Below, piece by piece: positions 1-64,000 of a DNA stretch of 64,000 nucleotides; the stretch's first letter is position 1; each line of letters begins with the position of its first letter. A program made the translations under genes and the position numbers. Origin of the DNA: Cercozoa sp. M6MM (Eukaryota > Protista > Endomyxa: Ascetosporea). The stretch lies in assembly GCA_040357565.1 (NCBI GenBank), contig JBDODJ010000010.1, one strand, 5' to 3'. The notes below the pieces were generated by a model. That model ran no database searches. It saw only the letters and a program-made list of their open reading frames with translations, and was not told the DNA's origin.

Positions 1-59
<59 letters not shown>
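1..59. repeat. (TG)n microsatellite inside an intron of the YqgF-like gene
   Basis: Direct reading. Confidence 0.97.
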
Positions 60-61
<2 letters not shown>

Positions 62-89
62 TCCATACAGCCCCAGCAAACAAAGGAAC

Positions 90-698
90 CACTGCGACGG
101 CGTTATGATGCCGCATGAGCGCTTCAACGGCCAGTGACACAGAACGCATGCTGCCGGCCGAGCGCTGCAATGTTTGAACCGGCCGAACTGTCATTAAGAG
201 CGGATCGCTCACCGCGATGCCCTATAACATACATGCACGTGCCGAACCAGAGCGTGCAGGGAAGCAAACCACATAGCGCGCACCCGGGTCGATACCGAGC
301 ACAGTGCCACGACCGCGAGTTGATGCTAGCAGTTTGCGCAGCTACAGACACGCATATGAAAAGACATTTCCACGAAAATACACATTTAAGCGTTGCGAAA
401 GAGCCGAGGGAGAAGCTACGCGCTTAAAGTCGTCAGCAGTCGCAGTTGCAGGCTCAAGCTTAGGTGAGCTGTCTCGGGTTCGTGCAATTACATGGCCAGA
501 AGATCGCAACTCACGCTGCCATTGCAGCTCATGGGCATCCATGCCTGTCGTACCTGCGCGCCCAAAGTGCAGTGAGCCCAACCCAGGTGACTCATCCTGT
601 TTCTTCTTCTTTCTTGTAGACAGCGCCGATCGGCCGCCTCGTTTTCGCGCTAAGTAGCGCTTTGACATTGCGGCTAAACTACGCTGTGCTCTAAACAT
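90..698 (-). CDS. YqgF/RuvX-family (RNase H-like) nuclease with probable mitochondrial presequence; 5' part only, continues off the left edge
   Basis: Spliced translation ...LRKLLASTRGRGTVLGIDPGARYV|GIAVSDPLLMTVRPVQTLQR...LMRHHNAVAV matches the YqgF N-terminus pattern (LALDxGxxxxGxAVSDP). N-terminus MFRAQRSLAAMSKRYLARKRGG is Arg-rich and acid-free. Introns are GT-AG. Confidence 0.75.
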
Positions 699-765
699 GC
701 CGAGGACTCGAATTGATACAGTAAAATTATTCTGTATTACAGTGGCAGTTTTTTTTTTTTTAATA

Positions 766-1699
766 TGAATTGCTCGCCAGCTACTGTGCTTATCGGATCG
801 GAACGCCGTGCTGCGTGACTAAGTGCCTGTATTGTGCCACTTAGATACAGTGTTTGGCTGCACGCCAATCTGACAAGCCGCTCGGCGCTCACTTTTTCAT
901 CTGGCGCAGATTGCAGGATGCGCTCGTCGCGTTCGAGTCACAAAACGAAGGCAAAAAATGCCGCTCTGCCTGCCAAGACAACGCAAAAGAGTTCTTCAAC
1001 CACCCAGATGGAGATCTCGCCGTCACGGCTCGTGCAGGTATGTATGCATGTCGTTTTGCACTTGCGTAGCTCCTGTATTGTTTTGTAGTTAAGTGCGTGG
1101 CTCGCGATGCTCGTATGGACTGCACAAATGCAGTTTGCGAGGTACATCGCACACGTACACTCAATACCCTGGTGTTATTACTTGTGTGCGTGTAGCACGT
1201 TTTTGTTTGTGTCGCTGTGTTACGCGGCGCTTCGGCACTGCGGTGAGCGGCGTCGGTACCACCTGCCCTTCCAGTGTTTTAACTGCTTATGTCACCAAAA
1301 CACGCGTCGATAGCCGTCGTATTGATCGCCTGATCGAAGCAGAGATACATAGTCAAATTCGTAAAACGCGGGGTACCACATTTGCCATACTACGCTTCCC
1401 GTTTACTCATCAATTAATATGATGTAGCTCATGGATGTACGTGTGCAAGTGAACCAAATCCCAAGATGACCGACGCCGTCAAAAATAACAAAAATGAAGA
1501 TCACCAGATATGTTTTTGCGGCGTTCGGCGGCCACGCACACCTGTGCCGGCCGAAGCGAGGTATGGGACACATTGGGAGTGCACGTTGTTCGATGCACGG
1601 ATGCACGTTGCAGATGCCACTGCAGTCCGCAACAGTGTCAACAGCGATGGAGCAAGCAACCTGATCGGTAACCGACGGAACTTTGTGTTGTGTATCGCG

Positions 1700-1769
<70 letters not shown>

Positions 1770-2611
1770 GTACGAAACAGCTCGGTGTTTACGGCGCTCG
1801 GTTTGACACGTGACAAGAGGCGAGATGTACTTTTTGTTTTGTGTTTGTGTCCTTTCCTCTTGCATCGTATGTATGCAGGACGAGTTGGAGCTTGTTCACG
1901 GCTGCTCCTTAATTCAGTATATTCCCTTGTAATAGCTGGATACCTCTCAGTGTACAAGATCGTTTAGCGTTTCTGATGATGGAACGATGGCTGCTTTGCT
2001 GCGGTAATGCCCACTTAAAAAAACAGCACTAAACCTCACTAAATCTCGTTCTATAGCCACTCGCGCGAGCAGCGGCAAGCGATGCATGACCGCGTGGCTC
2101 GCGAGGATTTTGAAGCTACCGTGCGCTTTTTGTTTTTGCTTTGATTCCCTTGTCAACTTCGTTTGTTTAATGTAGGTGCGACGGCTTGCGACGAAGCTAC
2201 CCGAAGAGAACATTAATTTCGATCACAGCAATCTTGAAAACAGCGATATGCGTGACGACACAGTGGCTGGGGCCTCGTTTTTTGTTCGATCCTTCTTGCA
2301 AGACATGGTACTATTTAGTCTGTTTCTCTTGGTACTGAACGCATGTACCTGTAGAATACGACGCAATCACGTAGCACGGTACTTCCGTGTTTGCAGCGAG
2401 CTGTTTCAGCACGTGTATGGGATCCCCCCCCCCCCCCTGCATAGGCTCCTATGGTCAAGCGCGCCAGCAAGGCTGCCAACCAACTCTGCAAGTGCGGCAG
2501 TGGACGTATTCGCTTTCTTGTGTCTTTTGACTGCTTCTTTGCCAGAATCAGAGCTATTGTGTGTTTGCAGGCAAGTACAAGAAGTGCTGCATGATCCGGC
2601 ACTCTAACTAG
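766..2611 (+). CDS. Multi-exon hypothetical protein with C-terminal SEC-C (SecA-type metal-binding) motif; start uncertain
   Basis: Last exons splice to APMVKRASKAANQLCKCGSG|RKYKKCCMIRHSN*, matching the CxCGSGxxYKxCC motif. A chain of GT-AG exons lies upstream. Confidence 0.6.
1703..1768. repeat. (GT)n microsatellite, intronic
   Basis: Direct reading. Confidence 0.97.
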
Positions 2612-3169
2612 TCACGGGTAACGTAAATCGACGCAACGCTTTAGTTCGAGTTCAGTCTATTCCGTTTAGAAACCGACTATCGTGCCGTGCGTACTCCTCT
2701 ATACCAGTACTCGACTAGACCTGAGGTGGGAACACCCGACGTGGTCTATACGATACGCAAGAGAGATGCACAGACGCAACATAGCGAGGAACAAATGGCT
2801 TCGACTTGATGGAAGTTGAAGGAACTGAAGCTGGCATAAGAGAAATCATCAATGCCACCATCTACGATGCAGAAAGAGTTGCAATATGGCAGTATATCAA
2901 ACACGTAAAGTAACAAGGAGAGACACTGATAGCTCAAAGGCAGGACCAGTTTTCAAGGCAATATTTCCATAGGAAGCAATTAGAGCTGCATCAAATGCCT
3001 CCGGTGTTAACCGACCTTGAAGAAACGTCATCAAGCACGATCTTCGAAATCCGTCACGGCGCCCGGAGCGCCGGGACAAAAAGAATGACAACAGAAAGTT
3101 AGAGTGGTTGTTTTTGTTTGAAGTTTTCACTCTTGTGATTACTAATCGGGCCGCGTGATAAACACCTGA

Positions 3170-3445
3170 AGGATACTACGCTGATCAAGACTTCACCCTC
3201 CGTGACATCTGCCGTGACATTGACACCTCGTCAACATTGAAGCCTGCGAGGCCAAGCTCGAGCAAGTTCAAGAGAATGTCCAGCTCAGCCGAGAGCTGGG
3301 CATCGATGCCGAAGACATGGCCATCCTCAACTGCCAGGAAATCTGGGGCACTTTCCCAGATTTCCGAGGATGGCTCATGGCCAACCCCCTCCGGATCCTG
3401 ACCCCCGGCAGCAAATCCTTGTACGCCAACACCGGCCGAAGGTGC
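3170..3445 (+). pseudogene. Frameshifted intron-less coding relic of unknown origin
   Basis: C-ending codon-rich stretch reading GYYADQDFTLRDICRDIDT / LVNIEACEAKLEQVQENVQLSRELGIDAEDMAILNCQEIWGTFPDFRGWLMANPLRIL with one frameshift and no start context. Confidence 0.3.
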
Positions 3446-4143
3446 ATGCAACCCCTTGCATATTTTCAGCGAGTGTCAGTGCTCTACTGGCAAACCTGAG
3501 GGAAAAATTGACAGGGCAGACAGCAAAGACATGGATTTGGGCTAGCATGCAAAAGCTACACAGCTACCCAATGGGCAAAGCGACACGGCAGGGAGTACAA
3601 CGCTCATGCAGAGTGTTAACAATAAGGTAGTTGTTGGCGGCGGGAAGCTCTCTACTAAGCTGAACCCTTTCGCTACGAACTCAATCTGTTGTTCACATTC
3701 CTGAATCTGCTGTTCACAATTCCAACTCTCCCAGAACGAAGAAACAACAGGAGTGCTCAAGCGACCGAGGACCCAACACCAGTCTGTGAGTCTCAGAATG
3801 ACGAAATCGAATGATTTGTCATTTGTCAGATGGACTTGAGTAAGAGTTCGTAGTTCAGCCGATAGATGCCGATTGGATCGGCAAAGGTCCCGACGTCGAT
3901 GGTGAGGATCGACAGCTGCATTGACGTTTGAAACGCGTGCCCAGGTGCACTACGTCAACATCGAGACGGCAAGAAACTAGTCGCGTTTGCCATCTCACCT
4001 CCTCCCCGTGCAAGCGACTGCGCAAATTGCGCAAGAAACGCGCCGTTTCGGGACGGGAGTCGCTATGTGTTGTCAGTTGGTGTGTGGCATTAAGTGGCAT
4101 TAAGTGCAGCTGAGTGGTGTTTCCGTTTGACGTCGTGTATCGC

Positions 4144-10424
<6,281 letters not shown>

Positions 10425-10921
10425 CGAAATCGATTTGCATCGCGACCTGCAAGATACCAAGCTCCGACAACGTCACTTGTTTTTTGGAGAAGAACACAAG
10501 CCACGGGCGTCGGTACGTGAAGCACGCTCGCTGTACGAAGATGACGACTAATGAAACATATCGTCTGAAGTTAACGTGAAGATAACTAGAAGATCATCTC
10601 CGCCTACAGTAAACTCGCAAGTCACAGCGATATCTACACACCCTAAATTTAAATATACTGATGTATCTGTTCAATACGATAAGATTGGTCAGGAGAGTGA
10701 TGAGTCATATGATTAAAGCCACAGCGCTACTAAAGACTGAATAAATTTAAATTAGTTACACGAACTCGGGCGCTACTGCCTCTACCTTGTTAAGGGAGTA
10801 TTTCTGGCCTGTCTGATAGCTCGGATCAGTTGGAGCGACTTCAGTTGTTCTTGGCATTCTCAAACCGCGTGCGATTCGCCTTATACTCAAGTCCATCTGA
10901 CATAATTTACATCCTGAGACT

Positions 10922-11124
10922 TCTACCTGGCATTGTCAAGTGTTGTGCAGACCTGACTTCCTAGCTTGAGTCAAGCTTTATACTGCTCATCGCACTTTGA
11001 CTGCAGGTATCTCTTCTCAAGCTTCCTTTTACGGAGCTTTTGTCCCTTCGCACTTGATACGTTCTGCCGTGATAGTGCTTGGGGTGTTTTTTAAATTTTA
11101 ATTACGATCAACAAGCCTTCGAGC
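10922..11124 (-). repeat. Interspersed repeat copy A (probable transposon relic)
   Basis: Reverse complement aligns closely with 47879-48054, e.g. CCCAAGCACTATCACGGCAGAACGTATCAAGTGCGA and GCTTGAGAAGAGATACCTGCAGTCAAAGTGCG. Confidence 0.85.
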
Positions 11125-12025
11125 TTCCAACGACCTTTTCTAAATTTAAATTTACAAGGGTATGTCTTCTAATCCTCCGCATCGACGCCATTCTAACTGA
11201 CGTTTAACCTACTTCCTTTATTTAGTCGTCTTCAATACCTTAACGCACATGGCGGGGTTTTTCGAGGCAGGATCAGAATCAAATCGCCATCTGCGCAGCG
11301 CTATATTTTAATGAAAACGCTGTTTAAGCGGCATTTAAGCCTTACAGCAAGAGACCTGCCTAAACGGTCCTTGATTTCTACAGTGGTATGAGTGACGAGA
11401 AAAACCCGTTGGACAAACTGCTTCCGTTCATCATCAGCACCCACTCCGTGTCGCTTCAAGACGCAGCTGCGCATTCCCAATCATATTTCTATGCGCCAGC
11501 ACTGCCCGGGCAAGTTGCAATTGCGCGTCCGTTCTTCGGGGCACAGAATCAAGAAGGGAGAGGCTGAAACTTGCTTTGGGTATGCTTGAAGCTGAACAAC
11601 CCGAAAGCGACAAACAAGTGCCAGAAAGTGGAGAAGTCGCTGCGCACCTTCCCGACTGTCCTCAGTTCGAGCCGAAGCGGTCTGCGGAAGACACTTGTTG
11701 GCATTTACGAGGTCGTTGTTGAAAACACCACGCTGACAGCGCTGTCACGCCGTCTCAATCGCGGCGAAGAGTACGTGAGGAACTAGCGTCGGCGCATTAT
11801 CGCGACTCTAGCGCCGGTGGAACGCAACCGAGAAGCCGACCGGACTTCCAGCTCCTCGAACGCGTTGTGTAATGCCCAATCAATCAAAAATGCTCAGTCA
11901 TTACGGCGTAATTACGAACCCTCTGTTCTCTGTGTACGGTACGCGAGTCGGTACCAGCACAGAGGATTCAGTTACTATGTATTGCGATTGGTGTGCGATT
12001 GGTGTGGAACTGAACTACGCTGCGT

Positions 12026-12096
12026 CTAATCCTCGTCCTCATCGCCAGCCGGTTGGTTCTCGGCATAGGCTGCCTCCATCATCTGCCGAACTCGCT

Positions 12097-12151
<55 letters not shown>

Positions 12152-13997
12152 TACGCACAAAGACAACACAGACAGACAGATACACGTACACACGTACACA
12201 CAACACAAGTAATGCCGAAAGTGTAAAGACGGTACCTCATCATCATCATCACCGACAGCACGCGGCTGCACATAAAATACAGACAAGTACATGCATGCAT
12301 GTACCTGCAATATAGAGAGTACGCGAGCAAAGACGGAAACGTTGCCGTTGCTCTTCTCGATATCGGTCTGTGAAGTACCAGGAATAGGGTCCAAAGATAA
12401 CCATGGGCTAGCACGCGGCCTACCTGAATGGCGTCAATGACCTGCTGCAGCTTCTCAATGCCGGCACGCTTATCCATCGACTGCAGCGTCACAATGAAGC
12501 GAGGGGGGCTACAAAGGGTACAAGAGGTATCCGGAGGCAGAAGAATAGAAAAAGAGAAAGGAAAATGCACGCGATTAGCTTGATGTCGACCTCATCGTCC
12601 TTGGATTCGTAGCCCCCATCGGCGTTTTTGAAAAGGTCGCGGCCCACCTGTACGTATATAGTTATAATGTCAACAACCGTACTATTCGATGTCCATACCA
12701 TGAGAGCGCGCTTAATGGCGTCAACACCCTCGTAGTCGACGCACGTCACATCAATCGTCGTTCGGAGCTTGTACCTACACGTGCATACGTCCGGGCGGAG
12801 TGGAGGAGAAGTTAATGTAGCAAGCCTACGTTTTGACCTTGAAGCACTCGCGCTTTTGCACCTCGCTCACGAGAATCTCGGCCACCTCGGGCTGTACCAC
12901 AAAAATCCCATTCGATGAATCTCAACGTCATCAGCAATAGAGACATGGTTTACGTCAATGTTGAACTCGCCAACAACCACCTGCCCAGACATGACCTTAG
13001 AGTACACACAGGGCATGAAAAGCAAAGCAGACAAAACTAACCTCCGGCTCAACCGCCATGCGACGCAGCGCTGCGAAGGCGTGGCCGTATTTGCTGTACA
13101 TCTGCCAACCGAACGCCTGCAAACACATTCACCGACCTTACCGCTTGCCACCTTGTTGAAGCAAACAAAGTGATGTCGCACCTCGTAGAGCGCAAGCTTG
13201 GTGGCATCCTTGTTGCCGTGCTTCTGTGTATAGACAGGATCAGCCCGCCAGCGTTTGTCCTATCCGTTAAACAAGGCTACCTCGTTGAGCAACTCAGCCA
13301 CACGGGCAAGCGTCGAATGCACATGCGTCGCCTTGGTGTATCTGCCCCAAAATGTGCATTCATACGTACCTGTACTTACATCACAACGCACCTATCCTTG
13401 GCGGCCTCAATCGCCTGGACACACCAAATCCCAAAGTAAAAATATCAAGGGAAGGGGGGGGGGTACAGCGGCGTCGCCCTCGATGTCCTTCTTGGACAGA
13501 TCGATGTCGCCGCGCTGCTCGTCTACGCGCATGACCGACGCGACGTCCTTCTTGCCAACGCGAATTAACCTTTGTACATGCAGGTACATATGCGTTGTGC
13601 GACAATGGGGGGGGGGGTAGCAACAACGTACGATTGCACGGAGCGAATGCGGCGCTTTGACAGTTGCGACATGAGAATCATACCTATGACAATGTATGTG
13701 CACCGCTTGCACTAACCCAGCACTTCCCGGTACCCTCAACGCCGTTGTACTCGAGAAGCTCCACATAGGCGCCGACCTAACCAAAACATGATATTCAAAA
13801 AATAAAGAAACCACATGCACGTCCCAGCATCTTACCTCGGTGATCCTCTTGACCTCCACGAAGACAACTTCGCCGACCTCGGGGAATTTGTTCTTGTACT
13901 ACGAGCACACGCCCACAGAGTTGGACACAACTTTAGCATGGGACACACAAACACAAAAAAAAAATCGCTTTACGAAGCGACAGTTCTCGCGCGACAT
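12026..13997 (-). CDS. EIF2S1: Translation initiation factor eIF2 alpha subunit
   Basis: Spliced MSRENCRF|YKNKFPEVGEVVFVEVKRITE|VGAYVELLEYNGVEG|MILMSQLSKRRIRSVQS|LIRVGKKDVASVMRVDEQRGDIDLSK ... IDVTCVDYEGVDAIKRAL ... PPRFIVT ... PRAVGDDDDE, with an acidic C-terminus. Confidence 0.95.
12101..12148. repeat. (CA)n microsatellite in the last eIF2-alpha intron
   Basis: Direct reading. Confidence 0.95.
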
Positions 13998-14092
13998 GAT
14001 TTAAGCTTCAGCTGCCTCTAGCAATCACACTACGGGTCCGTGTAAAGAGCTCTCGGCAGCGAGGAGTTTTTTTCTTGTTTCCGGGACAAAAA

Positions 14093-14106
14093 TAAGCGGG
14101 GCATAC
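14093..14106 (+). promoter_or_regulatory. Candidate upstream motif TAAGCGGGGCATAC in the eIF2-alpha/DnaJ divergent promoter
   Basis: Near-identical TAAGGGGGCATAC on the minus strand at about 55066-55078. Related TTAA(A)G(C/T)GGC cores precede other ATGs. Confidence 0.4.
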
Positions 14107-14181
14107 ATCTGTCGTTCGGCGCGAAATCGCGATTTAGCGTTTACTCGACCTACGAGAACGGGAAATATTTTTGCCGCAAAC

Positions 14182-15751
14182 ATGGGTGTGACAAACTTAG
14201 ACTGCGATGTGTTCGCATGGAATGTGTGGCGTTATTGTTCGCTGTCTTTTAATGCTTCTTCATGTAGCTGTGGACGAATGGGAGCACAAAGCGCGCGAAG
14301 TGCTGCGCGCCCGGAACTTTTATGGCGTTCTTGGTGGTACACTTTGATGCTTGTAAGAAGTGTACTTTGTGTATTTTTGTGGCAGTGGATAGGAGTGCCA
14401 CGTCAGCTGAAATCACGCGTGCCTACAGGAAGCGGTAGCTGTTTTGCTCTAGTATGTTTGTACACGCACACCCACATTTTTGCGAGCAGGGCGATGAAAT
14501 TTCACCCGGACAAGAATCCCCGACGGGCTGAACTTGCTTCCGAAGTGTTCAAGAAGGTTACGAGTGCCTACTCCTGTCTCAGCGACGCCGAGAAACGCCG
14601 ATTCTACGATGCCACCGGTTCTGAATCGCCGCAACAACACGGTACCGCTTTGTTTACAGTTTTTGAAACGACAAAGAAGGAGGTGTGGTGCATGCCCGTT
14701 GTGCCTGATGGTTACAGGCATGAGACAGCGACAACATGCGCACATGCACATGCACCACGCCGATGTCGACGACTTGTTCCGCGCCTTTTTTGTACCCATT
14801 GTCCTTGTTCCCTTGCATTTTTCTGCTCCTCTGACTGCTCCTTTACCCTTTAACCCAGGGTCACCAAGGTGGTCCATTCATGTACACCCGTCGCGCGGGC
14901 CCGTTCCAACGACAGCACTTTTTCCGACAGCAGCGACCGCGTGCGCAACCTGAAGTAAGAACCATGTGAATAGATACGCCAACATCATGTCTGATTGCAG
15001 GAGAGGCCGTGGACGACGCTGTTGCTGCAGTTTCTGCCTCTCATTGTACTACAGCTGCCTGCCTTTTGTTTGTTTCGAAGACGCTTTTGCGTGTAGGTAT
15101 TGTTGCTGTCACAAGTGTTCACTGCGGGAGTATTTTCATCGTCCAATGCTGCTGCCGAACACTCCGACCTTTTTCGGTGCATGTGAGCGCCTTTGCGTCA
15201 TTATCAATTCGACCAATTATGTTCTACCTTCATTTTACTTTTACACCAACAGCTTGAAACGCGAGCGCGGCTTTTCGCGACGGCAGCAGTCGCAGCTGCA
15301 CCGCGACGAAGCCTACTTTGTGCCGCGTGATTTCCTGCACGTTGTGAGGTGCAGCTCACCTCTTCTATAATTTGCACCGTCTACCTCTATTACCTTCCCA
15401 CTTTACCCTCGCATTCATTTGGACTGTAGAGACGCAAACATGAGACAGCAGATAGATTCCCTTGTGCATCGCGCCTACTTGGTAGAATTCCCCCTGTATG
15501 CACGAATGCCGCCATGCCTTTTGATTTTCAGAACAAATACGCAAGCGAGTGTCACGAAGAGTACCGGAAGGCGCAAGATAAAGTTGCCACAGGCACGGCT
15601 GACAAGCAGGATTTCTTGCGCGCGTCCGATCAATGTCGGTTCTTTCATCCCTCCATCCATCGTCGGTGGTTAATGTTGTTTCTTTGTTTCCTGCGCAGAC
15701 ATGGATTACGTCAGGAGTTGTCAAAAGTACCAAGAATCCCTGTACTCCTGA
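14182..15751 (+). CDS. DnaJ co-chaperone, DNAJB12/14-like (J domain, TM, DUF1977-like tail)
   Basis: RNFYGVLG|VDRSATSAEITRAYRKR|AMKFHPDKNP...FKKVTSAYSCLSDAEKRRFYD. Hydrophobic LLLQFLPLIVLQL segment. C-terminal YFVPRDF...ECHEE...SCQKYQ. Confidence 0.85.
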
Positions 15752-15886
15752 GCCGCGGCAGCCATTGAAGCGACGCAAGATTGCGTATGCGTGTGTGCGC
15801 CATAGTTCAGTCTATTAAGAAACCAACTACGTAGTTTCCCTGTACAGCGTCACAACTTGAAGCGCATGCTCGCGATCGACTGTAGC

Positions 15887-15928
15887 GTAGCCGTAATTGG
15901 TAGCCGTAATTGGTAGCCGTAATTGGTA
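15887..15928. repeat. 13-bp tandem repeat (TAGCCGTAATTGG) x3 between convergent 3' ends
   Basis: Direct reading. Confidence 0.9.
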
Positions 15929-15968
15929 GAGCCATAATAGAATGCGATGTAGCGTATGAAGCATCTGG

Positions 15969-18900
15969 TCATTGAAGCAGCTCGTTGAGTTCACGCTGCA
16001 GGTTGGCTCGGCAGTTGTCCTCCAGCTACGGTTCCAGGTAACCCACATCACATCATTCACGATGCTCTATGCTGGTTTCAGTTGTACCGATGCAGCCAAT
16101 ACAGGCGTTCGAAAAAGCGCATTGGCGTTTAGGGCCTTCTTCTGCCACATGTGTACACAGTTGCAGGCGATACACGGGGTTTTGAAAGGAAGCTACGAAG
16201 CGCTCGAGAACCGCACACCTGCCTTGACGAAAGGCTTCAGGCGAAAAATGCGCATACTCCTCGCGAACGCCTCTGCAATATGAGGCAAAATAAAGGTATA
16301 ATGGCTAAATGGTGATTGTCATAGAAATCCCTACTTGGCGTACGCGTCATACTGCTCGGTCGAAGGAGCTCCCAAGATGGCGAGGTCGATGTCCAGAAAA
16401 AACTCGGCGTCCGTGGTTAACACTGGGATAAAACGGTCTCACAGGGAATGAGGGCGGGAACATAAAATGTGGCAGCTGAAAAGTATCACGGATGGTACGC
16501 ATGGACGGATCAGTGTGCGTAGCAGTGGAACGGATCATCGATGCCACTGAATAAAAGTGATCACGCAGTGACGTTCAGTGGCCACAGGCAGGCAAAAGAA
16601 AGTGAGATAGTACCATCCTCCGCAAAGTCAACGCTGATCTCGCAGTCTCGTGCAGTCTGCATGTGGCATGAGGTCACACGGAGCAGCAGATGGGTAGTGG
16701 GCAACAGGGATAATATGTGTCAGAACGGGCAAGACTGAAATACTTGGAGCCACAGAAGGGCACTCTGCTCTTCGTTGTCCTTACATGTACTGTCATAGAT
16801 GGCATCGTGAAACAGCGCGCAGCACAGCACGGCATGCACCTGCTCACGAGGAAAGGTGAAAAGAAGTAGAAATGCGTGTGAGAAATACCTGGTGACACAT
16901 GTGCCAGTGAGCCAACACGTGCCGTATGAGCGCAGCCACGTGCGCGGGCGAGTGGTACGCCCTGCCGCGCATGCCACTTAATGCGTCCTTAACTGCTGAC
17001 TGCCAAGCCACTTGCTTGTGCTGATATCAGGAGAAACAATAACAATAAGTGCCAAGTGGATAAAGATGGGAGCAGGCATTAAACGGTAACAAGAGCACCT
17101 CAGGAACTGCGGGGATCGAGGGAATGTCGGCAACATCGCCAGTGCACACGTCCGACGCAAAGCGCTCCCACTGGGAACACTCGCGCCACGTGGCTGCTCG
17201 CACACGTGCGCCTACATGTGTCGAATCACACAGTGACCCAGCGGCCCAGTAAAAGGGCATCAAAGATGTGCCAAACCTTCAAGGGCTTCGTGACACTGCC
17301 GGACCGAGTCTTCTACGTCCACTATAAAAGAGTAGAGGTAAAAAGGTATAGGGTATCGGCAGACGTTAGTATAGTAACCAATGGTACACAAAGCTCCAAG
17401 AACAAGATGCGACTTCTGAACTCTTTCGGCGTCGCTGTGCTGTGAGTTGATGCGTTTTTTGGCCTAACGAAAGGTAGTGAAGGAACAACATGGGCACGGC
17501 GTAACAGGGTACCTCATTACGAGACAGGTTGTTTCGTTCTTTGAGCCGCTCAATGGCGAGCTCTTCCGGGACCACACAGGTCCAAACCTCGTGGCAGGCT
17601 AGGGGCAAGAAAGATAACAGGGCAAAACGGAAACACAGGGGCGGAATCAGTGAGTATAGTGAGTATCGTATCCGCAGACTCACCTTGGTCCCAGCCCGCC
17701 TCGAGAAGCACCGCGGCCTCAATAACAACGATTTGTACAGACTCGTCTTTCTGTGAGGACGGGCAATGGAAGAAAGAGGAGCAGTGTTTAACAGGAGGAA
17801 GAACTCAATACAGCAAACTGCGCGATACGCTGTTCCGTGAGTTTTGCTATTTCCGGCCACACGATTGAGCATAGCTTCCTATTCACAGAGGAGATAGCAA
17901 CAAGGTAGCATATGGGTGCAGAGGTAACAGGAAAGGGAAAGGAAGATAACTCCATCTGCGCGGGATCGGCGAAAACAATACTGCCAAGGCGACGTCGTTC
18001 GATGTTGCCAGTGTCGTCAATGACCTACGTAGTGCAGCGACACACACAGGAAGCGAAAAGAGGTAACAGCAAAGTAACAGAGTCAACAGGGGAAGTGGCA
18101 TGGATAAATGAAACCCACCTCAGATCCAAAGCACTCTTTGATTGCGTTGAAAGCTGCTGTTCCGGGCAGGTAGACCTGGGGATGAGGTGATAGGTTAAAG
18201 GGAGGGTTACTACATATTGAGATGTACCTCATGACCTAATTTGTCCGCATCCAACTCAACTACTCCTGTTCATCGACGATGTGACAAAAAGGGGTACTAT
18301 AGCTACAAGGGAACTCCAGGGATGGGTACCAGGCAGTTGAGCCAGTCGCTTCGCCATCGAGGTTTTGCCAGATGCGATCCCACCCGTCAACTGGACACAA
18401 GGAGTAGTGAAGGTAGAGCAGCTGATGAGGTAAATGCAAAGGTACGCCAATGCGGTATAGACGCGAACCGGCGCTAAAAATCGTTTTCTTCGGCTCGCGC
18501 ATGAGACTACGCAGAAGGAACAAAATAGAGTCACAGCTACAGTGGATGCCACATGACTAGCACACGACACGAACCGTCCAAGCAGTGCGTGACGTTTCTC
18601 AGTCGAAGACGCCTTGTCGTCTACGGCGGCTACAGCGTTCGCGAATGACAGAAAGAGACGCCAAAGAGGAAACATAGTACACGATGATGATATGAGGTCT
18701 ATGAAGAAATTCGACAACGGCGGCAGCTTTCGCTCATCGCGCATTTGGCCAATCTTGTCCTATTGGACGGAAGGAAGGGTGATGTAGGAGCAATGAATAA
18801 AGGTCAAAAAAGGATAGTTAAAAAATGGAACGAAACAAAGCAAGGAACCACGCCACGTTTTGTCTCAGAGGACGCAACAAAACAGTCAAAGTGGAACCGA

Positions 18901-20052
18901 TCGTTAATCTGAAAAGTGGCAACGAGGTAGAGAGGCAGACAGGAATCAGAGTGAACTAAAACTACGGTGGGTCCATAGGGGTCCGGAATGCTTTCGACAA
19001 TAACCTGTACACAACAGGAAAACACATGGTACATAAAGGGGTAACAGTAAAGGTAGCGTACATCAAGCGACGGACGCACGATCTGCAAAAACTCTCGCAC
19101 GGCGCGCATTCGCTCTTGCGTTGTCAGCATCAGCACCGACAGGTGCTTGTCCTGCAAGGAGAACAGGGGATGACATGGGCAACATACGGAAACATGGGGC
19201 AGCAGGAACGACAACGCAGAAGAGTACATCGAGCGGGTAATCAGTGACACCACAGTACATGCTGCTGCTCGACAGCAGAGCGGCAGCCGTCAACAGCAGC
19301 TTGTGTCCTACACAAGGGGTAGCAACGGGGTGGGGATGATTGACGCGGTACCAACATGCAGCTGATCGAAGGTGCCACCGAGTACGGTGAAGTTGAATTG
19401 ATCGCGCATGTGCGTTTGCTCGTCCTGCTTTACTTCCGCAGCGTCATTCGCCGTGACTGAGACCGTCACTGCAAATGGAGACACTCTCCGATAGATACTC
19501 TTTATCCCTGAGAAACACATGTGCTACATGGATCGAGGTCGTCGGACGTCATCACATGGTAGAAGTCGTACAGAGTCTCGTTACTTTGGAACAAGGACAG
19601 GGTTAAAAAAAAACGAAGGTCAAGAGAGATGAGTACACGGGATCCACGGCAAGCACACAGTCGACGCTGTCGTTCGCACTCCGCACGGCCTCATACACCA
19701 CCCGTGCGCGCTGCAGCGCCGTCTCCACTGTCGTATTTTCCTACAAACACGCAGACATGCCTTCTTGTGTAGCTGAAGGCTGCTTGAGTTCAAGTGAAAC
19801 AATATACAAAAATGTCGCTCTCGACGATAAGTCGGTGTCGTGTTCGGACAGCAGCCTCGGCAGCGTGACGAGCGGCACTCTCAGTGTCCACTAAAAGCAG
19901 CATGCAGAAGTCTGGCGCGACATGAAAACACACGTAGGGACAAAACAAGCCGTACGGGCCGACGAGAGACGCAACAACACGCGCGAGAAGCGAGCTGCAT
20001 CACTTGGTACATGCAATGCCCGCTGAAGCAAATCCCGGGTCAAAATAGACAT
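15969..20052 (-). CDS. COASY: Coenzyme A synthase (PPAT + dephospho-CoA kinase) with fused C-terminal HD-superfamily phosphohydrolase (COG4339-like)
   Basis: PPAT: VLGGTFDQLHVG|HKLLL, CGVTD, DPYGPT, VASSETKRG, KASST. DPCK: LTGGIASGKTS, DADKLGH, RRRLGSIVFAD, IVWPEI, IEAAVLLEAGW, RINSQ. Then in frame: RAYHSPAHV, LFHDAIYD..KDNEEQSA, FLDIDLAILG, VREEYAH, FRQGRCAVL, RANLQREL*. Confidence 0.88.
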
Positions 20053-20261
20053 TTTGAAACTGTCCTCGACCAAGACGCGGAAGATGCCAACTCTAAGCCT
20101 CTTGTATGCAATCTGCCGCCTTTTAAAAAACAAAATGAGCGCCGATTTTGAGACAAAAGGATAAGAAAATCCAGGACTGTAGCTCGCCTCCGTCTTACTG
20201 TCTGTGTGTGCTCTAGCTTTTTTGAAAAGATAGGCGCGCGCTCGGCACGTGAACGCACGAA

Positions 20262-23200
20262 ATGAGCGACCTGCAGCTGAATTTCTTCTCGTCGACACCG
20301 TCCGAGGCGTCGACAGGCGCTCCGGCTCGCAGCAAGCAGCGAAGTCGCCGGCAGCGTATTCGCGCGCAGTCTCGCCGACGTGGCGGAAATGCCAGAAAGC
20401 CAAGAAACGTCAATCACAACGATCACGAATACCGGCAAGTCGGCAGGCATGCTGCTGGTCGCCTCGGCCAGCAAGGCCAGCACCAGGGCGACGGTCGCGT
20501 GTACCGTTACCGACCTACAGCGACGCTGGGTGTGTCAGCGAAGAGCAAGGAGGACAGCAGTGCCGAGACGGACAGCTCCGCACCGGCCAAAAAGAAGAAA
20601 AAGAAGAAGGTCGTGCTGTCCGAGAAGGCCAAGGTTGACACGGACAAGAAGCGCAGTGTAGCAGGTACCTGTTTTTGTTTGTTGTCTGTTGTCTGTTGTT
20701 TTTTATGATTTCGCGCAGCGCCCAAACCGCAGGCGATTGACGCAGTACGCACGAATGCGGGCGATGTTGTTGAGAGCGTAGACGCAGTCGCGGTAAATGG
20801 GAGAGGGGATACGAGAGGTGGTAGATGTGAAGGGTTTGGGGGTACGGGTGATAAATTAATTATGCTCTTTCAGGACGCTGCCGCTCTCGCTGCTCTACCA
20901 CAAATGGATCGTGCTGGTAAGATCACCCCACTACACCTCCCTGTCGTTTGCCCCCTGCACACGGTCGATGTAGGTGGTGTCAAGGAGTCGCTGCAACACA
21001 AGATGTCGCGAATTGGCGCGTCTAAGCGCGCGTTCGATGGTGCGTCTCCTTCGCTGAGCATATGTATGGTGTACACTGTTTGTGCACGTGGGTGTGCAGA
21101 CGAGAGTGACTGGCGCGGCATGCGACTGGACGAGCGCCTGGTGCGACAGCTGCGGGAGCACATGCGAATCCTGCAGCCTACACAGGTGCAGACGCGCGCC
21201 GTGCCGGCTTTCCTCGGGCGGCGTGACGTTCTTGTGCGTTCGCCTACGGGCAGTGGCAAAGTAGTCTTGCTTTGCTCTCCCGTTGTCGATACCGTTTGCG
21301 CTGTATGAGAGATGCGAGGTGTGCGCAGACCCTGGCGTACTTGGTGCCATTGGTGCATCGACTCGCTGTATCGTTCGTCTTTGGATTTTATATGGCTTTT
21401 GTTACGTTACACATGTGTATCCTGTGTTTTGGTAGCGCCAGTCGGCCTCGCTGAGCCGAGAGAATGCTGAGGCCAGCTCGGGTGGCGTAACGCGAGCTGA
21501 TGGCACCCTGGCCATCGTGCTGGCTCCTACGCGCGAGCTGTGTCTGCAAATTGGTATCCTTCCCCGTCCTCCTTGTGTTGCCCTCCTGGCCTTACTTCTG
21601 TTTCCCCTGCAGAGGCTCAATTGCAACAGTTGTTGCGGGCTTTCCATTGGCTCGTGCCGGGCGTTGTTATGGTTCGATATCACACGCCACTTTATACCCT
21701 GGAAATCTTATTCATATGGGATTGATTTGCAGGGCGGCGAAAAGAAAAAGAGTGAGAAGGCTCGGTTGCGTAAGGGTGTGACGGCACTCGTGGCCACCCC
21801 AGGTCGGTTGCTGGACCACATGCGCACCACGCAGGTACTTGACTCCCTCCCCTGATTAATACGTTACTCCTTCTTGGTTAGTCGTTTAAGTACGACCGCT
21901 GCGGCATGCTGGTGCTCGACGAGGCCGACCGCCTGCTGGACCTCGGTTTCGAAAAACAGGTGCGCGAGATAGTCGAGTCTCTGCGCGCTGCTGCTTCGCG
22001 CACTGGTGCACGTGGCCGCACACTGCAGGTATCGCTCTCCCCTTCCTTGGCTTGAGTACTCTTGTGTGACTCCCTGGAATACAGACGGCCTTGGTGTCGG
22101 CGACTCTGCCGCTGAAGCTGCGCAAACTGGCAGAATTCGCCCTCCAGGTGCTCTTTATCCCTAGCTTTTTGCTGCAGAAACTGTGCATATTACCCCATTC
22201 TCGCAGAACCCAGTGACAGTGCACAGTACGGCATTGGCCGACGAACAGATCCTAGCGCGCCAGGAGCTTCTGGAAAAGGAGCCGTTCGCTCAGTCGGAAC
22301 AAGAGCAAAACGCAGCGGAGGACGAGCAAGAGCAAGAGCAAGAAGAGGAAGAGTTGCAGAAGCCGCGCCGGCGTGGCGGCATCGATGCAGAGTATTTCTC
22401 ATCCGACGAGGAGTCCGACAGCGAAGATGAGAAAGATCAACAGGTATCTCTCCCATTTTACTTTCCGGAAGGGTAAGTGGGGGCTATCACCTGTGTATCG
22501 ATTTAGATTCCGGAACAAGACGAAGTTGGTGGTGTCGTTGTTGACTCTATTGAGCACTCGGTAAAAAGCAGCAACGGGGTTTGTGGCGTAATACATGTGC
22601 GTGATGTAGTTCCTGGAGACGCCGCCGTCGCTGCGCCTGCCACTGCTTGGTGCCTTTCTGCGACGTGAACTGCTGGATGCCAAGGTACTTGGGGTGTGTG
22701 TCTGTGTGCATGTTAAAATTGTACGCGGGGTATGGCATTGCATTAGTCGGATGGCGAAGCCTGCAAGGTGCTCGTTTTCGTGCAAACAACTGCACAGGCT
22801 GAGTTCTTGTCCGAGCTGCTGCGGCTCTCCTTTTGGTATCTGCATTTTACTCGTGAACTTTATGTGGGCATTATAGTGGTTTATGGAGATTTTAGTTGAA
22901 ATTGTTACATGGGTGTACGTGTGATGTAGGCCGGACATTCACGACTATGCGCACCTGCGAGAAGGCGCCCAGGTAGACTGGAGCAGCGAACATGCCACAC
23001 CGCTTCTCGATACTGAAATTTCAAAACTGCACGGCAACATGTATCCTGCCTTGTTTACTTTTTGGGGTGGGTATTGTGTGCTCCATTCTACTAGGCTGCA
23101 AAAGGAGCGAACTCAGGTGTGGAAGGACTTTGGGTCCAAGGCTGGGTACACGCACTTCTTGCTTTTGCGCGAGGTGTACATATCATTCCGTAATCGCAGA

Positions 23201-24369
23201 GGCATCTTGGTGTGCACGGATGTTGCTGCTCGTGGTCTTGACTTACCTGCTGTGTATGTTTAGCGATCCAGTATGTCATGGTTTTCTGGTCCAATGTATC
23301 ACAACTCTGCGCAGGGATTGGATCGTGCAAATGGACTGTCCGATGGACCTGGCGGATTTCGTGCATCGTGTTGGCCGTACTGCACGCATGGGTCGCAGGG
23401 GTATACTAGATCATACCGCTCCTCTGCGCGCGCGCGTGTGTGTGTGTGTGTGGTGTGTGGTGTGTGCGCCTCGGTGTGCCTGTGTATACCAGTGTCCGTA
23501 GGTCGCGCGATGTTGATGTTGCAACCGTCGGAGAAAGCCATAGTGCCGCTTCTGAGCAAAAAGTTTGGCATTCGTTTCGAGGAGTCGCAGCTGCGCGATG
23601 TGTTGCGTGCATTGGTATAATTCGATTAAGCAGAAGGAAGTTGCCTCGTATGTCTGTATACTTTGAGTGCGCAGGTGGATGATGCCATGAGAACACGTCT
23701 TCGCATTGCGAAACTGAAGGGCATGCATCGACCACCTGGGCATCAGTTGCAGGTATCAGCTCGCGAGCACTACTGTTCTCTGGAACAGTTGTTCTGTGTG
23801 AGCACAGGACCAACTTGAGTTCCTAGTGGCGAATGTTGGCGCCCTGCGCCACAAGGCAACGACGGCGTTCAAGGCCTACCTGCGTGCGTACACTACCTAT
23901 CCGCGCGCTCTCAAGCACATCTTTCACGTGCGCAACTTGCACGTTGGCAAAGTGTGTAAGAGTTTTGCATTGCGCGAGCCTCCGTCCATGCTGAAGATTC
24001 CAGGAATGTTTGTGCCGCACAAACACCGCTCGGCCGGGTCGGGTGACAATGAGAACAGGAGACACCTCGGCGAACCTCGTGACCGCAAGCGTGGTATCCT
24101 AGACAGCAGTGTTGATCACGGTCGAAGGAACTTTACTCACCGGAGCGATGGCAAGAAGCCGTTTGCTAGACCGAAAAAACAGTTTGGCCACAAGCGAACA
24201 CAGAGACCTCTGCGTGGTAGTCGTATCTGTGTGGTTGATGTCCTTGTACACGTGCATGCTGGGTGGGTACGGGTACGTAGGAGAAATTGAATCGGAAAAG
24301 CTGCATCGACCAGTCAAGAAACTGCGCTCCCGCTCTGCGGCAGCCATCACGCTGTCGGAGTTCATGTAG
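20262..24369 (+). CDS. DBP7: DEAD-box RNA helicase DBP7/DDX31
   Basis: PTQVQ, SPTGSGK|[18 protein letters not shown]|[91 protein letters not shown], terminal SEFM*. Confidence 0.93.
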
Positions 24370-24687
24370 ACAGTCAGTGCTGCGTAACCCTGCACGCGGC
24401 GGACATACCGGTATCGTTTCGATAGCCTATCCTCGAGCTCTATTCCGTTGCAACCCTGTGAGGTTGGAGTTTCAGTCCATTCTCGTTAGATAGTTAGCTA
24501 GTCGTAGTTCATAATCGATCATAGATACGCACGATAGCTAATGAATGCAAGGGGATAAAATGAGAAATCCACTGGAGCAGGCTCCCTCTGCCGTCGTGGC
24601 CTCTTCGTTTACTCCCAAGTGCGGGAGTTCTAAGGGTCACGGAGCGGCTTTGCTCTTTGTGCATCGTTGGCGCGTCCCATGAGCGCA

Positions 24688-24714
24688 CCCATCTCCGTCC
24701 ACTGTCGTGGTGAT
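24688..24714 (+). repeat. 27-bp dispersed repeat (second copy at 57657-57683)
   Basis: Exact match CCCATCTCCGTCCACTGTCGTGGTGAT in two intergenic regions. Confidence 0.85.
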
Positions 24715-25103
24715 AGTCGAGCTGTCGAGCGTCGAAGGTGAACGCCTTAAAGACCAAGCTTAAGTCAGGCGATCTAGTCTGCTGTCGCGCGCCACTATCT
24801 CAGATCGCCACCCCCTCTCCGTCTTAGTTGAGTTGTCGGCTAAGCATCCACCGCAAAGTTGTTTATAGAGAGCCATCAATCAACTACTCTATCTTTACTC
24901 TATCTTTTACGTCTGACGTAAATATACGTCCGGATTGGCATTGTGGGTTTTCCTAAGTTTCCTTTGGCGGACCTCTTTATTTGCCCTTGGGTGTCTGGCA
25001 TGTTTAGGTAGCTCCTGAATCTCCTGCCGCCCCCTCCCCGGATGTTTTTAAATTTTATGACAATAGGGACTTATGAGTAGACACGGCTCCTGTCAGGTAT
25101 TGG

Positions 25104-28100
25104 CTATTCCGTGGAGCACAGGATCGCCACACCGCGTTCAATCCAATGCGCGGGCGAGCGTGTTGTGGTGGGCAAGTGAATGGCCGTCACAAAGCTCAAG
25201 TCTGTTCGCTTCGGTGACGTGTAAACCGGGCATTCATATCGAGTGCTTCGTAACTTCAGCTTCGCACGTGTTGTCGCTGTGCCCACAGTACCACACAATT
25301 GCATGACGTATGTTTGGAGTAAATACGAAAATTGACGGCTGTGCAAAGTACCAGAGAGGTGGATCACAGGAAGAGCTGGGAACAGCTCACGGGGGCGAGC
25401 TTCGGTGATTGTTTTGTTCTTAGAGTCCCAACACGCACCTTCGATGAAGAGACCGCGAATGTAGACGCCTTCATCGGGCGCTTGTTTCACATTCCGAGGG
25501 TCTTCAATCTCAGTCACTTCTGCACACAAGGCGACATCGTCCAAAGCCCACCTTTCTGCTTTGTGCTTGCGCGTAATCTCCTGCAGCGTCGCCGTGCAGA
25601 AACCTTGTGGATTGTAGAAACCAGTCAGCCAGAAAGAAGTGGGGCGTCCTTCGTACAGCCAAGACGTGAGCTGGCCATATCGATCAATGACGCCTTTGAA
25701 CCATGAGTTGAGCGACGTCGCCCTCCATGCAATTTGCATGCCTGCTGCGTCGATGTACCAGAAGCGAACGACATCCCCAACCGAGATATCTTCGAACGCC
25801 TGCGCTAGCTGCGATGTCATGACGACAGTACCTTCGATCGCCATCAGAAGAGACTTTAAGGTCGACTCGACCAAGCGCATTGTTCTTTCAAGTAGCACGC
25901 ACTCTTGGAACAGGAATATGTTGAGAGGGACAGAGAAGCCATCGATTTTGCCAGCAGCCTTGCCGTACATGCTTTCGATTTCTTCACGCGGGCGAGTTCG
26001 GATTCTCTCACGCACGATCTCTTCCTTGAGCTTGTCGATGTTCGGCATGAGATTGAGCAGGCGCTCGCACGTTGCAACCACGATCTGTTCCGGTGAAGCT
26101 TCGTCACTCGTGGTAGTGTCCTTTGGCTGTAAGTCACGGATGGTTTGCAGCAAAAGTCCGCTTTTGGAAGTGCCGTAGACAAGATCCGCGTTGTTGTGTA
26201 AGCCGAATGTAGGAGGGGGAGCATGTGAGGGCAGTGCGTCAATCTTGGTCCGATAACCCTCGATGTTGTCGCACTTGGGAACAACGAACTTCATCTGAGG
26301 CACAAGAGGTGTCTTTCCCGTCACAACCTCCGAGGTTAACAAACGTTCTCCAATCGCGCGCATCAAGCGACCATCATAACCGTCCGTAACTCTGCAAAAA
26401 CAATGGTTGTAAACTACAACTCATACAAGCCGTGTTTCCGCTATTGAAGAAGAAACGCACTTTCCGCCATACTGCACACTCGCAATTTGGTATTTGAGAG
26501 TCTCCCAAGGAGTGACCGGGGACATGTACATGTGCTTTTCAATAACGTTGAGACACATCTCAAGGTCGGACGGCGAAAAGCTGTATGGAATCGCAAACCC
26601 GATAGGACCAAACTTGCGCCTTTCCAGAACCACAGCGTGCAACCACGAGATGGTGTATGCCGCGTCCTGAGTTTCCAACATTTCGTTCGTTTCACAGACA
26701 TAGATAGACTGCTGTTCAGGTACCTTCCACTCTTGACGATCAACACGGTCCAGACGCTCCTTAGTGATTATCGTGTTGTAAATAGTATGCAAGTTGGCGC
26801 GCAAACCGGTCGGTGCCTCGACAGTGATCTTGTCTGCTGCTTGAAGAAGCGAGATTGGGAACTTTTGCGACGGTTCCGAGGTAATCCAGAGACGGAAGGA
26901 ATCAGCCACGGTGATCTCATCAGACAACTTCTTGACGAACGCCTCAAGCTCCGAAATAAAATCGAGTCCAAGATGGCCGTTGCTCAGGAGTGCCCAGTTG
27001 CCCGTCGTCATTGCACGGCGGATGGCTTTACGACCTTCCACTGCTTGGCCCTCGCCCATAGACACAGCCACAAGTTCGAGACCTGCACGCTTGGCTATGG
27101 TCCGAATATCCTCGGTGGGATCCGCACCTGGTGTGAGCACCAGAATCTTGATCTTCTTGGAGTCCACGACGTCACTGATTTGGTGCGTGAGGGGCTTGAC
27201 AAAGTCCTCGCCGAGAGCAGCTTCCACAAATTGATCGACTGAGATAATGACGCGATCTGGACGAATACAGCGAACAAACAGCAAACGCAAAAAACTTTTG
27301 TTGTCAAAGTTCTCTGCCCGCGCGTCAAAGACTGGAATCTCACATTCTTCCGGTGCACTCTTTTCGTACCAGTGTCGGAACGCCTTTTCGTTCCCACTGA
27401 TCACCTGCAGGACATCTTTGTAGAAGTCAACGCTTTGTGACAGTGCGAACGCATTCGCGAAGGAGGCATCCGGTAACCAAGACGAAAAGGCATTTTTGGG
27501 AAGATCTTCAGTCGCGACCGTGGAGCCGCCCTTCAAGAAGACATTCGACTCTGCTGCGGATATTTGTTTCTCATGGAGGGAAATCGTTAACGCGAGAAGC
27601 AAACGCCATGCGACCTATGGCACAACCATCATATCTTTGCCAAGTCCAAGATGTCGAATTTTAAATTACCTTGTCTTTGGCGAACAACGATCGATCCGTG
27701 TGTACGTACATGGAGTATGTGAGATCCCGAATTATGTTGAGTGCTCGTCTAGATACAACCTGCTGTGGATCGCTTCGGCCGCAAGCTGCTTTCACATGCG
27801 CGACCGTCGACTGTAACGCCGATGCGTACATGCAGTTTACGCGAGCAAGACTCGACACGACAAAGTACAGCACACTTCCTCGTGCTGCTATGGATCGATA
27901 CTGCTCACGCTTTCTTGAAATCATTTTTTCTGTGTTTTTCGCAGACTCGATTTTCTCTTCGACTTCGACTGCCTTGGTTTTTGTTTCACTAAACATTTAC
28001 ACGAAATAATAGTTTACACTTTGGAGGATGTCGCTTGTCGGGGAGATTTTACCCCAGCACAGATATGAGAGCTGTGTCTTCCAGCAGATTTCCTTCTGAC

Positions 28101-31100
28101 GCACTTAACCTCTCCAAAAGCAACCGGTCCAGCTCGATCAAGCTGATAGTGAGCATATTCACTTCCGTCACCAATCGCGTACGCTGCTCCTCAAGTTCGC
28201 CAGCGAGTTCGCCGATCACAAGTGACAGAATTTGGTCTTCAAGACCTTCTCTCGTCACCGAAAAGTCCACCACTGTGAAAGCAGCGAAAGTTTCGGCTGT
28301 GAAGGCCGGGTTGTCGAGCTTCGACACAAAGATCATCTTGAAGCCTTTTGTGCACTCAACAAACTCCGTGCCGAGTTGAACAAATGTACGACGACCCTTT
28401 TGGATCTTGTTCAGGTTCAACAGCAACGGGTCGATGTCGCTTTCGTCCTCCAAATCAACCAGCAATAAGAGACCTTCCGACAGGCAAAACTCCAGTTGAT
28501 CACGTAGTTTCGGGTTGGAGATGGTTGTGGTTCCAAACGCAGGGAAGTTGGCGGATTCACGTCGTCGCAGCCAGGTCATAGCTTGCGACTGTGGATCAAT
28601 GATAAGTGGAGGACGGTCGCTGTTTGTCACAAGAAGACCATTTTGAACGCTGAGTTCGTCCGTCGGAAGTCCTTGAGAGTTCCACTCCGCGGCAATCGAG
28701 TCGTCGACGCAAAACTTGGTGATTCTCAAGTCCAGTGAGTGCGGTATCTCCAGTTTCTTGCACTTCTTGATGAAGCTTTGTTGCACAAGCTGATCTCGGA
28801 ACGTGTAGTTAAACGGCCCACAGTAGCTGATGAAAGCGCAAGCCACCGCACAGTCGCCGATGAGCTTGCGTTTAGTGTCAGCGAAGCGTTTGGCGTCGTT
28901 TGTCCAGCGAATGCGCTCACCCTCAAGAGAAGCAATCAAGTTTTCGGCTGCTTTACTCTTCGCTGCGGTCGACTTAGCTGAGCTCTCAATCTCCGCCTTC
29001 TTTGCCATAGTTTGCTCAAACTCGTGTTGGAGGTCGTCGAGTGCCTTTTGCGCAGCGGCTGACTGACTTTGAGCCTTGGCCAGCTTCTTGTTGGCGATCG
29101 AAAGCTCTGCTTCTTTTTCCCGCAGCATGGCCAACTTCGGCGCAACAATCAAAGACGCCTTGTGGTATGAAAACATGGCCCTGCACCAGCGACACAAACC
29201 TTCGGCAGCACTCGACACATTCTTGGCAAACTCAGGTTCAAAGTCGGGCACGTCAAGGTAAGGCTCCAGCAGCTCCATAGTTTCTTCCGTGATGAAATCC
29301 TTTTTGTTCAGGCTGAAGTTCAACAAATCGGGCACGAAGGAAGGACTTGACATGAAGGGCAAAGCAAAGCGCTTGTAGGAATCCAAAATGAATTTTGCTT
29401 CCTCCTTCTTGACGGATATTGTCGCTTCTTCGACCTTTTCGAGAGGCTGCTGCATCAAAATCAGCACGCAGTCCATAATGCGCTTGATAAGATCTGGAGG
29501 CTTAGGCAGCTTTGCGATGACACCGATATCTGCTTTGTTTACGCTCTTTGCGGCCTCTGTCGCCGCTTCCATGAAGGGAAGTGCAGCCAGTAGTTCTGTG
29601 TTGGCGATTTCCTTTTGCTCTTCGATTTCCTGAGCTTGCCTCGTGCACTGCTCCTCGATCTCTGCTGCGCGATCCTTTTGCAGAGAAGCTTCCTTCGCGC
29701 CAACTTCAAGCTTCTCAAGAACCGCCGTAGTTTCCTTTTCGGCCTTTTGGAGCTCAATCTTCTGATCAGCAAGCACCAACTTCATGTTTTCAACATCGCG
29801 CGAAGCGTCTGAGAGTTTGCCGAGACCACGGCTGACAGAGACCTCCTGCTTCGCAATGCTGTGCAGTTTGTCTGTGTAGAACTGCTTAAATGTGCCCAGG
29901 AACGAGAGGAACGACTTTGGTGTCACGAAAGTGCGCTTCGACGTGATCACTTTGTACTTCTGGCAAGCAGCAACGACATCAAGATGGACTTGGGACATGA
30001 AGTGCACCAAGTTTTTGCGCTGTTCATCTGTACAATGCATAGCAAACGACTCGGCGCTGCCTATCCATCGTTCAGCCACCGCGTCGAGAGCGTCTTGTGG
30101 CCAGGGGAGGAACCAATCAATGGTACAGCAAGAAAAGAGAGCAGGGAACTTGCGCGCACGCTCACCGAACTTGGGGTCACCCGGAGAGAAGCACAAGACA
30201 ACGTGTAAGTTCGCACGAACGCGCTGGATGAAGTAACGGTAGATTGCGCGCGGAGAGTTGTCGCGATTTGGATCCTCTTTCATGGCGACGGGACGCAATT
30301 CAGCACAAATCAGATCACGTTCGTCTTTTGGAAAAAGACCGGCGACTTCGCCAGTGGACAAGAGCGCGTTGAGGTACTCGAGGAAGCTTTCGCTTACAAT
30401 GTCAGAATCCGAGAAGATGAAGGTAACTTTCTTGCCCTCTTTGCCCGCTTTAATACACAGGCTCTTCAGGTCCTCCAAAAAGTCAGCAGCTTTGTATGTA
30501 CGCGTTCGCTGGATACGGCACACTTCGTGTCTAGCAATGTATCCAGCAAGGCGCGTCAAACTCTGGCGACCTGAACCACCAACTCCAACAAGCATCGCAT
30601 TTCCTCGCGGAAGCGACAGGATTCGCGAGATGCGCATCAAATGCAAGATTGCATCTTCAAACAGAACCAAATTCATCGCCGTCAACTTTGGCTCATTGTT
30701 GTACTTCACGAGGAAGGAATCAATGCGTTCACGGAGTTTGTGCACTTCCGGTGCACCTTCGTAGATCTTTGGTGCCAACTCAACGACCTCATCCGTATCT
30801 TTGTCAATGATATCCTCGCGGAAGAAGTCGGCGTACAATCGTTTGTTCTCGAAGAAGGAATCCTCGACACCAAGGAACTCGCGTGCAACACTTTGTTGGC
30901 ACTCTGTGAACCACGCTTGGTCTGCATGACTGCTCAGTTTGTCATGAAAGGCGCGCTGGCTTTCATGCATCCAGAGAGTAAACAGATCGCTCCTTTCCTT
31001 TAAATCCTCGTTGTTCACAAAAAGAATGCCCTGGAACACTCGCGAGAGATCACGGAGGTTGAAGTAGTAGTGCACATTCGCCGGAGTCGGCAACATCTTT

Positions 31101-34100
31101 TTCTGAACGCGTTTCCAGAGTTCGATTGTTGCCGTGGTCAAATTTGAAACATTCTCCAACACAGCTTCGTTGGATGCGAATTGCCCTTGTAACATGACAC
31201 CGTAGATGTTGTCAATTGTGCCATGCGAGGGAGGAGTTTGGTTGAACGTGAAAAAGAGGCGTTTTAGGCGATTCTAAAAATGAAGTTTGGTCGGTGTACA
31301 ATTACTAAAAGCCATACTGTACCGGAATGTCGTTTCGACCTCCACCGGGATGGCACATTGCAGCGGCAAATCGTAAGTTCAGGATTTCCATCTTGTCACC
31401 GCGCCGCTCGTCCAGGAAGTAAAATCCCCTGTCGCAAGCACATAAGAGGCATAGCTAGAGAATAAACTTGTATTCACTTTTTACGAGTATGCTTTACAAA
31501 GAAGAGGGAACGTACTTAGTTGAGATGAGCTGGCGAACAATTTCAAGCGTAGGTTGATCGCCCCAAACGTTAACCTCAGGTTGTGAAAGATCGTCGAGAA
31601 AGCAAAGCATAATCTTGTTCGACGGAGGCGAGTAGGTTTTACCCTGTCGTTTTTCAATATCGGATTCGATCGACACCTGGAACATCTTTTGTGTTGTTGC
31701 AGAAGAGAACTGGATCTCCTTCAAAACGACGTTCGAGTCCGGTGACTTGAGCATGCGGTTTCCGAACTGTGAGACAATACTCGACTTGCCTGTGCCCACC
31801 GAACCGATTAAAAGAGTCGGTGTTTCGACGTTGAGGAGTGCCTTGAATATGAGTTGTGCTTTCTCTGAGTCACACGTGGGAATGAGGCAACTCGCGAACT
31901 CAAAGTTCGCTGGGAACTCCCAGTTTGGTGCCTCCCAGCGGTGCCACGTAAAGTCTCGCTCTGGATCAACGAAGAAGTCGTACAGTGTCTCTTCTTCCGA
32001 CATCTCTGGCAGGTCTGACGCAGTTTTCTTTAAAAATTCGCTGAATTTAGCTTGTGACTCGTGTTCGAACAAACCACCGATCGACCACAGCACGCTCCAC
32101 AAGAAAAGCGAGCGAATCTTGGTTTTTGCTGATGTGTCAAGTGCGTGCTTTTTGATGATGCCTTCGAACAGCGTGAAGAGATTTTTGATGAGGTGTGCGT
32201 CAGTAACTTGCATTACTGCGTCACAAGATCGTCGTACAAAGGCAAGCATGCCCGTGTCTTCTACAATTTCTTTGTACAACTTGAGCACAGCTTCTCCAAA
32301 CTTCTTGCTTCGAGCCGCGCACCAAGCTTCCGCAAGTGGGCGATATCCAAGATCCTCTTCTGACACAAACACAATGCCTGCTCGAGACACCGTGGCTGGA
32401 CTTGCGTTGCGAAGATCCTCTGCCTCGAACAGAATACGTACGTTTGAAGTCATCGGAACGCGATCACCGTTTGCCAACGTGAGGAGCTTGTTGTCATCAA
32501 GCACTGTGTTTAGGTTTTCAATCCAGACGGCGTCGACAGGCTAAAAATACAGGATACGCACCAATTGATTAAAGAAAATGTAGAAAAACCTAAATTTATT
32601 GGTACCCCGTCACAAACAATCCATGTGTTGTGTGTCTTGCGAGAGTCATTGTAGCGAGACCAGATGACCGAAAACACACCATCACGCCATTCACCAGACA
32701 CTTCGTCATTCTCGCCAAACATTTCTTCTGCTCGAATAGCCTTGGGGAACATGCGTACTTCCACGTGCTTGACTGAGCACTCTGACAAAGCACCCAGCAG
32801 ACAGTTCACGGCGGTCGTCTTGCCTGTACCTGTGGGCCCAATCATCATGAGGCCGTGCCGCACCAAGCTTGTCTGGTGCAACTGAATTATTTTGTCCATC
32901 CAGTCTTGGTGGGCAACGAGACCGTCTGCTTGGATTTTCTTGACCAACGCCTGCTCGATAACCTCGTTCGTTGCCTTTGCAGGGTTGCGCTGTGTCGGAA
33001 ACAAGTCGGCCAGCAAAGACAAGAACAATGGCACGTCGTCGGCGACGAGTTTAGACAAATTCATATCACGGAGTGTTCGATACAGCAAGCTTGCCTCTAG
33101 GTTGCTTCGTGACATCGTGGAGAGTGCAAGTTCATCGCGCAGACTCGCACCTGCAGTACGAAGAACGGATAAGATGTTGCGTAGACCAAAGTCGTAGTGG
33201 CGTTGCTTCGACAGCTGCTCTTCGCACAATCCGTACAAGATCTTGAATTTTTGCGCCAACAGTGCGAACGTCGAGAAGCCTTGGGAAGCCAACTTGACTC
33301 GCATAATAATTTCGCGATCAGGCACCATCATAGCGACGTCGCGGAAGAGGGCTTTCAGGTTCTCAGGAAGCTCAGTACGGCCAGCGTATCCTGGATTCAT
33401 TGTAATGAAGAAGCCACAGTTGTCGTTGCACATAACAGGAGCATCTGTGCCCGGGAACACGAAGTGTTCTTCACGTGCGCGCATCGCTGTGAGGATTGAA
33501 CCCAACTGAGTTGCGACAACAGACAGTACTTCAACAGGAATTCGGTTGAACTCGTCAAAGCAGCCCCAGCTGCCGCTGCAACAAAGCCCCTTGAATATCT
33601 TTGCAGTGTCACCATGCCGCATTTGATCCGAGCAGTTGAACACGACAACGTATTTTCCCAGCGCGCGACCCAGATCTTTTACAGTTTCTGTCTTACCCGT
33701 TCCGGCAGGGCCTGCAAAAACCAACTATTGGTAGGGAGCAGCTTATTGAAATTTATATATCCGATTTATACCTGCTGGAGCGCCTCCAAAGTACATTCCG
33801 AGGGCTTGTGTCAGACTGATGTAGCATCTGTCTGTGAGTGGAGTAATCACCAGCCGCTCTTTGCAACCGAGAAACTCGTAGCAGTAGGGAAATTCATTGT
33901 CTGCGACGTTGACGAAGCAATGCTGACGTTCTTCGTCCCAATAGACACGCAATTGCTTCTGCCACTCGAAGTCTGCCGCACCCGACACCTTTTTTTCCTT
34001 GTACAACTGACACAGTTCAGCAAGTACGTCGCGATTGTGGACCTGAATAGTCACCATCGTCTCGATCTTTGTGCGCACAAGTTTGGTTGGGATCGTTGTC

Positions 34101-37100
34101 GTCGTCATTTCGCTCAGAGCCGACAAGACGGCGCTTTGATTGTCCATAGCGCGAGTCAGTGCTGTCTTGTCTTGTGAACACTCTTTTAAAGCACGTGTGA
34201 TCTCCTCTGTCCACAGAAGCTGCAGGCCAAGCAGGCTGCACTGTGCAGAGTGACGATTGGTGAATTCTTCCACGTCCATATTGCTTTCCGCCTCGTTCGA
34301 TGCATTAAACACAAGACGGCGCATTGTGCGTCGCATCTCTCGTTCTAGGACATTGAGCCAATCCTCAATGTTGCCCGTCGCTGACACTTTGCGCGTCAGT
34401 GGAATAATTTCAGCGTCAACTGCTCCGCCGTAGCCAGACAATTCCGTCCAGAACTTGGTTATTTCGTCGCCTTCGATTGTGACCTTGGTAATAGCGTCAA
34501 AGACCTTCGAAAAACAGCTGTTCACAGCGCTGAGGTCACTTGACGAACTCAAAATTTGCAGAAGGGCTGAATCTAAACGAACCAGGAGTTTAAACGGACA
34601 TCTGAAGGCATAAACAGCTCAAAGAGTGGCTTACTTGAGACAAAGTAGAAGCGAGGGAATATGTCTCGCTTCTTCTCCAGATAACCCTCAAGTGATCGCT
34701 GGCACTGTTCGAAATCAGACATCATGGATGACAGTGCCGAAGTGACGTATTCGTCGCTTGTCACAGCTACAACTGTTTTCAGCTCCTTGGCCTTCGCCAT
34801 GAGCTTACTCACCCATTCTTTGTCGGATTTTTGGAACACTCGAGTGTCTTGCGGAAGCTGACGTGCAATGTCACCGGCAGTAAAGACAGGCTCAAGAGCC
34901 ATCCATAGCATTTGAATTCGAACAAGCATTTCGATCACATCGTTGGCGTCTGAGCACCGTTGCAGCCACTCGGTCGCCCGAGAGTGGAACGGAGCGATGT
35001 GCTTCATCGACAGCATTTGAACTAGCGATGCTTGTGCATCCTCCAAGCCTTCAGTGACCTCAGTGACGACTCCGCCCGACAAGATGACTTCACCACGAGT
35101 CTTGAAGTTTGTGAACTCGAGCTCTTTCGCAGTCCAAATTTCTTCAATTTCATCCAAACGTCGCTCAATTTGCAATTGCTTGTCGGCGCTATCAAGAATC
35201 TCTTCGACACTCTCACTCTGCTCTGCAAAGTCGGAGTCCAGAAGAGCTTTCAAACGGAGCTCGGCCAAGTCCTCTGGGCTTTTGACGACAAGAGAACACA
35301 CTCCGCATATGCTTTCCCAGTGTCGGAAGCGCACGCTCTCTTTCGACAACTCTGCAATTAGCGGCAACATGTCCTCGAAGCGCTTGATGATATTGCGCAA
35401 CTCCTCAAACTGAGGCCAGCTTTTGATCTCTTTGTTGAGACGACGGCACCGCAACGAATATTCTTCAGTTGCCGTCTTCATCTCGTCGATTGAGCCAATG
35501 ACGTCCATCCATTGCACGTCCTCAAATTCACCGAAGCGAGAAAGTACATCTTCGTATACGCCATAGAACAAACCCAGGTTTTTCAGATCATGCGCCATGC
35601 TGTCAAGCTCTGGATATTGTGTTTGTTCGAAACCAAACAATCGTTCGCCTTCGCTGTAGAGATCGGCGTTACGCTCAATGCTGTCGTAAAGTTGTTGGCA
35701 CTTTTTGAAGCGATTTATCGCTTCTTTGACTGGAATACCCAGCTCAAGTGGGCCTGTCTTCTCAAAGTCTGCGCGGAAGTTGCGCACAGTGGCCGAAAAC
35801 GAACGCATTTTCTCCTTTAAGTCTAGGCTCATGGGCAGTTGTAGCGCAGCGGCATGCTCTCGCGTGTCGATACTCAAGTTCTCAACTTCCGCCCAAAGGT
35901 CAACTGCGACGCTAAGGAGGTCATCCGGCACTTTGCCTTCAAAATCTTGACCTTCAAGAATGGAGAGCTGCTTTTGGTACTCGCTGAACTCCTCATCAAA
36001 TGTCACGGCAGCCTCACGGACGTCTGCAAGAGTCTTCATGACACCGTTCAACGCAGACAGATCCCCGATTTCGACGTTGAGGCCGGATCGCCACTCCTCC
36101 AAGCGTTTAATCTTGTCGGCGACTCGAAGGCGGAGGCCATCGTTGAGCGATGCGCAAATCCAACTCTTCCACCGAGTCAACTGTGAACGAATATTGCTAA
36201 TGAAAGAGTCGGTTTTGTAGTTGGGCTGCGCCTTGTGGATGATTGACTGCACTGCTTCAAACGTTCCATCGAGACGAGCCAGAGATTCAACGAACTTGTG
36301 TGTTGTCGTCTCTTTTGAACAAAGAGAGCGTGAGTCCGGCTCTTCGAACAACCAAGCGAAATCCTCGTAGATCGTGAGCTGAGATTCGAGCGTTTTCAGT
36401 TCACGCTTCGTCGATTCGGAGATACTCAAAGCAGTTGCGAGCACAGAGCGGCCGCTGAAAGCAAACTCGGACAGCAACGAACCGACACCTGGGGCAATCA
36501 CTGTCTGCCAATCGCCGTCAAGCTGCCTCAGAGAAGAAAACAGGTCTTTTAGCGCATTTGTTATGCATGCTGCGATTTTGGAACTGTCTGGCGAGAAGAC
36601 AACTCGCTTACTTTTGACGGACAGCTCAAAATGGAAGACCAAATCAATTCCACTGCCAAGGTGCTTCTCCAAGGATCGCAAAGACTGAGTCACGGAACTT
36701 CTCGTGGCGGTGGCAATCATCCCTGAGTAATAGCGCTGCAGGACTTTTGCGTGGTGATCAAAGTCGGCCGTGCGTTCGGATGCCGAGGCCTCTTGTTTGG
36801 ACACCGACAACTTGGCAAGGTCCTCACATGCACCTGCGAAACGTCGAACAAATGTATGAGGATCAGACTCTAAAAACGAAACAAATTTACCAGCAATGTC
36901 GCGCATCGCTTCGCTAATTTGCTCGATCACACTGTCACGCGCCTGCTGTTGCGTAAGCGTGAACGAAGCCGGTGAGAAGCGAGTGTTGACAGGAAGCGAC
37001 ACGAAACGGGCAGAGGCAATTGAACGCAAGGAATGACGAATACGACTTTGAATGATGCGGTTGATAGCGGCCGTTGTTTCGATCAGTTCGTTCAAGAGGA

Positions 37101-39408
37101 TCTGCACTGTGTGGGTAAAAGGTTCAGCCGAAACTGACGCCCAATTGAGACTCACGAAGCCGCGGACCATCGCTCGATGCAAGCCTTGTACACGGGTTTC
37201 GAGAATTTCACGGAGGACAGGGGACGCCAGTTCGCGCAAAAGCTGCCTGTATTGATGAACGATGGTCTCAAGAACGGATTCGACATTGAAGATGCGATCG
37301 CTCAAAAGTAGAAGAGTCGACGCATTTTGGGAAAGCGTAAAACCCATTGCTCGCAAGTGCTTGGCTTCTTTCAGAACATTGCGAACTCGAGCATCAAAGT
37401 TGACTTCGAGAGCTTTCGTCTTTGAGTTTAGACGCAGCAGTTTCGCTTGCAATCCGCTTTTTAAAGCCACTGTTGCAGATTTTTCCCATGCTTGCACCCA
37501 TACGCTGACGTACTCGACTAGCACGCGAACGAGAGTGTTGTGAAGGTTGATCACGCTTTGACTCGAACGATGCGAAAACACGGCTGGAATTTGTCGAAAT
37601 GCCACCATGGGGGTTGCAACCCGATGAAGCAACTTTCGAGACCACGCAACGTTGGAGGACACTACCAGAATGGAATGTAGTTTTTTCAACGGGGAAACGT
37701 CGATGCACAAACAGTTTTTACCTTGAGGGAAGTAACGAAGTCGCGGCGGCGATGCCTTGTTCTTCTCGTACTCGTCACGGATGCTCAACAAATCTTTGTG
37801 GTACAATTCAAAAATGCCCGAAAGCTTGGTGTCGAGGTGCTGCTGGATACTGGCTGGAACAGTAGCACGCAAAGTTGCGAACAGTTCAAGCGCGACCATG
37901 ACGTAGGTGCGAGAAAAGGCTTGATCGATCGACTCTATCAGCATGTGCTCGAGCTTCGACAGCTGCAAACTAAGACCAATGAACTCTTGCTCAAAGACTG
38001 CCCCGTTGCCGATCTCAAAAAGGTCACGACGTTGATCGCTACCAAGAAGGCTATCACGAAGCGAAGAGAAACCGGCACGGAATTCCTTGAACTCGGGTCC
38101 TGGACACTGCTCTTGCACCAACGTGAAGTGCCACACCGCGTTAAAAACGGTATCAATCTTCGAAAAACGAAAACGACACGCGGTCAGCAGCTGACACGCA
38201 GCGATCGCGTTTTTGGAGTCTCTTCCATTCTTGTTCACAAACTGAAGAACTGTGTTGAGGATCTCAGCTCCTTTGTGCAGCGCCTCGCAGGTCGACTTGG
38301 GGTCTGCAGCCCACGTCAAATTCTGCGCATCTCCCATCTGACGAATGCGTTGACAGACGATGTGAACGATAAACTGCGAGACGCGACCACAAAGATCAAC
38401 CGAACTGGATCCGCGCGACAGCTTCATCGCCATTCGAATCGACGATAGCAGCGAACTTAAGTGCTCCAACACAAAATCAAGTGGCTTTGAGGCAAGAACA
38501 GAGAAAAACTGCTTGTGAAGCATTGTCAAGATTGATTCAACGTTCTGCGCTTCTCTAAAGGTGTCAGATATCTCGGTGCTAATACGACGAAGCCTGTCAA
38601 GGTGTCCACGTGCGCACTTAGCTCCGAGAGGCCCTTCAAGAACTTCTTTGTGGACAAAGTGCTCCAAGAAACTGAGTGTGCACACACGTTGACGCCAATA
38701 GGCAAGTTCTTCATCAAACGTGTCGATGCCAGACTTGTCGACGCTCGAAATCCGGTTCACAAAAGTCTCAAACTCTGCTAGGGACTTCACGTCTCCCTGA
38801 AGGTTCAGATGCTTCGTCACCGACTCCATCACGTTTGTTGCAACGGTTTCTCGATCAAAGCGCGCGCGAATCCCCTCCAGCGCTGCGTTTTCGCCCTCAC
38901 CTACAAGTGCCGAGAGCATGGAAGCGCGAAGTTGGCGATTCTTGAGCGAATATTCTAGTTGTAGACACGTCTCTGCGTTAACATCGGACTCGTTGTTGAG
39001 TCGAAGGAGCTCAAGCACGCTGATATCTCCTGCCTCAAACAGGGGCACGAGTCCATTCACGAACTCAACCGCTTTGGCTTTCGATGGGAGGTACACGCTC
39101 AGAGATAACTCGCTTCCTTCAATGAACTTTCGAACAGCACTTGACTCAGCGAGACCGGAGATGTGCCGTTCGGGAAACGCAGCAGCGATTTCCGCTTCAA
39201 CCCACTCCATCAGAAGACGATAAAGTCTGCAACTTGCTTCGCTTGAGCGAGTCAAATGACAGCAACACTGTTTCCGTAGGCTTAACGCGTCAGAAGAGAG
39301 TTGAAATATCTGCAACTGGAAATTTTCTGCTTCCACGCGGACTGCGGAGAAACTGAAAGAAAAATGCCATAAATTACCTGTTCCTGTGTAAAATACACCT
39401 GAAGCCAT
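25104..39408 (-). CDS. Axonemal dynein heavy chain, outer-arm gamma type (DNAH5/DNAH8-like); start at 39408 or 39210
   Basis: [24 protein letters not shown]1 GPAGTGKT + [13 protein letters not shown] + [12 protein letters not shown]2 [11 protein letters not shown]3 [11 protein letters not shown]4 GVGGSGRQ, stalk/[50 protein letters not shown]. About 11 short introns. Confidence 0.96.
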
Positions 39409-39461
39409 CCTCGTCGTCCTGTACACTGGCAGCAGCGATCTGACGATCCTACTTCAAAGAA

Positions 39462-40374
39462 ATGGTCCGTCTGACTCTAGATATGCTCCAGAAACGAGCA
39501 GAGCACAATGAAGGCGTACTGTCGACACTGCAAGAGGTTCAGACATTGAATTTAATCCTTCGTTCCGCTTTTTCAAAAGTTCATTTTGCTTCCGAAACAG
39601 GTGAGTCTGCACCAAGAGAATATTGAGCGCATCGAGCTCATTGACCGAGTTTGCCCGGACCTACGAACGGTCTTGCTCCAGAGCAACCTCATTGGTCGTA
39701 TCGAGAACTTGAACAGACTCAAGAGACTTGAGGTGTTGAATCTTGCAATCAACAATATCGAGCGAATTGAAGGCTTGCATCGGTGCGAAAAACTCAGAAA
39801 GCTTGATTTGCTTCTCAACTTTGTTGACATTGATGCGCTCGAGGAGGTAAATTTAATTTAAACTTATGCTCAAATTTAATGTTTGCTCGTTCGTGCCGTG
39901 CTCCTGTGTAACTGGTGTGCGTTGGTGTAGTCTCTCGCGCACTTGAAACAATTGGAGTTCTTGCGCCAACTGTCATTGCAAGGCAACCCATGCGCTACCT
40001 TTCCGTGCTATCGTGGTTCAGTGATACTCCTTCTCCCTCTACTGGAAGAACTTGACGGTAAACCAGTGACTCGAACCGAAAGAATCAATGCTACAAGGGA
40101 GAGAGACGAGGTGCTGCGATGTTTGCGAACTTGCGCTGCCAAGCGATCAAAAGAGCGAGAGGTAAATTCAACTTATTGATGTTCACTCCTCTGAAACAAC
40201 CCATGTGTGTACCGGACATAGTCCACGCAAGAAGAAATTGACTTAACGAAGCACTCACCGGAAGCACGACTCCATTCGTACCACGAGCAGTGTCGTCGAG
40301 AAAAAGAGCAACAGGAGCAAAAACGAGCGCGAAATAGGGTACTACTAGTTCAAATATACTTAAAGTGTAAACCG

Positions 40375-40423
<49 letters not shown>

Positions 40424-40523
40424 NNNNNNNNNNNNNNNNNNNNNNNNNNNNNNNNNNNNNNNNNNNNNNNNNNNNNNNNNNNNNNNNNNNNNNNNNNNNN
40501 NNNNNNNNNNNNNNNNNNNNNNN

Positions 40524-40584
<61 letters not shown>

Positions 40585-41280
40585 GCGCGCGCCGGAAGTG
40601 TATTGTGCAGAACTTCGAACAACCTGGCAACGCAATAATGAAAACAAAGTTGAAGCTGGCCGAGATGGTCGATGTTGACTCCTTGGACGAAGACGTACTT
40701 CCCAGCCAAAGAAACACCGGTCGCTACAAGTTCTCAATTGAAGTGGTGCTAATCAACTGCGCGAAATTGCTATCAAATATGCCTGTAGTTTAGTTGTGCG
40801 TAGGATAAGCAAAACGAACAAGTTTGCGTGATAATTGACGTTCCACGATTTATGGCATCCGAAGACATCAAAGTGCAAGTGCAGACTCGCTGGTTCCAGT
40901 TGCAGTTCATGCAACGCACGTCCCTCTTACTACACATTCCTGATGGATTGGAAGTTGCTGTATCTAAGGCGGAAGCACGTCGCATTCAAGGTATTCAGCG
41001 AATTAAATCAACTGAAGTCTAACAGAACTATGCTCTCACTGTTGTTGGGCTTTGCGCAGCCACGGGAGCAATGGAACTGTGCTTACCCATCAGCAATTTC
41101 GAAAGTATAAAGAAACAACAAGAAACAGAAGGAATTCATGTCGACGAAAAGGTACTTGCGCGTCCATCCCACATTGGAAAACGCCGGCGTAGCGACAGAT
41201 ACCGAGAGGAGCTAAGTTTAGTGCGGTCTGACAATGATGGGCTCTCGGACAGCCTTCCTCCTCTCGAAGGTTGCTATTAA
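39462..41280 (+). CDS. DNAAF11: Dynein axonemal assembly factor 11 (LRRC6/tilB/seahorse); contains an assembly gap
   Basis: MVRLTLDMLQKRAEHNEGVLSTLQE|VSLHQENIERIELIDRVCPDLRTVLLQSNLIGRIENLNRLKRLEVLNLAINNIERIEGLHRCEKLRKLDLLLNF. LRRcap LQGNPC..YR....LEELDG. C-terminal CS-like IDVPRFMASEDIKVQVQ. Confidence 0.93.
40379..40581. repeat. (CA)n microsatellite spanning a 100-N assembly gap (40424-40523)
   Basis: Direct reading. Confidence 0.95.
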
Positions 41281-42222
41281 CGGAGCCCACGATCTAGTTC
41301 AGTAGACATTAAATCTACTCTCGTGAGCGCATTCAACTTTTACGGACATCGAAACATGCCTGGCAGTCTGCCCTGTCCATTTTATCTCAGGCAATATACT
41401 GCGCCGAATTTCGCTGATAATATGCGTGGGCGTACGCACGCATCCGCTAGTTAAAGGATTTTAGCTGCTGTAATTTTCTTCCCTTCGAAATTTGCCTTAA
41501 ACTGTCATTTTTGATGCAAACATACAGGAAATTAGACTTTTCTTGTATACTTCAGAGTTCGACACTAAATTTGGAGGCATAAGGCGATCCGGCACTAATG
41601 TAACCTAAGCGGCGAGAATCTCAGGTCAATAGCAATAGTTTAGAAGGTGAATGGACAGGTCGGAACGTTTCGAAGAAGCGTACTACGGTAGTGCTGGCTT
41701 GCATACATGTACAGCGGCGAGAATCTCAGTGCCAGTGCGAGTATGTGGTACACGCACGTATATGTACTTGAATACATACATATCTACAGTAAATTTATAT
41801 ATATTAATATATATATAAAATATATTAATATACACCGTATCGACATAGATATACGGCGTTAATGCAATTGAATAACGGCTTTCCGACGTGAGCCTGCACG
41901 CGGAGCTTGCCGAATCTTCTGTCAGCGCCTGCGCCCAAGGTTTCCCATGTCCCGTAGGGCGATTGTGTCGCATGAAGAGAGGTATTAGACGCCCGCGGAA
42001 GCGCGAGACCAAGCCATCTCTCGGAATGATGACTCCCACGCCTCCGCTTTCTAGACACCGATGAAACTGCACCGATACTTCATCGTGTTGTATCGCATGT
42101 ATCGTATATATCGTACTGTCGGATGTATGCCATGCGATGCAGTGTTAGCTGGGATCGCACGGCCGCATCGACGCAAACCGAAAGAATGGACGCGAACAGC
42201 GCAAACGATACCGCATCTTGCA

Positions 42223-42812
42223 TTAGAAACGACTGCGACCTTGCTCATGCTCATCAACCTGAGTACAGATCACGACATAGTTAAAACATGCAAGGCAAGG
42301 AGGGAACGGAGAAGGAAGAAGGGGAAGATATTTCACCTGTGCAAACAGGTCGCGCTCTTTTCGTAGGCGCTCTTGCTTCTCTCGCTCTTGCCGTCTCTAC
42401 CCACACAGACAAACACAGTCACACAGACACACAGATACACAGACACACACACACACACACACGACACGTGCGCACCTCACTCGCATCTATGAACATAGAG
42501 GGGAGATCGCACCTCGCCAAAAAACTGTCGGGCAGCACCGATGTCAGCTCGTAGCGCAGCGACGTCCTTGCGACTCACAGCACCAACCTACGCACATGCT
42601 TTAAGGTATCAAAGGGTACAATATCTCCCTTCGAGAAACACGTACCTTCTTTGCAGGTACACCGGCGTAAACCTCACCACTGAGCACCTGCGTGCCAGGA
42701 GCGAGAACAGCACCCGGTAGCAGCACCGCGTGACTGCCAAGTACGCAGCCATCAAGCACGACGCAGCCTTTGCCGACGCGGCACCTATCAGAAACATTCT
42801 AGGTATACCTTG

Positions 42813-42908
<96 letters not shown>

Positions 42909-42910
42909 AG

Positions 42911-43001
<91 letters not shown>

Positions 43002-43696
43002 ACATNNNNNNNNNNNNNNNNNNNNNNNNNNNNNNNNNNNNNNNNNNNNNNNNNNNNNNNNNNNNNNNNNNNNNNNNNNNNNNNNNNNNNNNNNNNNNNN
43101 NNNNNGTGCAAGTGTGGCCCGTCCTAAATCATAAGCATCTTGCCCACATAGAAGGCGTGGTTGGTTACGGAGTGAACTGCACGAAAACTCAGACTTCCGA
43201 GCAACATGGACGACGGTGTGACGACCAATGTGCGCCGAGTTACCGACACTGTGACAAGTTGAGGCATGCAACCATACATCTACCTAACCTCAGCTTTTGA
43301 CCAAAGTGATGATACCTAATTGAGTTGACATCGCCTCGCAGCACAGCGTGCGAGTCCACCGAGGCGAAAGCATCAATGTGAACATTGCCTGAATAAAAGA
43401 CAGAACGTGTGTTTTACACTTCACATACCTACGCATAACATGAGGTACCAATGACGTCGCAGGTTTCATCAACCCACGCGGAAGCTGCCACGTTCGGCTC
43501 AGCGCCTCTGCACAAATAAAGCCACTTAGAGAGGTATCTAGCCAAGGAGATGTTTATTGCTTTACTTGAAAGAGCGAAGGGCAGGGTGATCGTGCAGCTG
43601 CTCGCGCTCGACGTTGGGCACGGCACCGGCGCCGAGCATACGATGAGCGATCATCATCCGCAGAGGCGCACATCGGGCCACAACACGCTGCAGCAT
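42223..43696 (-). CDS. Gamma carbonic anhydrase-like hexapeptide-repeat protein (probable mitochondrial complex I CA/CAL subunit); middle lost in gap, 3' end uncertain
   Basis: MLQRVVARCAPLRMM... presequence. FK|GAEPNVAASAWVDETCDVIG|NVHIDAFASVDSHAVLRGDVNSI|SVGNSAHIGRHTVVHV. CRVGKGCVVLDGCVLGSHAVLLPGAVLAPGTQVLSGEVYAGVPAKK. Confidence 0.85.
42814..43105. repeat. (CA)n microsatellite adjoining a 100-N gap (43006-43105)
   Basis: Direct reading. Confidence 0.95.
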
Positions 43697-43915
43697 TGCA
43701 CTGTGTTTTTTAAAGCTGAAACCAATGTACACACCAACACACTGTTACAGTCGAAATGCCAGCGATGTGTCTCCGGGACCAACCCCTTTAAAATAATGCT
43801 GTCGACTATTTATGCAGTACCGTTAAGGGTGTCACCTGTACCCGGCTGTTGGTCCGTGAGACCGAAGAGCGAAACGTGCGGTGGCCTTAGAGTGTCGTGC
43901 CGCACGTGTGGAGCC

Positions 43916-46900
43916 ATGAAACGCAAAGGTAGCTCTGCTAGTATACGCAGCGTGTGTTTCGCATATAGCTTGGTTTCGTTGTAAGTTGTTGTTTTGCCAA
44001 ATCCAGTGGCTCAAACTGCCGGCAAGACCGGCAGTGTTGATGATGGCGAACAGTTCGTCATGCCTGCGACGGTAGGATTTCTGTTACGCGTGCTGTTCTA
44101 GCGAGTCGGGGTGCCTGTAGATGTCAGCAGTGCAACGTCTGTGCTTGCCGTGGAACTGGAGTGTCGGGAATGGTAGCCTCACTCGTGCGTGCTCACACTT
44201 TTCTTGCACGACCACCTGTGTTTTAGTACCTGCACTGCTGTTTTTGTTCATCAACATCTACCTGGGCTTCTTCTCGGACCTGCCGATGTGGGTACGTATA
44301 CTTTATCCTCCCATTTCGTACGGAGAAGTGTGCCATGTGCTTAGGTGTACGTGACGGTGTCACTGGTGTTTCGTGCGGCCTATAACGTTGGATTGGGCGC
44401 GCTGCTGCACCATCAGTCGCTGCACAAGCGTATCACGCAGTTCTACACCCGTTGGGCCAGACACCCGAATGAGCGACTGCGCAAGCTCCTGGATGGCGTA
44501 TGCTTCTATTCTCACGTGATGGTGGTGTTATCAACCCCGCTTTTCGTAGGTGGTTCGAAGCAACATGCAAAGCGATTTCGACCCGTCAAAGTTTCCTGTG
44601 GCACTCAAGGCCTGGCTTATGTTCCGGTACACAGTTACCCAACTACCCCCATTCCCCGATTCACCCCCTCCCCCAGCTACCCAAGTACCCCATACCCCCA
44701 TTTACCTCGTTACCCCTTCCAGACACTTGGTGGACACGATCCTGGCTAACGATGTGGCTGCGCTGATTGCGCTGTTCCTGCATTGTGTACGTCTGCCGTC
44801 CTGGAGCGACTTTGGCCCGGCGCTGCTGCTGCAGTATGCTGCCGGTCTCGCTCTCGTCGCCTTCAACTACTGGGCTAAGGTGGACGCACACCGCTGCATC
44901 GGCGATTATTGTTGGTATCACCTTCGTCCAACCTCGTATTGCCTCCCCCGGTTATCCCCGTTACTCACAGGTATTGGGGTGACTTCTTCTTCCGACTCGA
45001 GCAGAATGTATCCGTTTTTGCCTCGTTTCCTTTTCGCTACGCTCCCATATCTGATTGGAGTAAAATTTAGCTCACCTTCGACGGCATTTTCGAGCTGTTT
45101 CCGCACCCGATGTACACCGTTGGTATGCGCCTTGGTTTCCTTTACTTCCGATTATACCTTCTGTTTACACTTCTTTGGCGATAGGCTATGCCATGTACTA
45201 CGGTCTGGCGCTGCTGTCGCGCAGCTACACCTTCTTTTTCGTGTCGCTGGCATCTCACCTACTCCAGCTCGCCTTCTTGGTGCTCGTTGAGGTATTGTCT
45301 CCTTGTATCCTGTTACCATAACCCAATGTTAGGCTTCCTGCTATCTTGGTTGCACACCGTGCAGGAACCGCACATCCAGCGACTGTACGGCAAGCCTGCC
45401 GATGGCGCCGAGGCTCAGAAGGTCCTCTCGGAGGAGGGTCTTCTCAAGAAACGCGAGTCTGTCTTTGTGTTCGGTCTCGACTTTCTTGACGCCGCCGATG
45501 TCGCATTGGCGGTGTCTCTTCCCGCCCTGCCCTATCACCCTGTCATCCCTTTACCCTGGCATGTAGGCGACGATGGCTTATCTGTGTCTGTCCAGCTGGT
45601 TTATGCCGCAGTGGCTCGTGTGGCTGCAAGCACTCGTGTGGCGTGCTGTGCACTGGGCTTTTGTCTTTGTTGTGTTGTACAACCAAGTGGGCTACCCTTT
45701 AAATCTGTTGCCTTGTCATACTCTCATACTCTACCCGCTATCTGACAGAGCAAGTACCGCTCGTGGACGAAGAGATTCGATTCCGTGTCCGAAGCTTTTT
45801 CCAACTGGCGTCGCATGTTCAACTTCACGTCGACCGCCTCGCTGGTAGTTGCCCTTTACCCGTCATTCTCTTTGTCTTGATCCTTATCCTGTTGAACCGT
45901 GTGCCAGGTCTCATTCGCGACAGCTGCCTTCAAGTTCGCGTTTGTTCATTTCGAACGTCATGGATGGTCGACCTCTTTCGCTGCTGGTGCTTTTACTTGA
46001 GTTTCCTACGCTCTCCATTATTCCCATCGACCTTCCTCGTCCAGGAATCCTGTTGGGTCTCGCGCTCGTGGCAGTCAATGTGTATTCGTGGCGATCGGCA
46101 CATGCCAGCATTGGAGACTTTGGCTGGTACGCTCTCCCGACCTTTCGATGCTTTGGAGAATTGAAAGGCGTTGGGGAATACATGTGTCACTGTACGCGAC
46201 TCGGCAGGTACTACGGCGACTTCTTCGTCCCGCCGGATCACACCGAGAAATGGCGCCCTCAGCTGTAACCCTGCCATTCCCGTTCCCATTTCAGATATAT
46301 TTACTTACCCTTGTAGGTGCTACACGGGTGTCTACCGCTTCCTAAACAACCCCGAGTGCGTCACCGGCTACTTTGGCCTCTATGGCCTCGCTCTGCTTGC
46401 ACAGTCCTATTGGATTCTTCTACTGGTAGCCCTGTTACTTCCTTGTTGATGTACCTCTTTATCCGTTGCAGGCTATTCTGGCTCACGTCGCAAATATTGT
46501 ATTTGTTTCGGTGGTTGAGAACCCGCATGTCCGACGCCTGTACGCCGGCCGGGTAAGGATTTATATCTCCCATATTAACCCTCCCCTCCCGTTTACCCCA
46601 GATACGTGCAGGTGCGAAAAGAAGCGCCGTTGCCACGCGCCATCAATCACCTCATCAGCGAAGTCGACCGCTCGGTATGCGTCCATGTCTTGTATCGTAT
46701 GTGTGATCAATGAGTACTATAGGGCACGCTCCGCGCGGAAGTGGATCGTGCCAGGTCACGTGCCGTTGGCGAACTGCTTGTGGTCTACAAGAGTGGCGCT
46801 CCCATTTGTCCGCAGTGACTTAGTTTCTTTATTTGATCTTTCCCGTAGACGTGTCGGACCAGTTGCTGAAGGACAGTCAAAGCAACAAGACAAACAAATC

Positions 46901-47703
46901 GGCGGTGTCTATCAGGTGCATCGTGTCTTACCCAAATACCTCCCGCTTCCCATCATTACCCCATCTGCTTAGTGCCGTGCAAGAACAAGTGGACCTAGGC
47001 GAAACCGTTGAAATTAAATTTGAGGCACCTGCCGATCACGCTGCGTATACTACAGTCAATATTTTCTGTCTTCCTATGTCTGTGTCTTCCTATGTCTGTG
47101 TGTCTGGTTTCTGGTATTGCTGCAGTTCTAGTCACCCAAGAGACAGGCAGTGCGACTGGGTGGCACTGTACCCGATCGGTATCGCAACAATTTTTCTTGT
47201 CGTCCTCTCGCTGCCCATGCAACGTTTGCGCACAAGCACAGGCACACCGTCAGCACCGGGCCTCTCTGGCGGTAAGTGGCTCGGCGTGCCGGCTGGTACC
47301 TTGCCCATCTGTCCCTTTGCACCTTTTCGCAGATGCGGATCTATGACCCCACTCGCAGGCGAATCGGGCACACTCTCGTTTGAAGACGCTCGTTTGCCGC
47401 ACATGCCGGGCGTTTACGAAGCACGGTATGTTCACCCTCTCAACTTCTCTATCGATACACGCACGTACACACACGCCGCTCGTAGGTACCACTTGGCCGG
47501 CAGCTACGAGTCAGTGGCCACGTGTGTTATCGCTGTGGGGTAACCTTTTTCGTTTGCCCCCCCCCCCCCCCATTTACCGCTGTTTCATCCCTTTCATCCT
47601 CAGTCTATCGAGCGCCATCTCGCCGGTGTCAAGCAGCGAGCATCATGAAGAGTCCCCGAGCAACGATGATAGCGACTCGACCGAGGAGGAGCAGGAGCAA
47701 TGA
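43916..47703 (+). CDS. CHO2: Phosphatidylethanolamine N-methyltransferase, Cho2/Pem1 type (duplicated PEMT domain plus C-terminal Ig/SKICH-like domain)
   Basis: FRAAYNVGLGALLHHQS, WLMFR|HLVDTILAND, FNYWAKVDAHRCIGDYCW|YWGDFFFRLEQN|LTFDGIFELFPHPMYTVG, EEPHIQRLY. Second copy IGDFGW|YYGDFF..YTGVYRFLNNPE..VENPHVRRLY. Tail DWVALY..PGVYEARYH. Confidence 0.93.
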
Positions 47704-47878
47704 TTGATCGGACCGATGTACTAATTTGATGATGCGACGCAACGACGTTGCTTTGCTTTACGTTCACGTACGACACGACGGGTTGACATAAACAGCGTTT
47801 TGACTTACTTGGTTAATTGATAGCATCGCAGCATCAGTTCGCGTCGGTTAGTTTGTATTCATCCACCTCTACCTATAT

Positions 47879-48054
47879 GCTCGAAGGCTTGTTGATGGCA
47901 ATTGAAAAACAGCCCAAGCACTATCACGGCAGAACGTATCAAGTGCGAGGGGACAAGAGCTCCGTAAAAGGGAGCTTGAGAAGAGATACCTGCAGTCAAA
48001 GTGCGTGAGCTGTAGAAAGCTTGATCTGCACAACACTTGACAATGCAAGGTAGA
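47879..48054 (+). repeat. Interspersed repeat copy B (inverse of 10922-11124)
   Basis: High identity to copy A with two indels. Confidence 0.85.
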
Positions 48055-48280
48055 TACCTAGCAAAACAAATCCTTCACTTCACCCTACTGGCTCTGATGT
48101 GATCGTCCGCGCTGACGAGTAATCAGATGACAACTTGCTTGAGAAACGCGTTGCCGTAACAACTTCGTCTACTTTGACGCAAGAACCCGTTGGGGTAATT
48201 ATTTCCTTCGCTTCTTCAAACTGAATCGTTTGATTCCTTCACTTCCCCTAATCTAATTGACGACTAACCTCTTTTATTTT

Positions 48281-48865
48281 CAACTAAACTGTTGGGGTAA
48301 CTCACTCTTTCAAACTGACACTTGGCCATTCTACTTCCAACAACAGACTTTCTTACGTTCCTTAGTTTTATTGTGTCACTGGCAAAGTAACCTCAATTTT
48401 CCAAGGCCTGATCCCTATCTGAGAAGGCTCCGGTAACATATTGAGTGAGTTACGTTAGTTTAGCCTTTACAATACTGTAGCTGTTACTGACGTTTGCCAT
48501 TGTAAAGGCACTGGTCCTGGAGAAATCAGATTACCTGGCAGAGACCTTCTTTGAGCTCAGCCACAAAAGCTCGCTCAAGGCTTTCCTACTCAAACACAGG
48601 GCTGAAGCTCTCAGTAGGTCAGCATACCAGGGAACACACTTCAAAATCTTCTTGTCTTAAAGTTGCTTCCGCGCGGATGCAGTAGCTCATGCTGTAACAA
48701 CTAACTAGGATGTTACCGCAGCCCTCTCATATAGGGATCAGGCCTTGGTAAATTGAGGGCACTTTGCCAATGATACAAAAAAAAAAAAAAACTAAGGAAC
48801 GTAAGAATGTCTGAGAGTGGCCAAGTGTCAGTTCGAAAGAGTGAGTTACCCCAACGGTTCAGTTG
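48281..48865. mobile_element. Fold-back/MITE-like element: about 158-bp imperfect inverted arms (48281-48439 / 48710-48865) around a 270-bp spacer
   Basis: GTTGGGGTAACTCACTCTTTC..ACTGACACTTGGCCA..TTCTTACGTTCCTTAGTTTT..CCAAGGCCTGATCCCTAT..CGGTAACAT is mirrored in reverse complement. No target-site duplication identified. Confidence 0.65.
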
Positions 48866-49197
48866 GGCGGCAAAGCACTGGTGAACAGGAAAGTCACCCG
48901 TCAGATGGTAATTGAGTTGGCGTGCAGTAAGAAGGAAAAAAGAAGAAGGGCCTCTGGTCGAGAGAGAGCCCTTCTTTGAGTTCGGCTGCAAAAAGCTTGT
49001 TCAAGGCTTCCCAGCGAACACACGTCAAAATCTTCCACACCACCTCCCTCGAGGATTTTTGTAAGTTGTAACAAGGATCGGCTTAACTTAGACTGTCCTC
49101 TTTGCGCTACGCGACGCTAGTGTGCGCGGCGTACAGGCAACCCGCGCGCGTTTAAACGAAAAGAAACCGTCGGTACAAGCGACGAAGCATACGGGAG

Positions 49198-52100
49198 CTA
49201 GCCTTGGTAGCGACGCGGCAAGCGGTGTTTCCGAGCAGCCTGTCGCACGGCTCTCTCCCAAGCCTACCACCAAGTGCACATGTGCATTCTCAAGTTGGGA
49301 GGAGATTATCAGCAGCACAACAACGTACCGGTTGGTAGTTGCGACCAATCTCAGGCAATGTGGTAGCAAGAATGTCCTCAATCGTGAACTGCATAAACAG
49401 TATACGGAGGCAATTGGGGGAGGGGGGGGGGGTAAACATGTGGCACCTTGCCTTCGCACTGTTCCACACGTCGCACAGCGAGCCACGCAGCACGCGTGAA
49501 GTCCTTCGTGCAGTTGACCAGGACGCGGCGCAACCCGCGCACAATCCAATCGCGCTTGTGCTCACCTGAAAGGAAGAATAGAGAGGAAAATTAGATAGGG
49601 TTGCAGGAGGCACCACTAGGTCGAGGTGCAATGTGTCGCATCAATGCCTCGAAAAGCTCACTCTGTGTACATGAGGACGGGTAAAACAAGATTACAAAAG
49701 CAAAATAATAGGTATACCACTCGACTAGATGAATTCTTAATGGCCTTCTCCAATTCGCACAGCACCACCAAAAGTGAACTAGAATCCAGGGAGTGTGTAT
49801 AAGAACCAGCGGTTGTAGGAATGACAGGAAGAATACAGCAGCATCTGTGTGCGTAGCTTGTCGGCTGACTCCACCTCTAATGCCTTGCATACACTTCGCA
49901 CGAAAGCATCGCTGTCGCACAACTAATACACACACACACACGCACATACACACACACACACACACACACGCACACACGCACACACGCCTCATATCCAGTA
50001 TATTCACATGTTTTCCGAAGGTAATTGTGGCGGTACCGAGGTGCTTTCGAGTTCCTGCCGAGTCAGCTGGTACAGCTTCTGCTTGATCGGTGACTCGGGT
50101 TGCACTTGCTGATAGCACACCAAGGTAAGAAAGATAACAAGAGGACAAAGAGATCACTTACTGGAACGACAGCAGGCACGTGCACGGCGGCAGCTTGCGG
50201 TCGCGCGATGCCACCCTGAATAATAGGTAATCTGTTGGTAACAGGAACCTAGTAAAGGGACACAGGGAGCACGCACCAACTTGGAAGCGTCTCCCGTGGC
50301 GAAGTCGGCCTCGTACAAGTCCAGCGTGTCTATCCAACCGAAGGGTAACGGGAAAACAGGGCCGGGGAGGGGGAACTACCCAAGAGACGGAAACGAGTTC
50401 GACGACTGCAAAGTTGCTTTTCGACCACTTGCTGCAGCGAACCGAACAGACATCGCAATCGCAGGTCGTGTCTATGAAAGGGAGTAACAAGTAGGAACAA
50501 GGACAGGAGTAGAGAGGTTATTATGGTAGCAATGGGCAGAAGGAGTACCTCTGCTGCAGCACACTGCCGGCACGCCACATCATGTTGCACAGCACCTCCA
50601 AACATCCATCGTTAGATTTCAGCAGCAACCATTCGCTCATTCGAAGTAGCACACTGTGCACATGCGAGAAAAGGGTTAAAAGCGTGAAGTAAGAAGTCAG
50701 TAGATTGGCCAATGTACCTGGTGCTCATGAGAGTAACGCGCGCCAATTCGGCAGCAAAAACGCCGTTTCCGACTTGGCGACTTTGGTCTTCATCGCTGTT
50801 GACACAAACAAACTTCGACTCAACTTCACTCCAAACAGCAAAGAGCAGGACAGTACGTCTTTAGCAGGAAGTCCATCACTCGTTTGCAGGTCGCAGTTTT
50901 ATACAATTCGCTGCAGCGCTTCAGACTGGCCTCGGTGAGCAGCAGCGATACCTATGCAGGGCAGAGCAATGAAAATTTTGAACCAAACTACGCAAGGAAT
51001 GATACCCGCCACACAAATGCGGCGAACACTGCCGCGTATGACGGCTGTAGTGTGCCTCTCTGCCAGCACAAAAGTGCGAGCAGATCGGCTTGCTCTTGTG
51101 GCTGCAGAAAGTTGCGATAACCTGAGTTGAGTAGAGTTGAATTGAAGGGACCTCCTGGGAGTCCTGCACGAGGGCTTCGACCACGCGCGGCGCCAGCACT
51201 TCCACCATCTCGGGCGTGACCTTGTTGAGGATTGAGCATAGTTGCTTTTTCAGCGGCGGCGGTCCCTCTTTTTTCACCTTGGTGGCCGTGATTGCAGGCT
51301 GCGCTGCTGTGCGTAGATCCTGAGCACAAGTGAAGGTTAAAAGGTAAGAGTGGATGTGTGGGTCATAGAAGACAAGGATGTAGAGATTAACGAGCAAAGT
51401 TAAGGACTAACGTACCTCGTATCGCACGGTTCTTTCTGGATCAACACGGATCGGCGTTTCGTGCCGCCCATGTCTTTTGTTGTTGTGCTGATCAAACAAA
51501 AAAAAAAGATACATGAAGGACTAATGAAACAAACAAGGAGAATGCAGTACAGGTCGTGACTTGCGCTCGCGCGGTCTTGGAGCGGGCTTGCTTATCGGTT
51601 GCGCGAGTGCTCGTTTTGGCACCAAACCTGAGGTGGCAGGGAACAGGGGTATGAGGGAAATAAGAAGATAACATGAGGAGAAGGAAGGCACAGCAAAAAG
51701 GGGTAACAGCGTAAAGATTACCAAAACCCAGACGCACGAGGCCGAGATCGAGCGCTTGTTGCGAAACTATCCTGTTGACCAACGACACAATCCAAGAGCA
51801 CCAAAAAGAAGCAAAAGGCAAGAAACAGCTAAACTTACGTTGGCAGAGTCGCACAGGCAACGGCACGTCGAACTAAGTGAGTGGGTTACAAGGTATGAGG
51901 TGGCTACATGCGATCTTGTTGTACCCTGCAGCATACGCTGACGGCCAATGCCGCGCGGTTTCGGGCCACGAAAAACAAACTCGGGAGCAGTCATGTCAAA
52001 GCTGCCCCTACATGAATCAAATTCACAAAGTACAAGCAAGAAAAGAAAAGGAATACCAGTATTCGGTGGTTTCGGTATCGACTTGTCCATCTTCCGGAGC

Positions 52101-52271
52101 ATCGACTGGTTTATTGACTGGCATGTCGACAATGCTACTGGCAACGGTCATTTCGCCATCTTCTGACGTACTTTCAGTGTCCTGCATTCCTTCCACACCC
52201 GCTTCTTGAACACCATCGTATTTTGGCACAAACACCGGCGCGCAGATATCGAAAGCTCTGTCGCTAAACAT
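49198..52271 (-). CDS. MIF4G-domain protein with two PAM2-like motifs (PAIP1/eIF4G-like)
   Basis: AFDICAPVFVP and SFDMTAPEFVF resemble PAM2. KKQLCSILNKVTPEMVEVL, QPSYAAVFAAF, GNGVFAAEL and CLEVLCNMM are MIF4G hallmarks. Confidence 0.7.
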
Positions 52272-52603
52272 GTGTGCTACTTTGTGCTGCGTTACATGCG
52301 TACTGTACCAGATCTTATGAGCTGTACTATGAAATCCAACCCAGATTGTTTTTTTTAAATCCTGGGCGCTCGTTTTTGGACAGGCACTAGAAAACTATCG
52401 ATTTCGATGTCTAGATACTTTTTCTTTTGTTATGATAGAACGTGCAAAACACAGGCTGAACTAAGCGGCATGGCAAACAAACTTTAAATACGTAGCCACG
52501 TCTCTTTTGCTTTTCCAGAGCTGCTGTAGTGAGCCTAGAAGGAATAAAGCCCGAAAACTGAACTGAAGTCACTTAGGTTCGCTGATTAAACCCTCGTTAA
52601 ATC

Positions 52604-54990
52604 AGAAACGAACGTCATTTTCTTCGCCACTTTGCCAACCATCCGCGTCGTCGTTCTTGCGGTGTTTTGCAATCGGTCGTGCAAATACTGTGTTTTTGAC
52701 GCCAAACGATGCGCCTATAAAAAAAGACATGAGACGGAAAACAGAGGAAAGTCAGATGCGTACGGGATCCAGTGCCGCCATAGAAAGCCGCAGAAGACAA
52801 GTATGCACTCGTTGTTGTTGATGTGGTTTGTTCGGCGTGTTCTGTGAGGTCGTCCTGCATTCGCGAGGTCTTAAACTCCTCCGAGCGGACCGGAGTCTCC
52901 TGGGCCGTATGGTAGATACTGACGTCGTCGAACATGTCAGCGTACATCCAGGCGTCATCAAATCGTCCAAGCACTTCGAAAAGACACCGAGACAATCCAA
53001 ACGCACAAGGTAAATGAGAAAAATACCGCGCGCGTTGTCTCGAGCAGATGACAACGGCAGACAGGTCATGAAAGCGTACCTACAGAAATACAAATACACC
53101 TTTAAGACCAGACAACAAGGTGTATGTGTATGTGCGTGTGCATGCGTTTGTGTATGTGTGTGTGCGTGCGTTTGTGCGTGTGTGTGTGTGTGTGTGTGTG
53201 CGTGTGTGTGTGTGTGTGTGACATCGGAGGCTCGTTCTGCGGATGGCGCCGAGCCACGACAAAGGCGAATACTTCGTTTCTATCACATCACACATCACAC
53301 ACATCACACACATCACACACATCACACACATCACACACATCACATACAAAATACAAACAAAGTTTCCAAGAAAACTGACTCGATCTCGCCCCTCAACAGA
53401 AGCGACACTTGCGGACGATCGTCGTTCTTCTCGAAGAAAACCTGCACACAGTGTGAGGCTAAGAGGATAAACGAGCGAAAGATGGTCGGAACACAGTACG
53501 GTAGGAACAACACTGCGCCAGTTGGCACAAGCCCAGGCTCTAGCTCCTTCCATTGCCGCTACAGAAGAAAAAAGGAGGTACGAGGTGTAGGGCAAGGGAA
53601 TACTGGAAGCGCACAGGTCATGAGGGCGGGATTTCGGCGCACCGCAGCCGCCATAGCAGCGTGCCCACTCAATTCGAAAAACTACGCAGAGTAAAGGAAC
53701 TGCTCATTTTTCTCAAATCAACAGTACCTGAAGTTTCTCCTCTCTCACAAAGTGTGCCACGTCAGTGTCCTTACCTGTCACACACAATAAAGGGAGCAAA
53801 GAGCAGGGGCATAGTCAGTCGGACTACAGAAGGGCAAACGCCAGTCGAACACGAGCAACTGTGGCGGAATTGTCGAGAATGGACGTACCACTTGTGTCTA
53901 ATATCCGACGAAGGGTGGAAAAAGGTGCGGGGAAGAGACAAGTTAGTAAAAAGTAAGGTATTATGTACTGGAGACAGCGCTGACCAGTGCAAGTTTCGCA
54001 ACTCATGCCGCAAGTGCTTTCGTAGACACAAAGAATCACCTAAAAACAAAAAATGTCATGTATCCGACGGACGAAGAAGTACGAGGATGAAAGAGGAAAT
54101 GCATGGACCTAAGTTGATCAGGTCGCGTGCACCCAACAGCTCACACAGAATAAACCCTCGATTGCCCGCTCCCCTGTATGAGCAGCTTACTCACTACCTC
54201 TTCATACCACAAAACCGTACAACATCGATACGTCTGTGCAGTGGCAACGTCACTTCGCACGAGCAACACAAAGAGTGGCGTGTCAGTCGCGTCGAACAGC
54301 GTCGTGTGGTACAATAGCGCAATGGGACCTGGCTGATCCTCATCTCTATAATGACACGATAAATCACGAGACACAGAGAGGACAGCGAGAAAGTTTACTG
54401 TGAAAGGTCGGGTCCTGGACGTAAATGCCGGCGTCGCTTTAGTAGTTCCAGGTGTTCTCGCAGGTACAATCCTACGACCACCTGTTCTCTCCTACCGATA
54501 CGTCAGCACAACACCGTGGAGAAATGAAGTATAACGGAGTCGAAAAAGAAGTACAAAGCAGCGTCGAAGACGTAGTTTTGTTGACGCAGAATGCGACGCC
54601 AGTCCTGTTCCCACGGCTCGCGAGCAGCAGACCTACAAACCCCGATGCTAGTTGAACAAAAGAGCAAACCCGCCCATTGGACGAGATTACCTGCCTTGAG
54701 ACGAACGTTGTGCGAGTTTTTTAAGAACTTCGCACTCCTCACTTCTACCAAATCGAACTAGGCGGTCAGACCTACGGCTATATTGATACCGAAAAGGTAC
54801 CGAGAGATGTAGAGCGCTTGGTCGTCGTCATTGCTGCCACACAGAAACAAGCGGCGCGTGGCAATGACTCGATGTTTTTCGGCATCCGCGCGAATCCAGC
54901 AGAGATACTTTGTTGGAGGTATCCAAAAAAGTCGCACCAACAAAAACGAACTGTACAGGAAGAACGAATTCCGACGTCCAGACACACAAC
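52604..54990 (-). CDS. Hypothetical multi-exon protein; boundaries approximate
   Basis: Series of GT-AG-bounded open segments (e.g. PWEQDWRRILRQQNYVFDAAL, VVVGLYLREHLELLK, VLGRFDDAWMYADMFDD...). No family recognised. Confidence 0.4.
53119..53345. repeat. Degenerate (TG)n tract (53119-53220) and 9-bp CATCACACA tandem array of about 6 copies (53285-53345), intronic
   Basis: Direct reading. Confidence 0.9.
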
Positions 54991-55162
54991 ATTACTATTT
55001 TAGTACGTTAAAGCGGGTCAGGAGTATACTACCGAAAGGTACAAAAGTTGAAACAGAAACATAAAGTATGCCCCCTTAATGAAGCAAAGTGGCTTGTCTG
55101 CTCAGCGGGCTGCCCGTAAGTGTTCCATCAGTGTGGTTCTCTAACATACATCAACCGCAAGC

Positions 55163-56522
55163 ATGGGTCAGAAAGGCAGTCGACGTGAGTTACAGACATT
55201 CGAGCGAGTATTTTTTGTGGCTGTGTTGCTGTGTTCACTTAATCCACGCGCTTGCACTGACCAAACTAACCCCAGTGATCCAATGCAGCATACGCTCACA
55301 CTTGTGCGTGGCTGAATGCTTGCGCTTTTTCCTCTGGTTGCTGGTTTTGACGTATTGGTGCATTTGCTTTGCAGCGGATGCGGACGCCGACCTCGAAGAG
55401 GACGAGGGATGGTTTGACCGCAACAAGACGTTCAAGCCGAAGCGCAAGATCCACCGCGAGGGCACGCAGCGCGACCGTCTGCACAAGACAATGACCGTAA
55501 GCATCTTACACTTTTTGTCCCGAGTATTGATATCTTTCTGGCAGGCCTCAATGAAAGCAACGCTCGGAGGACAAGGAGACATGGCTACTACAGTTAAGCT
55601 GCCCGATGGTACTGATTTCCGCTTCGTACCATCATTGTGCGTTTTGACATCTGTGAGTAATCCGCAGGTGAAGACCCAAATGAGTGGCTGGCGGTCAACA
55701 CGGTACCCTCCTCGTGCGTGCCTGCTTGCTTGCTCGGTGTGTCTGATATTATGTTTTAATTCTAAGGTTCACTTTTTTAACGCCGCTTCGCTGGTGTACG
55801 GCACGGTGAGCGACTTCTGCACGGCCGAGTCGTGTCCCGACATGACGGCCGGCCCGCGCTTGTAGTCCTGAGTTTCCATTGCCCCATTGCTCCGTTGCCC
55901 ATTGCCTTTTACTGCCGAATCCGCACACAGCCAGTACCGCTGGGCGGACGGAGTGAAGGTGAAGCGTCCAATCTCGGTGTCTGCACCCGAGTACATTGAT
56001 CTCATGTTCGGCTGGGTGGACGAGATCATCAGCAATCCGGATATCTTCCCGGTCGAGGAGGTGCCCGCGCATCATTCACACGCGCACACGCACACAACCT
56101 CCACTTTTTTTTATTTTAATAGGGCGCGTCTTTCCCGAGTTCGTTCAAAAAGATTGTCAAGCACATCTTCAAGCGTCTGTTCCGCATGTACCGTTCTGCA
56201 CACATCAGAGATGTCTTGCAACTTTTTTGGCATGTATACCATGTAGGTACGCCCACATTTACTACTCGCATTTCGAGGAAGTTCGCTCGATCGGTGCCGA
56301 GGCGCATCTCAAGTATACACGCTCCCGTATACGTCGGCGCTTTGTTTTGTATATGTGTACGTGTGTGGCAGCACTTGCTTCAAGCACTTGATCTACTTCA
56401 TCCTCGAATTCGACTTGGTGGACCCGAAGGAGCTTGTGCCGCTCCACAAGCTCATCAAGCGACTCGTGCCGAGCACCACAATCTTTGACAGGATGGACTT
56501 GTCTAACCAGTCGAGTCGGTAG
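55163..56522 (+). CDS. MOB1: MOB kinase activator (MOB1-like)
   Basis: KTFKPKRK, ATLG, VKLPDG|EDPNEWLAVNT|VHFFN, YGTVSDFCTAESCPDMTAGPRF|QYRWADG, SAPEYIDLM, IFKRLFRM|YAHIYYSHF, EAHLN|TCFKH, FDLVDPKELVPL. Confidence 0.96.
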
Positions 56523-57899
56523 ACGACGGTCCTGCGTGCCAAAGTGCACCTTGCGCGTTGCGCGCAACACACTGTACCTGGCCTCCTCAGGCGCGCGCGA
56601 TCGCGGTGTGCATCGACCAAAAGACAAACTGCTGCGATCGATTTCGGGCTGACGTTTTCGGAATTATCATTGCATGCTAAGTCGACACTCGAACGCATGG
56701 GGGCAGGATTTTATCACATATCACGCTTCGATTCATTTTGTTTGGTACCAACGCAACGCTTTATTCGCCCGACCGTGCGTTGTTCGGTCCGCTACGTAGG
56801 GTATTAACGTGTTACGGTTCGTTGACCGCATCCTTGATCGGCACTCTCGCCTGCCGCTCTTGAAGTCGCAAACTGCGCCTGGGTTGGCTGCCCTGCTCGG
56901 AGACCTTGGCGATTTCATCCGAGACGATCAGAGGCACATCAAGCTTGTTGACGAAGCTCGGAATTCTGAACAAACTCCCAAGGAAGGGAGGAGTCGTCAG
57001 TGCAGACAAACTTGTGCTTCTGCTCCTCCAGTTTGTCCGTAGTCTACTGTCGCAGTAGTAGCGGTGACGTTATTAAAGAAAAATGGCCAGAGACTGCTTA
57101 GCACTGGATTTGCAGCCATCGCCGCGCAGTGTGTTGGATCATCCCCAGCCGCAGAGCCGCGCGCAAGGTGCTTTAAATAGTTCACAGGGCGCTATAGCAC
57201 TCCTATTCAGTTCTCCCTACAACCTCACACGCTGTACTGTTCTGTACAGTATCCTACTGAGCCAAGCAGGGTCGTGAATCGCATAATGTGTTACGATTCC
57301 CGCCTCTAAATTTAGAGTCTTCACATGTTACGATTATGGGGGCCAAGAACATTTACGATTATCTGGGGGTTTTCCTTGTATTTAAAGTTCCCCAGAACAT
57401 CTTCTTCAAGATTGGGTACAGCGCAGGTGGCGGGCATAAAATGCCTTGGGTAATTGAACGCGCGAGCGCTACCGTGCGGGAGTTCCAAGGGTCACCGGGA
57501 GCCCCCGCACGCATTGTTGTTTTGTCTGGTCCGTTCCATGGTCATGGCATTACCACAGCAGCATGCGTGTGTCGGTCAGACAGTCTGCGGTGGCAGTGGG
57601 TAAGTTTTTGAAGACTCAAGCACGCGCGGTTTAAGCCACTGAGGCACTAGCAGCACCCCATCTCCGTCCACTGTCGTGGTGATTGCCGAGGCTTTCTGTG
57701 ACCCCTCGAACAGGTACGTCGCACGTTCCTAGGTACAGCCTGCATCGCAAGGGGCGAGGGGGGGGGGGTAAATCGCACTCGCTCTTCGCGCAAGAAGCGG
57801 CGTTAATGTACGGTATGGTACGTCATCTGTCTTTAATTCCTTTTAGTGTCCCTACTGTATTTGTGTCTTGCAAAATTGGTCCGTGCTGTGTATGCCCCT

Positions 57900-57995
57900 G
57901 CATAATTTTGCGTAATGTCCGATAATCGGTGCGTAATTTATTCATAATTTTAACGTAATTTGTGCGTAATCTTGGCGGAATTCACGCGAAATTGC
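57900..57995. repeat. Degenerate array of C(G/A)TAAT-containing units of about 11-12 bp
   Basis: cataattttgcgtaatgtccgataatcggtgcgtaatttattcataattttaacgtaatttgtgcgtaatc. Confidence 0.6.
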
Positions 57996-58089
57996 CGTAT
58001 CTGCCCCTGGCTCTCGGGGGAGCATCGATCGCACACTCGCTCAGAACGAGCGGACACAAACGTGGACTCAAAGCATAGCGTTGCCACCC

Positions 58090-61000
58090 TCACGCAGCGT
58101 CTGTGTGGTGGCCATGTCTAGACAAGACATCGACGTGACGCTGCACTGCGAGGCGTCTTGCTGCATCAAACTCGTGGAACTCGGGGCTGAAGCAAGCGTC
58201 GGGAGTTAGGAAACATGACACTTAAAACGAAACAGAAAAATAAAGAAATATTGACACCTCGAAATGAAAGGTTGCACGGAGTTCATGTGTAGAAGGCGCC
58301 GTGCTTCTAGGTCGCATTCGCGAAGCGCCTCAACGAGGCTAGGCATCGCACACATGGTCGCGCTGATTTCGATCTCTCGATCAAAGCCCTGTGCAAGGAA
58401 TATAAATATACGTATACACCATGATGGAAACGCGCGCCGGGTACCGTTCCGCCCGAGGAAACATCCTGTTTTGTGGGCAGTGACGTTTGCAACGACTCGT
58501 TAATCACCTCTCGCTGCAACAAAGCCTGCCGCAGCACGCGCGTTCTGACGTTGGCCGAGATATTCAATGGCGCGAATTGCGCTACAAGAAACGCCGATGC
58601 CGAGTGCAATTTCAGGAGTTAGCAAAAGGACACTCAAAGAGCAAAACTACCGTTAAGATCAGACAGCAGATCACCTGTGCCGACGACATACAAAAAGACA
58701 CGTACACGGTAACATCAGGCACATTTTTGAACTTTGAACAATACAAAAAAAAAAAGCTACAGCCATTGGCGAAGCAAGCAAACCGCTCGTCCACGAACTT
58801 GCCGACGATAGCAAGAGCCTACCCTCACCATCACGTACAAAAGGGAAAAGAAGATAGCAGGAAATTAACAGGCACACGGAGCAACATGTGCTACCTGCTT
58901 TGCAGGCAGACCGACACGCCCGTGCAGCAGGTTGGCTTGTCGTAGTGCGCACACAAAGTCAAGTTGCTCGCGGCACATCTGCGCAAAATAATCAAATACA
59001 CGGAGACGAGATGGGTTTTAAAAAACAGCACCTGTGCGGATACGAAGTTTTGCAACAACTGTAGGCACTCGCCATCATTCACTGTAGTCAAACAGCAGCA
59101 AAACAACGTACATATCTCCCTACCCGTCACACAGAGAAAAGCGCACTAATTGAATCGAGATTCCAGCGCCGAATAAGGAAATCCACACGCTGCTGCGTTC
59201 CTAACTTGCGTGTTGATAGGTAGGCCTACGAACACACGTGTATTGTTTTCCTTTCCATTTACAAAGGAATCGCACAGCAATGAGAATGAACGCCGACAAA
59301 GTGACACCGACAACAGTGAGAACAAGTGTGACACGCGCGAAAAACTCGTCGCTAAATGAACAAGGACCGGTAACCAATGCGCCAGGGCGTGTCAACAAGA
59401 GAAGGAAGACCGTCGTGTACCTATCGCGACGTGAGTCGAACTCTCGGTCGGCCACCGCCTGAAGTCGGTCTAGAATGCGCCAAGACTCGTCACGCGCTTC
59501 GAGGAGACTCGTGTTTGTGGTCGTATCGAGCTGCATCCAGCGACTTTACTCCTCCTCTTTCTCATTTACCCTCCTTGTTATCCTTCCTCCACTAGGAGCA
59601 GAAATGCGTACGAGAAGATTTTCGATTTCGGCAGTGTGCGGCACCAACGTGGCATTGTTCGGATCGCGGAAGTTATCCACACACTGTGCCCAATAAAGAG
59701 CGAAGGAAGGAGAATAAAAAACAAAAGCAAAACGTTACCACAGCGTACTTCTGCTCACTGTAGTGAAACAGGAATTCGAGCAGACCAGCTGCCGCAAAAA
59801 GTAAAACTGTTATTGTGTATGATAATACAGCTTTACTCGAGGTGTCATCGCCGACCAATTTTCGCACATCATCAAGCAAAGCGTCATTCCGTTTGCCTTG
59901 CACCTGATCTGCAATATACAGAGATGCAAATTGAACGTGAGGGAAGGAGCAGTGAACAGGTAAAAGGCAGCTAACCAAGGAGAAACGCAGTGGCCTCCTC
60001 GGCGCCAACAATCTTGTTTTCCTGTGAAATCACGGAAAATTTAAAGGAGGGAGGACACATCGAGTAGCAGAAGCAACGACAACCGTACGTTGCTGGACTG
60101 GCCGGCTTTGATCACAGCGAATAGCTCGGTTTTGTTGACACCGTACCGGAACAGGTTGTTGATGGCAGCGTTGCTTTGCAGTGACATGTACGTATTTGAC
60201 TGCGCAGCACAAGCAGGTTGACAGGTTACATATTGTTATCATGCCATGCGACCCTTAAGTTGCTGCAAAAGAAAGTACCACATCGGCCTTGCTTTCCACC
60301 GACCGAGCAACAAGCGGCAGTGCTGTGTTTTTGGCAGTCACGGCGTGCTCTCTTTGCTTGGAGGTCGCCCAACTAGAAAGATGTGAGAACTAAAGCATAC
60401 AGTTAAAAACGCAATGGAGTCAATGTCGAGGCAGGATACAGCAAGAAGATTGACAGGCTGAAAAGCACGAGAAGTAGGGCGACAGTTGTGAACTGCACAA
60501 CCTTGCGCAGTCGTTGCTAGGCAGAAAAGCGTACAAAAACATTTAATTTTGATACGTAAAAACAAAACAAGGATACGAGCTTGCGCTTCTGCATGCCGAC
60601 GACCGAGGCTGCGAGAACAAAGCAACGCAAGTGAATCCATGATCGTAAAAGTATAAACAAACAAAAACCTGTGTAGCACAAGAAAACAGCAATATTAACG
60701 GGTACTCGAATTTGACGAGTTGATAGATGCTTCAGACGAGGAAACAGCCACCGAAACTGAATGTTCTTTGTCAGGTACAGAAGAAACATCGCTTGACGAA
60801 GCGACCTCAACGTCATCAAGGGTTGCCATCTGTCCAAAGAAGGAGATACGCGAGATAGAGTGAAGGAAGGTGAGCCGATATCACGAATAAAGAAAATAAC
60901 AAATATACTGGATTAAAATGTAAGGGACACCTCGGCGGAAACACCAGCAGCTTCAATGGTGATTTGCTTTGAGTTTAGCAGCCGCTTGACCTGGCAAAAC

Positions 61001-62555
61001 AACGACGCTCTTCGGGCAGAAATGAACAAATTTAGACGGACAAAACAAAGTCACCACTCGATGAGAAACCTTTAATTGTTGATCAAGTTGTTTTTGTTTA
61101 CGGCGCAACGCAACGGCACTGGACAAAAACGACACACAGGGTGACCAAAGTTGATACATGCAAAAACAAAGCAGCGGTGTACAAGGCAGGGAGAAGAGCC
61201 ATCGAGGATAACGTCGCACACTAAATATAGTTAATATAGATACGCAAGTTTGTAACACTTAAAATGAAGACAAGATACTAATGCAGCGATCGCGAAACCC
61301 TTTCGCTGGTCCAGGTAGTCCTCATTGTCTCTAAGCAGCTATCAAACACGAACACGTTTGGAATGAAAGACAACAACATATGTAACTTACTCTATGAAAT
61401 CGATGCTCAAACACAGCGCGGACTGCACATAATAATCAAATGAAACTATTCAAAAGCACAGCACGTCATAAAACACAACCACAATTCTCCGTGGTTTAGA
61501 CTACGTACCGCCTTCGTAGTGCTTGGCATAGCCAAATAATCTCATCGAATACTGCGGTACTGCATATACCCAGAAGTTGGAACAGATGCATTAAAGCCGT
61601 AAAAATATAAATGAGATCGTACGCTGTGGGAACCACTTGGCTTTTTCGCCAAGTAGGACGCCGATTTCGAACTGGTTGGTATATTTTTCTAATCACATTC
61701 ACATTCACATGGCGCTTTCGGGTGCTTTTTTGAGGTATTGTTACCAGACTCCTCGATGTGCAGCGTCGCGTTTCCGACTGACCACCTACAGAAGCGTCAT
61801 CATAAAATGCTCGTTGAAGTTAGGACAACCAGAACGAAAAAGTGTAACCGCGCCAGCTACACACAACACAAAGTAAAAACACCAGTCAGTCGAAAAAAAT
61901 TGTTATCACCTCGCGCTCGGTATCGTCTTCAGCATTGTCTCCGATTAACTGGGCACTGTCTGCTCACACGGAGTTGTAAATTTAGATCGAGAGGAGCTTT
62001 TCACCCATGCAGTTATAAGTCAAAGAAAACCTACCACGGAGCGTCTTAAAGTGTCCTACCTTACGGGACAAAAGGTTTGACACTAAAGCACGCACAAGAA
62101 GGGTAACCTTGAAAGCCAAGAAGAATAGCATAGATTCGCTGTTTGGTTAGAGTAAGCGATACTAATGTCTGAGTTGCGATTTCTTTCAAAAGATGTCCAA
62201 TTGTCATCAGCGTTGTACAAGCACTACAGGCACGACCGACATGCATTTTGACCCCAGACACACCACAATAATGGGGTAAATGCACCTGCAGCATTGTGAG
62301 TTGCCCAGGGTGCTTGATGAACCGAGCCTCGTTCACTAGGCGTGCAGATGCAACGTCTGCACCAAGCGCAGTGTCAGTGTTGGACGAAATCTTTTGTGAA
62401 AGCACGACGGTGGCAACGAGAAGCACAAGTGTAGCGCACGTGAGAGAAAAGACGACGAAACGCGCAATTGTAGTCAGCCGCGTGAGAGAACTGGCATTTT
62501 GATCCAACTCGGCGGTCACAGTGGCAAAGTCATGACTTTGCCGCCTCGGGGCCAT
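58090..62555 (-). CDS. Four-TM receptor-like protein with C-terminal RGS domain (about 25 exons)
   Basis: TM1 FVVFSLTCATLVLLVATVVL; TM2 GFAIAAL|CATLSSMALLPAF|AVAL; TM3 VVQFTTVALLLVLFSLSIFLL|WA; TM4 VTLVLTVVGVTLSAFILIA|AYL. RGS: WNLDSIM|NDGECLQLLQNFVSAQ|MCREQLDFVCALRQ..ALAIVGKFVDE..APLNISANVRTRV..EALRECDLEARRLLHMNSVQPFIS|SPEFHEF. Confidence 0.75.
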
Positions 62556-64000
62556 TGGGGCAGAAAACCTTGCACCGTCACGTGACGACGGACGCGAGAA
62601 ACAAATGCAACTGTACTGTACTCACGTTTGAGGTCCACGTCTCAGTGCGCGTTGCACTGCGTGCACTGAAACGCGAGCAAGCAGCTGCACAGGAGGTGGC
62701 CACACGCGACCCATCATGACATGACGGAAGCGATCACTTCTCAGTAGGTGGCCGCTTTTTAAACTTGGGTTGGTCGCAGCTCAGTGCCCACGTACGACAC
62801 AACGCGTTGAGATGCTTCAGGGCGTAATGAAAGGTACTGGAAAGGTGTACTCATTGGATCAATTTTTGTCTTAAATTGCGATCAATTTGCCCCCCGCCCA
62901 GGTTGGCTGTTAAAGCGGGGCAAGCGCCTCCTGTCTCGTTGGAGGTGTCGATTTTTTGTCCTTAAATCAAACGGAGACTTAGCCTACTACACCGACGAAA
63001 GTTGCGGGCAGTTGCTTGGCGTGTGCTCGCTGGGTGACGCCGTTCGGTGCCTGATTTCGATTTAAACCTAACTGTACCCAAACGTGTTTTTGACCTTGAT
63101 ATCTGCCAGACTGTTAAGTGTGGATGTGAGAAATGATTCTGACTTCAAGGGCGCCCTCCGTGAAGTCACTACGTAGAATCTCACCCTCCCTGCATGCTTA
63201 CAAATCCTGCTTTTGTGTCGCTATAGCAAACACTCGTCTCGTGCGTTCAAAATCGTTTCAAAAGCACGGTAAAATGATACTGATTTAATTCATATATGCC
63301 ATTTGTCACACCCGGCATGTGACCCGTACCCTCCTAGCGTGTGGTGCTTTGTGCCGATGAAAGATTCGGTGGACCAGTGGCTGTCTCAGTTGACGCCATT
63401 CATTCCTGTACGATGGCTACCCTTCAGGCACACTCACAGTCTGAAAATTTAGATTTAAGTTGAGTTTACAGGGTGGAAACGGTCGTGCAGCACTTGTCCC
63501 TTCAATATCGGTAGAGTTGTCTTCACATGCTTTGCCGTACGTTGTGGTTCGTTAATCGCTGGGACTTTTTGCAGGGCTATCTTGCTCAATTCAACCTTCG
63601 AAGCAAGAAGTGGGAACTCTGCTTCGCGGCTTTGTGGTAAAATCTTGTTGCTTTCTTCCGGCTCCGTCACAGCTCGTCAGTGATTGTTGCTGTTGCTGCA
63701 GCTCACCGTCGCTGTTCTTGTTCAACGACAAGAAGGGATTCAGCGCCTTCTTTGCCGAAGAACAAGCTCGCGCTGTTGGCCAATTACCAAACGTGTGTTT
63801 TCTTTAGCAATGCTGTGACCGTGTTACTGTATCAAACAAGTTTACAACAACGAATATGATACACAGAGTCATCGCAGTAGTCACTTGCTTGAGATCCTGC
63901 CGTTGTCTGGTGCTTCGGTTGTCAAAGCAGGATGCAGTCACGCTGATAGTCACATTGTAAGTCTCTTTATGTATAATAAGTTCTCTGCGCATACACGCCC

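Follow-up and report, generated by a model that had tools for sequence, protein, structure and literature searches.

Does the coenzyme A (CoA) synthase gene of the marine protist Cercozoa sp. M6MM end after its two synthetic domains, or does its reading frame run on into an HD-superfamily hydrolase, and what could such a domain do there? The final steps of CoA synthesis are textbook knowledge, but how CoA or its 4'-phosphopantetheine arm is recycled or trimmed in cells and viruses is poorly known, and to our knowledge a phosphopantetheine-releasing enzyme has been assigned only in a few bacteria. The gene lies in the 64-kb stretch of DNA analyzed here, referred to as the window. With a probability of roughly 55%, we favor a single polypeptide in which an HD domain is coupled to the last two steps of CoA synthesis. 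One gene would then encode one chain composed of a eukaryote-type PPAT and a DPCK, which together form an ordinary COASY, followed by a C-terminal HD phosphoesterase. The association of PPAT, DPCK and HD gives the HD family a testable role in CoA metabolism.

Gene model and domain content

The whole coding span occupies 15969..20052 on the minus strand. The 732-aa protein P0121 (MES1907825.1) aligns exactly to the window as 30 blocks, which gives 30 exons and 29 introns, all of them GT-AG and 44-94 nt in length. The ATG at 20052 and the TGA at 15971-15969 confirm the end points given in a preliminary description of the locus, and the junction read there as SHLVLGAL/LDVEDSVRQCHEALEG/ARVR matches exons 20, 21 and 22 exactly. 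The continuation past DPCK that it proposed also stands, although the exons involved number nine and not about eight. The submitter's gene caller gives the identical 30-exon fused model, and the public annotation of Cercozoa sp. M6MM contains one fused protein; for this reason the gene model is not new. No description of a PPAT-DPCK-HD fused protein was found in the searchable literature. If the protist protein is made as predicted, we know of no CoA synthase with three activities described before it. The locus is the sole match to P0121 or to the HD profile in the 23.6-Mb assembly, in which COASY and the COG4339-like HD family are thus present in one copy each. Short introns and the protist assembly it belongs to mark the contig as non-human.

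Ahead of the junction, an archaeal/eukaryotic-type PPAT (phosphopantetheine adenylyltransferase) with an HxGH motif stands N-terminal to DPCK (dephospho-CoA kinase), as in COASY. PPAT is encoded by exons 5-11 (18575..19468, minus strand; residues ~114-287), and its GGTFDQLHVGH motif is divided between exons 5 and 6 by intron 5. Profile comparison of the spliced protein, which had been suggested as a check, recovers both enzymes: PPAT scores 31.5 bits against PF01467 (cut-off 21) and 82.7 bits against the PPAT subfamily model NF001985 over residues 139-279, the latter being under the subfamily cut-off of 104, while DPCK scores 147.5 bits against PF01121 and 141.3 bits against TIGR00152 over residues 306-490 (NCBIfam equivalog cut-off 65.55). 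DPCK is encoded by exons 13-21 (17277..18390, minus strand; residues 308-498), with the P-loop GGIASGKT in exon 13; the CoaE match made by a single DPCK exon in the window is weak. COASY ends after DPCK, and in P0121, provided that intron 21 is spliced, nine exons add residues 499-732.

These nine exons, all on the minus strand, were compared with an HD-family HMM of length 209 built from 60 standalone bacterial members. The family region starts in exon 22 (17099..17211; residues 499-535) with an N-terminal helix containing TWRECSQWERF. Exon 22 searched alone gave no significant match, and its assignment comes from the standalone member P0183, which aligns from its residue 15 onward to P0121 from residue 500 onward. 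Exon 23 (16889..17020) carries the RxYHxxxH motif as RAYHSPAHV (R555, Y557, H558, H562) and matches HMM positions 24-72 with 11.8 bits. The metal-binding core, LFHDAIYD..DNEEQSA (FHDxxYD ... DNEExSA; H590, D591, Y594, N601, E602, S605), lies in exon 24 (16744..16839), which matches positions 60-95 with 36.7 bits and finds Novosphingobium by tblastn with an E value of 7e-6. Exons 25 and 26 (16614..16656 and 16499..16546) are exact P0121 blocks that encode middle helices with T633, and exon 26 gives a weak match to positions 105-122. Exon 27 (16335..16422; positions 124-150, 22.2 bits) encodes DIDLAILG with D654, the last metal ligand, and exon 28 (16197..16272; positions 145-178, 32.6 bits) encodes VREEYAH ... 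FRQGR (R674, E676, Y677, R689), the latter within FRQGRCAVL. Exons 29 and 30 (16088..16141 and 15969..16025; positions 192-207) supply the C-terminal helix RANLQRELNELLQ, the conserved N722 and the stop codon. RAYHSPAHV, LFHDAIYD..DNEEQSA, FFLDIDLAILG (exon 27), VREEYAH, FRQGRCAVL and RANLQREL (exon 30) all lie where they had first been reported.

A six-frame HMM scan of the 64 kb places six HD exons in order over positions 24-207 of 209 with a sum of ~112 bits, and the best match elsewhere in the window reaches ~5 bits; judged from the sequence, the match of the HD exons exceeds chance. P0121 itself gives a full-length, collinear match to the family profile (163.6 bits), with residues 540-730 aligned to positions 23-206 of 209, and blastp against bacterial members yields 34-44% identity with E values down to 5e-30. 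The invariant residues of the family, defined on 70 members as R, Y, H, H, H, D, E, S and D with a metal site of the form H...HD...D, are present in P0121 at all nine places (R555, Y557, H558, H562, H590, D591, E602, S605, D654). Exon blocks, profile and residues therefore agree with the original claim that PPAT-DPCK leads in frame into a complete and catalytically intact HD domain. The phosphoesterase part would comprise ~235 residues with nearly no linker after DPCK.

What is this family? Its relatives carry the JGI label 'predicted metal-dependent HD superfamily phosphohydrolase', a family that we take to be COG4339/IPR009218. The Pfam HD model PF01966 matches 22 of the 70 members weakly and P0121 not at all. 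The designation of the family as functionally uncharacterized is borne out, in that neither Pfam nor NCBIfam has a model devoted to it and no paper on it was found in the searchable literature. Members occur in bacteria, megaplasmids, jumbo phages, amoebae and fungi. The label 'bacterial-type' has to be toned down, since the cercozoan HD groups on the tree with a standalone Dictyostelium member, apart from the bacterial fusions.

Predicted splicing at the DPCK-HD junction

The fusion of DPCK to HD depends on the splicing of a single intron. Intron 21 (17212..17276, minus strand) is a frame-consistent GT-AG pair of 65 nt in phase 1 (AAG/GTTTGG ... ACATGTAG/G) with leave-one-out scores of 1.2 for the donor and 3.1 for the acceptor and a pyrimidine fraction of 0.57. 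The donor is among the weakest of the gene, with a score that 42% of decoy GT sites also reach. If the intron were retained, a TGA would close the DPCK frame five codons past the donor, and the ATG that overlaps this stop (TGATG, 17258..17262, minus strand) shares the frame of exon 22, which is open across the entire intron. An alternative reading is that gene finders wrongly merged two adjacent genes, such that COASY ends at the TGA at 17262-17260 (...EALEGLAHL) and an HD protein starts from the ATG at 17260 (MPFYWAAGSLCDSTHVGARV...) or is made by re-initiation on the same mRNA. The stop/start overlap with its open frame, the weak donor and the low pyrimidine content all fit this reading, as do the existence of standalone eukaryotic members (Dictyostelium P0101), the frequency with which ab initio gene calling merges neighbors, and the equivalent gene order of phages L184 and L204 as two overlapping ORFs. 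The searches run found no other eukaryote with a PPAT-DPCK-HD fusion, which makes the fusion a eukaryotic singleton, again in keeping with two genes, and leaves the junction without comparative support.

However, the splice signals of intron 21, weak as they are, fall inside the range of the gene, and introns 11, 16 and 28 have equal or weaker signals even though their splicing is needed to keep the conserved domains in frame. The codon make-up of intron 21 is intron-like rather than exon-like (likelihood ratio ~2.8), and the 17 intron codons needed as the N-terminal extension of an independent HD gene look non-coding, with only 1.6% of exon windows scoring as low. Moreover, the unspliced DPCK stop is separated from exon 22 by only ~50 nt, too short a stretch to hold a 3' end with its terminator, a promoter and a 5' UTR; the flanking spacers, even in this compact genome, measure ~90-200 nt. 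The occurrence of CoaE-HD as a single chain in Variovorax further argues that the architecture is viable. Taken together, these sequence features indicate that intron 21 is probably spliced in the main transcript, giving the fused product, and that two separate genes are decidedly unlikely.

HD linkage to CoA enzymes in bacteria and phages

If the fused protein is made, is the link to CoA particular to this protist? On Variovorax replicons, a single CoaE-HD gene (WP_068674112.1, 405 aa), annotated merely as 'dephospho-CoA kinase', overlaps coaD (WP_068674111.1; 154 bits, cut-off 103) by 4 nt. HD-CoaD fusions were found in at least 50 Bacteroidota genomes, with both domains in 58 of 80 kept genome loci, and their C-terminal domain is structurally nearest to PPAT (the best 50 PDB matches are all PPAT, with E values down to 8e-10). 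In four of the five Bacteroidota genomes tested, the fusion coexists with a canonical coaD and is itself under the coaD cut-off, so HD may be fused here to something other than a true PPAT. HD-CoaD fusions are also present on 43 phage contigs, and ~12 phage contigs pack HD, CoaD and CoaE together in several orders and fusions: [CoaD-CoaE][HD], [HD][CoaD-CoaE], [HD-CoaD][CoaE], [CoaE][HD-CoaD] and [CoaD-HD][CoaE]. Of the phage proteins tested, six of the seven with a CoaD part reach 108-163 bits for it (curated cut-off 103.3), and five out of eight reach 70-128 bits for CoaE (curated cut-off 65.55). The cercozoan domain, the Variovorax domain and the HD-CoaD fusions take three separate positions on the HD tree. 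The survey of coaD/coaE linkage suggested in the preliminary description was thus productive in Variovorax and Bacteroidota, and its Rosetta-stone argument for a CoA link gains separate fusions or operons in these bacteria and in phages; its survey of the architecture finds the same three activities fused or adjacent in numerous phages and some bacteria but adds no further eukaryotes. Because at least three separate fusions and shuffled phage operons point to one pathway, a widespread, uncharacterized HD family acquires a short, testable list of substrates. The coaD and coaE genes of viromes, described earlier as auxiliary genes of viruses but without an HD partner (PMC11097641), are suggested to be parts of a three-gene module with HD.

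A different explanation is that the HD domain of the fused protein does general housekeeping work outside CoA metabolism, for example as a phosphoesterase of nucleotides or RNA ends, and that linkage to CoaD and CoaE reflects shared regulation or gene crowding on mobile elements. Most members of the family are indeed standalone, and the neighbors of those on megaplasmids and in jumbo phages, like the Bacteroidota HD-CoaD neighborhoods, are uninformative. Among 73 phage loci picked solely by HD motifs, CoaD lies within 3 kb in 16 and CoaD together with CoaE in 10, while 57 have neither nearby; none of the 10 standalone bacterial loci sampled has CoaD or CoaE near it. HD neighbors include RNA-repair, NAD and dNTP genes, and since the phage modules belong to islands of RNA-repair and NAD genes, their co-location may in part be generic. 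Against this stand at least three separate covalent fusions (protist, betaproteobacterium, Bacteroidota/phages) to two enzymes of one two-step pathway, and five phage gene orders that keep the trio, which crowding alone is unlikely to produce. We therefore regard the housekeeping role as improbable and consider it somewhat more plausible than not that the substrate of the HD domain is a CoA-pathway phosphoester.

Fold and possible activity of the HD domain

Which phosphoester might that be? Fold comparison was made with a standalone family member rather than with P0121, and its AlphaFold model (pLDDT 97) has class I cyclic-nucleotide phosphodiesterases as its best solved folds (Z 15-16, rmsd 3.6 Å, 200-208 of 209 residues), with a Foldseek E value of only 3e-3. 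These phosphodiesterases have a paired YH...H/HD metal-site layout, as does the HD family. No PDEase Pfam match was obtained in the 70 family members at E values up to 1. At most, the family would work in a phosphodiesterase-like manner; it does not belong to class I. Small alarmone hydrolases, SpoT and Mesh1 reach Z 8-9.5 against the standalone member; membership in the RelA/SpoT-type HD_4 group was rejected on this lower fold score and on the absence of any HD_4 match in family members. P0124 carries a SpoT-type HD_4 as a separate N-terminal domain in addition to its COG4339-like HD.

Our tentative proposal, doubtful in its detail, is that the HD domain releases 4'-phosphopantetheine for re-use, with CoA 3'-dephosphorylation a close second. 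The domain would be a small phosphodiesterase resembling those that cut cyclic nucleotides and would free 4'-phosphopantetheine from a phosphodiester-linked donor, for which holo-carrier proteins are the obvious candidate by comparison with E. coli AcpH. AcpH is an acyl carrier protein (ACP) phosphodiesterase, a metal-dependent and non-canonical member of the HD family, and its product 4'-phosphopantetheine is the substrate of PPAT. The 4'-phosphopantetheine would then be turned back into CoA by the PPAT and DPCK of that chain, completing a one-way, three-step recycling module. Such a one-way pathway would explain why phages carry all three genes, whereas a kinase opposed by a phosphatase would be futile in a phage.

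A second possibility is that the HD domain of the fused protein is a 3'-phosphoesterase acting on adenosine 3'-phosphate, which would convert CoA or acyl-CoA to dephospho-CoA or 3',5'-ADP to AMP, or would open 2',3'-cyclic phosphates. By analogy with Rel synthetase/hydrolase and PFK2/FBPase2, DPCK and HD would then act as a kinase/phosphatase pair, setting or editing the 3'-phosphate. Every one of the nearest solved folds belongs to enzymes that cut a 3'- or 2'-O-P bond at the ribose of a nucleotide, P0124 couples an HD_4 of the SpoT type to the domain, HD comes immediately after DPCK in the cercozoan protein as well as in Variovorax CoaE-HD, and phage neighbors include RNA-end repair enzymes for 3' and 2',3'-cyclic phosphates. 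Yet a CoA 3'-phosphatase beside CoaE in phage operons would create a futile cycle, and the commonest fusion partner of HD is CoaD rather than CoaE, so that we consider this possibility unlikely. The broadest version of the release of 4'-phosphopantetheine, which we rate as rather unlikely in its entirety, would make the HD family the missing enzyme of CoA turnover. Joined to PPAT and DPCK, it would complete a self-contained 'CoA reconstitution' module, in which the 4'-phosphopantetheine of holo-carrier proteins or of products of CoA breakdown, for instance, is recycled. The module would serve phages as an auxiliary or counter-defense pathway, as the NAD+ reconstitution pathways do, and would have been welded into the protist's only CoA synthase.

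Comparison with known systems

COASY of animals and other eukaryotes has both PPAT and DPCK in the order seen in P0121, and arthropod and chordate COASY models in the Atlas align to P0121 residues 15-508/531 with TM scores of 0.75-0.82 (target-normalized). COASY in the Atlas clusters (~470-575 aa) stops after DPCK, whereas P0121 has a further HD domain of 235 residues (~498-732). Standalone COG4339-like members, found in bacteria, megaplasmids, jumbo phages and Dictyostelium, are independent proteins of ~200 aa; in P0121 the same domain is the C-terminus of COASY. Class I cyclic-nucleotide phosphodiesterases have the catalytic-domain fold in common with the family, but no match was obtained by sequence, and the HD family is ~130 residues smaller and has HDxxYD in place of HDxxH. 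E. coli AcpH is a model for the favored mechanism without a detectable sequence relation to the family, its profile PF04336 having no match in the 70 members or in P0121. In Variovorax CoaE-HD, DPCK is followed directly by the HD domain in one chain, as in P0121, and PPAT comes from the adjoining gene; unlike in P0121, CoaE and CoaD are of bacterial type with PPAT unfused, the locus lies on a secondary replicon, within an island that also carries DpdB and further mobile-element genes, and the HD domain branches among bacterial standalone members, away from the cercozoan HD. The Bacteroidota HD-CoaD protein is a CoaD paralogue that occurs alongside a canonical coaD. Both it and the phage HD, CoaD and CoaE enzymes are prokaryotic-type; some are encoded by ORFs that are separate but overlap, and the order varies, whereas P0121 is one chain; in phages L184 and L204, [CoaD-CoaE][HD] has the order of the protist protein.

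Gene model and domain composition

The region from 20052 to 15969 on the minus strand is an intron-dense eukaryotic gene, with a frame-consistent GT-AG intron between every neighbouring pair of coding segments. Exon 24, used as the sole query against 1.84 billion protein representatives, retrieved a 732-residue NCBI protein from the same organism (P0121; MES1907825.1, 'MAG: hypothetical protein MHM6MM_000866 [Cercozoa sp. M6MM]'). Because the window matches P0121 in 30 exact blocks, this entry is the submitter's model of the same gene and no independent relative; the fused gene model is thus already in public annotation, where it stands unremarked. Whole-protein tests were run on P0121 and the exons were otherwise searched singly, and for each intron the GT/AG pair was chosen as the one that reproduces P0121 from the neighbouring exons. 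In the assembly (23.6 Mb, 2235 contigs), which is not human, COASY, the bifunctional CoA synthase, and the HD family are each single-copy within exon-level sensitivity. A six-frame search of the genome with the Pfam CoaE model missed even the 20052-15969 locus, since its exons are too short.

The first two domains of P0121 are a PPAT at residues 139-279 (PF01467, 31.5 bits; archaeal/eukaryotic PPAT subfamily, 82.7 bits) and a DPCK at residues 306-490 (PF01121, 147.5 bits; TIGR00152, 141.3 bits against a cut-off of 65.55). No Pfam or NCBIfam model covers residues 498-732, and the HD exons taken one by one gave no match in Pfam, NCBIfam or solved structures. A homologue of exon 24 found in Novosphingobium served as the starting point for a collection of 476 relatives, which carry the JGI name 'predicted metal-dependent HD superfamily phosphohydrolase'. 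An HMM built from 60 relatives matches exons 23, 24, 26, 27, 28 and 30 in order, over positions 24 to 207 of 209. Against a 70-member HD profile P0121 scores 163.6 bits and keeps nine of nine invariant residues, and by blastp its residues 555-730 are 34-44% identical to bacterial HD members. The preliminary description had read the locus as PPAT-DPCK continuing into an HD domain, and the exact blocks, the collinear HD-exon matches and the full set of invariant residues confirm this observation. The protein is predicted to be a COASY with a third, uncharacterised catalytic domain.

The HD family is without a Pfam model of its own, PF01966 being weakly met by 22 of the 70 members, and some of its records are oddly named 'N-methyl-D-aspartate receptor NMDAR2C subunit'. 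We tentatively equate the family with IPR009218. That entry, 'HD phosphohydrolase domain', is listed in bacteria, fungi, Metazoa, archaea and viruses (PMC11898892). A literature search returned nothing on the function of the family, the fusion or the organism.

One protein or two

Does the locus encode one protein or two? The DPCK-HD fusion depends on a single intron, intron 21 (17276-17212, minus strand; 65 nt, phase 1). With this intron retained, the DPCK frame would meet a TGA (17262-17260) after five codons, and the product would be an ordinary two-domain COASY. Moreover, the intron contains the sequence TGATG (17258-17262, minus strand), in which an ATG overlapping the DPCK-frame TGA opens the frame of exon 22 and the HD domain. 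This arrangement resembles a prokaryotic coupled stop-start, and we take it for chance. When scored with matrices derived from the other 28 introns, the donor of intron 21 is weak (1.2, equalled by 42% of decoy GT sites) and the acceptor middling (3.1, equalled by 10% of decoys). Splice scores no better than these are found for introns 11, 16 and 28, which must nonetheless be spliced out for conserved domains to remain in frame; the scores weigh neither for nor against intron 21. The 17 codons of intron 21 that a separate HD gene would need have an intron-like make-up, with a likelihood ratio of about 2.8; values as low occur in only 1.6% of exon windows, and values as high in 6.9% of stop-free intron windows. 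Only about 50 nt lie between the TGA and exon 22, where the first helix of the HD family is already encoded, too little space to fit the end of one gene and the promoter of another. The fused PPAT-DPCK-HD reading is probable, at roughly three chances in four.

A candidate promoter motif, TACWGTA, occurs 11 times in the window (717, 8507, 10605, 31315, 41785, 48473, 52301, 57245, 57853, 62614 and 63825) against 4.4 expected, a count reached by none of 100 shuffles. It is absent from the COASY-HD gene and its upstream spacer and is therefore of no help in deciding between one gene and two. That spacer is short: a divergent DEAD-box helicase-like gene (20262-24000, plus strand), with its motifs in separate exons, begins only about 210 nt upstream of the COASY-HD start codon. 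Downstream, at about 14500 on the plus strand, lies a J-domain gene, whose J-domain coding was confirmed there.

Fusions and partners of the HD family in other genomes

No second eukaryote with the PPAT-DPCK-HD fusion came to light: when long proteins were searched with the P0121 HD region, the only matches were P0121 itself and P0124. P0124 (405 aa, ENA metagenome) has a SpoT-type HD_4 domain at 16-157 followed by a COG4339-like HD domain at 228-401, two different HD hydrolases in one chain. The exon-24 search also retrieved P0123, in which the HD domain precedes a CoaD-like domain. This protein has about 50 relatives of 310-396 aa in Bacteroidota, several cultured Mucilaginibacter species among them, and 43 phage contigs in IMG/VR, the longest 675 kb, also carry relatives. 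PPAT is the nearest structure to the C-terminal domain of these HD-CoaD proteins, accounting for every one of the best 50 PDB matches. Of five Bacteroidota genomes tested, four have a canonical coaD in addition to the HD-CoaD gene, which scores under the coaD cut-off; the HD-CoaD proteins are therefore paralogues. Another architecture emerged from tblastn of P0121 against plasmids, which matched four Variovorax replicons where one 405-aa ORF, annotated 'dephospho-CoA kinase', consists of CoaE plus HD. The Variovorax coaD (154 bits) overlaps this ORF by 4 nt, and the island contains DpdB. Nothing could be learned from the neighbours of the Bacteroidota fusions, nor from those of standalone HD genes on a megaplasmid of Pseudomonas and a phage of Rhizobium.

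In a tree of the HD domain, the cercozoan sequence groups with a standalone Dictyostelium member (support 85) and the Variovorax sequence with a standalone bacterial member (support 86), while the HD-CoaD fusions form their own clade (support 99). Because these three placements are separate, the tree points, with moderate support, to separate fusion events behind the cercozoan, Variovorax and HD-CoaD proteins.

Metagenome scans with P0121 and with the Variovorax CoaE-HD protein gave nothing useful. Among 401 bacterial genomes of one phylum the CoaE-HD fusion was absent and standalone HD genes were present; an apparent 701-aa frame in that sample proved to be a high-GC artefact. An ESM Atlas cluster (598 aa, CoaE plus cytidylyltransferase, 63 members) aligns structurally to the DPCK and HD domains of P0121 and may be treated as a lead only. 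The HD family has a second recurring companion, DUF4031. The Novosphingobium HD gene has a divergently oriented gene for a DUF4031 protein immediately upstream (L001:1889-2269, minus strand; PF13223, 74.8 bits), and DUF4031 is also present in the 310-aa Actinomycetota proteins of an ESM Atlas cluster whose structure can be aligned with the HD domain. In one 400-aa bacterial protein (L173:871-2073, plus strand) the HD domain is preceded by an unknown 200-residue N-terminal half. Standalone HD genes are found among unannotated genes on Pseudomonas megaplasmids (109 records) and on jumbo phages of several hosts, and the family is a regular passenger of these large elements.

Phage modules combining HD, CoaD and CoaE

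Five arrangements occur on phage contigs, in each of which HD, CoaD and CoaE lie packed together on a single strand. A CoaD-CoaE fusion is followed by HD in L184 and L204, the same order as in the protist protein, and preceded by HD in L198, L201, L214 and L216. An HD-CoaD fusion is followed by CoaE in L089 and L090 and preceded by CoaE in L122 and L135, and a CoaD-HD fusion precedes CoaE in L253 and L202. Measured against NCBIfam, six of the seven tested phage proteins with a CoaD part exceed the CoaD cut-off of 103.3 (108-163 bits), and of eight CoaE parts, five score above the CoaE cut-off of 65.55, at 70-128 bits. L115, considered as a possible triple fusion, was unconfirmed by NCBIfam, its CoaD part scoring 80.8 bits against the cut-off of 103.3. 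In L202 (2400-3549), the CoaD and HD frames overlap by about 75 nt with a frame shift, and the C-terminal ISSS motif of CoaD lies at the start of the HD frame. A sequencing error would account for this, or else a genuine frameshift inside a CoaD-HD fusion. The phage CoaD and CoaE are often one fusion protein of about 385-393 aa, mostly above the NCBIfam cut-offs and adjoining the HD gene, and this phage-borne PPAT-DPCK fusion of bacterial type may not have been described before.

Among 73 phage loci chosen by HD motifs alone, CoaD lies within 3 kb in 16, and both CoaD and CoaE in 10. Neither gene was within 3 kb at any of 10 sampled standalone bacterial HD loci. In snow viromes, coaD and coaE are among the abundant viral auxiliary genes, with the HD partner unmentioned (PMC11097641).

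The role of the HD domain

The preliminary description had inferred a CoA-linked role from the cercozoan fusion, and several independent architectures (HD-CoaD in Bacteroidota and phages, CoaE-HD in Variovorax, and the phage trios) now back that proposal. Such a linkage offers a clear and cheap way to assign a function to a widespread HD family. The phage modules also sit among RNA-repair and NAD-related auxiliary genes: the islands (L087-L166, L184-L256) hold genes for an RNA ligase, PNKP (polynucleotide kinase-phosphatase), a CCA-adding enzyme, Thg1-like and YqeY proteins, as well as NADAR, Sir2, a Prs-like enzyme and dCMP deaminase. Given this setting, the domain may instead have a broader function, acting on the ends of nucleotides or RNA.

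Foldseek finds no close solved relative for the AlphaFold structure predicted for a standalone HD member (pLDDT 97), the best E value being 3e-3. In an exhaustive structural alignment, class I cyclic-nucleotide phosphodiesterases rank first (Z 15-16 over 200-208 of 209 residues), followed by 2pq7, an uncharacterised HD hydrolase (Z 14.7), by YpgQ and YedJ (about 11), and then by small alarmone hydrolases, SpoT and Mesh1 (8-9.5). Based on this structural ranking, the domain most likely hydrolyses a phosphodiester or a phosphate linked to ribose. Two hypotheses accord with the link to PPAT and DPCK. In the first, the domain would be a 3'-phosphoesterase with CoA, acyl-CoA or 3',5'-ADP as substrate, the phosphatase to the kinase DPCK. 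In its favour, every one of the nearest folds cleaves ribose 3'/2'-O-P bonds; against it, a futile cycle would result in those operons where CoaE is present as well. We hold this hypothesis less likely than not, though only a little behind the one that follows.

The reading that we favour, tentatively and by analogy, is that the HD domain would free 4'-phosphopantetheine from a phosphodiester-linked donor, and that PPAT and then DPCK would carry the product back to CoA, in a one-way, three-step route. Such a route would explain both why phages keep all three genes and why CoaD is the commonest HD fusion partner. The proposed release is modelled on AcpH, the E. coli ACP phosphodiesterase, which releases 4'-phosphopantetheine from holo-ACP.
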